In this document: piece after piece, positions 1 through 64,000 of the stretch
Layout of the letters: each line of letters opens with the position of its first letter
How positions within the stretch are numbered: the stretch's first letter is position 1
DNA from: Bdellovibrionales bacterium
Lineage (GTDB): Bacteria; Bdellovibrionota; Bdellovibrionia; Bdellovibrionales; UBA1609
Direction: 5' to 3'
NCBI GenBank assembly: GCA_027317865.1
Contig: DAHVQG010000003.1
Span: forward strand, 128,001 to 192,000
DNA: 64,000 nt
The notes under the pieces: model-generated
Databases searched by the model: none
What the model saw: only the letters and a program-made list of their open reading frames with translations
What the model was told of the DNA's origin: nothing
Program-made: the position numbers and the translations under genes

Positions 1-254
1 CCGAAATAGTTGAACGATAAAAATATTGCGGCAATGATTAGTGCCAAAGGCGCGTTAGAAATGATCTTCTTGTAAGTTTGGGGCTTACGAATGACAAAGT
101 AGAGGTTCATAAGCGTGGCCGCGCACAGCATGCGAAACCATACAATCGTGCCGGGCGAAGCGAAATGAAGCGCGTACTTTAATATTATTGCAAGAACCGC
201 CCAGCAAAGAGCGGTCACAATCGCAAATGAAATTCCTTTAGAAAATGGGGTCAC
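1..254 (-). CDS. EamA/DMT family transporter, N-terminal part (runs off window start)
   Basis: Manual translation from GTG 254: MTPFSKGISFAIVTALCWAVLAIILKYALHFASPGTIVWFRMLCAA...; hydrophobic, with the EamA-like W...K...P..I...R pattern. Not in the ORF track. Confidence 0.75.
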   Translation of the reverse strand, partial: MTPFSKGISFAIVTALCWAVLAIILKYALHFASPGTIVWFRMLCAATLMNLYFVIRKPQTYKKIISNAPLALIIAAIFLSFNYF

Positions 255-273
255 AAAATGGCATTGACTTTCT

Positions 274-1155
274 TTATCTGCCCGACTGCAGGCGACGGAT
301 GCGAGCTTCAAGTGGTGGATGGGTTGCAAAAATCGCCATGAGTGGTGAGCGCGCGCGGCCGGCAATTTTTAGCGTCGACACCGTCTGACTTTTCGGATTT
401 ACAAGGGCTTGCATGCTTTCTAATGCCTGCAATGCCGAGATCATTTTGTCACGGCCGGCATATTTCGCGCTACCGGCATCGGCACGAAATTCACGACGAC
501 GTGAATAGGGAGCGATAACCAGAGCCGTTCCTAATAAGAATAGGACGTTCTCAAGTACGATCATGACGGCAAAACTCAAGAAAAACGAATTGCGTCGATT
601 GCCAAGAACCATATTGGTTACAATGTCGGCGACAAAGTAAACAACGGAATTGATCACGCCTTGCAGAAGAGTCATGGTCACCATGTCCCCGTTTGCAATG
701 TGCGTGATTTCGTGACCTAAAACGCCTTCGAGTTGGTCAACGTTCATGCGATTGAGTAACCCCGATGAAATTGCAATCATCGAGTTGTGTTTGGACGGGC
801 CCGTAGCAAACGCATTCACTTCTTGGCTCGGATAAATTCCGACTTCGGGCATTTTCGGCAATTGAGCGCGTTTGGCGAGGCTGTAGACGATATCAAGAAG
901 CCGTCGTAGCGATGGATCGTGGGTATTCGGGTCGATGACCTGTACGCCCAGCCGGCGTTTTGCGAACCATTTTGACAGAAGAAGAGAAATAAAAGCGCCG
1001 CCGAAACCAAAGAGAACGCAGTATGCGATGAGAAACGGATAACCTTGGGTGGGGATGTGAAAAACTGAGGCCAGAATGCTGAACACAATGCTGACCATGA
1101 AAAACACGAGAAAGTTCAGCGTAATAAAAAGAAATACTCGTTTTGCAATTGCCAT
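274..1155 (-). CDS. htpX: Membrane zinc protease HtpX (M48)
   Basis: NAFATG, HEITH zinc motif, NGDMVTMTL, SRRREFRAD and THPPLEARI motifs. Confidence 0.95.
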   Translation of the reverse strand: MAIAKRVFLFITLNFLVFFMVSIVFSILASVFHIPTQGYPFLIAYCVLFGFGGAFISLLLSKWFAKRRLGVQVIDPNTHDPSLRRLLDIVYSLAKRAQLPKMPEVGIYPSQEVNAFATGPSKHNSMIAISSGLLNRMNVDQLEGVLGHEITHIANGDMVTMTLLQGVINSVVYFVADIVTNMVLGNRRNSFFLSFAVMIVLENVLFLLGTALVIAPYSRRREFRADAGSAKYAGRDKMISALQALESMQALVNPKSQTVSTLKIAGRARSPLMAIFATHPPLEARIRRLQSGR

Positions 1156-1168
1156 AATTTTTTAGCTC

Positions 1169-3460
1169 CTATTTTTTCGCGCTTTCACTTTTAACGGCCT
1201 CAGTCTTAGTAAACGTCAGCTGATCGTCCTTAACGTCGACTAAAACCCGACCGCCTTTGGTGAGCGACCCGAACAGAATATCGTCAACCAGCGGTTTTTT
1301 CAAATGTTCGTCTACGGTTCGTGCAAAAGGGCGTGCGCCGTATTGCGGCTGGTGCCCCTTTTTAAATAGCCAGCGCACGGCTTCTGGCGAAACCGTAAGG
1401 TTGATCTTTTTCTTTTTAAGTTGGTCGGCGAGCTCAGCGATAAATTTTTCAACAACTCGAATGAGTAGCGGTTCATCGAGGCTGCCAAATTCAATAATGC
1501 CGTCGAGCCGATTTAAGAATTCAGGGCGAAATTGTTTTTTTATGGCGTCAAGTGAACGCGCTGAACTTCGCTCGGGAAGTACGCCCATCGCGCCTTTTGA
1601 GGCCTCGAACGCTCCCGCATTGCTAGTCATAATTAAAATTGCATGGGTAAAATCAGCCACTCGGCCGTTGTTATCGGTGAGCTTTCCGTTGTCCATAACT
1701 TGAAGTAAAATGTTGATCAGATCGGGGTGGGCTTTTTCGATTTCATCCATCAACACGACGGCGTGCGGGTGTTTATTGAGCGCTTCGGTCAATTGGCCGC
1801 CTTCTTCGTAGCCTACATATCCGGGGGGGGCGCCGACGAGACGAGACACCGCGTGTTTTTCCATGTACTCGCTCATATCGAAGCGCAGAAATTCAATACC
1901 TAAATTTTTTGCCAGTTGTTTGGCAAGTTCTGTTTTGCCGACGCCAGTGGGGCCAGCGAACAAAAATGAACCGATGGGTTTGTTTTCGCGACCCAAGCCG
2001 GTGCGTGCAAGCTTAATGGCCGATGCCATCTTTGTGACGGCGGCATCTTGACCAAAAATGACCGCTTTCAAGTCATCTTCAAGTGTTTTCATTCTTTCTT
2101 TGTCTGAAACGGTCACGCTTGCAACGGGAACTTGCGCCATTGACGAAACAACTTTTTCGACATCTTTTACCGAAACTGCCTGGCGATCATCAGACAATGA
2201 TTCGATTCGGATGCGCGCACCGACTTCGTCCATGACGTCAATGGCTTTATCGGGCAATTGCCGGCCGTTTATATATTTTGCCGACAATTCCGCTGCGGCT
2301 CGCAATGTCGCTTTTGAATAGCTGACATTGTGATGGTCTTCGTATTTGTGCTTTAAACCTTCAAGAATCTTGACCGTGTCTTCAACGCTCGGTTCGTGTA
2401 CGTCGATACGTTGAAATCGCCGTGCGAGGGCCCGGTCTTTTTCAAACGCATTTCGATACTCTTTATGGGTTGTCGAACCGATACAACTAATAGAGCCGTC
2501 AGCAAGCGCCGGTTTTAATAAATTCGAAGCATCCATAGCGCTACCGGTTGTGCCGCCCGCTCCGACGACGGTATGAATTTCGTCGATAAACAGAATTGCT
2601 TTCTTGCGCTTTTTTAAATCCGTTACGACGCCTTTAATGCGCTCCTCAAAATCGCCGCGAAATTTGGTGCCGGCGATCAACGCTCCCATATCGAGGGAGA
2701 AAATCTCCGCTTCACGCAGATTTTTGGGAACGTTACCATCAACAATTCGTTGTGCAAGCCCGTCGGCCAATGCCGTTTTGCCAACGCCGGCCTCGCCGAT
2801 GAATAAAGGATTATTTTTTGTTCTTCGGGCTAAAACCTGTATCGCGCGGCTAATGACGTCTTCACGGCCGATAAGAGGATCGGTTTTGCCCTGTTTGACC
2901 CGTTCGTTCAGATTTACGGTAAACGCTTCAAGCGGCGACTGCGTTTGCTGATTGGGAGAACCTTGCGCATTGCCGGTACCGTCATCCGGCGATTGAAGCG
3001 GCAAACCACTTCGGTTCGGAACGACTCCGTGTGAAATGTAGTTAATAATATCGAATTGTTGAACCCCGTATTTTTCGAGAAAGTAAACGGCGTGCGATTG
3101 ACGTTCGTTAAAAAGCGCAACCAGCACGTAACCGGTGGTCACTTCGCTTTTGCCGGCGCTTTGCACTTGGATGGCCGCGCGTTGCAAAAGTCGATGAAAC
3201 GCAATGGTAAGCTCGGGCTTCCAGGTCGGGAATTTTTGTATTACCGAATTATCGATCTTGGGGGCGTGTTGCGTTAAAAATGTTTCGAGTTCACCGCGTA
3301 ATCGAGGGATGTCCGCTCCGCAGTTGACAAGAATTTCATTCGCGTCTGGATTGTCAAGCAAAGCGAGCAGCACGTGTTCAAGACTCACAAATTCATGATG
3401 GTTCATGGCCGCGAGCCGTACCGCTTCGTTTAATGATTGTTCCAGCTTTGGATTGAGCAT
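1169..3460 (-). CDS. clpA: ATP-dependent Clp protease ATP-binding subunit ClpA
   Basis: Clp N-domain; two AAA+ modules (GEAGVGKT, GPTGVGKT); no ClpB middle domain; directly downstream of clpS. Confidence 0.95.
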   Translation of the reverse strand: MLNPKLEQSLNEAVRLAAMNHHEFVSLEHVLLALLDNPDANEILVNCGADIPRLRGELETFLTQHAPKIDNSVIQKFPTWKPELTIAFHRLLQRAAIQVQSAGKSEVTTGYVLVALFNERQSHAVYFLEKYGVQQFDIINYISHGVVPNRSGLPLQSPDDGTGNAQGSPNQQTQSPLEAFTVNLNERVKQGKTDPLIGREDVISRAIQVLARRTKNNPLFIGEAGVGKTALADGLAQRIVDGNVPKNLREAEIFSLDMGALIAGTKFRGDFEERIKGVVTDLKKRKKAILFIDEIHTVVGAGGTTGSAMDASNLLKPALADGSISCIGSTTHKEYRNAFEKDRALARRFQRIDVHEPSVEDTVKILEGLKHKYEDHHNVSYSKATLRAAAELSAKYINGRQLPDKAIDVMDEVGARIRIESLSDDRQAVSVKDVEKVVSSMAQVPVASVTVSDKERMKTLEDDLKAVIFGQDAAVTKMASAIKLARTGLGRENKPIGSFLFAGPTGVGKTELAKQLAKNLGIEFLRFDMSEYMEKHAVSRLVGAPPGYVGYEEGGQLTEALNKHPHAVVLMDEIEKAHPDLINILLQVMDNGKLTDNNGRVADFTHAILIMTSNAGAFEASKGAMGVLPERSSARSLDAIKKQFRPEFLNRLDGIIEFGSLDEPLLIRVVEKFIAELADQLKKKKINLTVSPEAVRWLFKKGHQPQYGARPFARTVDEHLKKPLVDDILFGSLTKGGRVLVDVKDDQLTFTKTEAVKSESAKK

Positions 3461-3476
3461 GTTGTTTTCGTGCTCC

Positions 3477-3821
3477 TTACGCTTTCTCCATCACGCATTT
3501 AAGCGGATGCTGATTTTTTCGCGCGTAATCGTTCACAATATACACCTTAGTTTCTGCAATTTCGTGACTGAATACTCCGGCGACGCCTGAACCTTGATGA
3601 TGAACCTGCAGCATAATTGTATTCGCCTCCTCGATGGTTTTGCTAAAAAACTTCTGCAAAACGTGGACCACAAAATCCATCGGCGTGAAATCATCGTTGA
3701 GCAAAACCACCTTGTAAAATGACGGTTCTTTCAGCTCCGGTTTCGGTTTGACGAGCGTTTGGGTACCACTGCGTCCATCGTTGCCTTCGTTATTATTGTC
3801 AGGAGTGGACTCGTCAGCCAC
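3477..3821 (-). CDS. clpS: Clp protease adaptor ClpS
   Basis: [17 protein letters not shown]...EIAETK...HPLKC; GTG start with GAGG SD. Confidence 0.96.
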
Positions 3822-3919
3822 GTCGACCTCGTTTAATTAAGAATTTGTGGCGAAAACAAAATTCGTCAAGTTGTCGCTGTTTCTAATTTTAACATAGACT
3901 ATGGCGGGGGAGATAGCAC

Positions 3920-4687
3920 TTAGCCGGGTTCGACGAGCGACTCTTTAACGACCTTCCAGACGCTTTCATTGAGACTGTCGGGGCTGATCACCAAAACGGG
4001 AATAGGGTCACTTTCGACCGACTTTTGCACAGTTGATGGCACGACGCCGTAGCCGCCAAATTCGTCGAACCATAGCTTTCGCAACGCGAGTGAGTTACTG
4101 ATAAAAGTCTTGGTGCCGGACTTACGTTTCTGCTGGCCGTATTCGAACGGACTCATGACGCAAAATTGCTTACTCGATTCAACAGTTTCAAGGGTTTGAA
4201 CGCCAAGCTCGAGAAAGTGGCGAAGTTTAGCACGTCCCGGCATGCGCGCGGTTAAAATTATGTCGAAGTCGCCATTTAAAAATTTGGCGTCGAGATCGTC
4301 TTGATCGATGACATCAAGTTGAACCGTTTTGGCCTTTGAGTGATCAAGTATTGCATGGGCCGCTTTGAGTGCGAGCGTACCTAGACCTTCAAGCGTCCCC
4401 ATGTGAATGTGCGGCGGAAACTGCTCCTCAAGAGCTTCACGTAGCGCACTTTCAAGCCGGCGTGAATTTTGGGAATAAACTTCGGCTAGTCGATACGCTG
4501 CCGGCGTCCACGCGGCTTTGCGGCGTGCACTTCGATCGAGAAGCGTCACCGAAAATTCTTTTTCTAGCTGACTGATCAGTCGCGACAACTGCGGTTGGCT
4601 GAGTCCGACATGCGCGCTCGCTCCCGTAAGATTTTTGTAAGCGATCGAACGCGTGAGAACCGAAAGTGGCCAGTGAAGTGTATCCAT
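3920..4687 (-). CDS. LysR-type transcriptional regulator
   Basis: HTH 'LTGASAHVGLSQPQLSRLISQLEKEF...LLDR'; start taken at MDTLHW (ORF open to 4768). Confidence 0.8.
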   Translation of the reverse strand: MDTLHWPLSVLTRSIAYKNLTGASAHVGLSQPQLSRLISQLEKEFSVTLLDRSARRKAAWTPAAYRLAEVYSQNSRRLESALREALEEQFPPHIHMGTLEGLGTLALKAAHAILDHSKAKTVQLDVIDQDDLDAKFLNGDFDIILTARMPGRAKLRHFLELGVQTLETVESSKQFCVMSPFEYGQQKRKSGTKTFISNSLALRKLWFDEFGGYGVVPSTVQKSVESDPIPVLVISPDSLNESVWKVVKESLVEPG

Positions 4688-4943
4688 TGGGGAGTGAATT
4701 AACTCGCCAGCCGCCAAATATTCAAGAAGATTTTTGCGATTTGTTGTGGCGACCGGCAAATGATGCACAATATGAGCTAAGCTTGTTTTGCTGAGAACAT
4801 TCGAATCCGAAGTTGAGGCGCGGGTGGTAGAATCGTTTTTACTAGCGGCGGGGATTGATGGGCACCCGTTGCAAAGAGTTCAAACGCAGTGACATAAAAA
4901 GGCATTCATTGGTATGGCGGATTGAACTCGGACGTTTTAATGC

Positions 4944-4959
4944 TGGCTTTTGATTTGCA
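4944..4959 (+). promoter_or_regulatory. Putative sigma54 (-24/-12) promoter
   Basis: TGGCTTTTGATTTGCA, GG-N10-GC, just upstream of ATG 4972. Confidence 0.5.
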
Positions 4960-4971
4960 TTTAGTCGGCTG

Positions 4972-5715
4972 ATGCGCCTTTTGACCGTCATGATTTTGTT
5001 ACTGAGTTTTGCCAGTGCCGCCTTTGCCGATTCGAGCGCGTCACCGATAACCCGTGCTCAAATCGCCCGTCAATGTTTCGGGCGCGCTTTGATTCAAACG
5101 GTTGCATCTGGTAGCGGCATCGGCGATCACAATTGCCCGACGACTTATCTCAGCGCGGGTGATTTTGTCCGAATATTGTCGAGCGAGTTTAAATACGGTT
5201 TCGCCACAGACGAGACACGGCAAACGGTGCGTGATTCGTTGGCCGACGTTCACGTGATATTGGCTCAGCCGTTAGAAACGAACCTTTTAAAAATCTCGCA
5301 ACTTCTCGACTTGCAGGGTCGCCTTGCCGCACGATCTGACCTTGCGGCCAGCAATCAGCAGGCGATGTTTCGCCTTGATCGCGCCATCCGGTATTTGGTG
5401 CGCAAGATTTACCGGCAAATTCGCTATCACGAATTGTTGATTCTCGCCGATCGTAACCCTGGCCGCTATCTGCAGCTTATTCAACGCTATTCGCGTCAAC
5501 TCATTAATGACGACGTTGCTCTGGCACGGTACCCCTTAACCGCAGAAATTCTGAGATTGACGGCAAAGCGGGGGCACTACTTGCAAATCATCATGCATAT
5601 CATGCGGGCGAATAGCCGAATACTTAAATCGAACTCCCGCAGACGGCGAGCTTGCGCCGACATTTTGCAAGAACTAATGCCGGCTTCTGCGAGTTCGCGA
5701 GTCAGCCGGCTATAG
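4972..5715 (+). CDS. Secreted hypothetical protein with C-terminal CADIL motif
   Basis: Signal peptide MRLLTVMILLLSFASAAFA; no recognised domain. Confidence 0.75.
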   Translation: MRLLTVMILLLSFASAAFADSSASPITRAQIARQCFGRALIQTVASGSGIGDHNCPTTYLSAGDFVRILSSEFKYGFATDETRQTVRDSLADVHVILAQPLETNLLKISQLLDLQGRLAARSDLAASNQQAMFRLDRAIRYLVRKIYRQIRYHELLILADRNPGRYLQLIQRYSRQLINDDVALARYPLTAEILRLTAKRGHYLQIIMHIMRANSRILKSNSRRRRACADILQELMPASASSRVSRL

Positions 5716-5744
5716 ACAAATTCATGATTGGCGCGGTCGACTTT

Positions 5745-6506
5745 TTAACGCACAAATTCTAACAGTTGTGTGGCAAGCCATTTCGGATCATCTAACGGTA
5801 AATCATGACCGGCGGTCGAGTGAAATTTCATCTGTGCAATCGAACCCAGTCGCTCCCCAATGGCTTTGGAACAGCGCGAATCAACAATGCGATCTTTTAA
5901 CGAAGTCACGATAAGCGTTGGAATTTCAATTTTACCTGGGCATTTAAATCGTGCTGCGGCTGCAAGTTGCCGGGCGAGGCTTGCCCGATCGAGTGGATGG
6001 GTTTGCGCAATGGAAGTAAGTCGATGCAAAACTTTTTTATCGCGGCTTTTCGAGTTGGATATTAAGCGCAGAATTTCTCGTTCACGCGCACTGACAGTCG
6101 GCGCGGAAATCGCGCGTCCGACGCGATAAAATGCAGACAACGAAAATCGTTGAAGCCACGTCGCCAGGTCGCGTGCGCTCGTGTTGATAATGACGAGTTT
6201 TTCGAAATCATCCGGATAGCGATGGGCCCAATCGAGCGCCACCATTCCGCCAAGTGAGAGACCGACGAGTGTCCAACGGTGTTTGCGCTGTTTCTTGGGC
6301 GAAGTACTTTCTTGGAGTGATTTAAACTCAGCACGTAAAAAATCGGTATGGCGGTGAATTGTAAATGGCGGATCGACATGTGCAAACTGGCCAAAGCCGG
6401 GTAGATCGAGACACTCCACAATGTTTTGATTTGCCTTTAGCCGGTCCGGAAAGTTCAGCCAATGTTCGCGTACCCTCCCGAGCCCGCGCAAAAGAAGCCA
6501 ATTCAT
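5745..6506 (-). CDS. Alpha/beta hydrolase
   Basis: DLPGFG, nucleophile elbow GLSLGG, D..V and GHD catalytic residues. Confidence 0.9.
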   Translation of the reverse strand: MNWLLLRGLGRVREHWLNFPDRLKANQNIVECLDLPGFGQFAHVDPPFTIHRHTDFLRAEFKSLQESTSPKKQRKHRWTLVGLSLGGMVALDWAHRYPDDFEKLVIINTSARDLATWLQRFSLSAFYRVGRAISAPTVSAREREILRLISNSKSRDKKVLHRLTSIAQTHPLDRASLARQLAAAARFKCPGKIEIPTLIVTSLKDRIVDSRCSKAIGERLGSIAQMKFHSTAGHDLPLDDPKWLATQLLEFVR

Positions 6507-7543
6507 TGGACAGCCTTTTCGATGACGCCGGTTTCGCCGTTCTTACACCAATTTTTATGATGCAGCGTCAACTGGCGCATAAGATCGAGTAATGGGCGAT
6601 GCCGCCTCATGATGCGCTTATATCGGTGCGGTAAAATGGGATTGAAAATTCCACCGCGAAAAAATAATTGCTTTGGATTTTTCTTAAGCCAAGTCCACGA
6701 TCCCATTTCAAGACACCACGGAATAAAAATTGAATGATTTTTCATTTTAATATGTTCATCAAAAATATAATCCCAAGGGTCGCCATTAATCAAATAGCTG
6801 GCGCTTTGCGGTTCGACAACATAAACGTGAAACGGATGGGCGGATTGCAAAGTGCTGCGAAATTTTTCGACAACGTCGAGATGCGGAAATTTCTCCGTGC
6901 GGCTACGAGAATATGGCCACCACAAGTGATCGCGCGCGCCAAATCCGGAGTGCACGTCGAGGGCGAGTGAAAACTCAGACTTAAGCATTTCATCTTTAAC
7001 AAATTGAATCAGTGTTTGAGTTTCAATCTCCATTGGGGCACCGAGTGGCCCGCGGTACCAAGGTAAACGTCGGCTAATGCGATGGCCCGATACGATGGGG
7101 TGCAACTGCGACAAATCTTCACCGCTCACGTCAACGGGCGCGTTTCTCATGACATCGACGCCGTTTGGGTTTGCGCGTGAACCGAGGTACATCCCGCCAG
7201 GGTTGATGATCGGTACTGATACAAGACGCATTTTCTGAAAAGTTTCGCGCAAGGTCTCATCCCAACGCAATTGTTCGATAAGCGGTGACAAATAATTGAG
7301 AACGACGTGCGTACCGACGCGTTCAAGACCGTGAACTCCGCCGAATAAACCAAATGTGGGCAAGCTTTTATCGTCGGGCCCTAGGATCAACCCATGGATG
7401 GGCAATGTTTGACCGCCTACTCGCACCTCGTTCAATATGCGAATTTTGGCGAGCCCCATGCTTTGCGACGACGACAGGCCCTCCCATTTATGAAGAAGAG
7501 AGCTTAAGTTTTGAATTTCTGTCCAATTGCCCGAGCGTTTCAT
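6503..7543 (-). CDS. M14 family zinc carboxypeptidase (DUF2817-like)
   Basis: GGVHGLE (HxxE), NPGG, RANPNGVDVMRN, DVHSG motifs. Confidence 0.85.
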   Translation of the reverse strand: MKRSGNWTEIQNLSSLLHKWEGLSSSQSMGLAKIRILNEVRVGGQTLPIHGLILGPDDKSLPTFGLFGGVHGLERVGTHVVLNYLSPLIEQLRWDETLRETFQKMRLVSVPIINPGGMYLGSRANPNGVDVMRNAPVDVSGEDLSQLHPIVSGHRISRRLPWYRGPLGAPMEIETQTLIQFVKDEMLKSEFSLALDVHSGFGARDHLWWPYSRSRTEKFPHLDVVEKFRSTLQSAHPFHVYVVEPQSASYLINGDPWDYIFDEHIKMKNHSIFIPWCLEMGSWTWLKKNPKQLFFRGGIFNPILPHRYKRIMRRHRPLLDLMRQLTLHHKNWCKNGETGVIEKAVQ

Positions 7544-7850
7544 GTTCGCTCCCTAGCACCATTAACTTTTCGAGCTGAGTGTAAACGATTTGCGGCGCGA
7601 TGGCACTGCAGCGCGTGCCGAATCTTTCGACAATCAAACATGGATTACTCATAGCGTTGAGTATCAGAAGTTCTACATCGCGTTTCATTTTGCGCCAAAA
7701 CACCGGACGTGACGTCGGTCGAGTTAGGTTTTTACAGGTCAAGTTGAGAAAAACCCCGGCCGATTGTCGAGTTAAATAGTTTAGGAAATAGTCAGCGAAT
7801 AAAGTTTCAACAGTTCGGCGAAAATTCCGAGCGCACATTTCATCTTGCGT

Positions 7851-7866
7851 TGGCATGGTGGGTGCA
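7851..7866 (+). promoter_or_regulatory. Putative sigma54 promoter overlapping a TGGCATG/CATGCCA inverted repeat
   Basis: TGGCATGGTGGGTGCA (GG-N10-GC), 47 nt upstream of ATG 7913. Confidence 0.45.
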
Positions 7867-7912
7867 ATTGCATGCCATTGGATAATAAAAACCGTTTACG
7901 TGTGGGGGAATT

Positions 7913-8611
7913 ATGAAACGGAATCAAATATTGACGATCATTGCGGGGACAGCGATGGCGTTCACAGTTGGATGTAGCAAAATGCAGTCCGGCGGTACGG
8001 CCGGCGCGGTAACCAATGCTTCAACCGCAAGTTCAGCCACCGCGACAAATTTAGTAAATCAAACAAACCAGGATATCGCCACTTTTAACCAGCAAAATAC
8101 AGCCCTTATGGCGCAAGTTAATAATTTAAACACCCAACTCAATTCCATTAACTTGCCGTTTTTAGAAACCGGCGGTTCGACGACGGGAGTTGTCGCGGCT
8201 GCACAAACAACAGCGGGTTCAGCGGCGCGGGTTCGCAGTTTGCAATCGTTTATCACGAATATCTTAAACGGTGCCTATACTGGAATTTCAAAGGTTTATA
8301 CGCAAATCAATAATTTGCAGCAAAAGATCGAAAACCGAATTGCCCAGCTTAATTTAAACGATCCTGCACAATTGGCTGCAGCAACAGCTTTAGAAGCATC
8401 ACTCACTTACCTGGCGCAAGCACGAACCAAACTGAATACGTTGGTCGGACAACTCGTCACAAAAGTTCAAGGTCTGACGGCGAGTCTTGACGCCAAGCTC
8501 GCGAGTTTAAATCAGTCCAATCCGCTCACTTGGGTCGCCGAAGTTTACTGGGCGCAACTCAAACCGCTCTTTGTCAACTTCGAGAATCAATTGACTGCGC
8601 TGACTCAATAA
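7913..8611 (+). CDS. Predicted helical/coiled-coil lipoprotein, Gln/Asn/Thr-rich
   Basis: Lipobox FTVGC; heptad-like repeats; GGGGGA SD. Confidence 0.75.
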   Translation: MKRNQILTIIAGTAMAFTVGCSKMQSGGTAGAVTNASTASSATATNLVNQTNQDIATFNQQNTALMAQVNNLNTQLNSINLPFLETGGSTTGVVAAAQTTAGSAARVRSLQSFITNILNGAYTGISKVYTQINNLQQKIENRIAQLNLNDPAQLAAATALEASLTYLAQARTKLNTLVGQLVTKVQGLTASLDAKLASLNQSNPLTWVAEVYWAQLKPLFVNFENQLTALTQ

Positions 8612-8674
8612 TGAGCGGTCGCTCACCGCGAGTTAGCTCTTGCTGTCGAGTGAGACAGCGCCTACCATAGCCAC

Positions 8675-9622
8675 ATGAGATCTCTCATGTGGCAGCCATT
8701 AAAAAAGGGTGACCTGGTGGACGTCGTGGCACCAGGTTTTCGCATTTCTGAAGAGCGCTTGCACGGAGCCGTGCGATTTTTACATGAAATTGGGCTCCAG
8801 GCTCGGGTACCTCGCGATATTTTCGGCGAAGATATCGTTTGCGGGCAAACAGATAAGATTCGTTTGGCACACCTTAAATCGGCGATTCTTGCAAAAGATT
8901 CGCGTGCTATTTGGTGTTTGCGCGGCGGTTATGGCGCGATCCGATTAATCGATGCGGTAGCTAAGATCAAAAGACCCGCTCAGCCCAAACTTTTTATTGG
9001 ATATAGCGATGCCGTGACCCTCCACAATTTTTTCAACCAATTTTGGAAGTGGCCGACGCTTCACGGGCCGTTGCTCGATCGCCTCGGGCAACACACGCTA
9101 CCCGAAGATGAAGTCAGCGAACTGGTTAATCTTATATTTGGTCGCAATAAAGTGATAATTCATAAAAATCTGCTGCCTCTCAACCCGCCGGCACGGGCAC
9201 GAAACGTGCGGGCGCGAGCTTTGACGGGCACGGTTTATGGCGGCAATCTGACTGTTGTGCAGTCGTTTTTGGGTACGAGACACGCCAAAATTCCACAAAA
9301 CGCGATTTTGTTTTTCGAAGACGTTGGGGAGCGGGGCTATCGTGTTGACCGCGCACTTGTGCAATTGCGTCAGGCGGGATATTTCGCCCGTACTAAAGCA
9401 GTTGTGTTTGGGCAATTTACCGAGTCGGCTGAAAGATCCGGTGAAGATCGCGTGCCAGGGGTGCTCCAGCGATTTGCCGAAGAAATGAAATTTCCGGTAT
9501 TTAACAACTTGCAAGCGGGCCACGGCGATAAGCAAAGAACCGTTCCGTTTGGCACAACGGCGCGAATTGTTAGCAATGAACAATCGTATGAATTGCAGAT
9601 TCAAGCGGGTTTTCACGTCTGA
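8675..9622 (+). CDS. ldcA: LD-carboxypeptidase (S66)
   Basis: RGGYG, IGYSD (Ser), HGP, GGNL, EDVGE (Glu), GHG (His). Confidence 0.9.
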   Translation: MRSLMWQPLKKGDLVDVVAPGFRISEERLHGAVRFLHEIGLQARVPRDIFGEDIVCGQTDKIRLAHLKSAILAKDSRAIWCLRGGYGAIRLIDAVAKIKRPAQPKLFIGYSDAVTLHNFFNQFWKWPTLHGPLLDRLGQHTLPEDEVSELVNLIFGRNKVIIHKNLLPLNPPARARNVRARALTGTVYGGNLTVVQSFLGTRHAKIPQNAILFFEDVGERGYRVDRALVQLRQAGYFARTKAVVFGQFTESAERSGEDRVPGVLQRFAEEMKFPVFNNLQAGHGDKQRTVPFGTTARIVSNEQSYELQIQAGFHV

Positions 9623-9642
9623 CGAGCGATATGGGGTAAAAG

Positions 9643-10281
9643 ATGGTAGTGAATTCTAAATTCATAAGCCCGAATTTTACGGCTCAAGTCATTCCGACTG
9701 AATTTATCGTACTCCATTACACGGCCTGCAGTTTAAAGAGTACGCTCGATATTTTTCTAAATAGAGAGAAAAAAGTTTGCGCTCACTTTGTCATCGATAC
9801 TGACGGCTGCGTTTATGACCTTGGTGGATTTTTAGATGGACCGATACTTCGTGGTGCGCACGCCGGTAAAAGTCATTTCGAATGGCACGGTATGAAATAC
9901 GTCGATTTCAATCAGTTTTCGATTGGCGTCGAAATGATCAATCTCAACGGCAATCTGAATAGATATACTGAGGAACAATACATCGCTCTGGGGGAGTTGG
10001 TCCGCCATCTGCAGAGGCGCTTTCCGATTTTGGCGGACTCCAGCCGCATTGTTGGCCATGAACACATCGCCCACTGGCGTGGTAAGGCTGATCCGGGAGT
10101 TCTCTTCGACTGGAGCCGTTTCTTATCTTCCGTGGGATTGAAACCGTGCGAATTTCACTCGTTTTATGCCTGCCAAAACGAAGATTTAAAATGGTTGAAG
10201 AGCCAGGGGAAAATTCAAAATTGGTCCAAGTTGAGTCTCGAGCTTGAAACTCGCATCGGGCAACGCAACCTTCGCGATTGA
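9643..10281 (+). CDS. N-acetylmuramoyl-L-alanine amidase (Amidase_2, AmpD-like)
   Basis: IVLHYT, AHF, HAGKS, SIGVE, VGHEHIA..KADPG..FDW motifs. Confidence 0.9.
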   Translation: MVVNSKFISPNFTAQVIPTEFIVLHYTACSLKSTLDIFLNREKKVCAHFVIDTDGCVYDLGGFLDGPILRGAHAGKSHFEWHGMKYVDFNQFSIGVEMINLNGNLNRYTEEQYIALGELVRHLQRRFPILADSSRIVGHEHIAHWRGKADPGVLFDWSRFLSSVGLKPCEFHSFYACQNEDLKWLKSQGKIQNWSKLSLELETRIGQRNLRD

Positions 10282-10369
10282 TGTCTACAGTTTAGTCAAT
10301 TTTTGAAAGTTATATCAGGGCCTATCGCCCGACTGGAGAATTTCATCAACCTGTGGAATAACTTTGTTC

Positions 10370-12538
10370 ATGCGAACACGTCCAACGATATTTTTAACGG
10401 CTTTGCTGGTTACAGTAAGCGCGAGTCTGTGCTCGAATTTGGGCTTTGCCGATCAACTTCGTTTAGTACGCGCAGGTGATAGTCCCGAATTAACGGTCGA
10501 GCCGAAAGGTGACCCGTATTTGGCGGAGTATTTTCGGTTTCAAGTTGCTCCAAGGGGTAATCGTGTTTCGCCGCTATTTGATCGCGCCGTAACTGCCGCC
10601 TTTGAATCAAACGGAGCGAGTCCTCTTAACCGGCGGACGCTTTATCGGTGGCTAAATGTTTCAGAAATTGAGGTGAATGTTGCCCGGTTTATCGTTCGCT
10701 CGGCCATGAGCGACGGAACGCTTGTCATGAGTAACGAGCAAATTGCCGCGGCAATTAATATTCTGCATGTACAAGCGGCCGATTGGCTGAAAGTGCGCGG
10801 AACGGCCATGTTGGGCACGCTTTGCCGCTTGTGGCAAATTGATTCGATGTTGAGGCAACGAGGCAGTCAACCGATTTACTCCTTTGAGACATGGGTGAGC
10901 TTGTTTCAACAACTTCGAGAAAGGATCAATGAATTGCATCCGGATTCCGGTGACGCCCGCCATGCTGTACTCGAATGGTTTATACCGGTACGGTTTGGCC
11001 AATCGAACTCAAATTTAGCCACTCAGACTTTAAATTTTCTGATGGTAACGCGGCCCGGTTTTTATGCTCGTGCCGAAAAACTTGTACGCATTTATCCGTT
11101 TATTGATCCACTACGCCAAATTGAACTTGCGGGTCTATTAAAACGGCAAATTGTAGACGCGTTAGTTCACGATGATACGTTCCCAAATGAAAAACAGGCG
11201 CTCGATATGGCTAAAAATCTTGTGGAGTTTTATCTCGGTCACTCCACTCCCGATGAAAAAGCGCATTTTCTCGAGGCGTTTGTTTTGCGATTGATCAAAG
11301 AAACAGACCGGCATCAATCGCCGGATGTTCGCACATTTGCCGATGAAATGGTTGCGATGATTCGACCGGTGTTAAAAAACACCGAAAAAAGCGAAGCCAT
11401 CGAATCCTTGCGGCGGAAGTTGCAAAAAGAAGCACTGTCGGGTTACTCCACCGCGAAATCGCAATTGCGCATATATGATCCACTTCGAAGCGAACTTCAT
11501 AGCGGGGAATCGGCTGATAAGAGTGAAATCAAAACGTACCGAAGATATGTGGAGGGTTGGCTTGAGCTCCCATACACTATGACCGATGCCAAAACGAGCT
11601 CCTATCTTCAAACGTATTTAAGTTTAATGAAGCCGTCAGACGCCGTACATGCGGCAACGGCGTGGATCCGTCGTATTTTATCGGAACATTCAAAAAATTA
11701 CGTAATGGGATCTTTTAGCGCCCAAGAACGCTTTGAAACTAGTATCGAACTCGACAAAATTATGGCCGCACTTTTACAGTTTGCGTGTGACCATGCGGCA
11801 AACCGTCAGCAGGTGATTCTCGAGATTTTGAAACCGTACATGAACAGCGAATGGTTTGGATTCGCGCCCGAATTTGAAAAGGTATTGATGAAAAACATCG
11901 CAACTGGTTTTGACCCAGCTCGCAAGGCCACGGACTCGAATCTAGTATCGAGCACCGAAATGTTGCTCAACGAAATTGTAATAACTCGGCCGTCGATGAA
12001 GTCGCTGGTTTACTTAAGGATATTTTTTGATGAGATTAAGCCCATTATAAACGGCAACACGCAACTCGGGATGTTGTTTCGAACCGTGTACGAGAAAAAT
12101 GCTGTAGTTGAACTGCACCATGCCATAACCGAATTCGAAGCTCGAACGCCAAAAAATGATTTGGATTCAGTCGAAAAAAATCACCAATCACGCGAACAAG
12201 CCGCTTGGATTAAGGAACAAGCCGCGTTCTGTACGGAACTCTTGTTTGACGTGAAATCCCAGTTTTTCGCGCTGACGCCCGAAAATTTTCAGAAGCAGTA
12301 CCGCAACTTTTTGGTCCAGATCGCCAGTTTCGGTTCAACGGCGTGGTCGTCAATAAATGGTTTTGAGCAAACAATGTGGGAGCGCCAGAAAGAGCATGTG
12401 CCGGTCAACTCGTTTTATGAGACATTGCTTGACGAATTGCACCCCAAACTTGCGGCCCCAGCGGTTGTACCGAAGATCAGGCTTGTCTATTCGGCTAACA
12501 AATCGTCGTGTGCCAGAGACTTAGCCGGAAACCCTTGA
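10370..12538 (+). CDS. Large secreted helical hypothetical protein ending CARDLAGNP
   Basis: Long ORF with N-terminal signal peptide; no recognised domain. Confidence 0.75.
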   Translation: MRTRPTIFLTALLVTVSASLCSNLGFADQLRLVRAGDSPELTVEPKGDPYLAEYFRFQVAPRGNRVSPLFDRAVTAAFESNGASPLNRRTLYRWLNVSEIEVNVARFIVRSAMSDGTLVMSNEQIAAAINILHVQAADWLKVRGTAMLGTLCRLWQIDSMLRQRGSQPIYSFETWVSLFQQLRERINELHPDSGDARHAVLEWFIPVRFGQSNSNLATQTLNFLMVTRPGFYARAEKLVRIYPFIDPLRQIELAGLLKRQIVDALVHDDTFPNEKQALDMAKNLVEFYLGHSTPDEKAHFLEAFVLRLIKETDRHQSPDVRTFADEMVAMIRPVLKNTEKSEAIESLRRKLQKEALSGYSTAKSQLRIYDPLRSELHSGESADKSEIKTYRRYVEGWLELPYTMTDAKTSSYLQTYLSLMKPSDAVHAATAWIRRILSEHSKNYVMGSFSAQERFETSIELDKIMAALLQFACDHAANRQQVILEILKPYMNSEWFGFAPEFEKVLMKNIATGFDPARKATDSNLVSSTEMLLNEIVITRPSMKSLVYLRIFFDEIKPIINGNTQLGMLFRTVYEKNAVVELHHAITEFEARTPKNDLDSVEKNHQSREQAAWIKEQAAFCTELLFDVKSQFFALTPENFQKQYRNFLVQIASFGSTAWSSINGFEQTMWERQKEHVPVNSFYETLLDELHPKLAAPAVVPKIRLVYSANKSSCARDLAGNP

Positions 12539-12605
12539 TTTGTCGGCTTGTCGGGCACTCAAAAAAACGGTACCGTAGGCGCTGCAAACACTAGGGGTAA
12601 CCGTA

Positions 12606-14069
12606 ATGCGCGTTCATTTGATGGGGATTTGCGGCACAGCCATGGCGAGTCTTGCCGGGCTTCTCAAAAGTATGGGACATGAGGTTTCGGGGAGCGATCA
12701 AAACGTCTATCCGCCGATGTCAACTCAACTCAAAGAATTGGGCATACCGATTTTAGAAGGTTATCGCGAAGAGAATTTGGGTTTGGGCCCCAATGGTCAC
12801 TTGAACACTTCATCCATGCCTGCGCCGGAGCTGGTCATCGTTGGCAATGTGATTTCGCGCGGTAACCCAGAAGCCGAAGCTCTGTTAAAGAGTTCGATCC
12901 CTTACACCAGTTTGCCAAAGGCGCTTGGCGAATATGCGATTGCCGACCGTCATTCGATTGTTGTCGCGGGTACGCATGGTAAAACGACGACCACTTCCAT
13001 TATGATCAAAGTTGCCGATGCCTGCGGTGTTGAACCCGGTTTTATGGTTGGAGGCATACCTCTTGATTACGGTCGATCATTTCGTGTCGGCGGTCACTCC
13101 TCGTATTTTGTGATTGAAGGCGACGAGTATGACACGGCCTTTTTCGATAAAGTGCCAAAGTTCATTCATTATAAACCGCGCTCGGTCATTCTCACGAGTA
13201 TCGAATTTGACCACGCCGATATTTACAAAGATCTCGCAGCAGTAAAAAACGCTTTTCACATGCTCATAGAGCGAATACCCCATGATGGGGTTTTGGTCGC
13301 GCGCGCGGATGATATGAATGTTCGCGAAGTATCACGTGCGGCAAAGTGTCCGGTGATTACTTTTGGCGTCGCTGGCCGCGCGCCAGCCGATTATGAAATT
13401 ACAGAGCGGCAAATTCTTCATGGGCGAAACCAATTCGCTGTTCAACACCGTGGTAAAAAAATTGCGGATGTTGCGATTCGCTTGCCGGGTGAGCACAATG
13501 CGCTCAACGCGCTTGCGGTATTTGCGCTTGCGCACCATCTCGGCTGGAAGGTTCCCAATATTTTACAAGGGCTCGCGGATTTTCAAGGAGTAAAACGCCG
13601 TCAAGAAGTGATCGGCACTCCGTCGGGGATAACATTAATCGAAGATTTTGCACATCATCCTACGGCGGTTGCGGTGACGGTTGATGCCATTCGCGAAAAA
13701 TATTTGAACGCTGGCCAATCGCAATCTGGCGTCGGTCCGGGGCGGCTGATTGCGCTTTTTGAACCGCGTTCCGCAACTTCGCGAAGACGCGTTTTTCAAC
13801 GCGAATATGTGAGCGCATTTAAAAACGCAGATCTCATATTTATCGCGAAGGCTTACGATCAATCGAAAATTGCCGAAGGCGACCGTTTTTCAACGGCTGA
13901 ATTGGTGCGCAATTTGCTGCACGAAGGTTATACCGCTTGCGAATTTGAAAATGTCGACGAAATTGTCGACGAAGTTAAAAGTGACGCGCGACCGGGCGAT
14001 GTTGTGCTCATCATGAGTAACGGTGGATTCGGCGGCATCTACAAAAAACTGGCGGAGCGTTTGAAATGA
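12606..14069 (+). CDS. mpl: Murein peptide ligase Mpl
   Basis: GICGTAM, VYPPMSTQL, GTHGKTTT, EGDEYDTAFFDK, DFAHHPT, MSNGGFGG. Confidence 0.93.
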   Translation: MRVHLMGICGTAMASLAGLLKSMGHEVSGSDQNVYPPMSTQLKELGIPILEGYREENLGLGPNGHLNTSSMPAPELVIVGNVISRGNPEAEALLKSSIPYTSLPKALGEYAIADRHSIVVAGTHGKTTTTSIMIKVADACGVEPGFMVGGIPLDYGRSFRVGGHSSYFVIEGDEYDTAFFDKVPKFIHYKPRSVILTSIEFDHADIYKDLAAVKNAFHMLIERIPHDGVLVARADDMNVREVSRAAKCPVITFGVAGRAPADYEITERQILHGRNQFAVQHRGKKIADVAIRLPGEHNALNALAVFALAHHLGWKVPNILQGLADFQGVKRRQEVIGTPSGITLIEDFAHHPTAVAVTVDAIREKYLNAGQSQSGVGPGRLIALFEPRSATSRRRVFQREYVSAFKNADLIFIAKAYDQSKIAEGDRFSTAELVRNLLHEGYTACEFENVDEIVDEVKSDARPGDVVLIMSNGGFGGIYKKLAERLK

Positions 14070-14088
14070 CGTTGAGGAGAAGTCGGTC

Positions 14089-16560
14089 ATGACTCCGCTT
14101 ATGCAGCAATATTGGCAAATTAAGAACGAATACTCCGATAAAATCTTGCTTTTTCGCATGGGCGATTTTTACGAGATGTTTTTTGATGACGCCAAAATTG
14201 CCGCTCCTATATTAAATATTGCCCTGACGGCGCGAAATAAAAAATCGGACGATGAAACGCCCATGTGTGGTGTGCCTCATCATTCGATCAGTGGACCGAT
14301 CGGCAAACTGTTAGCGGCTGGTCTCAAAGTCGCGATTTGTGATCAGCTTGAAGATCCGGAAACAGCAAAAGGAATCGTCAAACGCGGGGTGACTCGCGTT
14401 TTGAGTCCCGGTATGGTTTACGATCCGCAAACGCTTGAAGAACTGAATGCCAATTACGTCGCGGCGTTTGACGAAACAACCGTGAGTTTTCTTGATGCGA
14501 CAACCGGCGAAAGTTTTTATTTTCGCGGGAGCGGTACAGGCCGGCGCGGTATTTTTGATGGCGCATTTGAATTGTTTGCGCTTTTGCGGCCCAGTGAAAT
14601 TCTTATTACTGCCGAGCAGGTGAGTGACAATCGCACGACCATCGATGAGCTCAAGACGGCCGGTGCGTGGACGCTGACGGTCGCTTCTTCGCGTCTAACT
14701 GAGCTTGATGAGCGATTTCGAAACGTCCCCGAAAGTGCCAAGCGCCTTTTGTATTATGCCGCTGAAATGCAAGGTTCGAGCGTTCTTGCAGCCGTGCGCG
14801 AGTTTGAGCGGCGTGAAATTAATGATCGCATGGTGGTTTCACAGAATGTGTTGCGGCACTTAGAAGTTTTTACGAGTCTTCGATTAGGTTCGCCATTGGC
14901 GCCGGCGGCTTACAGTTCACGTGGTTCTTCTCGGCAAGATGCGGGGACATTATTTGACGCAATAAATCGCACGCGCACGTCCGCTGGGGCACGCACGTTA
15001 AAAAGATGGTTGCAGTTTCCGCTCGTAAGCAAAATTCAAATCGAGGAGCGGTTGAATCGAATCGAAGAGTGGGCTCAAAAGCCGCACGATCTCAAAATTT
15101 TACGAGAACGGCTTGGCAAAATGGGCGACATTGAACGGCGGATCGCAAAGATTTCGTACGCCAATTGCCATCCCCGCGATTTGCTTAGTCTCGCAGAAAG
15201 TTTAGATGTTGGCATTTCGGTCGCGCCCTTTTGCCAGACATTCAGCGTGTCTGAGCTTAACGAAGTTGAAAACTCGGTGTTATTGATTCGGCGGCATCTG
15301 AACGACGAACCTCCCGCACAGTTAAAAACTGGCGGATACATTCAGCGGAACGTAAACGACGAACTCGATCGGCTAATTGAACTGAGCGAAAATAGTCAGA
15401 AATTGCTCGTTGAACTCGAAACCCGAGAGCGTGAGACGACCGGGATTACAAGTCTTAAGGTCCGCTACAATAATGTATTCGGCTATTACATCGAAGTGAC
15501 GAAGACACATCTTGATAAAATTCCCGACCACTATAAGCGTAAACAAACCCTAGCTAATGCGGAACGGTTTATAACGCAAGAGCTGCAGGAGCTTGAAGAG
15601 CGCATTCTTTCGAGCCGTGAAAAGCGCGTCCGACTTGAAGAAGAAATTTTTCAAAGTTTACGTACTGCGGTTTTGCGGAGCGGGCAGTTTCTTTTATCAG
15701 CCGCGCAAAAGTGGAGCGATCTCGATGTCATTTCGTCGCTTGCGTGGCTTGCGTTGGAACAGAAATATACGCGGCCCATTCTAAAAGAGCAGGTTCAAGA
15801 TTTACCCGGTCTAAACGCAATTGTTTTGCGTGGCTCTCGGCACCCCGTGGTGGAACAAGAAGTGGAACGCGCATTCGTGCCCAACGATTTGTCGCTTTCC
15901 CGTGGTGAGTGTCTTTTGCTGACAGGCCCGAATATGGCCGGTAAAAGCACCCTCATGCGCCAAATTGCCGTGACAGTATTAATGGCGCAGGTCGGATCGT
16001 TCGTGCCGGCCAGTTATGCCGAGTTACCTCTTTTTCATCAGATTTTCACCCGCATCGGAGCCAGTGACTCGCTCTCTGAAGGGCTCTCAACTTTTATGGT
16101 CGAGATGCAAGAAACAGCCGAAATGCTTAAAATGAGTGGGCCTGATACGCTCGTGATTTTGGACGAAGTGGGGCGTGGCACGTCGACTTATGACGGTATG
16201 AGTTTGGCCCAGTCGATACTTGAGCATTTGGTGCGAGTCGCCGGCTGTACCACACTTTTTGCAACTCATTATCACGAATTGACGATTCTCGCGTCTGAAT
16301 ATGCACAGGTTCGCAATATGCACATGGCCATACATGAACAAGGGGGAGAGATACAATTTCTGTATACTTTGCGCGCCGGCCCGGCGAGTAAATCGTACGG
16401 GTTGCACGTGGCGCGATTAGCCGGATTGCCCGAATCGGTCATTCAGCGAGCCGAAAAACTCCTGAAAAATCATGAAGCGAATGTGGCTGAAAACAGCGGT
16501 GCCCTTCGTCGTCGCGATCAAGACTTGCCGCTTTTACAATGGCAGCAAAATCTTTCTTAA
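14089..16560 (+). CDS. mutS: DNA mismatch repair protein MutS
   Basis: TPLMQQY, GDFYEMF, TGPNMAGKST, DEVGRGTST, SYGLHVA. Confidence 0.96.
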   Translation: MTPLMQQYWQIKNEYSDKILLFRMGDFYEMFFDDAKIAAPILNIALTARNKKSDDETPMCGVPHHSISGPIGKLLAAGLKVAICDQLEDPETAKGIVKRGVTRVLSPGMVYDPQTLEELNANYVAAFDETTVSFLDATTGESFYFRGSGTGRRGIFDGAFELFALLRPSEILITAEQVSDNRTTIDELKTAGAWTLTVASSRLTELDERFRNVPESAKRLLYYAAEMQGSSVLAAVREFERREINDRMVVSQNVLRHLEVFTSLRLGSPLAPAAYSSRGSSRQDAGTLFDAINRTRTSAGARTLKRWLQFPLVSKIQIEERLNRIEEWAQKPHDLKILRERLGKMGDIERRIAKISYANCHPRDLLSLAESLDVGISVAPFCQTFSVSELNEVENSVLLIRRHLNDEPPAQLKTGGYIQRNVNDELDRLIELSENSQKLLVELETRERETTGITSLKVRYNNVFGYYIEVTKTHLDKIPDHYKRKQTLANAERFITQELQELEERILSSREKRVRLEEEIFQSLRTAVLRSGQFLLSAAQKWSDLDVISSLAWLALEQKYTRPILKEQVQDLPGLNAIVLRGSRHPVVEQEVERAFVPNDLSLSRGECLLLTGPNMAGKSTLMRQIAVTVLMAQVGSFVPASYAELPLFHQIFTRIGASDSLSEGLSTFMVEMQETAEMLKMSGPDTLVILDEVGRGTSTYDGMSLAQSILEHLVRVAGCTTLFATHYHELTILASEYAQVRNMHMAIHEQGGEIQFLYTLRAGPASKSYGLHVARLAGLPESVIQRAEKLLKNHEANVAENSGALRRRDQDLPLLQWQQNLS

Positions 16561-18956
16561 CCCAGATTGATATCGAATGGGCTCTCAAAAAATTGCGTCC
16601 GGCGCATGCGATTTCAATTCGTTCGACCGATCCAAATTTCGATTTAGACAAGGTTTTAGAAGCACCGGCCTTCGTTTCAGATTTTATTGGGCAAAAACTC
16701 GAAGATAAATTGGCGGAACATCCGCGATGGAGTGAATCGATTCCGCTTCGCCTTGGTTCGTGGGCGCGCGGCGAGTTATGTGCAAAGTCGGATATCGACA
16801 TTTTGTTTTTAGGACCCGAAGAGGCCGTCGGCGAAGTGGTTGCCGATTTACAACGGACAGGGTTTAAAATTCGCGCGCGGGTGCCTCAAGACCGATCGGA
16901 TTGGACGGTGGGAGTCGACAGTTTTGACGTTCTTTCGCTTCTTTTTTCGCATCACGATCGTGCCGGCAGTGCAGAGCGTACCGGCAGTCAAAATATAGTA
17001 GTCGACGAGAACAAGGACCTCGTATTGCAACAAATCAAAAAGATTGAGGCACGCGGAATTCAATACAAGAAAAGACTTTTGCAAGCGATGGTTCGCGAAA
17101 GAAAAGAACGTGCCCGCCGCTATGATTCAATTGTTAATTTTTTGGAGCCGAATTTAAAGTATGGGCCCGGCGGTCTGCGCGATCTTGATCAGGCGATGAT
17201 GGCAGAGCGGTTATTTTCTGAGAAATTTTTGGGCGACGAAGCGTCGCTGTCTCGGCTGCGCGGTTATAAGCAATTTTTTCTTTTGGTGCGCCATTGGCTC
17301 CATTTGACAGATAGCGAGCGGGAGGGTGGCCGTGAAGTTCGTGATACGGTACGCGCCTCTTATCAACAGGAACTGGCGGAATTTCTGCGATACGAAAGTG
17401 CCATTCAGTTCATGTCGGATTTAGAATTCGCCCTTTCAGAAGTTAATTTTTACGCCGATTGGGCCGTAGAGCAGGCGCGAACCGCGCGCGCGAGGCAAAT
17501 TGGACCTGCCGTTCTCGAACGTGTAAAAATGCATCCGATTCAAGCGTTGGCACGAGACTCGTCTATGTTGATTCAAAAGCGAATTCGCGAACATTTATTC
17601 AAGCGCCGGGATATGATCGAGCCGTTTGTGCACACGTTTCATCCCGATATGTCCGAGGTTTTACTCGCCGCTTTATTTCGCGCAAAATTTCTGGCTCGGA
17701 TGATTCCAGACCTTGAACGTGTGACGGGGCTGGTTCAACACGATCAATACCATCGCTACAGCGTCGACGCCCACACGTTTCAAGCCTTACGAGAGGTGTT
17801 GCGCATCAAGCGACATCCTCGAAGGCTCGGGCGGTTGGCCGAAGTCGCATCCCGGCTCAAAGCTCGCGATTGGAAGATTATTTTTTGGGCGGCTCTTTTT
17901 CACGATCTCGGCAAAGGGCTTCGTGATCGGTCTGAAAAGGGCGGACATTCGATTGCCGGGGCACGGATCGCAAGGCGTGAGTTAAAGTTTTTAAAAATGC
18001 CCGAAGGGATCACTCCCGAAATTGTTTGGCTGGTTGAAAATCATCTTTTAATGTCGACGGCCGCTTTTAGGCGCGATTCGCAAGACCCGGCGGTATGGTC
18101 AGAACTTTTCGCGCGCGGTCTAAAAGAAGGCCGGATCGCACGGCTCGCCATTTTAACGGCGGTCGACATACGTGCCACTAATATTGACGCTTGGAATGAC
18201 TGGAAGGCGCAGCTTCTCGGACAACTTGTCGCGAGTCTTGAATCCCCGCCCGCACATGCACTTGGCCGGCTTGTCGAAACTTCGTCTGAAATTCGGCGGT
18301 GGGCGGAGAAATTAGACCCAAGAGTAATTGAGAGTGTTTCGGCGGCACAATTGCTCCATGATTACAACCAGCTCGTAGCCATGCGTTCTAAAGAGTTCAA
18401 TGTCAGCCGGCCAGTTGTTGTCAAAAATCGTCGTAAAGAAACTTGGGTTCGGTTTCATTCACCGACGGACCGCCCCGGGTTGTTTTTGGATTTCACGCGC
18501 ATTCTTTTGTCGCTCGGTCTCGATGTACAAGAAGCGTTCGTGCAAACATTTGCTGATCTCGGTGCCTATGATTGGTTTCATGTAAAATCGCGACGATCGC
18601 GCCAAGTTTTACAGGCGCATTTTAAAGTTTTAACCAAAAATCTAATCGCAAACGCCTCGATGTCACAGATCAATGGAAGTTTAGCGGCGTCGCAGGCGCA
18701 GCTATGGCAGACGATTGAATTGGTTTCTGAAAGTGATCGGTCGGCTATCGTAAGTTTTCGCGGCCGTGATCAACGAGGGGCGCTTATGGCGGCCGCGCAA
18801 ATGATTTTCGCCGAAGGTTTTGAAATTCGATCCGCAAAGGTACACACATGGGGCCGACAAATCGAGGATGTGTTTACCTTAAAAAAATCCGGACCTGACG
18901 ATGATCGAATTCGTATTTGGGTCGGTAAGATTTCGGCTCAAAAACGGCAGTTGTGA
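16539..18956 (+). CDS. glnD: PII uridylyltransferase/uridylyl-removing enzyme GlnD-like
   Basis: GSWARGEL..SDID nucleotidyltransferase, NLKYGPGGLRD, YHRYSVDAHT and HDLGK (HD domain), two ACT-like domains (DRPGL, DQRGAL). Confidence 0.85.
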   Translation: MAAKSFLTQIDIEWALKKLRPAHAISIRSTDPNFDLDKVLEAPAFVSDFIGQKLEDKLAEHPRWSESIPLRLGSWARGELCAKSDIDILFLGPEEAVGEVVADLQRTGFKIRARVPQDRSDWTVGVDSFDVLSLLFSHHDRAGSAERTGSQNIVVDENKDLVLQQIKKIEARGIQYKKRLLQAMVRERKERARRYDSIVNFLEPNLKYGPGGLRDLDQAMMAERLFSEKFLGDEASLSRLRGYKQFFLLVRHWLHLTDSEREGGREVRDTVRASYQQELAEFLRYESAIQFMSDLEFALSEVNFYADWAVEQARTARARQIGPAVLERVKMHPIQALARDSSMLIQKRIREHLFKRRDMIEPFVHTFHPDMSEVLLAALFRAKFLARMIPDLERVTGLVQHDQYHRYSVDAHTFQALREVLRIKRHPRRLGRLAEVASRLKARDWKIIFWAALFHDLGKGLRDRSEKGGHSIAGARIARRELKFLKMPEGITPEIVWLVENHLLMSTAAFRRDSQDPAVWSELFARGLKEGRIARLAILTAVDIRATNIDAWNDWKAQLLGQLVASLESPPAHALGRLVETSSEIRRWAEKLDPRVIESVSAAQLLHDYNQLVAMRSKEFNVSRPVVVKNRRKETWVRFHSPTDRPGLFLDFTRILLSLGLDVQEAFVQTFADLGAYDWFHVKSRRSRQVLQAHFKVLTKNLIANASMSQINGSLAASQAQLWQTIELVSESDRSAIVSFRGRDQRGALMAAAQMIFAEGFEIRSAKVHTWGRQIEDVFTLKKSGPDDDRIRIWVGKISAQKRQL

Positions 18957-19324
18957 GGGTTCAAAAGGGTGCCTAATCATTAGGCGGCTCGACTTTTCTC
19001 GGGGACGGACTTTCGGTTAATGCACTTGTACAAAAAAATTTTTGAACCCGCTAACCAGGTTTCGAGTTGGCAATGAGTCCAGAGTTTTTGCACGGTTACC
19101 ACTCCTCAAGACGTGCCATTAGTGTGGCGTCGCCAGATTTTTGACGTATTTTTGACGCGAGCCCTGTCAACAATTTCAGATTTTTTTAGATTTCTACTTG
19201 TCGAGGTGGCGAAAGGCTGACAGACTTTTATATGGGGATTGCGTTTTCAGAAAGAGCCGAGAACGTGAGGCTGTAGAAAACGCGTAAGTATAATCGTTAA
19301 ACAATAAGTGGGGAGGGAGCAAGG

Positions 19325-19681
19325 ATGCTCAGAGATGTACTCATCCAAAAAGGTTTATCAAATCGCGAGTCGGAAGTCGCGGAACTCGTGACAAAGGGTA
19401 TGTCCAACAAGGAAGTGGCCAACCAGCTTTTTGTCACGGAAAAAACCGTGAAGTTCCACCTGACGAACATCTATAAAAAGATGAACGTCAAGTCACGTGC
19501 ACAGCTGATTGTATGGTGCATGCCACACACCAGCTTTATCGAGAAAGAAGAGCGTCCAGCCGAAGCGCCACAAGTTGCGGCAGCACCGGCGGCAGCTCCC
19601 AGCACAATTCCAGCTGGATCCGCAACAGTTGCGGGTACAACGGGAACAGGCTTTCGCGGTAACAACGATCTTGGCATTTAG
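19325..19681 (+). CDS. Stand-alone LuxR-type HTH regulator with Ala/Pro-rich tail
   Basis: LSNRESEVAELVTKGMSNKEVANQLFVTEKTVKFHLTNIYKK; strong GGGAGG SD. Confidence 0.9.
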   Translation: MLRDVLIQKGLSNRESEVAELVTKGMSNKEVANQLFVTEKTVKFHLTNIYKKMNVKSRAQLIVWCMPHTSFIEKEERPAEAPQVAAAPAAAPSTIPAGSATVAGTTGTGFRGNNDLGI

Positions 19682-19706
19682 TCGTTAGACTTACTTCGGG
19701 GCTCGA

Positions 19707-20177
19707 ATGGAAGGTAAGCCAGTATCTCAGTCCATCGTTAAAATGACTGAGCTTGTCCATCCGAGCCATACCAACGCGCTCAATAGTGCGTTTGGCGGTG
19801 TGATCGTTTCTTGGATAGATATCTGCGCGGCCATTTGTGCCATGAGGCACGCGCAAAAGCCTGTCGTGACGGCGTCGATCGATGCTTTACACTTTATTAA
19901 TCCAGTTTATGCAGGTTGGATCGTCAACCTGCACGCTTCAGTTAATTACACGGGTCGCACATCCATGGAGATCGGCGTTCGCGCTGATGCTGAAAATCCC
20001 ATTAAAGGCGAATCATTTCATGTTGCGTCCGCTTATTTGACTTTCGTTGCTTTAAGCGACCAGAAAAAGCCCATTGATATTCCTAAAATCATTCCTGAAT
20101 CCGAAATTGAAAAGCGCCGCTATGCCGAGGCCGAAAAGCGTCGCGAAGCTCGACTTGCGATGCGTGCGAAGGTTTAA
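19707..20177 (+). CDS. Acyl-CoA thioesterase (hotdog, YciA-like)
   Basis: N...FGG....ID, VVTAS, GRTSMEI, TFVA. Confidence 0.9.
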   Translation: MEGKPVSQSIVKMTELVHPSHTNALNSAFGGVIVSWIDICAAICAMRHAQKPVVTASIDALHFINPVYAGWIVNLHASVNYTGRTSMEIGVRADAENPIKGESFHVASAYLTFVALSDQKKPIDIPKIIPESEIEKRRYAEAEKRREARLAMRAKV

Positions 20178-20566
20178 CCGTACCACATGCCCTCAAATTT
20201 CATTCCGTCAGGGTCGGTGAAGTAGACAGCGTAGTACTTGTCATAATATTCACCGGCTGGGTCGACGATTTTGGCTCCCACTTTTTTGAGATAAATTTGC
20301 AGTTCGTCGACTTCTTTTTTTGAACCTAAGCGGTAGGCATAGTGATGAAATCCGACATCGCCAAAATGGTGTTTGCTTTTTAGGTGTCGTTTTTCGGCCT
20401 GCGTGATCCAAAGCCGTGTTTGACCGTTGGTCCATCCCATAGAATCTTCGTACTCGTCGAGTACTTTGAATCCTAAAAATTTCATGAGACCGTCGTAGAA
20501 CTGGCGCGACTTTTTAAAGTTACTCACTGTTATAGAAAGATGATCAACCGCTGTTACTTTTGGCAT
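20174..20566 (-). CDS. VOC/glyoxalase family protein
   Basis: DHLSITV, HHYA, YYAVYFTDPDGMKFE. Confidence 0.9.
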   Translation of the reverse strand: MPKVTAVDHLSITVSNFKKSRQFYDGLMKFLGFKVLDEYEDSMGWTNGQTRLWITQAEKRHLKSKHHFGDVGFHHYAYRLGSKKEVDELQIYLKKVGAKIVDPAGEYYDKYYAVYFTDPDGMKFEGMWYG

Positions 20567-20711
20567 TGGCTACCTCCGTTGCTACTCTTTAATACAAATC
20601 TTCGAACATGCGTCTTGGATAATGAAAATTTATAATGAAAGAGTAGGAAGTTGCGGACTGGCGTCACGGTTATTGAGAATTCAACCGTGTGGTAGGGTGT
20701 AAGCGATTTTA

Positions 20712-20746
20712 ATTCAAAATAGCGCGCTCTTTGCGGAGCGCGCTAT
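20712..20746 (-). terminator. Intrinsic terminator of the Pro-rich gene
   Basis: 11-bp stem ATAGCGCGCTC/GAGCGCGCTAT, 6-nt loop, followed on the minus strand by a T-rich run. Confidence 0.7.
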
Positions 20747-20772
20747 CGTAAATAACTGTTGTTTCGATTTGA

Positions 20773-21726
20773 TTATCGGTGGCCGAATGGTCGGCCCGGT
20801 CGTCTAAATACCGGTGGCCGAAAAACGGGTCGCGGTGGTGGACGAAATACCGGTGGTCTATAAACCGGACGCGGTGGTGGACGAAATACCGGTGGACGGC
20901 GAACTGGCGGCCGATAAACCGGCGGCCTGTAAACGGGCGGGTGAAATGGGCGATGCGGACGGTGCCAGCGATGATCCGGAGGTCGCACAATAAATATTGG
21001 TGGGGGTTCAGGTGGCTGAACATAAATCGGAGGCTGTGGTTCATATATAGGCGGAGGTTGCGGTCCATAATATACCGGAGGTGGGGGTGGTGGTTCGACA
21101 ACAACGGGTGGTTGCGCCGGTGGCATAATTACCGGCGGCGGTTGAACAACCGGCGGTGGTTGCAATCCAAAAGTGGGAGGAACCGGTACTGGGTTGTCGT
21201 TGAGGTTTTCTAACATCAGAGTGTCGACACTCGGGGCGCCGACCGCATTTACCGCCGCGGGATTATGACTGTAAACGGAAACGACGATTGTCGCTCCCAT
21301 ATTAAATGGGACATTGTAAACTACACCGGACTGAGTCACTCTGAAAAGCGTCGTTTTCGCGCAAATCACCGGTTGAGCGGCGTCGCAAACTCCCTGAGTA
21401 CCGTCACTTGCCTGCCAAACAAAATCAGTTGTCAAGTCATGAGCGAGTTGACCGTTGGCGGTATTCACTAGATCGGCTCTTAGATTTAAAATTTCACCTG
21501 GCCGTACGCCTATTGCGGCGGGGTGGTTGACGGCGTTTATACCGTTAATCAATACAACGCGGACAATTGTCCCTTGTACACCGGTTACAACTTGCTGATT
21601 ACCAATTGCGCTTACGGGGCCAGAGCCGGCTCCCGATTCCGCGGCCCAAGCGCTTGGAATTCGCGCAAGGCCGCCGAGTTGCAAACCTCCGAAGGCCAAC
21701 GCTACGGTGAGAAATCGCTTTATCAT
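20773..21726 (-). CDS. Secreted protein: Ig-like/beta-rich N-domain plus very Pro-rich and Pro/Arg-rich C-terminal tail
   Basis: Signal peptide (..PSAWA), GGAGGGG SD, downstream terminator. Confidence 0.8.
   Translation of the reverse strand: MIKRFLTVALAFGGLQLGGLARIPSAWAAESGAGSGPVSAIGNQQVVTGVQGTIVRVVLINGINAVNHPAAIGVRPGEILNLRADLVNTANGQLAHDLTTDFVWQASDGTQGVCDAAQPVICAKTTLFRVTQSGVVYNVPFNMGATIVVSVYSHNPAAVNAVGAPSVDTLMLENLNDNPVPVPPTFGLQPPPVVQPPPVIMPPAQPPVVVEPPPPPPVYYGPQPPPIYEPQPPIYVQPPEPPPIFIVRPPDHRWHRPHRPFHPPVYRPPVYRPPVRRPPVFRPPPRPVYRPPVFRPPPRPVFRPPVFRRPGRPFGHR
20831..20895. repeat. Coding tandem repeat: 26-bp perfect unit at 39-bp period (PPVFRPPPRPVxR)
   Basis: CGCGGTGGTGGACGAAATACCGGTGG at 20831-20856 and 20870-20895. 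Confidence 0.9.
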
Positions 21727-21865
21727 GAGTCCCCCTCCTATTATTCATGAAGTTTCGTATTCATGATGTTTGAGCTCAGAAACGCTCAGACAAAAGGAAC
21801 GGTGCCAAATATCGTGGAGCGACGGCAATCAGAATTTACGGGATGTATACGAGCTGCTGCAAACG

Positions 21866-24148
21866 TCACATTTCTGTGTACGCTTGCGCTTCAAGCGACG
21901 TCATTACGATCGTGTTAAAGACGTCGTTCTCGGTGCATGTCCGTTGTAATACGTTAGCCGGTTTGCGAATGCCGAGTAAAAACGGACCTAGTAATTCGCC
22001 GCCGCCCAGCTGCTGAACAAGCTTATAACCGATGTTGCTGGCATCGAGATTTGGAAACACCAGAATGTTCGCGCCGTTTTTGATTTCGCAAAACGGAAAA
22101 ATTCGCTCCACAAGGGCGGGGTTAACGGCGGCATCGGCCTGCATCTCGCCATCGACAATGAGGTCGGGGTGGCGTTCTTTTACAATTCGCGCGGCTTCGC
22201 GCATTTTTTTAGGCGATGCGAATTCGGCCGCGAAATTCGTAAAGCTGAGCATGGCAATTCGCGGTTCGATTTTAAAGTACTGCGCGATTCGCGACACATA
22301 AATTGCTATCGTTGCCAGTTGTTCAGCCGTTGGGTCGATATTAACGGTGGTATCGGTAAAAAATAGAATTCGATCTTTGATAAGTAAAATATTGACGCCG
22401 GCCGCGACTTGTCCGCGACCTGTGCCGATCACCTGCAATATGGGGCGCACGCAATTTGAATAATTGTTGGTTGCGCCGCTCACAAGCCCGTGCGCGTCGC
22501 CGAGTTTTACGGCCATAGCCGAAAAATAATAGGGATCAGCCATCAATCGCTCAGCTTCAACGAGCAAAACTCCGCGGCGTTTGCGTTGATCATAAAGCGC
22601 TTGCACATAACGTGGATAATCTTTGTGTAACGACGGTTGCACAATGGGAACGTCCATTAAATCGTCAAGCTCAAGCTCTTTAATTTTCTCGCGGATGATA
22701 TCGGGATAACCCAAAAGTACCGGTCGGATGATGCGTTCTTTTTGTACCGAGCTAATTGCCTTTAGAACCTTAGGCGAAAAGCCTTCAGGGAACATGATGA
22801 TCGGCACATCGGAATTTGTCGACTGCGCCTTGGTGCGAATGCGATTAATTGCGGAACGAACGAATCCGCGCGAGGCACTGCCTAGCGCTTCGAGAGAATC
22901 GCGATAGGCTTCGAAATCTTCTATGGGTTTTTGCGCGACCCCTGAATCCATAGCCGCTTTTGCTACGGCAGGCGCAACGTTTACCAGCACTCGCGAATCA
23001 AATGGTTTCGGAATAATGTACTCAGGGCCGAAATGAAAATGTTTGTTTGCATACGCCGACGCCACACTGTCCGGAACATCTTGGCGCGCGAGTGCCGCGA
23101 GCGCATGAACGGCCGCCAATTTCATTTCTTCATTGATGGTTGTCGCTTGTGTGTCAAGGGCGCCGCGAAAAATCGACGGAAATCCCAATACGTTATTTAC
23201 CTGATTTGGAAAATCGGACCGGCCGGTAGCCATGATCACGTCAGGGCGCGCTTTTTTGGCGTCGTCAGGCAAAATTTCGGGATCGGGGTTCGCCATTGCA
23301 AATACAATTGGCTTATTAGTCATGCCTTTGAGCATTTCGGGAGTTACGGCATTGGCAACACTGAGGCCTACGAAAACGTCCGCGTCTTCTAGCGCGTCTT
23401 TAAGTGTCCGCTTTTTGGTGTCGATCGCAAAGGGCTCCTTGAATTTGTTCATGCCCTGTGCGCGGCCTTGGTAAATCACGCCGTGAGAATCGCACATGAG
23501 GATATTTTTTTGCTGTACACCGAGGCGCATGAATATTTTTGCACATGATATCGCGGCAGCACCGGCGCCGTTAAAAACGACTTTAACTTTACTCAATTTA
23601 CGTTTGGTGAGTTCGCAAGCGTTGAGCAGTGCCGCTCCTGAAATAATCGCCGTCCCGTGTTGGTCGTCATGAAAAACGGGAATGTTCATCGATTTTTTTA
23701 ATTCTTCTTCAATATAAAAACAGTCGGGTGACGCAAGATCTTCGAGATTGATGCCGCCAAATGTTGGTTCGAGCGCGCGCACCGCCGCAATGAATTCATC
23801 GGGGGTTTTGGTTTTCACTTCTATGTCAAAAACGTCGATGCCGGCGAATTGTTTGAACAGGACGCCTTTGCCCTCCATGACTGGTTTGGCAGCAAGTGGG
23901 CCAATGTTGCCCAGTCCGAGCACCGCTGTCCCGTTGGACACAACGGCAACTAAGTTACCTTTTGTCGTGTATTTGTAAACATCAGCAGGATTGCGGGCAA
24001 TTTCGATGCACGGAGCCGCGACGCCGGGCGTGTACGCGAGTGACAGTGTGTATTCTGTGTCACACTTTTTGCTGGAGTGAACGTCGACTTTACCGGGTTT
24101 GCCTTGCGCGTGATAATCGAGCGCCGCTTTGGCGATATTTTTATTCAT
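21866..24148 (-). CDS. maeB: NADP-dependent malic enzyme with PTA domain
   Basis: LAYTPGVA, VMEGK, FHDDQHGTA, GAGAA; C-terminal phosphotransacetylase-like domain (DGEMQAD). Confidence 0.95.
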   Translation of the reverse strand: MNKNIAKAALDYHAQGKPGKVDVHSSKKCDTEYTLSLAYTPGVAAPCIEIARNPADVYKYTTKGNLVAVVSNGTAVLGLGNIGPLAAKPVMEGKGVLFKQFAGIDVFDIEVKTKTPDEFIAAVRALEPTFGGINLEDLASPDCFYIEEELKKSMNIPVFHDDQHGTAIISGAALLNACELTKRKLSKVKVVFNGAGAAAISCAKIFMRLGVQQKNILMCDSHGVIYQGRAQGMNKFKEPFAIDTKKRTLKDALEDADVFVGLSVANAVTPEMLKGMTNKPIVFAMANPDPEILPDDAKKARPDVIMATGRSDFPNQVNNVLGFPSIFRGALDTQATTINEEMKLAAVHALAALARQDVPDSVASAYANKHFHFGPEYIIPKPFDSRVLVNVAPAVAKAAMDSGVAQKPIEDFEAYRDSLEALGSASRGFVRSAINRIRTKAQSTNSDVPIIMFPEGFSPKVLKAISSVQKERIIRPVLLGYPDIIREKIKELELDDLMDVPIVQPSLHKDYPRYVQALYDQRKRRGVLLVEAERLMADPYYFSAMAVKLGDAHGLVSGATNNYSNCVRPILQVIGTGRGQVAAGVNILLIKDRILFFTDTTVNIDPTAEQLATIAIYVSRIAQYFKIEPRIAMLSFTNFAAEFASPKKMREAARIVKERHPDLIVDGEMQADAAVNPALVERIFPFCEIKNGANILVFPNLDASNIGYKLVQQLGGGELLGPFLLGIRKPANVLQRTCTENDVFNTIVMTSLEAQAYTEM

Positions 24149-24214
24149 AGGTGATGAAACTCCTTTAGGCTCGAAAGGCTCTATGATACGGTTGAGTTCT
24201 TAGAGGGGTCAACA

Positions 24215-25573
24215 ATGAGTAGCGCAACCGTGAGTCACGACAGAGACGTGGTCATTATAGATGGCGTTCGCACGCCGTTTGCAAAAGCAGGTTCGGATTT
24301 AAAAGACGTTCACGCAGCCGATTTAGGTACGCGGGCACTGAGCGAACTTCTTGCCCGCACCAATGTCGATGTTAAGCAAATTGACGAAGTCATAATCGGG
24401 AATACCGGAAGTCCCGCTGACGCGGTGAATATTTCGCGGGTGATCGCCTTACGTTCAGGTGTTCCGCTTAAAACGTCCGCGTACACTGTGCACCGAAACT
24501 GTGCGTCGGCGCTCGAATCAATTGCGAGCGGGTATGACAAAATTCGCAGTGGCACGCTCGACATGGTGGTATCGGGCGGGGCCGAAAGTATGTCGAAAAT
24601 GCCGATTTTTGTTCCGCAAAAGATCCAGATTATTTTGAATAAATTATTTATGGCGCGAAAACCCTCGCAAGCCTTGCCGTTAATTGGTCGGCTATTTCAA
24701 GCCGATCTCAAACAAATTCGCGCGTTGTTAACGGCCAATCAGAAGGATCCCTATTTTCCTGAAATAGCGGTGGTACAAGGGCTCACCGATCCTTTTGTGG
24801 GAATCAACATGGGGCAAACCGCCGAAATTCTAGCTAAAGAATTCGGTCTATCGCGCGAAATCCAAGATCAGTTTGCTTTACGTTCGCATCAGCGCGCGGT
24901 GGCCGCGACTAAAGAGGGACGGTTGAGAAACGAAATTACCCCGGTTTTTCTGCCGCCTGATTTTAAAAAAATAGTGTCAAACGATGTGGGGCCACGCGAG
25001 AATCAAACGCTTGAACAGTTGGCGAAGCTCAAGCCGTTTTTTGACCGTAAATACGGTTCGATTACGGTTGGCAATGCATGCCCCATCACCGACGGTGCGG
25101 CCATGATGCTCATTATGAGTCGTGAAAAAGCGCGTGCACTCGGCTTTAAGCCACGAGCGAAAATTCGCTCCTATGCGTTTGCTGGCCTTGAACCCGAACG
25201 GATGGGGCTTGGCCCGGCCTATGCGACACCAATCGCCTTGAAGCGTGCCGGTGTAACTTTAAAAGATATCGATCTCATTGAACTCAATGAAGCGTTTGCC
25301 GCTCAAGTGCTCGCATGCGAAAAAGCGATGGCAAGCAAACAATTTGCGCAAGAAAAATTGGGTTTAAGCGAGCCGGTTGGCGAAATTGATCCTGAAAGGC
25401 TCAATGTCAACGGCGGTGCCATCGCGATCGGGCACCCTGTCGGGGCAACGGGTACGCGGCTTGTTCTCACGCTTTTGAACGAAATGGAACGTCAGCACAA
25501 AAATTTGGGACTCGCCACTTTGTGCATCGGCGGCGGTCAAGGCGGGGCAATGGTGATTGAACGAGAGTCATAA
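24215..25573 (+). CDS. fadI: 3-ketoacyl-CoA thiolase (FadI/FadA-like)
   Basis: RNCAS catalytic Cys, NEAFAAQ, GHPVGATG, CIGGGQG. Confidence 0.85.
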   Translation: MSSATVSHDRDVVIIDGVRTPFAKAGSDLKDVHAADLGTRALSELLARTNVDVKQIDEVIIGNTGSPADAVNISRVIALRSGVPLKTSAYTVHRNCASALESIASGYDKIRSGTLDMVVSGGAESMSKMPIFVPQKIQIILNKLFMARKPSQALPLIGRLFQADLKQIRALLTANQKDPYFPEIAVVQGLTDPFVGINMGQTAEILAKEFGLSREIQDQFALRSHQRAVAATKEGRLRNEITPVFLPPDFKKIVSNDVGPRENQTLEQLAKLKPFFDRKYGSITVGNACPITDGAAMMLIMSREKARALGFKPRAKIRSYAFAGLEPERMGLGPAYATPIALKRAGVTLKDIDLIELNEAFAAQVLACEKAMASKQFAQEKLGLSEPVGEIDPERLNVNGGAIAIGHPVGATGTRLVLTLLNEMERQHKNLGLATLCIGGGQGGAMVIERES

Positions 25574-25590
25574 GGGCAGAGGGAACAAGC

Positions 25591-27762
25591 ATGAGCATCC
25601 AAGAAAGCATTCGATTTTCGAAAAAAGATGATATTGGTTTGATTGAGCTCGATCTCATCGGCGAAAAGGTCAACAAACTTTCGTCAGCGGTCATGTTTCG
25701 CTTTCGCGAAGTCCTCGAAGAAGTGAAAAGCTCGGGAGTAAAAGTTTGCGTGATCATTTCACGCAAGCCAAAGATTTTTATCGCCGGAGCCGACATTGAA
25801 GAAATAAAAAATCTCACCAATAAAGAAGATTTTCGCGGGGCCATCAGCCAAGCACATACAATTTTTAATTTCCTTGAAGATATGCCGGTCGTTACGATTG
25901 CGGCGATCAACGGCGCCTGTCTCGGCGGCGGATGCGAAATGGCTCTCGCGTGCGATTACCGAATTGCTTCCGACGATAAAAGCACGCGTATTGGCTTGCC
26001 TGAAATTCAACTTGGGATCATTCCGGGTTTTGGCGGATGCGTGCGTTTACCCCGTGTCGTGGGCCTGCAAGCGGCGCTCGATATAGTTTTGGCGGGCAAG
26101 TCTGTTGATTCGCGCAAAGCGCTGAAGATCGGTCTTATCGATGAATCGGTTCCAACTGCGATTCTTGAAGCGCGGGCAATGGCATTCGCACGTGATCTGA
26201 TAAAAGGCGGCGGCAAAAGCGGGGGTAAGGGGTTGCGCAAGCGCGCCAAAAGATTTTCTCCCAAAGGTGCCGTGGCCAAATTTTTAGAATCTCCAGTCGG
26301 ACGAATCGTCGTCTTTTCACAAGCCAAAAAAATGGTGCTTAAACAAACCAAAGGTTTTTACCCCGCTCCGCTTAAAGCGCTTGAAGTCATTCGACGCACT
26401 TACGGCTCGTCAAACCGCGAACGTGCGCTCGAGATCGAGATGCAAGGTTTTCTCGAAGTCGGCGTAACAGATGTCAGTAAAAATTTGATTAATCTCTTTT
26501 TCATGACCGAAATGGTTAAAAAGCAAACCGGCGTCAATGATCCTAATATCAAAGGGCATGAAGTTGAGCATTTGGCAGTTCTTGGCGCGGGAGTTATGGG
26601 CGGCGGGATTGGTTTTGTCGCGGCCGACAAAGGCATTATTGTGCGAATGCGCGACATTTCAAATGACGGTATTGCGCTGGGTTTAAGATCGGCGGATGCA
26701 TTATGGCAAAAGGCACTTAAGAAAAGGAAGATCGACAATTATGAGTATAAGCGTCGATCATCGCATCTAACTGGGGGCACGGACTACGCCGGTTTTCATC
26801 TTGCTGACGTGGTCGTCGAAGCTATTGTTGAAGACATGAATATCAAAAAGAAAGCCATTGCCGAAGTTGCGGCAATTTGCCGGCCAGATTGCATCATCGC
26901 CACAAACACCTCGTCGCTCAGCGTGACGGAAATGGCGAAAGCTCACCCGAATCCAAAAAACTTCTTGGGTATGCACTTTTTCAACCCCGTAAATATGATG
27001 CCGCTTGTAGAAGTGATTCGCGGGCCTGAAACAAGTGATAATGCTGTTGCCACCATTTTCGGTTTAGCGAAAAAAATGGGTAAAACGCCGGTCGTGGTTA
27101 AAGACGGCCCGGGATTTCTGGTCAATCGACTTCTACTGCCCTATATGGGCGAAGCCCTGTTTTTACTTGAAAACGGAATGTCCGTCGAAACGCTCGATCG
27201 CTATTACACGCACACCTTCGGGATGCCTATGGGCCCGTGCCGTTTAATGGATGAAGTCGGACTTGACGTTGGCATGAAAGTTCTCAAAATTTTTCGCGAG
27301 TCGCTCGGTGAGCGCATCGAAGTATCCGAGATATCTAAAAAACTTACCGCTACAGGCAGGCTTGGAAAGAAAAACGGTCGCGGCTTTTATTTGTACGACG
27401 ACAAAGGTAAACAGTTGGCCGCCGATCAAACAATCTACAAAGAATTGGGGTTGTCGTCTCCGACGGATTCGCTCGACGAAAAGGAATGTATAGAACGTCC
27501 CATGTTTGCGATGGTCAACGAAGCCGCGCAGGCGCTTCTCGGCGATCATATTGTGAACACTCCAGCCGAAGTGGATTTGGCCATGATCATGGGCACGGGT
27601 TTTCCGCCTTTTCGCGGTGGGCTTTTGAGATGGGCGGATACTCTTGGCACTGAGAAAATTGTGTCGGAACTTGAAATATATGCGGCGAAATACGGCCGCC
27701 GATTCAAGCCATTGCAACCGCTCGTGAACCTAGCGAATTCAAAACGCGGGTTTTATCAGTAA
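25591..27762 (+). CDS. fadJ: Multifunctional enoyl-CoA hydratase / 3-hydroxyacyl-CoA dehydrogenase
   Basis: FIAGADI, GGGCE, GLPE..LG, GAGVMG, TNTSS, GMHFFNP, GFPPFRGG. Confidence 0.9.
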   Translation: MSIQESIRFSKKDDIGLIELDLIGEKVNKLSSAVMFRFREVLEEVKSSGVKVCVIISRKPKIFIAGADIEEIKNLTNKEDFRGAISQAHTIFNFLEDMPVVTIAAINGACLGGGCEMALACDYRIASDDKSTRIGLPEIQLGIIPGFGGCVRLPRVVGLQAALDIVLAGKSVDSRKALKIGLIDESVPTAILEARAMAFARDLIKGGGKSGGKGLRKRAKRFSPKGAVAKFLESPVGRIVVFSQAKKMVLKQTKGFYPAPLKALEVIRRTYGSSNRERALEIEMQGFLEVGVTDVSKNLINLFFMTEMVKKQTGVNDPNIKGHEVEHLAVLGAGVMGGGIGFVAADKGIIVRMRDISNDGIALGLRSADALWQKALKKRKIDNYEYKRRSSHLTGGTDYAGFHLADVVVEAIVEDMNIKKKAIAEVAAICRPDCIIATNTSSLSVTEMAKAHPNPKNFLGMHFFNPVNMMPLVEVIRGPETSDNAVATIFGLAKKMGKTPVVVKDGPGFLVNRLLLPYMGEALFLLENGMSVETLDRYYTHTFGMPMGPCRLMDEVGLDVGMKVLKIFRESLGERIEVSEISKKLTATGRLGKKNGRGFYLYDDKGKQLAADQTIYKELGLSSPTDSLDEKECIERPMFAMVNEAAQALLGDHIVNTPAEVDLAMIMGTGFPPFRGGLLRWADTLGTEKIVSELEIYAAKYGRRFKPLQPLVNLANSKRGFYQ

Positions 27763-27822
27763 CCTGGCACGGTTTGCATATTGAAGTTCCTAGCGAAGAT
27801 CTATTTCGATAGGAGCCCGTTT

Positions 27823-28572
27823 ATGACCAGCCAACTGAATCGTCTGGTGACATTTTCTGCATTTATGGCCATTTGTTTTACGGTATCAATCGTGAACGCG
27901 GAACCGGCATGTAATCCATCGACTAATGTAGTGACGAACGCCGTCGATTCACAAATGCAAGTGCCGTCCGAAGATACCACTGTTGAAGAGCCGGGTAATT
28001 TTCATGTGATTGTTCCGGGGCGGGTGTATCGTGGAGCACGACCGACGTCAAAAGCTCAAGTGGAGTGGTTGCACAAAATCGGCGTGAAAACCATTATCGA
28101 TTTGCAAGGTCATGACCCGAAGGCATTTTGGGTTTCGGAACACGGTGAACTTCCGTTTGCGCGGCTTCGCGAGGCGAAATGGGCGCTTTTAAATCATATT
28201 CTGTGGTTCAACGAGCCAATGGATTCGGTCGCGCCGGTTTTGTGTCACGAGGCACGCGAGATCAAACAGATCCTCAATATCATACGTGACCCCAAATACC
28301 AGCCGGTCTATTTTCACTGTGAACATGGCAAGGATCGCACCGGTTTAATTGCCGCGCTATACGAAGTGTTTTATGAAAGACCAGCTTTGTCACCGCACGC
28401 AGCTTTTCAACAAATGCTAAAAGATGGACACTTTGATCACGGACCGTGGCGCAACATGGATCGCTATTTTCGACTTGCGACCACCCCGCCAATGAGCTTA
28501 GACAAGCGTGACAATTATATGTGTGGAAGTTCCGGCGACTTTATTCCATTACAATTACGACTAACTCGATAA
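27823..28572 (+). CDS. Secreted Cys-based (PTP/dual-specificity) phosphatase, paralog 1
   Basis: VYRGARP, KTIIDL, HCEHGKDRTG P-loop; AGGAG SD before ATG 27823; signal peptide. Confidence 0.88.
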   Translation: MTSQLNRLVTFSAFMAICFTVSIVNAEPACNPSTNVVTNAVDSQMQVPSEDTTVEEPGNFHVIVPGRVYRGARPTSKAQVEWLHKIGVKTIIDLQGHDPKAFWVSEHGELPFARLREAKWALLNHILWFNEPMDSVAPVLCHEAREIKQILNIIRDPKYQPVYFHCEHGKDRTGLIAALYEVFYERPALSPHAAFQQMLKDGHFDHGPWRNMDRYFRLATTPPMSLDKRDNYMCGSSGDFIPLQLRLTR

Positions 28573-28675
28573 TTTTTTCGCTAGACTCGTCGCAATTCGC
28601 ATTTGGCCAAATTCAACTTGGCTTACTTAAAGTGTTTGAGTAACTCTTGTTCAACATTGGGGCCGGGGGGCAACC

Positions 28676-29413
28676 ATGAAAAACAAGATGAAGTATAGGA
28701 TGTTATTGGCGCTAAAATTCTGCGCTTTTGCGGCAATTAGTTTGTGTTTCAATTTAGCAGTTCAGGCGCAGCCATCTGCCGTTGTGGCGCCAGGTAACTT
28801 TCACGTTGTTGTATCACACAGAATCTATCGTGGTGCGCGCCCAATGACTGAAGGTGAAGTGAAGTGGTTAAGCAATTTAGGAGTGAAAACGATCATCGAT
28901 TTGCAGGGCGGTGATCCAAAAGCATTTTGGGTTTTTGAAGACGGCGAATGGCCGGCACAACGAAATTTGGAACATTTATGGGCGCACGAAAACCACGTTC
29001 ACTGGCTTAATTATCCGCTCGATTCCGCACCAGCTCTCGGCGTGCAAAGCAAAGAAGCCGAAGAAATCAATAAGGTGCTCGATGTTATGCGAAATCCCGC
29101 GTACCAACCGGTTTTCGTTCACTGCGAACATGGTAAAGACCGCACCGGTTTAGTCGTGGCGCTCTATCAAGTTTTTTACGAAAAGCCACCAATGACTCCA
29201 ACCGCAGCATATCGGGAAATGTACGCCGATGGCCATAGCCCGCTATTGCGAGCGATGGATGGATATTTTAACCTCGCGACGACGCCGCCAATGAGCTTAC
29301 ATAAGTGTGATCATTCGTGGTGTTGGGATCAGCTTGATCTGTATCTGCAAGATGTAAACGTACAAGACATAAACGTTCAAGAAATTGACCTGCAAAGTCT
29401 GTCTAAACATTAG
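28676..29413 (+). CDS. Secreted Cys-based (PTP/dual-specificity) phosphatase, paralog 2
   Basis: Same motifs (HCEHGKDRTG); signal peptide ending AVQA. Confidence 0.88.
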   Translation: MKNKMKYRMLLALKFCAFAAISLCFNLAVQAQPSAVVAPGNFHVVVSHRIYRGARPMTEGEVKWLSNLGVKTIIDLQGGDPKAFWVFEDGEWPAQRNLEHLWAHENHVHWLNYPLDSAPALGVQSKEAEEINKVLDVMRNPAYQPVFVHCEHGKDRTGLVVALYQVFYEKPPMTPTAAYREMYADGHSPLLRAMDGYFNLATTPPMSLHKCDHSWCWDQLDLYLQDVNVQDINVQEIDLQSLSKH

Positions 29414-29551
29414 ACACCTGCAAACGGGCTCGACGAATGCGAAAATGACTGACGGGCGTAAAACGAAATTCGGCACTTAAACCTCAAATGGTGCCAACGA
29501 CACCTTCAACTAAAATATATTCGATTTAGCCGTATCAAAGCGAGATGCGAG

Positions 29552-29568
29552 TTGGTCCGAAGTTTGCG
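29552..29568 (+). promoter_or_regulatory. Putative sigma54 promoter
   Basis: TTGGTCCGAAGTTTGCG, GG-N10-GC, upstream of lipoprotein 29630. Confidence 0.5.
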
Positions 29569-29629
29569 TATTAGCTAGGTAAGGGCGCGTGTTGAAGTCA
29601 GAGCTTCTACATGTGCGAGGAGAAAATTT

Positions 29630-30319
29630 ATGAAAACAATCAATCGGTTCCATATAAACAGCCAATACGCAAAAAAGGCTTTAGGGCTTCTCGTTGCCGT
29701 GATGGCGATCATGGCTCTTGGCGCTTGTTCGAAAACAACGAGCCCTTCACTTAACAGTCGATTTGGTTACCGAACTCCTTACAATCCGAATAATTTTAAC
29801 GGTGGCAACTACATGAACCAATCTTCCGGGTTAGGTTGTATTTCTGCTCCAAGCGGTCAGTCGCTCTATAACATTTTGGCTCAAGAATTTATGCCCGGCC
29901 AAAACAGTCTTGGCAATGTGAACGACAGTTGCGGAATTTGGCTTGCTGGCTCAATCGCTTCGAGCAGCGCGAGCGGTGAAATTGAAATGGTTGTACAAGA
30001 TCAGGAATGCGTCAGCTCCGGCGAAAATAGCTGTTACGTTCTGCCGTTTAACGTTGTTCAAAGTGGTACGGTTGAGAATCAATCGGTGACGACCCAAATC
30101 GGCAATCCGCAACAACAAGGCAGCGGCGCAAATGTCGTGGTTCAAGACGGCGACGGCGTGGTGTATTTTCAGGGAACTTATCAATATGGGCAATTAAACA
30201 ACGGTCAACAAGCTCCGTTCTGGGAAGGCCAAGTTTACTTTCAAAATAATCAAAGTGTAGGCGGAGCTGCAGGCAATCTTGGGACCTTTCAAATTCCGAT
30301 TGAATATATTCTTCATTGA
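29630..30319 (+). CDS. Gln/Asn/Gly-rich lipoprotein of unknown function
   Basis: Lipobox LGAC; GAGGAG SD. Confidence 0.8.
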   Translation: MKTINRFHINSQYAKKALGLLVAVMAIMALGACSKTTSPSLNSRFGYRTPYNPNNFNGGNYMNQSSGLGCISAPSGQSLYNILAQEFMPGQNSLGNVNDSCGIWLAGSIASSSASGEIEMVVQDQECVSSGENSCYVLPFNVVQSGTVENQSVTTQIGNPQQQGSGANVVVQDGDGVVYFQGTYQYGQLNNGQQAPFWEGQVYFQNNQSVGGAAGNLGTFQIPIEYILH

Positions 30320-30369
30320 GGACGCGAAATCCGCGTGGCGGAGTTTCACTCGACGACAAAAGGTGAGTT

Positions 30370-30816
30370 ATGAAAGCAAGTGGAATTAAAGAAAAGACAA
30401 GAATAACGACAATAGCAATTGCACTTGTGCTCGGGTTATCAATTCAGGTTTCGCAAAAAGCATGGGCAATGGGCGATATGAGTGAGCTTGATCGCGTTGA
30501 AAGTTGCGCACAATTGCGAGATGTCGCAAATCAACTCGTCGCCGTCGTGCCGAAAAATTTGGCCAGTTATCACCGGCTCGAAAGATTGAACCCGCGTCAG
30601 TACCCTCCCGGAGTGATTCGTATGGCAAAACTTCAGGCGCTTGAGTGGATACGCAATCATCGAAATTTGGCGCAGAACCAAGAAGAAGATCTCATTCACA
30701 ATTGCGATATCGAAACAAGTGCGCGCGCAATTCGCGGGCTTGAACGAACATTTGACGAACTCAATGTACAGTTAGCGATGGCCCAAATTCATAGCGCTCC
30801 GGCTTTTTGGCATTGA
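30370..30816 (+). CDS. Secreted hypothetical protein
   Basis: Signal peptide ending KAWA; AGGTG SD. Confidence 0.7.
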   Translation: MKASGIKEKTRITTIAIALVLGLSIQVSQKAWAMGDMSELDRVESCAQLRDVANQLVAVVPKNLASYHRLERLNPRQYPPGVIRMAKLQALEWIRNHRNLAQNQEEDLIHNCDIETSARAIRGLERTFDELNVQLAMAQIHSAPAFWH

Positions 30817-30893
30817 TAAAATAAAGGTCGTAAAATGAAATGCGCTATTTTTGTCACTTAAATGGTAGCGATTTCACTGTTCTTGCCGAGCCG

Positions 30894-30922
30894 TATACAT
30901 CGATTTTTATAGCTGCTATAAT
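30894..30922 (+). promoter_or_regulatory. Putative sigma70 promoter with extended -10
   Basis: TATACA-N17-TATAAT with TG at 30914-30915; ATG 30933 lies 10 nt after the -10. Confidence 0.55.
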
Positions 30923-30932
30923 GCCCTTCACC

Positions 30933-31652
30933 ATGTACAAATTGATGGCGCTTGCCTTTGCACTCTTTTTGTCTTCCGTGTCGTTTTCGGTTTCGCATGC
31001 CGATTCTTGGGGATGGTCGCGCAAAGAAACACAAATCAAAGATGCACTTCATTTCATAGCGCCAAAACAAGATCCCGCAATCGATTTGTTGGCCAAGAAA
31101 TGGACAGAATTTAGAAAGCAACGTCTCGAAGGCCGGGAATCGAGGGCGCTACCGAAAAATCTCGATATTTACTACATTGAGGGGCCGGACTCGTCGCCAA
31201 AAGCGGAACTTGCCGAAAAATTCGCCTCGGAACTTGCTCCCGATCAAATGCCTTTTTCAATTAACGGCGCAAATTTTACTTCGGCGTGGGGTTTTTCAAA
31301 CCTCCGATCCGCACTTCAGCGGTGGGCCAATCGGGGAGTTCGCGACTCGATCAATTCCAGTCAAATCACTTCAAACTCGGGCGTTGTCATCATTTTGTCA
31401 CCTGGCAAAATTAATTCGGCGGTCTATCCGCTCTTAATGGCCGCTATTCGCCGAATTCGAGACGTTGCCGTTGTCATGGTCAGTTCACAACTCCCGCCAG
31501 AAAACATCGCATTTGACGCTCACGCTGCCAATCGCAAAGGCATAGCCGATAATTTTGCGATTGTTCAGTTGAAGCCCGAAGTCGAATGGATGTTAAAGAG
31601 GCGCACGTCGACAGAAATCAAATTGCCAACGTGTGAGGGCACTCTCGAGTGA
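30933..31652 (+). CDS. Secreted degenerate ClpA/B-D2-like AAA+ domain protein, C-terminal CEGTL
   Basis: Signal peptide MYKLMALAFALFLSSVSFSVSHA; manual alignment to the second AAA+ module of ClpA in this window, with broken Walker A and B. Confidence 0.6.
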   Translation: MYKLMALAFALFLSSVSFSVSHADSWGWSRKETQIKDALHFIAPKQDPAIDLLAKKWTEFRKQRLEGRESRALPKNLDIYYIEGPDSSPKAELAEKFASELAPDQMPFSINGANFTSAWGFSNLRSALQRWANRGVRDSINSSQITSNSGVVIILSPGKINSAVYPLLMAAIRRIRDVAVVMVSSQLPPENIAFDAHAANRKGIADNFAIVQLKPEVEWMLKRRTSTEIKLPTCEGTLE

Positions 31653-33376
31653 AAGAATTGTCGGGTGTCGCGAAGATTTCGTGTGCCGTTTCGCGTGTGA
31701 GTTCGTGGGCCATGATTTTAGTCGCGGTCGCCATTTCGATGACGGCATCGGGCTTTTTAATGGCGCAACCTCGAATACAGCGATCACGCCGGTTGCGCCA
31801 AGTGGGTCAACAATTAAACCGCCAATTCATCCCCGGCATCGATCTCGATTCATGGACAAACGTTCTTGTTCATCCGTCAGGAACAGAATCGCCGACGAGC
31901 TTTTCGTTGCCAACCGAAGGTCAAATTTTGCTCGACAAGCGTGAACCACGGGCGATTTTTGCCGACTTGCTGGCGCGGCTTAAGAAAATCAAATTAATCG
32001 GCGCAAATGACGAGGAATCGGCCCAAAACTATGCAAACCTTGCGCGACGTTTTGAAGAAATGCGCCAATGGTATCGTTACGATTTAAAAATCCCCATATT
32101 GCAAAAGCGACGCGTCCTTTACCTCATGCAGATTCTTGCCGAAGAAATTATGTATGTTGGTTCGAAAAAATATCCGACGCAATTTCCGCCTGTTATTCGT
32201 GTTTCGCAACTTGATCCGCAAGCGGCTGAATTAGCCGAGAAAAACCCGCGCGCGGCAACGTTTGTCGGGTATCGGGTTTTAACTGGAGACGTGATTTTGT
32301 CAAAGGCGGTTGGCGACGGTTCAAGCGAATTGATCGCTTTTTTGATGCGAAGCCGGCACATTTTTTCGCATGTAACTGTTGCCGATGTTGATCCGCAGAC
32401 GCACTCCCTTATGTCGCCTGAAGCATTGATACAAGATGGGTTGAAGTTACGGTGGATTGATTCGGAATACGATCCAAAACCGCCAAAAGAACCGACAAAG
32501 TCGCGGATATTTATTTACCGCCTGGTCGCTTCGCCACAAACTGAGAATCAAGTTTCGAATGCGGTAGCGGAGGGTGTCGATCGGTTTGTCTCATGGATGT
32601 ACTCGCGCGTAAAAGATCCGTTTCAAGAAGCAGCCGCGCCGTATGATCATTCAATGAATCCGTTCAAACAAAATCAATTTATTTGCACCACCACTGTTTG
32701 GAACATATACAATCGGGTCAAAGCGATTCTGCAAAGCCAGGCCGGAGCCAGAAATATAAAATACGACGTGGATTTTTTCAGAGATGATATTAATGGCTAC
32801 GCCGAGCCGTACTGGAGTGACGTAAACCCTCGAAACGCCTTGTTGGTAAAAGCACTGGGTGTAAAACGTATTTCGATTCCCGCGCCGGGCGATTTGGAGG
32901 TTGATCCGAATTTCGAACTCGTCGGTTCGGTTGTAAATGTAAGCACATTGCCTCAAGAGCGTATTGAGGCAGCCATTGTGGATTACATTTTGAATTTTTT
33001 CGGCAGCCGCCGTGTGCAGGAAGTTCTTGGTTTTCTCGCAAAATTGCGGCAGGTCAATTGGACGCCGCAAGAAATGGCGGCTCTTGAAAAAGCTGATGTT
33101 TTGCCCGCGGCGGCCTTAAAAAAAATGCAAGCGATTTCGCGGCAAATTCCACCGGGGATGTCGGTTAATCAAGTTACCTTTTTCTATTTTTTAGATAATG
33201 TCTTCACGCCAAAAATTCGCGCGATGGTTACCGCTCAGGTCGGTTCGAAGATCATCGGGTTTGATTCGCTTTATTCGTTAGTAGCAGGCGATGTGAATGC
33301 GGTCTGGAAAAACACAGTGCGCAAATTTGCGGGTATTCATCAGTTGAACGATTGCGCTGCCGTTTTACAGCAATAG
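31649..33376 (+). CDS. Secreted permuted NlpC/P60 (YiiX/YebB-like) cysteine hydrolase, C-terminal CAAVL
   Basis: GDVILSK...S..IA...FSHV (His) precedes PYD...FICT (Cys); true start may be ATG 31712. Confidence 0.7.
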   Translation: MKELSGVAKISCAVSRVSSWAMILVAVAISMTASGFLMAQPRIQRSRRLRQVGQQLNRQFIPGIDLDSWTNVLVHPSGTESPTSFSLPTEGQILLDKREPRAIFADLLARLKKIKLIGANDEESAQNYANLARRFEEMRQWYRYDLKIPILQKRRVLYLMQILAEEIMYVGSKKYPTQFPPVIRVSQLDPQAAELAEKNPRAATFVGYRVLTGDVILSKAVGDGSSELIAFLMRSRHIFSHVTVADVDPQTHSLMSPEALIQDGLKLRWIDSEYDPKPPKEPTKSRIFIYRLVASPQTENQVSNAVAEGVDRFVSWMYSRVKDPFQEAAAPYDHSMNPFKQNQFICTTTVWNIYNRVKAILQSQAGARNIKYDVDFFRDDINGYAEPYWSDVNPRNALLVKALGVKRISIPAPGDLEVDPNFELVGSVVNVSTLPQERIEAAIVDYILNFFGSRRVQEVLGFLAKLRQVNWTPQEMAALEKADVLPAAALKKMQAISRQIPPGMSVNQVTFFYFLDNVFTPKIRAMVTAQVGSKIIGFDSLYSLVAGDVNAVWKNTVRKFAGIHQLNDCAAVLQQ

Positions 33377-33418
33377 CATTTAGCTGCAATTGCGTGTCGC
33401 GACCCCCGTCGTTGCCTC

Positions 33419-34903
33419 CTAAATAACCAATTTTAATACCGGAGCTTTTCGCAGTAGATATTCGCACGGGGACTGATAGGGTTTCTCGCGCAAGCGGTTT
33501 AGGTCGACCCCCAGTTTTTGTAAGAACGGTACAATTTCGGAGCGTGGTTTTACGACGACCGGGAGTAAATAGGTTTTAGTACCTGCGGAGTCTTCCCAAT
33601 AAGGGCGCGACTGGTGGCCGTAATTTGCTGGTGCGTGCAAGGTACCTGCTGGCGTGTAAATAATCGCCCCACCGGTTGCAGATTCAATTTGATGAACTTG
33701 CATAATTTCGATCGGTTTTAGTTTGCCGGGTTCGCCCATAAACATTTGATAGCTTTCTGGGAAGTGCGACCGGGCGAGCGCATCAACGTAAAAATAAATA
33801 TTTTCCGAACCTTCCATTTTATAAATTGAAATTATCTCGCGAGTTTCGGGCATGTTTTGTATAACCGCTTGCCCGGTTTTGAGCCGTTCAGAAAGTAGAT
33901 TGCGTTGAGTCGGAGTGGCCTCATTCAAGCAGGTTGAATCGTTCGGTGCGCTAATTCGGAGCATTCCATCTGGCTCCAGCTGAACTGTTATGATTCGGCC
34001 CGGTTCGGTTGCTGTCGAGGCAAAAACTTCGAGTTTGAGAACGTTATATTGGCACTTCGAAAAAATGCTATGCTCGCTTTTCGAATAAAATTGATACATT
34101 TCGGGTTTGTCGAGATTGCCGAAATAAAATGGGTGGCGTCCGGTATAGTGGGCAGTGGTAGCTGTATCTTTTGCCGATAAAATGGCAACGTAATTACCGC
34201 GGCGATCGATCCACATTTGATTAACATTCAGGTCGCGAATCGAGCCTTTTGTAATCGGCATTAGTTTATCAAAGTGTGAAGTAGCTGAAATCAAGGGTTC
34301 ATCATTGAGGTCGTCGTGAAGCCCGCCATAAACTGGGCCCGCGGGATTGAGCGTACCCTTTTCAATGGAATTTTTAGCAATGGAGCGCAATCGGGCAAGG
34401 CCTTGCGAACTAGGGTCAATTGCAAGTGACTCGATTTGAAAATTGAAATGGTCGGTCTCGAGCTGGCGCAGTGTAAAATCAGTTGCGGCCGACTCCTTTG
34501 TCCGCTCTTGATAACTTTGCCGAACTTCAGTGCGCAGCTGTTGAACTAAATCGGGGGGTGCCGTTTGGGAGTCAAAGTTTACCCACCACTGTAGATCGTG
34601 CTTTAACTTATTCGGTATCGCAATAAACAAACTCTGATAGGGTAGCGTCACTTTAACGCGAACGCGAACGATTTCAGTAGTTGCGGCCAATCGAATGGGA
34701 CGGTCTTGAATTTCGTAGTCTTTTTGCAGCCAACGAAGGTAAACATGAGCTCGATAGCCGCCTTTGTCGAAACTTGATACCGGGCTGCGCACGATAAACT
34801 CAGGGGCGCTTTCGCTCGCGACGCTGCTGCCAAGGTCCGTAACTGTTGTGGCCCGCAGTGGAGAAATTGCGAACATGATCGTTGTGAGAATTATCCACTT
34901 CAT
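33419..34903 (-). CDS. Secreted hypothetical protein, C-terminal CEYLL
   Basis: Signal peptide MKWIILTTIMFAISPLRA; long ORF. Confidence 0.75.
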   Translation of the reverse strand: MKWIILTTIMFAISPLRATTVTDLGSSVASESAPEFIVRSPVSSFDKGGYRAHVYLRWLQKDYEIQDRPIRLAATTEIVRVRVKVTLPYQSLFIAIPNKLKHDLQWWVNFDSQTAPPDLVQQLRTEVRQSYQERTKESAATDFTLRQLETDHFNFQIESLAIDPSSQGLARLRSIAKNSIEKGTLNPAGPVYGGLHDDLNDEPLISATSHFDKLMPITKGSIRDLNVNQMWIDRRGNYVAILSAKDTATTAHYTGRHPFYFGNLDKPEMYQFYSKSEHSIFSKCQYNVLKLEVFASTATEPGRIITVQLEPDGMLRISAPNDSTCLNEATPTQRNLLSERLKTGQAVIQNMPETREIISIYKMEGSENIYFYVDALARSHFPESYQMFMGEPGKLKPIEIMQVHQIESATGGAIIYTPAGTLHAPANYGHQSRPYWEDSAGTKTYLLPVVVKPRSEIVPFLQKLGVDLNRLREKPYQSPCEYLLRKAPVLKLVI

Positions 34904-34999
34904 AACTTTCGAAACTTATTAGCACTCCCGTTTAACAGCGGACAGTGTTTGCGTGTAAAAGAACCTTGATGCGAAGGTCGCTTCATCGAAGCGCCGTGA

Positions 35000-35015
35000 C
35001 GGCATCATATTTGCA
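35000..35015 (+). promoter_or_regulatory. Putative sigma54 promoter
   Basis: CGGCATCATATTTGCA, GG-N10-GC, just upstream of ATG 35028. Confidence 0.55.
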
Positions 35016-35027
35016 AATAAAATACAC

Positions 35028-35519
35028 ATGACAATTTATGACGAACTTCACTCCGACCATCTTAAGTTGATCGGTTTGATCGATGAGCTATTGGACATGC
35101 CCGACAGAGGCGATGAAGATTACCGCACCAACTTGATTCGCGACATTGAAGTTGAAGTTGTCCTTCATGTACGCGCCGAAGAAAAACTTCTGTTCGATTC
35201 GATGCGATCGCAAAAGAATCCGGCCTACATGAATCTGCTGCAGCGAGCGCTTAAACAACATCGCGAAGTGGAGCAAATGCTTTATGCGCTTCGGGAGAAG
35301 AACAAACAGGACGAAGAAAATTCGAGTGCGGTCTGGCGGAGCGCAGCCGAAGACTTTCGAGACGCACTGGTTCACCATATTAGTCATGAGGAATTGAAAT
35401 TGATACCTGTTGCACGCAAAGCGTTTACCGCCAGAGAAAATATTCAAATGGGTACGGACTTTCTTGAGCTTAAAAATGAAATGCGCGTGCAGGGGATACC
35501 AATGCTTCGTTACGCTTGA
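35028..35519 (+). CDS. Hemerythrin/HHE cation-binding domain protein
   Basis: L..DH, H..AEE, QH, HH..HEE motifs. Confidence 0.85.
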   Translation: MTIYDELHSDHLKLIGLIDELLDMPDRGDEDYRTNLIRDIEVEVVLHVRAEEKLLFDSMRSQKNPAYMNLLQRALKQHREVEQMLYALREKNKQDEENSSAVWRSAAEDFRDALVHHISHEELKLIPVARKAFTARENIQMGTDFLELKNEMRVQGIPMLRYA

Positions 35520-35551
35520 CTCAAATTCGTGACGCAGCGACGATGTTGTAA

Positions 35552-36727
35552 ATGGAACTCCCACAATGGCGTCGGGTCGTTGTCAAACTCGGTACACAAG
35601 TCGTCGTCGATGATTCCGGTCGGTTTGCCGCCGATCGAATCGCGAACATTCTCGCTGATTTGCTTGAAGGGGCAAAAGAGCGAATTCTTGTGACAAGTGG
35701 TGCTGTTGGCCTCGGGCGTGCTCGGCTATTGAAAAATCGCACCCAATCGCTTGTGCAAAAACAGGCGTGCGCGGCCGTGGGGCAATCCCTTCTCATGAAC
35801 GAATACCACCGGTTATTGCAGCGTCACGAAGTTTGTGCCGCACAAATGTTGGTGACCTCCGACGATTTAACCGATCGGCAAAAGTATTTAAATTTTTCTG
35901 AGACGCTAAACGAACTTTTACGAATGAAGGCGCTACCGATTCTTAACGAAAACGATTCAATCTCAACGGCCGAACTGCAAGTTGGCAAAAGTTTTGGCGA
36001 TAACGACAAGCTTTCGGCAATCGTGGCGGCCAAAATGGGAGCCGACCTTCTCGTGATTCTTTCGAATGTGAGCGGATTTTACAAAACCAATCCTCGCACC
36101 GATCAACGCGCTGAGCGGCTGGGTATTGTCGACGACTGGTCCATTTTGAACGAGATTGAAATTGGCGAAGTGTCGCGCGGTGGGCGCGGTGGCATTGACA
36201 CGAAAATTCAAGCGGCGAAGATTGCGGCGATGAACGGTGTTTACACGGTTGTGGCCGACGGCTTTCAAGCCGGGATATTAAAACAAATTTTATCTATGAG
36301 GGAGTGGCGAAGCGACGCGCCCTTTAGCCTCGTTTTGCCAAGATTCAAATTACCGGCTCGCAAGGCATGGATAGGATTTTCTGCTAATACGGCGGGCTCA
36401 ATTGTAATTAACGACGGAGCAGTCGCGGCGATTTTAAACAGAGGCGCAAGTCTCTTGCCTGTTGGTATAATCAGGTTGGATGGACGATTCACGGCAAACT
36501 CGATTGTAAGTGTGACAACCGAAAACGGTGAAGAGATGGGCCGTGGACTTGTCGCGGTATCAAGCGACGAGCTTGGGCGGATGATCAAATCCGCACAGGC
36601 GAAAACTGGCGATCCTGTTTCACACAAAGTGAACTCGAAACTAGTGGCCATACACAAAGATAACCTCGTGATCTATCGTGAAATTCGTCGCCAAAATAGT
36701 GAAAACGAAAAGAACAAACATGAATAA
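35552..36727 (+). CDS. proB: Glutamate 5-kinase
   Basis: VVKLGT, SGAV, AAVGQ, NENDS, GDNDKLSA; C-terminal PUA domain. Confidence 0.95.
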   Translation: MELPQWRRVVVKLGTQVVVDDSGRFAADRIANILADLLEGAKERILVTSGAVGLGRARLLKNRTQSLVQKQACAAVGQSLLMNEYHRLLQRHEVCAAQMLVTSDDLTDRQKYLNFSETLNELLRMKALPILNENDSISTAELQVGKSFGDNDKLSAIVAAKMGADLLVILSNVSGFYKTNPRTDQRAERLGIVDDWSILNEIEIGEVSRGGRGGIDTKIQAAKIAAMNGVYTVVADGFQAGILKQILSMREWRSDAPFSLVLPRFKLPARKAWIGFSANTAGSIVINDGAVAAILNRGASLLPVGIIRLDGRFTANSIVSVTTENGEEMGRGLVAVSSDELGRMIKSAQAKTGDPVSHKVNSKLVAIHKDNLVIYREIRRQNSENEKNKHE

Positions 36728-38048
36728 AGACTCACGGGTGAGAAAAATTGAAAAAGCGGCGGCGGCGGCCTTAGTTATGCCGGCACTTTCTGCGGATCAA
36801 AAAGCGACGGCGCTCAGTAGTTTTGCTGATCGAATTTGGCGCAAAAAAGATAATTTGCTCCAAGCAAATGCGCGGGATCTCAACCGCGAAAAGAAGTCGT
36901 TGCCTGCGGCGCTTTTGGCGCGCTTGAAACTTGACGAAGGTAAAATTGCCACGTTATGCGAGGGGATTCGTGCTCTTGCCAATGCGGAAGACCCCGTCCA
37001 TCGCGTGATTGATCGCATTGAACTTGACCAGGGTTTGGTTCTTGAGAAAAGGACCGTTCCGATTGGGGTGATCGCAGTTATTTTTGAATCGCGTCCCGAT
37101 GTCATCCCCCAAATATTGTCGTTGATTCTGAAAAGCGGAAACGTGGCTCTGTTAAAGGGCGGGCGTGAAGCCCGATTGACCAATTTGGCGTTTATGAAAA
37201 TCGTCTCTGAGCTGAATCGTGAATTGCGTTTTTTACCCGGCGCTTGGGCACAATTGTTTATTGAACGAAGTGATGTGGACCTAATATTGAAACAAAATAA
37301 GTTGGTAAATTTAGTCATACCACGCGGTTCAAATGCGTTGGTACAAGCGATCATGAATAAGACAAAAATTCCAGTTCTCGGACACGCCGACGGAGTTTGC
37401 CATTTGTATTGGGATGAATCCGCCGATTTTGCGACGGTTCGTCGCGTAGTAATCGACGCAAAGACACAGTATCCGGCGGTGTGTAATGCCGTCGAAACGC
37501 TTCTCGTACATCGGTCGCGTGTCGCCGAGCTGGGCGAATTGCTTCACGAATTGGACAATCGTGGAGTTAAAATTTTTGGAGATTCTTCAGTTCAGCGTTT
37601 ATATCACGCGACTTTAAAAAAGAAAGCGGGCCGAGCCGGCAATTGGCACACCGAATACGGCGATCTTGCGCTATCGGTGCGTATTGTCGCCTCGGTAAGC
37701 GAAGCGATCGCCCACATCAATCGATTTGGCTCACATCATACCGACGGAATTTTAACTCGCGATTTGAAATCGAAGCAGTCATTTTTGGCGGGTGTTGATT
37801 CTGCAACGATAACCGTAAACGCTTCGACTCGATTTGCTGACGGGTATCGGTTCGGAATGGGTGCAGAAGTCGGTATTTCAACGAGTAAAATTCACGCTCG
37901 CGGCCCCGTTGGCGTGGAGGGCCTCATGACAAATCAGTTTGTGTTGGTAGGGGATGGGCATATTGTAGGCGACTATGTTGCGACAAACGACGGGGAGATG
38001 CCCGCGCGTAAACCGGTTCGAAAGTTCACCCACCGGCGGCTTATTTAA
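36720..38048 (+). CDS. proA: Glutamate-5-semialdehyde dehydrogenase
   Basis: PIGVIAVIFESRP, IPRG, CNAVETLL, NASTRFADG, HARGPVG; ATG overlaps the end of proB. Confidence 0.95.
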   Translation: MNKDSRVRKIEKAAAAALVMPALSADQKATALSSFADRIWRKKDNLLQANARDLNREKKSLPAALLARLKLDEGKIATLCEGIRALANAEDPVHRVIDRIELDQGLVLEKRTVPIGVIAVIFESRPDVIPQILSLILKSGNVALLKGGREARLTNLAFMKIVSELNRELRFLPGAWAQLFIERSDVDLILKQNKLVNLVIPRGSNALVQAIMNKTKIPVLGHADGVCHLYWDESADFATVRRVVIDAKTQYPAVCNAVETLLVHRSRVAELGELLHELDNRGVKIFGDSSVQRLYHATLKKKAGRAGNWHTEYGDLALSVRIVASVSEAIAHINRFGSHHTDGILTRDLKSKQSFLAGVDSATITVNASTRFADGYRFGMGAEVGISTSKIHARGPVGVEGLMTNQFVLVGDGHIVGDYVATNDGEMPARKPVRKFTHRRLI

Positions 38049-40443
38049 GCTCGATCCAGGTTACGCCATCGCCACCTGTTTCTTTAGTTCCGGCTTGCCA
38101 TTTTTTTACATACACGCTTCGCGATAGATAAGTGCGCACGCCACGTTTCAACATATCGGCTGCGCCATGACCGTGAATGATCTTGACTCGATCGACATTG
38201 CCAAGAGCCGCGGCATCCAATTGTATTTCAAGTGTTGAAATTGCTTCTTCTACCGTGAGGCCGCGCAAGTCGACTACTCGATCAGTCTCAGCTGATTTTG
38301 ATACAAATCCCGATGTTTTACCCAACCATTTCGAAATGGTACCGCTATCCGCAGAAGGGTTAAGGTCTCGCCATGAAATCATCAAACGCATTGAACTCGA
38401 TAAAACCGGGACATCGCCCTTTGAATTCGGACGCCCTTGCACAATTCCGTTGCGGTCTAGGCTTTTGATATAGACCCCGGTGCCAGGCGGGCATTGCCGC
38501 GAAAAATCATCGGCAGAAGCAAAAGCACCGCTGGCCGTTTTTTTAATCCGATTACCAGAGGGCGCTGTTTCGCCGGCTTTGATGATTGTCGGGAGTTCTT
38601 GTTTGATTTGCGACAAGCGTTCGTGGCGGCTAAAGATCTCCTGAGCCTTAGTTTCTTGAATAAGACTCTCGATTCGAGCCTCGGCTTTCTTGAGCTCTTT
38701 TTGAAGCATTTCGTCTTTCTCTTTTTCAAATTTTTCACGTGCCAGTTCGAGCTCGGAGCGCGATTTTTCAGCCTCCATTTGTCGCGCGCGAACGTCATCG
38801 TTCAGGTTAAGCAAATCTTTTTTCATTTGTTCGATTTCGCTCAGCGCGTTTTGGTATTGCCTGGCTTCAGGGCTCAAATAATGTTTCGCTCGATCGACAA
38901 TAGTTCGGTCAACGCCAATCCGTTCAGCGGTTTGCAGCGCAAGCGATGGTCCGGGAACGCCCATAATAAAGCGATACGTCGGTCCACGTTTTTGGTTAAA
39001 TTCGAGACTGCCATTGATAACACCATCCGGCCAACCGTGCTTGAGCGCGCCAAGGTGAGATGTGATGACTCCAAAAGAAGCGTTGTCTTTATACCGATCG
39101 ATAAAACTTCGCGCTAGAGCGGCGCCCTCTTCAGGGTCGGTTGAACCGCAAATTTCGTCAATCAGAACGAGCGTATCTTCGCCTTGCACGTTGGCTGCGC
39201 GTTCGAGCGCGCGCAAATGCGCGGCAAAAGTACTCAGATTGGCGTCGACGCTTTGCGAGTCACCGAGGGCGACGACCATCGTGCTAAAAAACGGCAGCCG
39301 TGAACCATCGGATGCGCAAATGAAAAGCCCGGCGCGTGCCATTTGAGCGGCTAAACCAACGGCCTTCAGTAGAACTGTTTTGCCTCCGGCATTAGGCCCG
39401 GATAGTAATAAAATTCGTCTCTCGGGCGCGAGTTCGACCGTATTAGCAACGACTGGTACCCCGTTTATAACTAAAAGAGGATGGCGCAAATCACGCAGAT
39501 ATAAACCAGCTATTGAAGCGTTACTGTCTGATAATTCTTCCGGATTCGCATTTGTAAATTCGCACGTGGTCGCTTGCATGAGTTCCGCGATTTTGGCCTG
39601 AGCGAGCCGTGCGTCCGCATTCAGCATAATTTGCTTTGAATCTTCAAACTGAAACCGCAATGTGGCTAAATATTTCGATAGCTCCGTGAGCAAGCGCTCG
39701 ATCTCTTCTTCGATGGCGATCTCAATTTCGCGCAACCGGTTATTGATCGGGATGGTCTCTTGCGGCTCCATAAATACTGTTTGTTTGGTTTGGCTCGAGT
39801 CATGAATGATCCCTTCAAAACCGTGCTGCATTCCACTTTTGATCGGTAAAACCCAGCGGCCTTCGCGCGTCGTCACGTAACGGTCTTGTACCAGGTGTTC
39901 AATTTGAAAACTCTTAACCAGCCGATCGAGAATCAGTTGTACTTGTCGGGCGAGTTGCGTCTTCTCGGCGTTGAGTTGATAAAGGCGTTCACTCGCGTCG
40001 GTTCGAATGTCGCCGGCTGGTGTTAAAATTTGATCAATTGCCGCAAGCGGTTCATCGGCCCGCATCAGTTTTTCGTGGACGTCGCGCAGCGAGGAGATCG
40101 CCATTTCTTCAATAACTTCACGAAGAGTGACGACTTCTTGGCAAAAATGACGAACGTCTTTAAGTTCAATTGTGCGCAATACCGCGTTTCGGGCAAGGCG
40201 TTGATGCCATTGCGTAAACAAATCGAGGCTGGTCATTTGTGGGCGCATACCCGCGGCCAAAAGCCGTGACCACGATTCAATTTCACGCATGGATTGACGG
40301 GCCTCTTGCGGCGACGAAAGAGCCCGAAGTCCGCGAATTTTTTCGCGAGTCAGGTCGGCCGTCGCAAAAGTGGCCAGCCGAGCGAGGAGCTCTTGCCAGT
40401 CCAAGCTGATCGATTCATCGACTGAAAGCGGCGTAACCGTCAT
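38041..40443 (-). CDS. mutS2: Endonuclease MutS2
   Basis: GPNAGGKT, STFAAHL, DEICGSTDPEEG, coiled coil, C-terminal Smr (DLRG..IIHGHG). Confidence 0.92.
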   Translation of the reverse strand: MTVTPLSVDESISLDWQELLARLATFATADLTREKIRGLRALSSPQEARQSMREIESWSRLLAAGMRPQMTSLDLFTQWHQRLARNAVLRTIELKDVRHFCQEVVTLREVIEEMAISSLRDVHEKLMRADEPLAAIDQILTPAGDIRTDASERLYQLNAEKTQLARQVQLILDRLVKSFQIEHLVQDRYVTTREGRWVLPIKSGMQHGFEGIIHDSSQTKQTVFMEPQETIPINNRLREIEIAIEEEIERLLTELSKYLATLRFQFEDSKQIMLNADARLAQAKIAELMQATTCEFTNANPEELSDSNASIAGLYLRDLRHPLLVINGVPVVANTVELAPERRILLLSGPNAGGKTVLLKAVGLAAQMARAGLFICASDGSRLPFFSTMVVALGDSQSVDANLSTFAAHLRALERAANVQGEDTLVLIDEICGSTDPEEGAALARSFIDRYKDNASFGVITSHLGALKHGWPDGVINGSLEFNQKRGPTYRFIMGVPGPSLALQTAERIGVDRTIVDRAKHYLSPEARQYQNALSEIEQMKKDLLNLNDDVRARQMEAEKSRSELELAREKFEKEKDEMLQKELKKAEARIESLIQETKAQEIFSRHERLSQIKQELPTIIKAGETAPSGNRIKKTASGAFASADDFSRQCPPGTGVYIKSLDRNGIVQGRPNSKGDVPVLSSSMRLMISWRDLNPSADSGTISKWLGKTSGFVSKSAETDRVVDLRGLTVEEAISTLEIQLDAAALGNVDRVKIIHGHGAADMLKRGVRTYLSRSVYVKKWQAGTKETGGDGVTWIELK

Positions 40444-42149
40444 GCCTTGTTACCCAGATCGGATGTATCAGCGCCGTTTTTATAACCGCGCGTAAAGATC
40501 ACAATGCCAAATAAAAGTACGAAGAGCGCGTGAAGCAGCCACGGAAACTTTTGATAGCCCGTCGCCGAAGGGTGTTTTAGATACGGAATTCGATAAACTC
40601 CATACCATTCTTTGTAAATCGGCGATGCCTTTTGTGTTCCGGTTGCCGTACCTAAAACTTTGCCGTTCGGGAGCATGACTCCCGAAATGCCGGTGTTGGT
40701 TGAGCGAACCATCGGGCGTCCGTATTCAACGGCCCGAGCTAGTGTCATATAGAAATTTTGATACGGTTCTTGCCAGTCGCCGTACCACGAGTCGTTATTA
40801 ATATTGACGAAAATTTGCGCTCCTTTATTCGCAATACCTCGAGCAAAACTTGAAAATATTCCTTCGTAGCAGATTTCCGGGCCCACTTTCAAGACCGTAA
40901 ATGGAGGAATATGATCATTTTGCGGAAGTGGCAATTTTTTAACAACCGGACCCGGTCCACGCGCGAAATCGGCGGCGGGTATCCACTGGTACAATTTAGG
41001 GAACCAATTGCCGAACGGGATGTACTCGCCAAACGCCAGTAAATCAGTTTTGTAATACGGATCTGGTTGAATCGTGTTGTTGCTCTGCACGATATAGAAC
41101 GTGTTGGTCGGTTTGTTGTCTTTGGGGGAATATCCAAAACCGCCCACTAAAAACTGCGCATTACTTGCGTGGGCTAAATTGAGAAGGGGCTGAGCGGTTT
41201 GAGGATAATTCGGTTGAATCTGCCACATCCGTTGATCGAGTGGATAGGGATAGGCCGTTTCGGGCCAAACAACAAAATCGACTGTGACGTGATTTTTTGC
41301 GGCGTCAGCCAAGCCGGCTTTGGTTTCACTTTCAAATTTATTTAAAATGTAATTGCGAAACCCCCAACCGTATTCGGCGTAAATCTTATCGAGGTTGCCG
41401 ATATTCGCTTGAACAATGAGCGCATTCACTTTGGCATCGGGTTTCGGCAGCGACTTCAAAAGCGCATATCCAGCCAAATTAAATAAAACCACCACAGTCA
41501 CAAGCGCCATTGCGGCTCGACGCCCCACTTTTTCGCGCCAATGAAAAATCACAAGAAAACTTAAAGCGTTGAGCAAAATCACAATGTCACTAAGGCCCTT
41601 AAAGCCGATCAGCTCGGCGACTTGAGCCACAGGCCAATGCATCCAAAGAAACGGATAGCCGTAATTCCATTCAAAAATCGTGGGGTACCAATCTTTGGCA
41701 AATAGAGTGCATATCGCAATTAGAATGAGATGGCGTCCTAAATTACGTTTGTTGATCTCAAAGTGTAGAATTTTTTGGGTAATCAACCACCACGCTAATC
41801 CGGCGATTGCAACGTCGAGATTGGCAAATGAACAAAATCCGATAAACCCCAGTGTTGAAATCCACCAAGGCATCATTCCAAAAACATGAATGGTGTGAAG
41901 GACCCAATCGAATCCGATTACGGTAAGAACAAACTGCGCAACCCAGCCGGCGATAAAGACCTGGCGCCAATTTTTGGCACGAAGCCAGAGCCACCACAGG
42001 GGAACGAATGCAAACAAACTCGCCCATGGCGGGAATGGAATGTAACTAAATCCGATAAAAATACCGGTGAGCACTGCCGGTTGGTAAAACCAGCAAGTTT
42101 GCCCAACTTTCTTTAATAGCGATCGAATTGACCATTTTGTGGTTGCCAT
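40440..42149 (-). CDS. lnt: Apolipoprotein N-acyltransferase
   Basis: Multiple TM helices; nitrilase triad in WPETA, YKTDLLAFGEY, ICYE; NDSWY, NTGIS. Start uncertain (ORF open to 42248). Confidence 0.92.
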   Translation of the reverse strand: MATTKWSIRSLLKKVGQTCWFYQPAVLTGIFIGFSYIPFPPWASLFAFVPLWWLWLRAKNWRQVFIAGWVAQFVLTVIGFDWVLHTIHVFGMMPWWISTLGFIGFCSFANLDVAIAGLAWWLITQKILHFEINKRNLGRHLILIAICTLFAKDWYPTIFEWNYGYPFLWMHWPVAQVAELIGFKGLSDIVILLNALSFLVIFHWREKVGRRAAMALVTVVVLFNLAGYALLKSLPKPDAKVNALIVQANIGNLDKIYAEYGWGFRNYILNKFESETKAGLADAAKNHVTVDFVVWPETAYPYPLDQRMWQIQPNYPQTAQPLLNLAHASNAQFLVGGFGYSPKDNKPTNTFYIVQSNNTIQPDPYYKTDLLAFGEYIPFGNWFPKLYQWIPAADFARGPGPVVKKLPLPQNDHIPPFTVLKVGPEICYEGIFSSFARGIANKGAQIFVNINNDSWYGDWQEPYQNFYMTLARAVEYGRPMVRSTNTGISGVMLPNGKVLGTATGTQKASPIYKEWYGVYRIPYLKHPSATGYQKFPWLLHALFVLLFGIVIFTRGYKNGADTSDLGNKA

Positions 42150-42180
42150 CGGCTTTAAGATTAAAGCAAAATAAAACAAA

Positions 42181-42231
42181 ATGGAAATCCAACCGTAATG
42201 GACACCCAACTGTAATGGACACTGAACCCCA
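42181..42231 (+). repeat. Three imperfect 17-nt tandem units, each starting with ATG
   Basis: ATGGAAATCCAACCGTA / ATGGACACCCAACTGTA / ATGGACACTGAACCCCA. Confidence 0.8.
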
Positions 42232-43024
42232 AATTTTATCGACGTCACTACTTAAAATCCGCTGTCCGAAGTGTCTGAAATTGTATGCCGTTAATCGGGC
42301 TGAAATGCATGAAACCCGCCCTAAGTTTCAGTGCCGTGCGTGTCATGAGAAATTTTGGGTGACGGCGGTTGATGTTGCAAAAAATGACGAAGAGGTCATG
42401 GGCTTTCCGATGGATTGGCTTGCGACAACAGTTGACGCGCCAGCCGTACTCGATGATCGGGCGTATTCGTGCCCAAAGTGCGGCGAGCCTTATTCAGCCG
42501 GGCAGCACGAGTGTACGAAGTGCGGGCTCGTATTTATTAAATTTGTTGAACGGAATTTAGTTGAGCAAAAAACTATTCCAGATGAAGGGATTAGCGCTCC
42601 TAGTGAAGTTAAGCAGGCGTGGGATGAGGTCGTGGCTCGGTACGACGAATCTTCGGTGCATAATAAATTTATAGAACTTGCGAATCGGTACGACTGTTTG
42701 GACTACGCGGCCAAGCGGTATGCGACGATTCTCGAAACATGCCCAGGTGATGATCGGGCGGCAAAAGCCCAACAAGAGATCATTGCTCTTACTACAACGC
42801 GATTTGAGAGCCGTACATTACCGGAGAAAGACGCCTCTTCAAATTGGTTCGAGCGTATTGACCTTTTTATGCGCGGCATGCGGTTTACATCACTCGTTCT
42901 TATTTTATGCGGAATTGTGATTACCATGGGTGTGTTGTTACCAAGCGAACGTAATTTAGTTGGTATTGGTTCTTCGGTTTTATTTTTTATTTTAACGTTG
43001 CGGTATTATTTTCGGGTTATATAG
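42215..43024 (+). CDS. Double zinc-ribbon membrane protein (MJ0042-like finger)
   Basis: CPKC..CRAC and CPKC..CTKC; two C-terminal TM helices. Confidence 0.8.
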   Translation: MDTEPQILSTSLLKIRCPKCLKLYAVNRAEMHETRPKFQCRACHEKFWVTAVDVAKNDEEVMGFPMDWLATTVDAPAVLDDRAYSCPKCGEPYSAGQHECTKCGLVFIKFVERNLVEQKTIPDEGISAPSEVKQAWDEVVARYDESSVHNKFIELANRYDCLDYAAKRYATILETCPGDDRAAKAQQEIIALTTTRFESRTLPEKDASSNWFERIDLFMRGMRFTSLVLILCGIVITMGVLLPSERNLVGIGSSVLFFILTLRYYFRVI

Positions 43025-43051
43025 ACTTTTCAAAGACCTGTGCCGTAAGAG

Positions 43052-43993
43052 GTGGCAGTGGCCTCGACCGGAATAACTTCCATTAAAAAACACGAAAAAC
43101 GTATTCTCGTTGTCGAAGACGATCCGTCTGTTTTATTGGTGATCAAAGAGGCGCTGGCTCAAGAGCGGTATGTGACTGAGCAAGCGACAACGGCTTCGGG
43201 CGCGTTCGAAAAAATAGCGTCGTTTCAACCTCATTTGGTTTTAACGGATCATGAAATGCCCGGTAAAACCGGGCTTGAGATGCTTCACGAATTGCGTAAG
43301 CAACAGAACTATGTGACCGTGCTTTTTATTTCGGGCAAGACCGATCCTAAACTTATCGCCGATGTTTTGCGCGCCGGAGCGGATGATTTCATTAAAAAGC
43401 CTTTTCGCATGGATGAACTGTTAGCGCGTGTCGAAGTCGCGATGCGAGTCAATGAAGTTCATCAGCACTTGCTTGCGGCTAATCAGCGGCTTCTCGAACT
43501 GGTGGAACTTGATGATTTGACAGGGCTCTACAATATGCGCTCGATGTACGACAAGATCGACGTGGAAATTAAACGTGCGCGACGGTTCGGTCGTTACGTC
43601 GGTTGCGTCATGGTTGATTTGGATCATTTTAAACTAATTAATGATAAACACGATCATTTATTCGGCAGCCAGGTAATAAAATTGGTCGGGCACTTGGTTA
43701 AAAGATCGATTCGCGATATTGATTTTGCCGCTCGTTACGGCGGCGACGAGTTTCTGGTGATATTGACCGAGACCACACCTGAAGGAGTGCATACGTTCAC
43801 CGAACGAATGCGCGCCAAAATCGAATCCGAGAAATTTGAATTCGACGGGCAGTTCGCCACTCTAACCGCTAGCCTTGGCTATTCAGTTGGCGGGACAAGC
43901 GACCCCCGAGAAGCCCGCGATCTAGTACGATCCGCCGATCGCGCGCTCTATAAAGCGAAAGAGGCGGGACGCAATCGCATCGAAGGCGAGTGA
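43052..43993 (+). CDS. REC-GGDEF cyclic dinucleotide synthase with Hypr (cGAMP) signature
   Basis: Receiver domain; RDID I-site; GGDEF; NDKHDHLFGS has Ser at the PleD D344-equivalent position. Confidence 0.88.
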   Translation: MAVASTGITSIKKHEKRILVVEDDPSVLLVIKEALAQERYVTEQATTASGAFEKIASFQPHLVLTDHEMPGKTGLEMLHELRKQQNYVTVLFISGKTDPKLIADVLRAGADDFIKKPFRMDELLARVEVAMRVNEVHQHLLAANQRLLELVELDDLTGLYNMRSMYDKIDVEIKRARRFGRYVGCVMVDLDHFKLINDKHDHLFGSQVIKLVGHLVKRSIRDIDFAARYGGDEFLVILTETTPEGVHTFTERMRAKIESEKFEFDGQFATLTASLGYSVGGTSDPREARDLVRSADRALYKAKEAGRNRIEGE

Positions 43994-44008
43994 GAGACGC
44001 GCAACGTT

Positions 44009-45217
44009 TTAACTTTGGTTTGCGCGCTTAAAGATTGCTCTAACGCTCGCGCCGATGACTTCTCCGTTTTTACCTAAACGATTCGAAGGGATCACTTTGC
44101 CATCGTGAAGCTGCGCAATTGTTTTTACGACAACCGACCCAAGCCCTACTGAAATTCGACCGCCCGCTTTCGCATCAATAAATCGAGTTGTGCGTCGTTC
44201 GCCGTAGTCTTTAAGTGCTTGTGCGGAAAACCCTGGCCCGTCATCGTTCACAAATACTTCGACGTGATCGCCGAGTTTGTAGTCGATTGTGATTTCGTTC
44301 CGGGCAAAACTGAATGCATTTTGAAGCAGGTTTCGAAAAACCCGCTTCAACAATAGTGCGTTACCATTGACGATTGCCGGCGTGGCCGGAGCGTTATTGC
44401 GAACTTGAAGCATTGTCTTCGTTTTTAACTGTTGTGTATCGAAAACTTCGAGTTCGTCTTCTATAATTTCCGTTACGTCGACGGACGTTTTGCTGATATC
44501 GGTATCCGCCCCCGCGAGTTGACTCATCAACAATAAGTCATTGACCAAAGTTTCAATATAATTCGCTTCTTTTTGCGACGTCACAACAAGCTCGCGTTTT
44601 GAGTCTTCGGCAAGACGGCCCTGCTCATCGGACAATAAAGATAAATTGTTCTGCATTGAGGCGATCGGCGTTCGTAAATCGTGCGCAAGTTCTTGTAATA
44701 AGCGAGTGCGCGATTTTTCTTTCGATTTCAATTCGTCGAAAAGCTTTTTAAGTAAAACAATTGCCGACAATGCCGACCCCAACAAAAATGCCGAAACAAT
44801 AGCGAATGCAAAAAGTAATATGGGACGATGATATGGCGGATGTGAGCGCTTTTCTAACGATCGGGAATGTTTTGATAAAACATGCGGCCAGCGAGGTGAG
44901 AGCGCTATATACATCGTGTTTTTGTCGGTCAGTTTTTCAATAATAATGGGCGGCTTGTGGCGCCAAAAGGCGGTGGATTCAGTCCCATTTGGGAGAGTGA
45001 CCTTACTGAGCTTGAAGGGGAGAGGACGATTTGTTGAGCTGCCGGATACCCGTCCGTTTGCATCAAAAACCCAGGCATTAAATTGCGGTGGGTGATGAAC
45101 AAAATTCCTTCGGTGCAGTTGAAAAAAAAGTTGAATAATAAAAAAGCTTAAAACCAAAAATAGAGCGGTAAACCCGAGACTGATAATCAAATATTTTCTC
45201 AGAAGCGGCAGCTTCAT
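44009..45217 (-). CDS. Membrane sensor histidine kinase
   Basis: Two TMs, ELAHDLRTP H-box, NLLQNA, DDGPGF, GLG. Confidence 0.9.
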   Translation of the reverse strand: MKLPLLRKYLIISLGFTALFLVLSFFIIQLFFQLHRRNFVHHPPQFNAWVFDANGRVSGSSTNRPLPFKLSKVTLPNGTESTAFWRHKPPIIIEKLTDKNTMYIALSPRWPHVLSKHSRSLEKRSHPPYHRPILLFAFAIVSAFLLGSALSAIVLLKKLFDELKSKEKSRTRLLQELAHDLRTPIASMQNNLSLLSDEQGRLAEDSKRELVVTSQKEANYIETLVNDLLLMSQLAGADTDISKTSVDVTEIIEDELEVFDTQQLKTKTMLQVRNNAPATPAIVNGNALLLKRVFRNLLQNAFSFARNEITIDYKLGDHVEVFVNDDGPGFSAQALKDYGERRTTRFIDAKAGGRISVGLGSVVVKTIAQLHDGKVIPSNRLGKNGEVIGASVRAIFKRANQS

Positions 45218-45885
45218 TTTTTATCCAAACGATAACCGATACCGTATATCGAACGAATGACAATTTCTTTGAGACCGGCTGCTTTTAGTCGCGTGCGCAG
45301 ACGGCTTACGTGAGAATCGATAGTGCGATCGAAAATTTCGCCATCGCGATGAAGTGCCGTGATCAGCGCATCGCGAGTTACGACTGATCCTGAGTGTTCC
45401 ATTAGGTATTGTAGTGTATCGAATTCGCGGCGATTGAGGTCCACTTCAACCTTGCCGCAAAACACGCGACGCTGATTGATAACCAAAGTAACGTCGCCAA
45501 AGCATAATTGCTCGTCGCGCTGGATGGGCTCTTTTAGCGCGTTTTTAATTCTCGCAATTAATATTTTCGGTTTAAACGGCTTTTCGACGTAATCGTTGGC
45601 TCCGGCGCTGAAGCCGGCGAGCACCGCTTCTTCGTGGGTTTGCGCAGTTAAAATTACGACGGGTACGCGCGACTCGGATTTTCGCAGGTGTTTGCAAAAT
45701 TCGAGTCCGTTGCCGTCGGGTAAACCGAGATCAAGTAGTACTAAATCGGCCGTCGAATTTTCGTTCGCTTTAAAAGCTGAGGTCAAATCGCGCACCCAAA
45801 TAACGGTATGCTTTTCGCTTTCGAGCGTGAGTTGCAAGCTTCGGCCTAGAACAGGGTCATCTTCGACTAAAAGAATTTTGCTCAT
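45214..45885 (-). CDS. OmpR-family response regulator
   Basis: VEDD, LDLGLPD, KPF, RTIDSHVSRLR, YGIGYR. Confidence 0.93.
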   Translation of the reverse strand: MSKILLVEDDPVLGRSLQLTLESEKHTVIWVRDLTSAFKANENSTADLVLLDLGLPDGNGLEFCKHLRKSESRVPVVILTAQTHEEAVLAGFSAGANDYVEKPFKPKILIARIKNALKEPIQRDEQLCFGDVTLVINQRRVFCGKVEVDLNRREFDTLQYLMEHSGSVVTRDALITALHRDGEIFDRTIDSHVSRLRTRLKAAGLKEIVIRSIYGIGYRLDKK

Positions 45886-46113
45886 TGTTCTGATATATTA
45901 CTCACAAATGATTGCAGAAGTGTGGATTTTTTAATCGCGTCTACGTTCAAGTTCATCCATTCAACTGTATCAAAATGAGACGTATTTTTATAATTCCGGC
46001 TGAGCCATAAAGTCTCAACAGTTTGATGGTAATTTGAACCTAACGCTCCACGAGGAGCCAAACATTCGGCCTAATAAATGCGCGCTAAAAAGCCGAAATA
46101 GAAGGAGTCATAT

Positions 46114-46452
46114 ATGAGTAAAAATAAAATTGTAGTAAGCCTGATGGTCGTATTGTTCGCATTCGGTTCGGCCGTAGCTTTGGGGCAACCGAACCGTCGG
46201 CACCATCCGCCGTTCGGCTTTTTAATGGGTGCCTGTGTCGCGACAACGATGGCGCAAAACGGTTCGGCGTTTCCGCTGCAGCAAATGATCCAGCATATTC
46301 AGCAAAACATTCAAAATAAACAAAATGGTAAGCCATTTGTGAAACCAAATTTAGATGCCGCAACTCGTGCGGCCATGAAGGCGGCATTTCAAACATGCCG
46401 GGGCGAACTGCCCTTTCCGCATTGGCAACATCCAGGAGCAAATAAATCATGA
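46114..46452 (+). CDS. Small secreted basic protein
   Basis: Signal peptide, AAGGAG SD, Cys pair; ATGA overlap with the next gene. Confidence 0.7.
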   Translation: MSKNKIVVSLMVVLFAFGSAVALGQPNRRHHPPFGFLMGACVATTMAQNGSAFPLQQMIQHIQQNIQNKQNGKPFVKPNLDAATRAAMKAAFQTCRGELPFPHWQHPGANKS

Positions 46453-46937
46453 ACGGAAATTTGGCGCGGCTCAAATCATGTATCAGCAAAATCGGTTTTA
46501 TGATCGCGGGCGTGGTGGTTTTTGCTGCCGCTCCCGCATACGCTACGCTTGGTGGTTCGGTTGATACCATTCAAACAGATGTTCACGCGCTACACGCACG
46601 AGTCATCGCCACGCAGCCGCACGCTCTTTACTCGGTTCACGAAATCACCTATGGCGCGACCAAGGTCCGGGAATACGCAAATACAAACGGAATCGTTTTT
46701 GCGATCGCGTGGAACGGGCTTACCCATCCCGATCTGTCGAAACTATTGGGAACATATTATGCCGGCTATAAGGCAAAAATTCAGTCGAGACCGCCGCAGA
46801 TTAAAGGTGAACTGCTGCGCACATTGCGCGTCGGCACGTTAGTTGTTCAGATGGGCGGCCACATGCGCGACGTCGTTGGGCGTGCATATGATTCGTCTTT
46901 GATACCATCTGGGGTTTCGTTAAGCGACATTAAATAA
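46449..46937 (+). CDS. DUF2844 family secreted protein
   Basis: AYATLGG, VREY...G.VFAIAW.G...PDL..LLG.Y, GHMR...GRAY...P.GV; typical partner of DUF3443. Confidence 0.85.
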   Translation: MNGNLARLKSCISKIGFMIAGVVVFAAAPAYATLGGSVDTIQTDVHALHARVIATQPHALYSVHEITYGATKVREYANTNGIVFAIAWNGLTHPDLSKLLGTYYAGYKAKIQSRPPQIKGELLRTLRVGTLVVQMGGHMRDVVGRAYDSSLIPSGVSLSDIK

Positions 46938-46961
46938 ATGTGATTTATATGAGGTAAATGC

Positions 46962-48248
46962 ATGAAGGAGCAATGGAGCGGCAAAACAATTGCAATAATT
47001 GTCGTCGGTACGTTTCTTCTTCTAATAGGTTTTAACAATTGCGGCAAAAGTTTTGAAGCGGTTGGCGCCGGTGGCAATGGTGCGGCCGGATATTATTCGC
47101 CAACGGGCCAGGTGCTTGCCGAATGCGCGCAATTCGGAACGGGTTCGGACTGGGGGCCTGTCGAAATGGCAAATGTCGTTTTAGGCGGTGAGCCGGCCGT
47201 GACCATTCCGGTTCAAGTGATCGACTCGTCTTATGCAACCGTGCCGTCCAGTTGCCCTTCGCCCGATACGGATCCGAAAACCGCGGGGTTTAACGGCATT
47301 TTAGGCGTCGGTTTATTTAAACAAGATTGCGGGTCTCAGTGTACAACTGATTCAACCACGCAAATGTATTATGTTTGCAACAACAGCTCTTGTACCGCAA
47401 CAACCGCAACACTCGCCGAACAAGTGACAAATCCCGTCGCGGAACTGCCGCAAGATAATAACGGTGTCGCCTTGGTTTTGCCGACCGTCGCATACAGCGG
47501 CGGATACTTTGCGAACGGTTACATGCTTTTGGGGATCGGAACCGAAAGTAATAACTCCCCTGCGGCAGTGACCGAGTTAACTGCGGACGATACGTATGGC
47601 GAATTTACGGATGAATTTAACGGCACGCAAATGTCTGGGTTCATCGATAGCGGGTCAAACGGATATTTTATACCGGCGTCTTCGAAGTATTATCCGGATT
47701 GCACGAACTCCCAATACAATCAGTGGTTCTGCCCTTCTGCAAATTACAGTTCGACTGCCACTGCCATCGGGGTGAATAACAAGCAAGAGTCGTTTCCGTT
47801 TCAAATTGGCAATGCCGAAAATTTGTTTAATTCAGGTAATTTCGCGTTTATGAATTTGGGCGGCGACAGCAGCGGCTCGCTCGGCAGTTTCGGCGATATG
47901 GGATTGCCATTTTTCTTTGGCCGAACTGTATATGTCGGCCTCGAACATACCAAATCACCGATCGGCACTGGCCCCTATTGGGCGTTTTCTGGCGGTCAAA
48001 ATCTGGTTGATGTGAACGGTTCGGTCGCTATCCCGCCGGGCCCGAATGTGATGACCGTTTCGATCGGCAACACGGGTCAGTGCGACGGTGACAGTTACGA
48101 CAATGAACCGTGTACGTCAGTTACGATTTGCTCACCTGGTTCGACAAATTGCCAAACTATAAACAACATTTTGGTCGATACGGGCAGTTACGGTCTGCGG
48201 GTTTTTTCGTCGGTACTTCAGGTCAATCTCAAACCTGAAAATCCGTGA
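46962..48248 (+). CDS. DUF3443 pepsin-like aspartic protease lipoprotein, with blocks in permuted order
   Basis: FNNC lipobox; LAEC..F...WG, NGILG, DNNGV, FIDSGSN, GLPFFFGR, GPYWAF, followed by SVTICSPGSTNCQTINNILVDTGSYGLR. Confidence 0.85.
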   Translation: MKEQWSGKTIAIIVVGTFLLLIGFNNCGKSFEAVGAGGNGAAGYYSPTGQVLAECAQFGTGSDWGPVEMANVVLGGEPAVTIPVQVIDSSYATVPSSCPSPDTDPKTAGFNGILGVGLFKQDCGSQCTTDSTTQMYYVCNNSSCTATTATLAEQVTNPVAELPQDNNGVALVLPTVAYSGGYFANGYMLLGIGTESNNSPAAVTELTADDTYGEFTDEFNGTQMSGFIDSGSNGYFIPASSKYYPDCTNSQYNQWFCPSANYSSTATAIGVNNKQESFPFQIGNAENLFNSGNFAFMNLGGDSSGSLGSFGDMGLPFFFGRTVYVGLEHTKSPIGTGPYWAFSGGQNLVDVNGSVAIPPGPNVMTVSIGNTGQCDGDSYDNEPCTSVTICSPGSTNCQTINNILVDTGSYGLRVFSSVLQVNLKPENP

Positions 48249-48867
48249 TGATCGTCATCTGTGGATGATCGAGTAGCCAACTTGCCGGGAGCTTTTGGCG
48301 CTCCGACTCGACTTTTTTTGCGCCGGCATCAAGAACCCTTTTGAGGATTTCTTTTTTTTGCAAACCGCGAACGAGTAGAGCAATGGCTTTCGTTTTTAAA
48401 AAAGCGTTTGCTCCATAAGAAACCGCGCGTGTGTTCGGCGGCAAATGAAGACGGGCACAGGTGTCGTCGGTGAGTGTCAGACATCCCGAATAAAATTTTT
48501 GCGGCAGGCTCGGTTCATGAAATGCGATGTGGCCGTTCATACCGAGCCCTAAAAATGCGAAATCCGCGCCTCGTTCAGCCGTATCAATAAATTCGAATCG
48601 CGGCTTGAACATCGGCAATTCATCTAAAAAAAATTTTTGAAACGGGCGCTCGGTATTATGCAATATTTCATCAACTTGCACTAAGCGTATCGATTCATCG
48701 ACGAGCTGCGGATTTTCGCGCCATGACCTGTAAAGAGGTCGAGGGGTCTCGCCTGCGGGCACAAAAAGTCGAAACGGGCGTGGAGTTATATTACGGCTTT
48801 GTTGATGGAGCCAATCGTTGGCACAATCAATCCACTCGCGTTCATTTTTACAAACTTCGAAGTTCAT
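48229..48867 (-). CDS. Glucosamine-6-phosphate deaminase / 6-phosphogluconolactonase family (NagB-like)
   Basis: PAGETP..LY, DE, LGLGMNGHIAFHEP, PAS.L..HP. Confidence 0.8.
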   Translation of the reverse strand: MNFEVCKNEREWIDCANDWLHQQSRNITPRPFRLFVPAGETPRPLYRSWRENPQLVDESIRLVQVDEILHNTERPFQKFFLDELPMFKPRFEFIDTAERGADFAFLGLGMNGHIAFHEPSLPQKFYSGCLTLTDDTCARLHLPPNTRAVSYGANAFLKTKAIALLVRGLQKKEILKRVLDAGAKKVESERQKLPASWLLDHPQMTIITDFQV

Positions 48868-48932
48868 ACCTGCGCGTCAGCTCTAGTCCCGCTTTCGCCT
48901 CCTCGCTAAAATTGTAACTGAGGTCTACTGTT

Positions 48933-49637
48933 TTGAAAAAGTGTAATTTAGTAATTGTCGCGCACCCCGATGACGAGACGTTGTTTTTCGGAGGACTTAT
49001 ACTCGCCGATCGTCGCTTCGAATGGCGCGTTGTGTGCGTGACGGATGGCAACGCCGATGGGTTGGGGTCAGAGCGGCACAATCAGTTCGCGCGCGCCTGC
49101 CGGGCGCTCGGCGTTCGACACCATGAATTCTTTGATCTGCCTGATCGATATGACTCGCGGTTATCGCAAAATGAGTTACAAACACGTCTTAGAGGACTTT
49201 ATGATCGTCTAAGACGGGAGGGCCAGTCGCTCCACGATGTTTATACACACGGCCCGCTCGGCGAGTATGGGCACCCCCACCATCAGGATGTTTCTCTTGC
49301 CGTCCATGAAACCCTTGCGCTGCAGACGCGAAAATCATCAAAGGTTTGGGGGGTGGCTTACAATTGTGCAGCTGACCGCGTTCTCGAATTGTCTCACGCG
49401 CATTTCAAGAAAAAGTCCGATATTTTGGCGAAAATTTATTTAGGCGAGACAACCCGGTTTATTCAATTTTTACCGGCAACAAGTGCCGAAGCATTTGCAC
49501 GTTTTAAATTGTCAGAAGTTCGAGCATTGCATGCTTATATATCCGCTAAAACCGCACCGACCGCGCTTTACAAATATAATTGGTTCCGGCCTTATTTGGC
49601 GGCTTTTCGCGAAGCTGTGGTCAAACGTCCGTTTTAG
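48933..49637 (+). CDS. PIG-L family N-acetylglucosaminyl deacetylase
   Basis: AHPDDE, VTDG, YGHPHH. Confidence 0.88.
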   Translation: MKKCNLVIVAHPDDETLFFGGLILADRRFEWRVVCVTDGNADGLGSERHNQFARACRALGVRHHEFFDLPDRYDSRLSQNELQTRLRGLYDRLRREGQSLHDVYTHGPLGEYGHPHHQDVSLAVHETLALQTRKSSKVWGVAYNCAADRVLELSHAHFKKKSDILAKIYLGETTRFIQFLPATSAEAFARFKLSEVRALHAYISAKTAPTALYKYNWFRPYLAAFREAVVKRPF

Positions 49638-49656
49638 CCCGGCTCTTCGCGTTGGT

Positions 49657-50319
49657 TTAGGCTGCCGATTGACGGCGTAATTTTTCACGCAATTCTTGCA
49701 CTTCGGCTCTCAGACGTTCGTTTTCTTGCACCAAATCTCGGATCTTTTTTTGAAGTAATTCGGCTGAGTTAATCGCTTTAGCTGCCGGTTGCGCGGTAGG
49801 TATTGAGCGCTCGCTTGTAACAGCGGGGGTGAGGGGAACTGCGGCTTGCGCCAGAAGTTCTTCGATATTTTCAGAAATGATTAATTCAGGAGCGAACTTT
49901 TCGGCTCGCAAGCGGCCGTCGAGCATCATCGCCCGCGCCTCTTCGATAATTTTCAAAAATGCGGCCGAGATTTCGGCTGGCGACGGGGAATTTGTTTTAA
50001 AAAGATCGTCAATTGTCCGTTTTTGGGCGTGGGTGTGAGTTTGTAATAGGCGGCTGCTCTGCTCACTGCTTAAGCCGTGCATGGCCGTCGCAAGAGTTAA
50101 TACGGCTAGGCCCTTAGAAACTTCGGCGATTGTGTTGTCGTTCCAGTTCAACATTTTTTCGATTGTAAGCATTTTTTCGCGCACGGCGCGCGCCCACCGA
50201 GGATCTTCGCCTTCTATGATGTTTAAAAAATTATCCTGCTTTTGTTTACCGCAGGTTTCGATTAGCTGAATAAGTTGTATAAAGCCGCCTGGCCTTTGGT
50301 AGCGCGATAACATACCCAT
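49657..50319 (-). CDS. FliG C-terminal-like domain protein with terminal coiled coil
   Basis: EDP.WA..VREKMLT.E..L...D..I, LA.A..G, KII..AR.M...G.L pattern resembling FliG_C. Confidence 0.6.
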   Translation of the reverse strand: MGMLSRYQRPGGFIQLIQLIETCGKQKQDNFLNIIEGEDPRWARAVREKMLTIEKMLNWNDNTIAEVSKGLAVLTLATAMHGLSSEQSSRLLQTHTHAQKRTIDDLFKTNSPSPAEISAAFLKIIEEARAMMLDGRLRAEKFAPELIISENIEELLAQAAVPLTPAVTSERSIPTAQPAAKAINSAELLQKKIRDLVQENERLRAEVQELREKLRRQSAA

Positions 50320-50347
50320 CGATTTGCTCCCGAATCCCGTCTAAAAT

Positions 50348-50375
50348 ACATCGGCACATTGGCGCCTAAACTCAA
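50348..50375 (-). promoter_or_regulatory. Putative sigma28 (FliA) promoter
   Basis: Minus strand TTGAG-N15-GCCGATGT, upstream of the FliG_C-like gene. Confidence 0.4.
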
Positions 50376-50426
50376 GGCCGGTTGAATTAAATGTTGCCGG
50401 CTGAGCTAAATCATTCAAAGTTTCAA

Positions 50427-51464
50427 CTAGCGATGGTGGCGCGGCACAAAATGATGATGTAAATGCGGATGTGGTCGGTAATATTTGCGATAGACGTGGC
50501 GTCCGCTACCCTCTAGAGCTTTGGCGGTCGGTTTGTGCATGCGCATGGTTGGTGCGTTTCGCCATAAATTCGCGACTACAAATGTATCGATTTGATCGAT
50601 GTTTTTGACTTTGCGTTGTCTTAAATTTTGGTACAGTGCTGGGTTATGCGCGCGAATATCCGCCATAACCGACTTAAACGCTCGCCTTTGCAATTTGTGT
50701 AGTTCTTGTTGTTGCGCTTTCGGCAATTTCGCTATGGCCCGCTTGCTGATTTTGACTTCAGATTGTCGATGAATTTTAGCTAACTCGCTTCGTGTCGTCT
50801 GAATGACACGCGGAGCTGAATGAGATTTTGTGCTCGAATCGGCAGAAAAACCGGTTTTCACAGTTACGATCTGCGACGGATCTTTGGCGTTACGAAAAGC
50901 CACTGCTCCCCGCAAGACCGTCAGTTCTGTGCCGATATTGGCGTTCGACCGGGTGAAAAAGTCAGTTCCGCGTACGCCGGCGATCGCGTCGGGTGTCACA
51001 ATGCGAAGGTGGTTGCGCGGCCCCACTTTTGAAATAAGCGCGCGGAACCTACCGTAAAACATTTTGAGCATGGAATTGGCGTGGACATTCTGATGCGGAT
51101 TGTTTTGAGTTGCGGCATTTTTCAAATCAACCGGCAAAACAAACGAGCTGGCTTTGCCGATAAAAAAAGTGTCGCCATTCGGATAAACGATTCTGATTTT
51201 TCCGTTTGTGCCACTGAGTACGATTTCACCTGGGCTTAGCTTTTGGCCGATTTTTGCAAGATGATAGACGTATTTCTTTCCGTGCAATTTCGCAAATGGA
51301 CCGTGGGCACCCGCTTGCGGTAGATGCAGAATTTTAACGTCACCTTGAACGGCGAGTATAGTCCCGACAAAAGTCTGCGCAAGGGCCGCCGACCCGGCAC
51401 ACAAAAATCCGGCACAAAGAAGTTCGACAATAATCACGTTGATGCGGTTAAGATGTAATTTCAT
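50427..51464 (-). CDS. Secreted FecR-domain protein with His-rich tail
   Basis: V.GDV, G..V.SG..G, TPDAIAGVRGTDF, V..G.V; ends RPHPHLHHHFVPRHHR. Confidence 0.8.
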   Translation of the reverse strand: MKLHLNRINVIIVELLCAGFLCAGSAALAQTFVGTILAVQGDVKILHLPQAGAHGPFAKLHGKKYVYHLAKIGQKLSPGEIVLSGTNGKIRIVYPNGDTFFIGKASSFVLPVDLKNAATQNNPHQNVHANSMLKMFYGRFRALISKVGPRNHLRIVTPDAIAGVRGTDFFTRSNANIGTELTVLRGAVAFRNAKDPSQIVTVKTGFSADSSTKSHSAPRVIQTTRSELAKIHRQSEVKISKRAIAKLPKAQQQELHKLQRRAFKSVMADIRAHNPALYQNLRQRKVKNIDQIDTFVVANLWRNAPTMRMHKPTAKALEGSGRHVYRKYYRPHPHLHHHFVPRHHR

Positions 51465-51519
51465 AATAAAAAAGCGTCACTGAAAGTCAGCACACAGTCA
51501 AGCGGTTAGGAGCGATGTT

Positions 51520-52305
51520 ATGGTTGCGAAGCGAATGGTAAAGCAATTGCTAGTAATGGGTACGGTGGTTGTGTTCGCTGCCGCGCCGGCTCTCGCCGAC
51601 AATATCAATGACGTTTTAAACGATGCAAAACTGAGTTACCCCGAACTTGAAGTTACTCCGCGAGCTTCGGCTCGGCTTAAAATGGAGGCGCGCGCCGAAA
51701 TCTATAATCACTGGGAGCTTCACATACCCGTTCAAAGTTCGGCGCTTTTGACTCTTGCGGCGGCAATAAGTGCTCAACCAAGAGCTAATCTTTCATCATC
51801 CCAACAGTCAGCATTTGATTCCTCAAAGCAAATCGCCATAGGCGTCGGCGTGGGGTGGCTCGCTATAACCCTGGGGCTATCAGCCTGGTATCGCCCGTAT
51901 CTTTCCGGTTATCGTGAAATCGCCAGAATGCCGAACAAAACGGAGCGGCAACAATTGACGCGCGAGCGCCTGGCTGAAGAAGCTTTGTATGCCCCCGAAG
52001 ACCTTGCGATTAAAATTAAATGGTTTTCATTTGTGTCGAATCTCGCCGCGAACGTTGCGGTCATGACGAATGCCGACAAATCGTCACAGGGTTTTTTGGC
52101 CGTTGCGGCTTTTGCCTCACTCGCACCGATTTTGTTCCCCTATCGATGGGAGACGGTTGCGGAGTTGCAGCGCAAGTATTTAAAACGAATTTATGGACCG
52201 GTGACAAGCGCGGTCTTGATGCCGGTGGAGGTTGCTAATTCTTCGCGGGCGCCAGATTCAGCTGTACGATACTCGCCGGGAGTCGAGATGCAATGGACTT
52301 TCTAA
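51520..52305 (+). CDS. Exported/membrane hypothetical protein
   Basis: Signal peptide, hydrophobic segments, C-terminal aromatic (QWTF); AGGAG SD. Confidence 0.7.
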   Translation: MVAKRMVKQLLVMGTVVVFAAAPALADNINDVLNDAKLSYPELEVTPRASARLKMEARAEIYNHWELHIPVQSSALLTLAAAISAQPRANLSSSQQSAFDSSKQIAIGVGVGWLAITLGLSAWYRPYLSGYREIARMPNKTERQQLTRERLAEEALYAPEDLAIKIKWFSFVSNLAANVAVMTNADKSSQGFLAVAAFASLAPILFPYRWETVAELQRKYLKRIYGPVTSAVLMPVEVANSSRAPDSAVRYSPGVEMQWTF

Positions 52306-53182
52306 ATATGCCCGGTTTCAAATTATAAAACGTATCTTTTGAGATATTTTCGGCAAATGCGACGGATTGTACAGCGGGTAGACCAAGTCCGCCGTTTGTG
52401 ATCGCATAGTTATATGCCGTGATAAAATTGTCGGCAGCTTCCGGCCCTTGTGCAACCACATTGTCTGCAATTTTGAGCGCCGTTGCAATGGGGGCAGCCG
52501 GGCCCTTACTTGAAGTTAGAAAGCGATATAGTTTTATAAACTGGCCGGCAATTAGTGCATCAAAGTTTTCGGCCCGTTTTACTACGCGTGCGGCAATAAT
52601 ACCGCAAAGCGGTTTGGAGTAATTCATGCCTTTGCTGCTGTCACAAAATTTTACGAGTTTAACAAAATCTTTAGCAGCTATACGAGGGTCGCCGGTGTAA
52701 TTTGTTGCGAGCGCATTAGCGAGAATCAATGACGTGCGATAATCGAGATTCAGATATTTAGTTAAATAACTTCGGGTGAAAACCAAAACGAAGGTATCGC
52801 TGTAAGCTTGGGGGCGGTTTGCGAGTTCAACGGCAATCTTTATAGCGTCGTGCGTGCCCGAACCGGATTTCGATAAAACTTCGAACACTTTCACAAAACG
52901 TCCCGCTGCGCCTGAGCAGCCTTTTGCCACCTGACTTGCGACGTCGAACATTTGCTCCCGAGTGAGTGCTAAATCCGGGTGCTTTTGTAAATATTCAAAT
53001 GTTGTTATGAACTCTCGCGCTGAAGAGCAACGTTCAGGCACTTGGCTTGCTTTTAGCAGTTTAGTATCGAGATGTGCTGTCGTGAGGTCCTTCAAAGATG
53101 CCGCTTGGGCGACACGTGTAGGCGCAAGCGAAAAGATACTAAAAGCGAAAACGCAACAAAGCGTGCGAAGTATAAATTTCAC
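52235..53182 (-). CDS. Secreted helical-repeat hypothetical protein
   Basis: Signal peptide; recurring A..F...F..L and A..IA units; 71-nt convergent overlap with the previous gene. Confidence 0.7.
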   Translation of the reverse strand: MKFILRTLCCVFAFSIFSLAPTRVAQAASLKDLTTAHLDTKLLKASQVPERCSSAREFITTFEYLQKHPDLALTREQMFDVASQVAKGCSGAAGRFVKVFEVLSKSGSGTHDAIKIAVELANRPQAYSDTFVLVFTRSYLTKYLNLDYRTSLILANALATNYTGDPRIAAKDFVKLVKFCDSSKGMNYSKPLCGIIAARVVKRAENFDALIAGQFIKLYRFLTSSKGPAAPIATALKIADNVVAQGPEAADNFITAYNYAITNGGLGLPAVQSVAFAENISKDTFYNLKPGIFRKSIASRLPASIVQLNLAPAKN

Positions 53183-53326
53183 TCTTTTGATATCGGTTTA
53201 ACTGCGCAATCGCCCGATGGCCTATCGTCGAGCTGTAGTGCGTTATTTGTCGCGGCGCTAATGTAAAACAAATAATCGCAGCATAGTCTTGTGCCGTGAA
53301 CTCTAGTTGCGCGAGGATGCGAGATT

Positions 53327-54067
53327 ATGATTGAACTACCAATTGTAGAATACTTGCGGGGGCAGCCGGTGACCGGGCGAAAGATTTATATAATTGAAGA
53401 CGAACAAGATATTTCGGAGTTGATGCGGTTTAATTTGTCGCTTGAAGGTTTTGCAGTCGAAACTTTTTCTACGGGCGAAGCCGGGCTAAAAGCGATCGAA
53501 GAAAACGCTCCGGATCTGCTGATTCTCGATATCATGCTCCCCGGTATGAGCGGGCTCGAAATTTGCCGGCAATTAAAAGAAGGGCAAAACACAAAAAAAA
53601 TTCCAACTATTATTGTCTCTGCGCGTGGCGAAGAGGCCGATGTCGTGCGCGGTCTTGAAATAGGCGCGGACGACTACGTAACAAAACCGTTTAGCCCCAA
53701 AGTGTTGCACGCGCGGGTTGAAGCGGTTTTACGGCGCGGGCAAGAGGCGCGAAAAGCGGCTGAAGTGGTTCAAATCGGCGGACTTACGATCAATGCCGGT
53801 CGTGTCGAGGTGCTTGTTGACGGTGAAAAAGTCAGTCTCACCCAATCCGAATTTCGGATTCTACATTTTTTAGCGCAACGACCCGGCTGGGTCTATACGC
53901 GCTCACAAATCGTTGAAGCCATTCGCGGCGAAAACTATTCAGTCACCGACCGTACGATCGATTTTCAAATGGTGGGCTTACGAAAAAAACTGGGCTCAGT
54001 GGGGCATCTGATTGAAACGGTTCGGGGAGTAGGGTATCGGTTCAGAGATTCGGAACCTAATTTGTGA
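53327..54067 (+). CDS. phoB: PhoB-like response regulator
   Basis: LDIMLPGMSG, GLEIGADDYVTKPFS, RTID, ETVRGVGY; paired with a PhoR-like kinase. Confidence 0.75.
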   Translation: MIELPIVEYLRGQPVTGRKIYIIEDEQDISELMRFNLSLEGFAVETFSTGEAGLKAIEENAPDLLILDIMLPGMSGLEICRQLKEGQNTKKIPTIIVSARGEEADVVRGLEIGADDYVTKPFSPKVLHARVEAVLRRGQEARKAAEVVQIGGLTINAGRVEVLVDGEKVSLTQSEFRILHFLAQRPGWVYTRSQIVEAIRGENYSVTDRTIDFQMVGLRKKLGSVGHLIETVRGVGYRFRDSEPNL

Positions 54068-55368
54068 ACGACCGACGGCAACCCGCGAAATCACGACAAT
54101 TTTTTTGGCAAATTTTTGCCGCACTCAGCGGCCTGAGCGTCTGTTCGCTTTTAGCGGCTTATTTCATTGCGCCGTCTGATCCGAAACTTTTGCGAGCTTT
54201 AATGATTTTGCTCCCTGTGCAATTCGTTGTCTCTGTGATACTGGCCCTGCGATTGCGGCGACCCGTAGATGTCTTGCGTTTGGCTTTGCAGCGTATTCGC
54301 TTGCAACTTCGACACCGAATTCAAATGTTGTCGGCGCAAAAAAATGAACAAGACGCTTTGTTATCGTCAATGGCCGAGGGTGTGGTCGCCATCGATGCAG
54401 AAATGCGGATTATACAGGTTAATCGTGCGGCAGCCCGAATCTTGCAACTTGATCCGAAAGCCGCAGTGGGCTGTTTGTTGCACGATTTAATTCAAGAGCC
54501 ATCGGTTATCGAACTCATTGAAACGGTCCGGCGCGATAATCAATCAGCAGAGCGCGACATCGAGCTCAAGGGCGATCGTTCGCGCCATTTGCAGGTGCAA
54601 GCCGGTCCCATGAATTTTGACGCCAAAGCGGCCGGGGTGGTGGTCGTGTTTTCAGATGTAACTCGTATGCGAGAACTTGAGGGTATGCGCCGCAATTTTG
54701 TTTCTAACGTTTCGCACGAACTGCGCACGCCGCTGACGTCGATACAGGGTTTCGCCGAGACTTTGCTCAATCCGGCGGTAAAAGACCCCGAAGAAGTTCG
54801 CAAATTCTTGCAGATTATTCAACGTCATGCCACCCGTCTCGGCCGCATCATCGACGACATACTGACACTTTCGAGTCTCGAGCGTGATGCTGAAAATAAT
54901 CAAATTGAACTTAAAATTGATTTGATTCGGCCCGTCCTGCAGGCGGCTGTCGAACTATGCGGCAAAAAGGCCGAGGTTAAAAAAATCAAAATCGAATTGA
55001 CGTGTGCCGAAGAGATTTCAGCTCCAATTGATACGCATCTACTTGAACAAGCCGTGATCAACCTAGTTGACAATGCCGTCCGCTATAGCGATGAAGGCCA
55101 GCCGATTCGTGTTGAAGCTGAGCAAGTTGGGTCTGAAATTTTCATTCGTGTGATCGACCATGGAATTGGCATTCCTGAAAAACAATTGCCGCGGATTTTT
55201 GAACGTTTTTACCGTGTCGACAAAGCCCGCAGCCGCGAACTCGGTGGCACAGGCTTAGGGCTATCAATTGTTAAACATATTGCGCTCGCACACAAAGGGA
55301 GCGTTGAGGTACAGAGCCAGGTCGGTGAGGGGAGCCAATTTACAATTCGGCTACCCTCATCTCAGTAG
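54064..55368 (+). CDS. phoR: PhoR-like PAS sensor histidine kinase
   Basis: TM, PAS, FVSNVSHELRTPLTSIQGFAETL, FERFYRVDKARSRELGGTGLGL. Confidence 0.8.
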   Translation: MNDRRQPAKSRQFFWQIFAALSGLSVCSLLAAYFIAPSDPKLLRALMILLPVQFVVSVILALRLRRPVDVLRLALQRIRLQLRHRIQMLSAQKNEQDALLSSMAEGVVAIDAEMRIIQVNRAAARILQLDPKAAVGCLLHDLIQEPSVIELIETVRRDNQSAERDIELKGDRSRHLQVQAGPMNFDAKAAGVVVVFSDVTRMRELEGMRRNFVSNVSHELRTPLTSIQGFAETLLNPAVKDPEEVRKFLQIIQRHATRLGRIIDDILTLSSLERDAENNQIELKIDLIRPVLQAAVELCGKKAEVKKIKIELTCAEEISAPIDTHLLEQAVINLVDNAVRYSDEGQPIRVEAEQVGSEIFIRVIDHGIGIPEKQLPRIFERFYRVDKARSRELGGTGLGLSIVKHIALAHKGSVEVQSQVGEGSQFTIRLPSSQ

Positions 55369-55378
55369 AAATTTGGTA

Positions 55379-55729
55379 TTATTCGCACTTAAATCCGGCT
55401 TTAGTCAAATTCTTGCGGATTTCGTTTTGAACATCGGCGCAATGGTGGGATTTCGGTCCGCCACTGGCGATTTCTTTTGTTTTGCCCCATTTGGTATATT
55501 CGACAATGCAACGGTCTTTGCTTAGCGCGACCGTGGCCACGCGTTTGTCTTTACCTTTTGAACAAGTGAGAGTCATGGTCGAAGTTCCGCTTTTGGTCAT
55601 TGAGTGTTTAGCTGTTTTAGCAGCTTTCATTGTCGCGACCGGCTTCGCGCCCATCGTTTTTTTTGTTTTCATCGAAGAACAACCAGCTAACAGCGCAGCG
55701 GCTGCAAGCGATGCCAAGATGATTTTCAT
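55379..55729 (-). CDS. Small Lys-rich lipoprotein with two likely disulfides
   Basis: Lipobox LAGC; C...C...C...C pattern; AAGGAG SD. Confidence 0.8.
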   Translation of the reverse strand: MKIILASLAAAALLAGCSSMKTKKTMGAKPVATMKAAKTAKHSMTKSGTSTMTLTCSKGKDKRVATVALSKDRCIVEYTKWGKTKEIASGGPKSHHCADVQNEIRKNLTKAGFKCE

Positions 55730-55756
55730 GTTGAATATCTCCTTGCTAAATTTGTT

Positions 55757-55936
55757 TTATTTGATTTCGCGATGAAGAGTGTGTTTGCGCATATGCGGAT
55801 TGTATTTCTTTTTCTCTAAGCGCTCAGGATGATTTTGAAAGTTTTTACGAGTTGTGTAACGAGACGGCGGTACACCCGCGGCGCGAGCCTCAGTACATTC
55901 AAGCGTAATAATTCGCACTTTACCTTTTTTAGCCAT
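55757..55936 (-). CDS. rpmG: 50S ribosomal protein L33 (59 aa; absent from ORF track)
   Basis: Manual translation [66 protein letters not shown]. Confidence 0.95.
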
Positions 55937-55974
55937 AAATTCACCTGCTGATGGGGCATAACGTACCCGAACGG

Positions 55975-56766
55975 TTATTCAACGACAAGAGAAATTTCGC
56001 GCTTGTATTTCTGAATAGTGCTTCGAAACCCATAGTATAGGGATTCGGCAATGAACGCGTGACCGATCGAAACTTCGATTATCTGCGGGACTGAATCCAG
56101 GAGTGCCCCAAGATTTATCGAGTTGAGGTCATGACCGGCGTTTACGGTGACCCCAATGGTCTCCGCCTTTACCGCTGCTTGTTGGTACACCCGAATAGTT
56201 GAACTATGGGAGCGGCTTTTAAAATCATGCGCATAGCGCTCGGTATAAAGCTCGATGCGATCCGGTTTTAACCGCGCCAAGGCGGACATTTCACGCTGAG
56301 AAAACGTAAACGGGTCGACAAAAAGTGAAGAGCGAACATGAAACTTGCGTAATGTTTCTAGTATCTTATGTAAAAATCGCTCGTTTTGGTTTAGTCGCCA
56401 ACCGGCATTCGACGTAAGCGCTTGTGGCGGGTCGGGCACCAAAGTTGCCTGGTCGGGCTTCACGCGTTTGATAAGATCCAAGTAGTGTGAGCTGGGGTAG
56501 CCCTCAATATTGAACTCAATTTTCTTTTTAGACGAACGCCGCAGATTGATTTTTTTTAACAGTGCCGCCAAGGCGTAAACATCGCTTATACGGATATGGC
56601 GCTCATCCGGTCGCGGATGAACCGTAATACCTTCGGCGCCGAATTTGATGAGGTCTTTGGCACACGCAACCACATCGGGGACGTTACCGCCGCGTGAATT
56701 GCGAAGGGTCGCAATTTTATTGACGTTAATGCTTAATTTGCAGTTCGGTCGCTGGTCGGGCTTCAT
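55975..56766 (-). CDS. pdxJ: Pyridoxine 5'-phosphate synthase
   Basis: [43 protein letters not shown]. Confidence 0.95.
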
Positions 56767-56867
56767 AAGACGGTGCAGGTTTACCTAACATCTCACACAA
56801 CAGCAAGTTCTCACGACAAAAGGCGGTGGGGAATGCCCATGAAAAGGGTTCATGATAGTATTTTTAA

Positions 56868-57314
56868 ATGGCCAATAAATTACTTCGATCCAGCGTGGGT
56901 TGGGCCGGCCGCGAAGAAGCGACCCTTACAGTTGAACTAACTGTCGATGAAAACATCGTGAAAGCTCAACTTCACGGAATCGGTGGCCCCGAATTTTTAC
57001 AGGCCCTTTGTGCGTTGCGCTCCCAACTCGTCGGTGACTGGAACAAAGTGAAACTGCCATTAGGGGCGACGTTTAGTGCAATCCTTTTGCGCGAACTTTT
57101 ATTGAAAGCGCGTGGCGAATGGAACTTTCCGTACACGGAAGATGAAACGTGCCACTGCCGGGTTGTTCCCACTGAAATTGTCGATCAGGCGATATGCCTT
57201 GGGGCCCATACGCCAGCGAAAGTGAGCGCAATGACATCGGCGAGCACGGCCTGCGGCAGTTGCCGTCCCGATGTTGAAGCGATGATTCGCTACCGTCTGG
57301 GGCGCGCGGGTTGA
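56868..57314 (+). CDS. BFD-like [2Fe-2S]-binding protein with degenerate NifU_N-like N-terminus
   Basis: CHC...CGSC cluster ligands in the C-terminal half. Confidence 0.75.
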   Translation: MANKLLRSSVGWAGREEATLTVELTVDENIVKAQLHGIGGPEFLQALCALRSQLVGDWNKVKLPLGATFSAILLRELLLKARGEWNFPYTEDETCHCRVVPTEIVDQAICLGAHTPAKVSAMTSASTACGSCRPDVEAMIRYRLGRAG

Positions 57315-57336
57315 AATGTTCGCACAGTTAACTTAT

Positions 57337-58365
57337 TTACCCGAATCGTCTTTGAGGTGAATCGAGACGCGAAAGTATTTGCGCCACGACGCGGTCACGA
57401 ATTTCGCGGTAAGAACCGCGAATTTCAGCTCCTGCGGCGTACATGTGGCCTCCGCCACCGAAATTTTCGGCTATCCCGAGAACCTCGACGGGGCCTTTAG
57501 AGCGCAAACTCATTTTATATAGGTTGGGGCCATCTTCGCGAAAAATCGCCGCTGCGAGTACGCTTTTAATGCTCATAACCATATCGATGACGTCGCGGGA
57601 GTCGTCCATATCAAGATCGTGATCGGCCAGGTCTTTAAGAGATAAGTTTAATATGGCGATGCGGTCATCCGCCAGGTATTCCACTTCGCTTAAAACTTTA
57701 CCTAGATAGGTCACTTTCTTTTTTGTGTAATTGGCAAAGAGCGCGCGATGAATTTTTTCCGCTTGTCGTTCGAACTCCAATAGTTCGGCGCAGATCAGAT
57801 GGGTGTTCCCCGAGTTTTTCACAAATTTGAAAATCTGGGTGTCAAATGCGAGTGACGTATAGAGGGCGCGCGCAATTTTTTCGTCCAAACGGATGCCCAG
57901 TTGTTTGATTAAAAAGAACGCAATTTCACCCGTGCTGGCTGCTGAAGTATCAATGAATGATCCCGGTGTGGGTTCTGGCCCTTGGTTTAAAATGGGATGG
58001 TGATCAATAAAAATAATTTCATGACATTTCTTTTCAAGTTCTGAATATAACGGTTCAACTAGTCTTCGGTCGTTGGTGTCGAAGATCATAGCTAGGTCCG
58101 TCTGTGCGATCGTATTTTTGAGTTGATCGTAGCGTTCGAGGTGAACTTCGGGCTCTAAAAACGAATATTTTCTAGGAATTTCGTCGACGGCGACAACCCG
58201 CACGATCTTATTGTACTTCTTTAAAGCGTGAAAAAGACCCAACATTGCGCCAAGACCGTCCCCGTCGCACTGTTTGTGAGTCGTTAAAACGATAGTTTTC
58301 GCCTGTTGGATTTTTTTCGAAATGCTTGTGACGTTAAGATTATTGAATCGCGCCAGTGAGTCCAT
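57337..58365 (-). CDS. DHH/DHHA1 phosphoesterase (NrnA-like)
   Basis: H..CDGDG, FD, IDHH, DT, S.RS, GGGGH..AAG. Confidence 0.9.
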   Translation of the reverse strand: MDSLARFNNLNVTSISKKIQQAKTIVLTTHKQCDGDGLGAMLGLFHALKKYNKIVRVVAVDEIPRKYSFLEPEVHLERYDQLKNTIAQTDLAMIFDTNDRRLVEPLYSELEKKCHEIIFIDHHPILNQGPEPTPGSFIDTSAASTGEIAFFLIKQLGIRLDEKIARALYTSLAFDTQIFKFVKNSGNTHLICAELLEFERQAEKIHRALFANYTKKKVTYLGKVLSEVEYLADDRIAILNLSLKDLADHDLDMDDSRDVIDMVMSIKSVLAAAIFREDGPNLYKMSLRSKGPVEVLGIAENFGGGGHMYAAGAEIRGSYREIRDRVVAQILSRLDSPQRRFG

Positions 58366-58373
58366 TTTCCTGC

Positions 58374-58401
58374 TTATCGGTAAAATCGAGCGTTTAATTT
58401 A
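58374..58401 (-). promoter_or_regulatory. Putative sigma28 promoter for the DHH gene
   Basis: Minus strand TAAA-N16-ACCGATAA. Confidence 0.4.
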
Positions 58402-58461
58402 AAATGGCCGATACTTGCGCCACGGGCAAGTTACAATGTGTGACGGTCTTTTACTTTGGCC

Positions 58462-58489
58462 TTGTCACGGTTGAACTTTTCACTATAAT
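58462..58489 (+). promoter_or_regulatory. Putative sigma70 promoter of greA
   Basis: TTGTCA-N16-TATAAT. Confidence 0.55.
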
Positions 58490-58546
58490 ACTCGCTTCAT
58501 ATTTCGTATCTTGACGCTATACAATATACAAGGAGACATCCAAATA

Positions 58547-59026
58547 ATGAGCGCTGAACGTCAACCAATGACCCAAGAAGGAAAAACGAAGCTTGAAAAA
58601 GAGCTTTATCAATTAATTCACGTCGAACGTCCAAGCATAATCAAGGCTATTGAAGAGGCACGGTCAAACGGCGACCTATCTGAAAATGCGGATTATGATG
58701 CAGCCAAAGAGCGGCAAGCCTTTTGTGAAGCACGGATCAGCGATTTACAGTCGAAAATCGCCAACGCTGAAGTCGTTGACACGGCTCGCCTTCGGTCTGA
58801 CAAAATCATTTTCGGAGCTCATGTGAAACTCCTAGATGTCGAAGCCGACGACGAAAAAACATTTCAAATCGTTGGTGAAGAAGAATCAGACGTGAATCTC
58901 GGCCGGATTTCGGTTTTTTCGCCGCTCGCAAGGGCCATCATCGGCAAGAAAAAAGGCGATGTTATTGAATTTAAAAGTCCAAAGGGCGAAAAAGAATATG
59001 AGGTCCTGGATTTTTTCTTTAAATAA
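58547..59026 (+). CDS. greA: Transcription elongation factor GreA
   Basis: GDLSENADY.AAKE.Q, IS..SPLARA; AGGAG SD. Confidence 0.95.
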   Translation: MSAERQPMTQEGKTKLEKELYQLIHVERPSIIKAIEEARSNGDLSENADYDAAKERQAFCEARISDLQSKIANAEVVDTARLRSDKIIFGAHVKLLDVEADDEKTFQIVGEEESDVNLGRISVFSPLARAIIGKKKGDVIEFKSPKGEKEYEVLDFFFK

Positions 59027-59066
59027 TAGGGGCAAGGGCTTTTTGGGTGAGCTCTAAGGAGCGTGC

Positions 59067-60941
59067 GTGTCGCCGAATCGCGGCTGGGTATTGATACTAA
59101 TTGGATTACTCATCAGTTCGTTTATCGGCGGTGCGATCCACGTCCTATTGTCGCCTGAACGAATCACCGAATTTGTCCACGATCTTGTCGATCAATACGA
59201 ACCTAAATTTACGATTCAATTTCAAAATGCCCGTTTGCGGTTGGCGGAGGGGTGGGAGCCTATCGTTGCCATTGAACTCGATAACGTCGACTTTAAAGCC
59301 AAAGATCCGTGTATTACGGGGTCAGAAATTTACGCCGATCACGTGATCGTACCTCTCCAAGTTATTCCGCTCATCGATAAGAAAGTTCGATTTGGCGATA
59401 TTTACGCCCACAATCTTAAGTTTCAGTGGCGGCCGCCGGAGTGCCGCAAACAAACCTTATCACAAAGCGTATCTGGACCGCATTCCGCGGATAAAAATGA
59501 GGATAAAATAGGTTTACTCGAGCGCTTCTTTCACGATCGTTGGAATTATGAAGTCGCCAATACCGAAGAATTACTTCACGGGTTTGACGTGGCCAAGTTT
59601 GAATTTTTGGTGGGCGGCAAAATTTCATATTTTAGCGCGAACGATTTCCGAGCCCATTTCGACACAGGTCGGCGTCAGGCAATCGTCCATGCAAACATTC
59701 GTCTCGGCCAACCGTGGGTGGGGGATGCTGGTTTCGGTGAATTTCGCATGACAGCTAAAATCAACGCGTCGAAAATTCGAGTCAGCGGAAATGGCAATCT
59801 TAAAGAAGGCCAAATCGCGGTAGATTCACAGTGGAATATCAGCACGGGCAATTTGAAACTACGAGGGAATTTTACCGATCTGCCGATTCAGCGGGTTCTC
59901 GTATTGGCGAATCACTGGGGAGTGTTGTCGGCGTTTCATCCCGAATTACACGATGAATGGCTGTCTTGCGATTTGTCGTATGACGGTGACATTCGTGCCT
60001 TGCCGAAGGGTAAATTACAAGATTCTCAATGCCGAATGTATGGTGATTTGGGCGATTGGTTTTTAAAAACTCCTACGGTACAAATACAAAAACCTTTTCC
60101 GGTGAAGTGGCATCTTGTCCATGTCGATGTGAAAAAATGGCTAGATGGGTTCGGTGTCGGTTCGACGTGGGGAGTTGTTGGGCGCTTCGGCGATTTCACC
60201 GGAAATTTGGGTTTAGCTGGGGCTGAAAAACTGCAAATTGACGGAAGTCTTACCGGCTTCTCGGCCTATGTCGTAAGTAAACGGAACCGTGCTAAATTGA
60301 AGGTCAAAAATGTAAATTTGAATACGAGGATTCAGCCAAATCAAATTTCAGGCGAGCTCGCCCACATGCAAATCGAAAACGGCGTAATAGGCGGTTTGTT
60401 GAATTTTACCTTTAATAGGGCCGGAACGGGGCAGATCAATTTTAACTTGAAGAATGTCCGTTTGCCGTTGACGGTTCAACAAGTACTTTGGAGCGGGCAC
60501 GCGGGTGCCACAGCTTTGGCGGGTACTTTGAAATTCAAAGGATTTCAAATGAATCAATTTGACGGCAACCTTGCCATTCAACAACTGTCGTTAAATCCAG
60601 CCGGAAAATGGGCGGCGCTTGCAACAAAACTTATTTCATTTGTTTCGCCGCTGAATAGTTTAACTAAAAATCTACCAGCCGGAATTGAGTGGAAGCACTT
60701 GCGGGCCCACATTTTATATCGTAACTCAATTGGCCACTGGCAACGATTTGAAGCCCACGCGGCGATACCAAACCGCTTTAATATTTTCACCGATTCAACG
60801 GGGGGCTGGTCAAATGCGGGCCAATTGACGGGCCGGATATTCATCAAGAGTTTCAATGACCGTTTTCGCGCAATAAGGTCGCGTGTTGTTTTGCTTAGCG
60901 GGAGTTGGCAAAATCCGCAGTTAATATTGCCGGCTCGGTAA
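59067..60941 (+). CDS. AsmA-like beta-rich envelope protein (tentative)
   Basis: N-terminal TM anchor, long amphipathic beta-strand character, C-terminal L.GSWQNP. Confidence 0.5.
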   Translation: MSPNRGWVLILIGLLISSFIGGAIHVLLSPERITEFVHDLVDQYEPKFTIQFQNARLRLAEGWEPIVAIELDNVDFKAKDPCITGSEIYADHVIVPLQVIPLIDKKVRFGDIYAHNLKFQWRPPECRKQTLSQSVSGPHSADKNEDKIGLLERFFHDRWNYEVANTEELLHGFDVAKFEFLVGGKISYFSANDFRAHFDTGRRQAIVHANIRLGQPWVGDAGFGEFRMTAKINASKIRVSGNGNLKEGQIAVDSQWNISTGNLKLRGNFTDLPIQRVLVLANHWGVLSAFHPELHDEWLSCDLSYDGDIRALPKGKLQDSQCRMYGDLGDWFLKTPTVQIQKPFPVKWHLVHVDVKKWLDGFGVGSTWGVVGRFGDFTGNLGLAGAEKLQIDGSLTGFSAYVVSKRNRAKLKVKNVNLNTRIQPNQISGELAHMQIENGVIGGLLNFTFNRAGTGQINFNLKNVRLPLTVQQVLWSGHAGATALAGTLKFKGFQMNQFDGNLAIQQLSLNPAGKWAALATKLISFVSPLNSLTKNLPAGIEWKHLRAHILYRNSIGHWQRFEAHAAIPNRFNIFTDSTGGWSNAGQLTGRIFIKSFNDRFRAIRSRVVLLSGSWQNPQLILPAR

Positions 60942-61919
60942 TATTCGGTCGAGCGCTTGGGTGGTCACTTTACCCAAAATATCTTGCAGCTTTTCGCCCA
61001 ATTTTTTCTTGGGCAGAATTTTGATCCCAAATATGCGGGCATTGTGACGCTGCTCAAAGAGATATTCATCGCTAGTTGCAATTTGATCAACCAGTTTCAA
61101 TTCGAGGGCTCGAATTCCAGGCCAAAATTCTCCGGTTGCGACTTTAGCTATGTCGACCTGCGGCCGGTGAGAAGTAACAAAATTTTTGAACAGGGTATGG
61201 GCGTCTTCAATTTGCTCGCGAAATTTTGCCCGGCCCTTGTCGGTAATTTCACCTAGCATGCTGACAGTGCGTTTGTATTCCCCTGAGGTGATTTCTTCAT
61301 AGTCGACGTCGTATTTTTTCAACAATCGGTGAACGTTTGGAACGGGCGCGACCACGCCGATTGAACCCATAATCGCGAAAGGTGCGGCCACAATTTTATC
61401 CGCCGTACACGCCATCATGTAGCCGCCGCTGGCCGCGATTTTATCAACGCAAACGGTGACCTTTAAGCCGGCATTTTTCAAACGCAAAATTTCAGCGGCG
61501 CCAAGTCCATATCCGTGAACGGTCCCGCCGGGACTTTCAACGCGTACAACAGCTTCATCGCCGGGTTTGGCGACAGTCAAAACAGCCGTGATTTCATCCC
61601 GAAGCTCTTTAACTTGAGACGCTTCCATATCCCCTTCGAAATCCAATACATAAATCTTTCGAAGTGGTTCATCGGCAGTTGCTTTTTTGCGTTCTTTTGC
61701 CGCTTTAACAAGTTTCTTAAGATCTTTTTTGTTCAGAACGACCGAACCCAGGTTCTGTTCGTAATCGTTGAGCTTTTCATTTACGTCTTCGATTTGAAAA
61801 TCAGGTTTCATTTTGGACCGCAATGCGAGTCCAAAGATGAGCATGATCAGACCCGCAATCGCGAGAAAAATAATGACGACTTTGCCAAAAAATAGTCCGA
61901 ACTCGATTAGATGGGCCAT
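60921..61919 (-). CDS. sohB: Protease SohB (S49)
   Basis: N-terminal TM, VESPGG.V.GYG, AASGGYMMAC, GSIGV, YKRT. Confidence 0.92.
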   Translation of the reverse strand: MAHLIEFGLFFGKVVIIFLAIAGLIMLIFGLALRSKMKPDFQIEDVNEKLNDYEQNLGSVVLNKKDLKKLVKAAKERKKATADEPLRKIYVLDFEGDMEASQVKELRDEITAVLTVAKPGDEAVVRVESPGGTVHGYGLGAAEILRLKNAGLKVTVCVDKIAASGGYMMACTADKIVAAPFAIMGSIGVVAPVPNVHRLLKKYDVDYEEITSGEYKRTVSMLGEITDKGRAKFREQIEDAHTLFKNFVTSHRPQVDIAKVATGEFWPGIRALELKLVDQIATSDEYLFEQRHNARIFGIKILPKKKLGEKLQDILGKVTTQALDRILPSRQY

Positions 61920-62066
61920 GTGAGGTTTACGCTCCTTAAAAACGTGAGCCTTTAAAACTAGACTTTGCCGGCCCAATTGTAAAGGGCTCGCCTTTGATAG
62001 AGTATGAGCGGCATGGAATTGTCGGAGGGGCCTAATTTCAGCGATAATAAGTCGAGGCGTTTGAAG

Positions 62067-62570
62067 ATGCGTATTACGCTCAACTTAATTAATCGACGGT
62101 TTGCTGTTCGGGCGATGCTTTTGTCATGGGTTGTCGTGTTGATCGCGACCGGTGGCCTTTCGCGTGCGGCGGTTCTCCACCCAACCGAATTGCCGGGCCC
62201 GATACAAGAACAATTGCACGTGCGGCTGAAGAGGTTAAAAGCGCGCATTCGTGATTTTTATCACCGTATGGCGCAAGAAAAGATCGCAAGGCGGCAGGAA
62301 GAAAAAGCCGCGCAACAAATGCGAATCGAGCGTAAGAAGATGCGGGTGCAATTTGTAAAAGCCCGCGAAGAATTCGTTGCTCAGCGAAAGCCCGAAATTA
62401 ATATTGGCCACGCCCAATGGTTAAGGATGCAAAAAAAGCAAAAATTGATTTACGACGAGCAACGCGAACAATATGTCGAAAGCCGCGAATTGTATCGCCG
62501 GTACGGCCGGCGAATGGGTCACATACCCGCCGACATCGAGTACGGAATTAATCCGAACGCCGAAAACTGA
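62067..62570 (+). CDS. Basic coiled-coil exported hypothetical protein
   Basis: Signal/TM segment then an R/K/E-rich helix; start uncertain (ORF open from 62004). Confidence 0.6.
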   Translation: MRITLNLINRRFAVRAMLLSWVVVLIATGGLSRAAVLHPTELPGPIQEQLHVRLKRLKARIRDFYHRMAQEKIARRQEEKAAQQMRIERKKMRVQFVKAREEFVAQRKPEINIGHAQWLRMQKKQKLIYDEQREQYVESRELYRRYGRRMGHIPADIEYGINPNAEN

Positions 62571-62576
62571 TTTCAG

Positions 62577-63350
62577 CTACCGAACTTCGGCACGAAGAAT
62601 TTCGTGCAGTTCAAGCCCGGTAATTCGGCGAAGGCTTCGAATCAAGTACCAAAGAACGCCGCCTGTGAAAAACATCATGGGGAATGCAATGATCAAATAT
62701 CCCTCCCACGTCATGCGCGCAATCTGAGCGTTGAGGATTGCATCTTGTTGCGACGTTGAAAGCAAAGGATTAATCGGCAGAAATACGTGCATTGCCAGAA
62801 AAAAATTGGCGGTGGCGCTGATAAAAAACGACAATGAAAAAAGATCGGTGGCGCGGATAAACAGCTTTTTTAATTCTAAATTGCCGGGTTGATTTGGCGA
62901 GGTTTGCCCGGCAATTGCCGCTTCAATTTTGCCTGTTTGAAAAACCTGGGCGTTCCAAAAGAGGCTGTAAAGAAAGGGCCGGCCGAGTCGATTGCCGAAA
63001 AAAATAGCAACCCCAATAATAGTCGGGAAAAAGGCTTCTTTAATCCAGAACCAGTGGCCGTGAAGTTTTAATAGCGCAAAACTGCCGGTGACCGAGATAT
63101 TTAAAAGTCCAATCAGCGAGATCCAATTCACTTTCTTTTGTTTGATAAAATCAAACAAACCGTAAAAAAACGGCAGCGAAATGGCGACTAAAAGAGCCAG
63201 CGTGGGGCCCCATTCGCCAAGGCGGGAGGGGACAATTTTGCGTCCCTGATTGAGGATGATAACCGGCAGTACGATGTTGAACAAAAGCATCCAAATCGGA
63301 TTTTGTGGTTTGCTCGCTGGGCTCGATTTATGTTGGATTTCGTCTGTCAA
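62577..63350 (-). CDS. VC0807/IspZ-like multi-pass membrane protein
   Basis: N.LFNI.LP.IIL, N.IS.IG, W..IKEA, SF..SA..NF pattern. Confidence 0.7.
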   Translation of the reverse strand: MTDEIQHKSSPASKPQNPIWMLLFNIVLPVIILNQGRKIVPSRLGEWGPTLALLVAISLPFFYGLFDFIKQKKVNWISLIGLLNISVTGSFALLKLHGHWFWIKEAFFPTIIGVAIFFGNRLGRPFLYSLFWNAQVFQTGKIEAAIAGQTSPNQPGNLELKKLFIRATDLFSLSFFISATANFFLAMHVFLPINPLLSTSQQDAILNAQIARMTWEGYLIIAFPMMFFTGGVLWYLIRSLRRITGLELHEILRAEVR

Positions 63351-63452
63351 AGTCTTCTCCGTGACCTACTTTTTCATTGTTTAGCTGTAGATTCAACATT
63401 CGTCTTGATAAACTCTGCGGCATCGGGCAGTTTCACGCCGAAGGGGCCTTAA

Positions 63453-64000
63453 ATGCCTGAACTTCCAGAAGTTGAAACCATTCGAACCGGACTCGCCGCA
63501 AGTTTATCGCGCGAATCACGGATTTGCTCGGTTCAAATACGCCGATCGAGTTTGCGTGTGCCGATTCCGCGTGAATTGGGCAGGTTGATTACGGGTAGCG
63601 AAGTGTACGCGGTTCGACGCCGGGCGAAGTTCTTACTTTTTGACATCGGTGATTACACGCTCATTTCACATCTCGGTATGAGCGGCTCGTGGCGGTTTAT
63701 TCAGGCCTCTAAAAATTCAGGTGACGAAAATCACGGTCGTTATTTGAAACATGATCATTTCAGTCTGCATTTTGCTGATGGGCGCGAGTTGGTATTGAAC
63801 GATCCGCGACGTTTCGGATTGCTTGATGTTGCCCCTCGAGGTCTAGAAACCCAAAACCGCTGGTTGAAAAATCTTGGACTGGAGCCTTTAGGCCGCGATT
63901 TCACCGCTCAACAATTACGATCTCGCGCCAGTCACCGCCAGGTCATGGTAAAAAATTTTTTAATGGATCAAAAAGTTGTTGTTGGAATCGGCAATATTTA
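63453..64000 (+). CDS. mutM: Formamidopyrimidine-DNA glycosylase (partial, runs off window end)
   Basis: Manual translation: MPELPEVET...RRAKFLL...HLGMSG...NDPRRFG...LMDQKVVVGIGNI. Confidence 0.95.
   Translation, partial: MPELPEVETIRTGLAASLSRESRICSVQIRRSSLRVPIPRELGRLITGSEVYAVRRRAKFLLFDIGDYTLISHLGMSGSWRFIQASKNSGDENHGRYLKHDHFSLHFADGRELVLNDPRRFGLLDVAPRGLETQNRWLKNLGLEPLGRDFTAQQLRSRASHRQVMVKNFLMDQKVVVGIGNI

What the first reader, a model, noticed from the sequence alone, without database searches (positions are those of the whole stretch)
46962..48248. DUF3443 pepsin-like protease with its two blocks swapped (circular permutation of the mature domain)
Seen: after the lipoprotein signal the protein starts at SPTGQVLAEC (about 47097) and runs through NGILG, DSGS (47646) and GPYWAF (ends 47987). 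It then continues with NVMTVSI...SVTICSPGSTNCQTINNILVDTGSYGLR...NLKPE (47988-48239). Established (my recollection of the family): DUF3443 proteins begin with the SVTIC...CQTI..I.VDT.S.GLR block, then LAEC, and end in PYxAF. In the pepsin fold the first DTG precedes the GILG psi-loop strand. Here that DTG is at the extreme C-terminus. Swapping the two blocks back gives a seamless canonical sequence (...GYY-SGGQ...NLKPE-SPTGQVLAEC...PYWAF-NP*) and a clean TAA for the convergent nagB-like gene (..IITD*). Inference: either a genuine circular permutant of a bacterial pepsin, or a precise in-frame rearrangement or assembly artefact. The seamlessness makes the artefact reading a real possibility.
Basis: partly seen in the sequence, partly recalled or inferred. 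Interest (0 to 1): 0.85.

Follow-up and report, generated by a model that had tools for sequence, protein, structure and literature searches.

The report
Circularly permuted bacterial pepsin-fold lipoprotein
A bacterial envelope protein with the two-lobed fold of pepsin has had its first 80 or so residues, which carry one of the two catalytic aspartates, moved to its far end, and this rearranged gene is real DNA in a natural population and looks intact.

Summary
Observation confirmed. ORF 46962-48248 (428 aa) matches Pfam DUF3443 in reversed order: residues 48-342 match profile 73-367, and residues 361-422 match profile 4-64.

It is not an assembly artefact. Independent contigs from three samples of one study bridge all three junctions, with strain SNPs. 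Eight distinct protein variants, 96-100% identical, all carry the same order.

The permutation is confined to this species-level cluster. These are all canonical:
- the syntenic same-genus orthologue;
- three paralogues in the same genome;
- 119 of 119 other listed homologues;
- 43 of 43 long forms;
- 89 of 89 loci holding both blocks.

A model of the canonical orthologue aligns end to end with pepsin-family structures, Z 22-24. The permuted protein models about as confidently, pTM 0.85 against 0.86. The two blocks are predicted to dock with both Asp motifs in the interface, 0.96 against 0.01 for the best control.

It keeps 99 of 104 conserved family positions. SNPs run 7 synonymous to 4 non-synonymous.

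Verdict: a genuine, probably functional, natural circular permutation of a pepsin-fold domain. The same stretch was noted before in this scan, and DUF3443's pepsin fold was noted on another genome. Activity, expression and the way it arose are untested.

The parts
46962..47042 (+). Signal peptide up to the lipobox-like cysteine (residues 1-27, motif FNNC)
   Evidence: Read from the sequence. Aligns with residues 6-35 of the canonical orthologue, which has the same FNNCGK motif. No signal-peptide predictor was run.
47043..47096 (+). First part of the membrane tether (residues 28-45, Gly/Ala-rich). It now leads into block B.
   Evidence: pLDDT is under 50 for residues 1-47. Collinear with the first half of the tether of the closest canonical relative P0002.
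47097..47987 (+). Block B (residues 46-342): flap hairpin, rest of the N-lobe, whole C-lobe and C-terminal strand. The FGTGS flap-like motif is at 47133-47147, GILG at 47295-47306, and the second catalytic motif DSG at 47646-47654.
   Evidence: Pfam profile 73-367. The model aligns with pepsin-family chains ~59-65..~326 at Z 13-15. 59% identical to orthologue residues 123-417.
47988..48047 (+). New inter-block linker (residues 343-362). It is homologous to the second half of the N-terminal tether of canonical relatives.
   Evidence: Residues 348 onward align with orthologue residues 41 onward and with the QLVDSNGSV stretch of P0002. Mean pLDDT is 72 for residues 341-350 and 82 for 351-360, below most of the A block. 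4 of 20 positions vary among the permuted variants, against 9 of 297 in block B.
48048..48242 (+). Block A core (residues 363-427): N-terminal strand of the fold, a Cys-rich hairpin, and the first catalytic motif DTG at 48177-48185. It now lies at the C-terminus.
   Evidence: Pfam profile 4-64. 69% identical to orthologue residues 41-120. Mean pLDDT per 10 residues is 82-97 over residues 361-420. Strands 363-369, 383-390, 397-406 and 410-415 mirror the canonical model's 56-62, 76-83, 90-99 and 103-108.
48243..48248 (+). Last codon (Pro428) and the TGA stop, read from DNA that encodes the tail of the convergent gene on the other strand
   Evidence: The conserved TDF of the neighbour's tail is the reverse complement of 48238-48246.
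47096..47097 (.). Junction 1 (tether | block B)
   Evidence: Bridged by contigs X1 record 1, X2 record 7 and X4 record 10.
47987..47988 (.). Junction 2 (end of block B | linker and block A)
   Evidence: Bridged by X1 record 1, X2 record 8 and X4 record 11.
48239..48240 (.). Junction 3 (block A | downstream DNA). The exact position is uncertain by a few bases (48237-48243).
   Evidence: Bridged by X1 records 2 and 3 (two alleles), X2 record 8 and X4 record 12. The ambiguity is argued.
46449..46937 (+). DUF2844 gene, the conserved upstream partner of DUF3443 genes
   Evidence: Pfam PF11005, E 3.6e-35. A relative lies upstream on the same strand in 70 of 80 canonical DUF3443 loci.
46114..46452 (+). 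112-aa ORF with a hydrophobic N-terminus. Its stop overlaps the DUF2844 start. Possibly the first gene of the operon.
   Evidence: No Pfam family above cut-off. No tblastn relative in the 91 loci held.
48229..48867 (-). Convergent gene resembling glucosamine-6-phosphate isomerase or 6-phosphogluconolactonase. Its last 20 bases overlap the end of the permuted gene.
   Evidence: Pfam PF01182, E 1.3e-10. NCBIfam scores are far below cut-offs. 60% identical to the syntenic gene of the orthologous locus.

Best explanation
The gene encodes an exported DUF3443 protein, probably lipid-anchored, with a bilobal pepsin-type fold and a circularly permuted mature domain.

Canonical members run: signal, tether, block A (N-terminal strand plus the first Asp-Thr-Gly loop), block B (flap, rest of N-lobe, C-lobe with Asp-Ser-Gly, C-terminal strand). 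Here the order is signal, half-tether, B, other half-tether used as a 20-residue linker, A.

Shown:
- the order is reversed;
- the DNA is real and shared by several strains;
- only this species-level cluster has the reversed order;
- family-conserved residues are kept.

Predicted: the same fold re-forms, with the C-terminal block A packing onto B so that the two Asp motifs lie in one interface.

Inferred:
- The protein is still an aspartic endopeptidase of the cell envelope that works with its DUF2844 partner.
- The cut lies in a surface stretch just before the flap.
- The old N- and C-terminal strands are neighbours in the inter-lobe sheet, so a short linker can join them. This rests on recalled knowledge of pepsin and retropepsin topology.
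- The membrane anchor now enters the fold next to the flap instead of at the base. That could change orientation or flap dynamics.
- The rearrangement arose inside one gene by a three-breakpoint event. It was either a tandem duplication followed by loss of both ends, or one replicative template-switching event, possibly at short microhomologies.
For: Reversed order:
- Pfam and BLASTP results.

Real DNA:
- The window equals the genome contig.
- Logan contigs of X1, X2 and X4 bridge junctions 1, 2 and 3. They carry SNPs, and X1 holds two alleles across junction 3.
- No repeat longer than 21 nt (at 71-84% identity) lies in 46400-48900 to mislead an assembler.
- 8 distinct cluster members on 8 contigs are all permuted.

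Unique to this cluster:
- the syntenic orthologue G006:C7 is canonical;
- 3 of 3 paralogues in the same genome are canonical;
- 119 of 119 other listed homologues;
- 43 of 43 long forms;
- 89 of 89 loci with both blocks;
- in a sample of 401 genomes of the phylum, 63 near-full collinear matches, 16 partial matches, and only this one starting at profile 73.

Origin within one gene:
- The tether of the closest canonical relative P0002 is collinear with window residues ~27-43 followed by residues ~346-356. So one tether was split between two places.
- Block A is closest over its full length to the orthologue's block A.

Fold:
- Canonical orthologue model: pLDDT 91.3, pTM 0.86.
- Foldseek finds plasmepsin II, BACE1 and penicillopepsin at E ~1e-11.
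- VIA gives Z 22-24, rmsd 3.0-3.3 A, 266-283 residues aligned, model 52..417 against chains 1..~322.
- Permuted model: pTM 0.85; mean pLDDT per 10 residues in block A is 72-97 apart from the last 8 residues (70).

Docking of B and A as separate chains:
- Score 0.96 against a best control of 0.01. The mark was reached by 116 of 157 solved complexes and 2 of 215 mismatched pairs.
- Runs agree in at least 92% of contacts, and partner pLDDT is at least 85.
- The interface includes residues 227-234 (DSG) and 400-419 (DTG), with GILG 112-115 against ILVD 403-406.
- This pass may reflect likeness to solved pepsins.

Constraint:
- 99 of 104 columns conserved at 90% or more are kept, and 24 of 24 invariant columns. 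Other rows keep 86-104, median 101.
- SNP codons: 7 synonymous, 4 non-synonymous, pN/pS 0.17, binomial P 0.005.
- Variation among variants is densest in the signal and tether (6 of 45) and the linker (4 of 20), against 9 of 297 in B and 2 of 63 in the A core.
Against: - No expression or activity data exist.
- All junction-bridging contigs come from one study. The run from a second study (X5) stops short of every junction.
- The origin of the 8 protein variants is not known to me, so their independence from that study is not established.
- The genome has three canonical paralogues that could make this copy dispensable.
- The SNP count is small (11 codons). Single low-depth contigs may hold errors.
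- The permuted model used a block-wise alignment with only 12 A-only rows and no pairing of A with B. Its confident docking, and that, may lean on the programs' knowledge of solved pepsins.
- Model coordinates are not returned, so the Asp-Asp distance was not measured.
- The family has no sequence-level match to Pfam Asp (PF00026) or to any solved structure. Protease activity of any DUF3443 protein is untested here.
- The flap position that holds Tyr in pepsin (recalled) is Phe here.
- No duplication intermediate was found.
Confidence: 0.74

Rival explanations
1. The rearrangement is real, but the gene is a recently broken, functionally dead copy that has not yet decayed. The order swap is a neutral or mildly harmful accident, tolerated because paralogues exist.
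For: - The arrangement is seen only in one cluster at 90% identity.
- Three canonical paralogues lie in the same genome.
- There are no expression data.
- Divergence among permuted variants is small, at most 4% of residues. So there has been little time for decay to show.
Against: - The frame is open in all 8 variants.
- 99 of 104 conserved positions and both Asp motifs are kept.
- 7 synonymous against 4 non-synonymous SNP codons, P 0.005.
- Variation concentrates in the linker and signal rather than in the core.
- All three junctions are in frame and leave no more than about one residue lost or gained against the relatives. That is easier to explain if selection filtered the outcome.
- The models are confident.
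Confidence: 0.17
2. Assembly, binning or data-handling artefact: the true genome has the canonical order.
For: - The swap is codon-exact.
- All relatives are canonical.
- All bridging contigs are short-read assemblies from one study.
Against: - Contigs assembled by a different pipeline from three separate samples bridge each junction. The shorter side of a bridge is 50 bases or more.
- Those contigs carry strain SNPs relative to the window, and X1 holds two alleles across junction 3.
- Eight different protein sequences on eight contigs share the order.
- No repeats lie at the breakpoints.
- No joints or loose ends were reported (tables 5 and 7).
Confidence: 0.03
3. The C-terminal block A comes from a second, adjacent DUF3443 gene. 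In this reading a tandem paralogue was truncated and fused, and the first gene lost its own block A, so this is a two-gene chimera and not a permutation of one gene.
For: - DUF3443 genes occur in tandem in some genomes. For example, four matches lie on G387:C389 and two on G056:C65.
- Core identity of block A to paralogues (54-70%) is similar to its identity to the orthologue (68%).
Against: - No second signal peptide or lipobox precedes block A.
- The single tether of P0002 and of the orthologue is split between the two places.
- Block A aligns with the orthologue over 80 residues, including the tether and the A/B linker. It aligns with paralogues only over the 43-65-residue core.
- The canonical A end and B start abut within two residues in the orthologue.
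Confidence: 0.04

Closest known systems
Canonical DUF3443 (Pfam PF11925) proteins, e.g. the syntenic same-genus orthologue G006:C7 (L002 1135-2388) and P0002
   Same: Same family by HMM (385 bits). 59-69% identity block by block. Same lipobox motif, same Cys pattern, and the same DTG, GILG, flap and DSG motifs. Same DUF2844 upstream partner and the same flanking genes.
   Different: The order of the two blocks is reversed. The N-terminal tether is split, and half of it now serves as an internal linker. The protein ends in block A plus one residue instead of the aromatic PYWAF-type end.
Pepsin family A1 aspartic peptidases (pepsin, endothiapepsin, rhizopuspepsin, plasmepsins, BACE1)
   Same: Whole bilobal fold: the canonical DUF3443 model aligns 52..417 with chains 1..~322 at Z 22-24. 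One D-T/S-G motif per lobe and hydrophobic-hydrophobic-Gly motifs are seen in the sequence. The names of these motifs are recalled and are also described in the abstract of PMC2761423.
   Different: No match to PF00026 at E up to 1, and no profile match to any solved chain. Only 13-18% identity in the structural alignments. Lipoprotein-type signal, many extra cysteines, Phe at the flap position, and the permuted order here.
Bacterial pepsin homologues of family A1 (shewasins; Rawlings and Bateman 2009, PMC2761423: I saw the abstract and three passages)
   Same: Bacterial proteins with the pepsin architecture.
   Different: Those were found in seven gammaproteobacterial genomes, lack signal peptides and are true A1 members by sequence (PMC2761423). 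DUF3443 proteins carry export signals. Their loci were found in genomes whose titles name Nitrospirota, Thermodesulfobacteriota, Acidobacteriota and Bdellovibrionota-type organisms, among others. They are not detectable as A1 by sequence.
Swaposin, the plant-specific insert of plant aspartic proteases
   Same: It is the textbook natural circular permutation linked with aspartic proteases, explained by permutation by duplication (PMC3320104, passages).
   Different: It permutes an accessory saposin-like helical domain, not the catalytic pepsin fold.
Natural circular permutants that arose by duplication, such as DNA methyltransferases (PMC3320104)
   Same: Same kind of relation between homologues, and the same candidate origin.
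   Different: In those families duplicated or half-truncated intermediates are documented (PMC3320104). None was found here among the 43 long forms examined. Here the signal peptide stayed in place, so both ends of the gene are unchanged and only two internal blocks swapped.

Membership tests
DUF3443 (PF11925) | Score above the Pfam gathering cut-off | tested here: met
   385.3 bits against a cut-off of 25.
DUF3443 (PF11925) | One collinear match over the whole 367-position model | tested here: not met
   Two stretches in reversed order: residues 48-342 on profile 73-367, and residues 361-422 on profile 4-64.
DUF3443 (PF11925) | Family-conserved residues (both Asp motifs, the cysteines, Gly/Trp positions) | tested here: met
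   99 of 104 columns conserved at 90% or more, and 24 of 24 invariant columns, of a 95-row canonical alignment.
DUF3443 (PF11925) | DUF2844 gene directly upstream | tested here: met
   PF11005, E 3.6e-35, at 46449-46937. The same arrangement occurs in 70 of 80 canonical loci.
DUF3443 (PF11925) | Export signal with a lipobox cysteine | tested here: inconclusive
   A hydrophobic N-terminus and an FNNC motif shared with the orthologue are seen in the sequence. No signal-peptide predictor is available.
Pepsin-like aspartic peptidase (A1 fold) | Bilobal fold with an inter-lobe sheet | tested here: met
   Canonical orthologue model: Z 22-24 over 266-283 residues, end to end. Block B of the permuted model: Z 13-15 against chains ~60..326. 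Block A docks at 0.96 against a control of 0.01.
Pepsin-like aspartic peptidase (A1 fold) | One catalytic Asp in a D-T/S-G motif per lobe, meeting at the cleft | tested here: inconclusive
   The motifs are present and invariant: D406 and D229. Both lie in the predicted A/B interface. The Asp-Asp distance and residue-by-residue equivalence to Asp32 and Asp215 could not be read from the tools.
Pepsin-like aspartic peptidase (A1 fold) | Sequence membership of Pfam Asp (PF00026) / MEROPS A1 | tested here: not met
   No PF00026 hit at E up to 1. The profile of 95 members finds no solved aspartic peptidase.
Pepsin-like aspartic peptidase (A1 fold) | Pepstatin-sensitive endopeptidase activity | not testable with these tools
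   Needs an enzyme assay.
Natural circular permutation | The N-terminal part of one homologue matches the C-terminal part of the other and vice versa, with nothing else reordered | tested here: met
   BLASTP pieces 348-427 with 41-120, and 48-342 with 123-417. The cut ends abut within two residues in the orthologue.
Natural circular permutation | Present in real genomes, not an artefact | tested here: met
   Bridging contigs in three samples and 8 sequence variants. All bridging contigs come from one study.
Natural circular permutation | The same three-dimensional fold is retained | tested here: inconclusive
   Prediction only: pTM 0.85, matching strand pattern, docking 0.96. No sequence-order-independent superposition was available.

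The most novel reading that the evidence does not exclude
This would be the first natural circular permutation of the catalytic pepsin fold that I could find. It is young enough that a canonical, fully syntenic orthologue survives in the same genus. The cut falls between the first catalytic Asp loop and the flap. One active-site aspartate is therefore supplied by the extreme C-terminus, and the lipid anchor now enters the fold beside the flap. The enzyme remains active but has a changed orientation to the membrane or changed flap gating. It would have arisen in one microhomology-guided template-switching event with three breakpoints, not by the classical route of duplication and truncation.
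Probability: 0.3. Interest if true: 0.75.

Novelty: new variant of a known kind. Interest (0 to 1): 0.6.

Why it matters
Circular permutation is known, and so is the pepsin fold. I found no report of a natural permutant of the catalytic pepsin-type domain. The searches were 'circular permutation' with 'pepsin-like' (1 paper) and 'circularly permuted' with 'aspartic protease' (14 papers, 12 listed). Two of those 14 were opened at the passages holding the terms, and there the link is the swaposin insert. The single paper of the first search was judged from its title and abstract, and the other listed papers from title and abstract start. 'DUF3443' occurs in no main text. Supplements were closed.

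The case is unusually clean for studying how permutations arise.
- The event is recent and intragenic.
- It is codon-exact at three breakpoints.
- The export signal stayed in place.
- A canonical orthologue remains in identical gene context for direct comparison.

It also gives a natural experiment on the pepsin fold. It asks whether the N-lobe can be assembled from the two ends of the chain, and what happens when the tether sits next to the flap.

It also adds weight to the view that DUF3443, a large family of unstudied envelope proteins, is a pepsin-type protease family paired with DUF2844.

Tried and rejected
- **X5, the run from a second study.** Its contigs cover 47223-47958 and other pieces but reach no junction. 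So it says nothing either way.
- **Alignment A3** (63 A-only and 61 B-only rows). MAFFT pulled the DSG region of the B rows onto the DTG region of the A rows. I discarded it and used A4, with 12 A-only rows, which I checked row by row.
- **NCBIfam.** No family for the protein.
- **Profile of 95 canonical members against all solved chains.** Only three chance-level hits, E 0.33-0.46.
- **Promoter and terminator scan of 45800-49000.** Counts were at shuffle level.
- **Repeat search of 46400-48900.** Only short, imperfect repeats, none at a junction and no remnant of a duplicated block.
- **Search among proteins of 750-2140 residues** for tandem or half-truncated intermediates. All 43 of 43 hold a single canonical A-B domain. 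This is weak evidence, as the tool warns.
- **Phylum survey.** 8 partial matches lack the start of the profile. Their open frames (81-296 aa) are too short to hold B plus a trailing A. I did not inspect them individually.
Considered and thought less likely than an ancestor ending directly after the PYWAF motif. See the full report.
- **Two-gene fusion origin.** Rejected because the single tether is split between two places.
- **Residue-level mapping of D406 and D229 onto pepsin Asp32 and Asp215.** Not done. No tool returned residue alignments or coordinates, and I had no tool-derived A1 sequence for a profile comparison.
Full report
**What is there**

The window is identical to contig C33:128001-192000 of a 2.65-Mb, 42-contig genome. 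ORF 46962..48248 (+) encodes 428 residues.

Pfam finds DUF3443 (PF11925) at 385 bits in two stretches. The best stretch is residues 48-342 on profile positions 73-367 of 367. Scanned alone, the last 86 residues match profile 4-64 (E 1.2e-20). The first 342 residues match 73-367 (E 3.5e-96). The first 45 residues match nothing relevant. So the part that opens the family model sits at the end of this protein.

**Is it real DNA?**

One run search found 6 runs of 3 studies holding the stretch. I laid four of them. Contigs built by another pipeline bridge every junction in three samples of one study.

| Run | Record | Span | Junctions bridged |
|---|---|---|---|
| X1 | 1 | 46400-48199 | 1 and 2 |
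| X1 | 2 and 3 | 48170-48289 (two alleles, 5 differences) | 3 |
| X2 | 7 | 46892-47649 | 1 |
| X2 | 8 | 47705-48515 | 2 and 3 |
| X4 | 10, 11, 12 | three separate pieces | 1, 2 and 3, one each |

- X2 and X4 differ from the window by SNPs, so they hold other strains with the same order.
- X1 may be the source sample of this DNA.
- X5, from another study, stops short of every junction.
- No joints or loose ends were reported.
- No repeats lie at the breakpoints.

The 90%-identity protein cluster of this ORF has 8 distinct members on 8 contigs. They are 96-100% identical and all are permuted. I therefore reject an assembly artefact. The limit is that the bridging contigs come from a single study.

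**How widespread is it?**

Only this cluster has the reversed order.

- The same-genus genome G006 carries the syntenic orthologue: DUF2844 upstream, a convergent isomerase-like gene and a PIG-L gene downstream. Its order is canonical. The two query blocks lie 6 bases apart there.
- The three paralogues in the window's own genome are canonical.
- Of 120 listed homologues, 119 are canonical and 1 is the window's own cluster.
- 43 of 43 long forms hold one canonical domain.
- Of the 91 loci held, not counting the window's own, 89 have both blocks and all 89 are canonical. Two are cut by contig ends. Four of the 89 are duplicates of others.
- In 401 genomes sampled from the phylum, 52 have a match. 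Of the 80 match rows, 63 are near-full and collinear, 16 are partial, and only this ORF starts at profile 73 inside a long open frame.

**What fold is it?**

The canonical orthologue, folded with 95 sequences, gives pLDDT 91.3 and pTM 0.86.

- Foldseek finds plasmepsins, BACE1, penicillopepsin and endothiapepsin at E about 1e-11.
- VIA-align gives Z 22-24, rmsd 3.0-3.3 A, 266-283 residues aligned. Model residues 52..417 align against mature pepsin-family chains from residue 1 to about 322.

So DUF3443 is a complete bilobal pepsin-type fold. Sequence methods do not see this: there is no PF00026 hit and no profile match to any solved chain. I rely only on my own calls.

**Does the permuted chain still fold?**

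I built a block-wise alignment and checked it row by row. It has 7 permuted variants, 61 B-only rows and 12 A-only rows, all taken by reference from fetched loci.

- The AlphaFold2 model has pTM 0.85.
- pLDDT is under 50 only for residues 1-47.
- In block A the mean pLDDT per 10 residues is 72-97, and 70 for the last 8 residues.
- The strand pattern copies the canonical model's first four strands.
- A sequential aligner matches model residues ~40..~347 to pepsin chains ~60..~326 at Z 13-15. This places the cut near pepsin residue 60, just before the flap hairpin. In the model that hairpin is strands 52-58 and 61-73, with FGTGS at its tip.

Folded as two separate chains with their own alignments, block A docks on block B.

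- Score 0.96, best of 3 controls 0.01.
- The mark was reached by 116 of 157 solved complexes and 2 of 215 mismatched pairs.
- Runs agree in at least 92% of contacts, and partner pLDDT is at least 85.
- The interface includes residues 227-234 (FIDSGSNG) and 400-419 (around VDTGS).
- Among the lowest-error contacts are the GILG strand 112-115 against ILVD 403-406.

Because pepsins are solved, this pass shows likeness to that fold, not proof for this copy. I could not measure the Asp-Asp distance.

**Is it under constraint?**

- The protein keeps 99 of 104 columns that are at least 90% conserved in the canonical alignment. Other rows keep 86-104, median 101. It keeps 24 of 24 invariant columns, including both aspartates and the cysteines.
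- SNPs seen in the contigs fall in 11 codons: 7 synonymous and 4 non-synonymous (N141G, F227I, P245R, N427S). This gives pN/pS 0.17. The binomial P is 0.005 against the 77% non-synonymous sites expected.
- Two of the synonymous changes lie in the relocated block A.
- Among the nine permuted rows, the variable positions are distributed as follows:

| Region | Variable positions |
|---|---|
| Signal and tether | 6 of 45 |
| Block B | 9 of 297 |
| New linker | 4 of 20 |
| Block A core | 2 of 63 |
| Tail | 1 of 3 |

This is what a working protein with a free linker would show. The numbers are small.

**How did it arise? (inference)**

The tether of the closest canonical relative P0002 (64% identity in block B) runs from the lipobox through a Gly/Asn/Ser stretch into QLVDSNGSV. 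In the window, the first half of that tether follows the lipobox and the second half follows PYWAF. So one gene's tether was cut. This excludes a fusion of two genes.

Three ancestral breakpoints are each used twice: tether|A, A|B and B|downstream.

- The junctions lose or gain at most about one residue compared with P0002 and the orthologue.
- Both relatives read E-N at the A/B boundary, as the window does at residues 426-427.
- The convergent gene's tail TDF(Q/E) is conserved between the window and the orthologue, and is encoded opposite 48238-48246.
- Every canonical relative I looked at ends right after the aromatic motif.

All three facts fit one scenario. The ancestor ended PYWAF-TGA followed by AAAT..., and the A/B boundary read ...CC-TGAAAAT. 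Junction 3 would then lie within a shared heptamer TGAAAAT. In that scenario junction 1 shares ATTC and junction 2 shares TT.

This is a hypothesis.

Two routes remain possible, and I cannot choose between them:
- Permutation by duplication (PMC3320104, passages). It needs two further deletions that happen to restore the duplication boundaries, and no intermediate was found.
- A single template-switching event with three switches, which would give the exactness directly.

**What it probably does**

Nothing is known experimentally about DUF3443. No main text in the library holds the name, and supplements were closed.

The evidence is the fold, the invariant Asp motifs, the export signal, the many conserved cysteines, and the DUF2844 partner (upstream in 70 of 80 loci). 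From these I take it to be an envelope aspartic endopeptidase acting with or on DUF2844.

In the permuted form the anchor enters next to the flap instead of at the base sheet. An effect on orientation or gating is speculation.

**Literature**

| Search | Result |
|---|---|
| 'circular permutation' + 'pepsin-like' | 1 paper, on the swaposin insert (title and abstract start only) |
| 'circularly permuted' + 'aspartic protease' | 14 papers, 12 listed; I opened two at the passages holding the terms, and in both the link is the swaposin reference |
| 'pepsin homologues' + 'bacteria' | Rawlings and Bateman 2009: seven gammaproteobacterial A1 homologues without signal peptides (abstract and passages) |

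I found no report of a permuted pepsin catalytic domain. The library lacks most subscription journals.

**Verdict**

This is a real, fixed and probably functional natural circular permutation of a pepsin-fold domain, restricted to one species-level lineage. It is a new variant of a known kind.

Noticed in passing
window 48170-48289: Sample X1 holds two alleles here, at depth 15 and 4.7, with 5 differences. 48241 A>G is synonymous in the convergent gene (Asp) but changes Asn427 to Ser in the permuted protein. 48258 and 48259 change Met204 to Leu and Gln203 to His in the convergent gene.
   Followed up: partly
window 48229-49637: A 212-aa member of the glucosamine-6-phosphate isomerase / 6-phosphogluconolactonase superfamily scores far below every NCBIfam cut-off. 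It sits head to head with a PIG-L family de-N-acetylase (PF02585, E 8.7e-22). The pair is conserved in the same-genus genome. The isomerase-like protein is short and divergent, and its function is unclear.
   Followed up: partly
window 46114-46452: A 112-aa ORF with a hydrophobic N-terminus has its stop overlapping the DUF2844 start. It has no family, no relative in the 91 loci held, and is absent from the orthologous locus, where a GGDEF-type gene lies upstream. It may be a lineage-specific first gene of the operon.
   Followed up: partly
alignment A3: MAFFT aligned the DSG region of the C-lobe (B-only rows) onto the DTG region of the N-lobe (A-only rows). This is a by-product consistent with the internal lobe duplication of the pepsin fold still being visible at sequence level in DUF3443.
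   Followed up: no
P0147, P0148, P0150, P0151, P0153: Five long DUF3443 proteins (976-990 aa) have the domain at the N-terminus followed by about 560 extra residues. In the other 38 long forms the domain is C-terminal. So the family tolerates extensions at either end.
   Followed up: no
G387:C389:5762-11652 and G056:C65:3331-5606: Tandem arrays of DUF3443 genes lie on one contig: four matches in G387 and two in G056. This shows local duplication in the family.
   Followed up: no
window 45214-45885 and 49657-50319: An OmpR-type response regulator (Response_reg + Trans_reg_C) lies divergently upstream of the operon. A 220-aa protein with a FliG C-terminal domain lies downstream.
   Followed up: no
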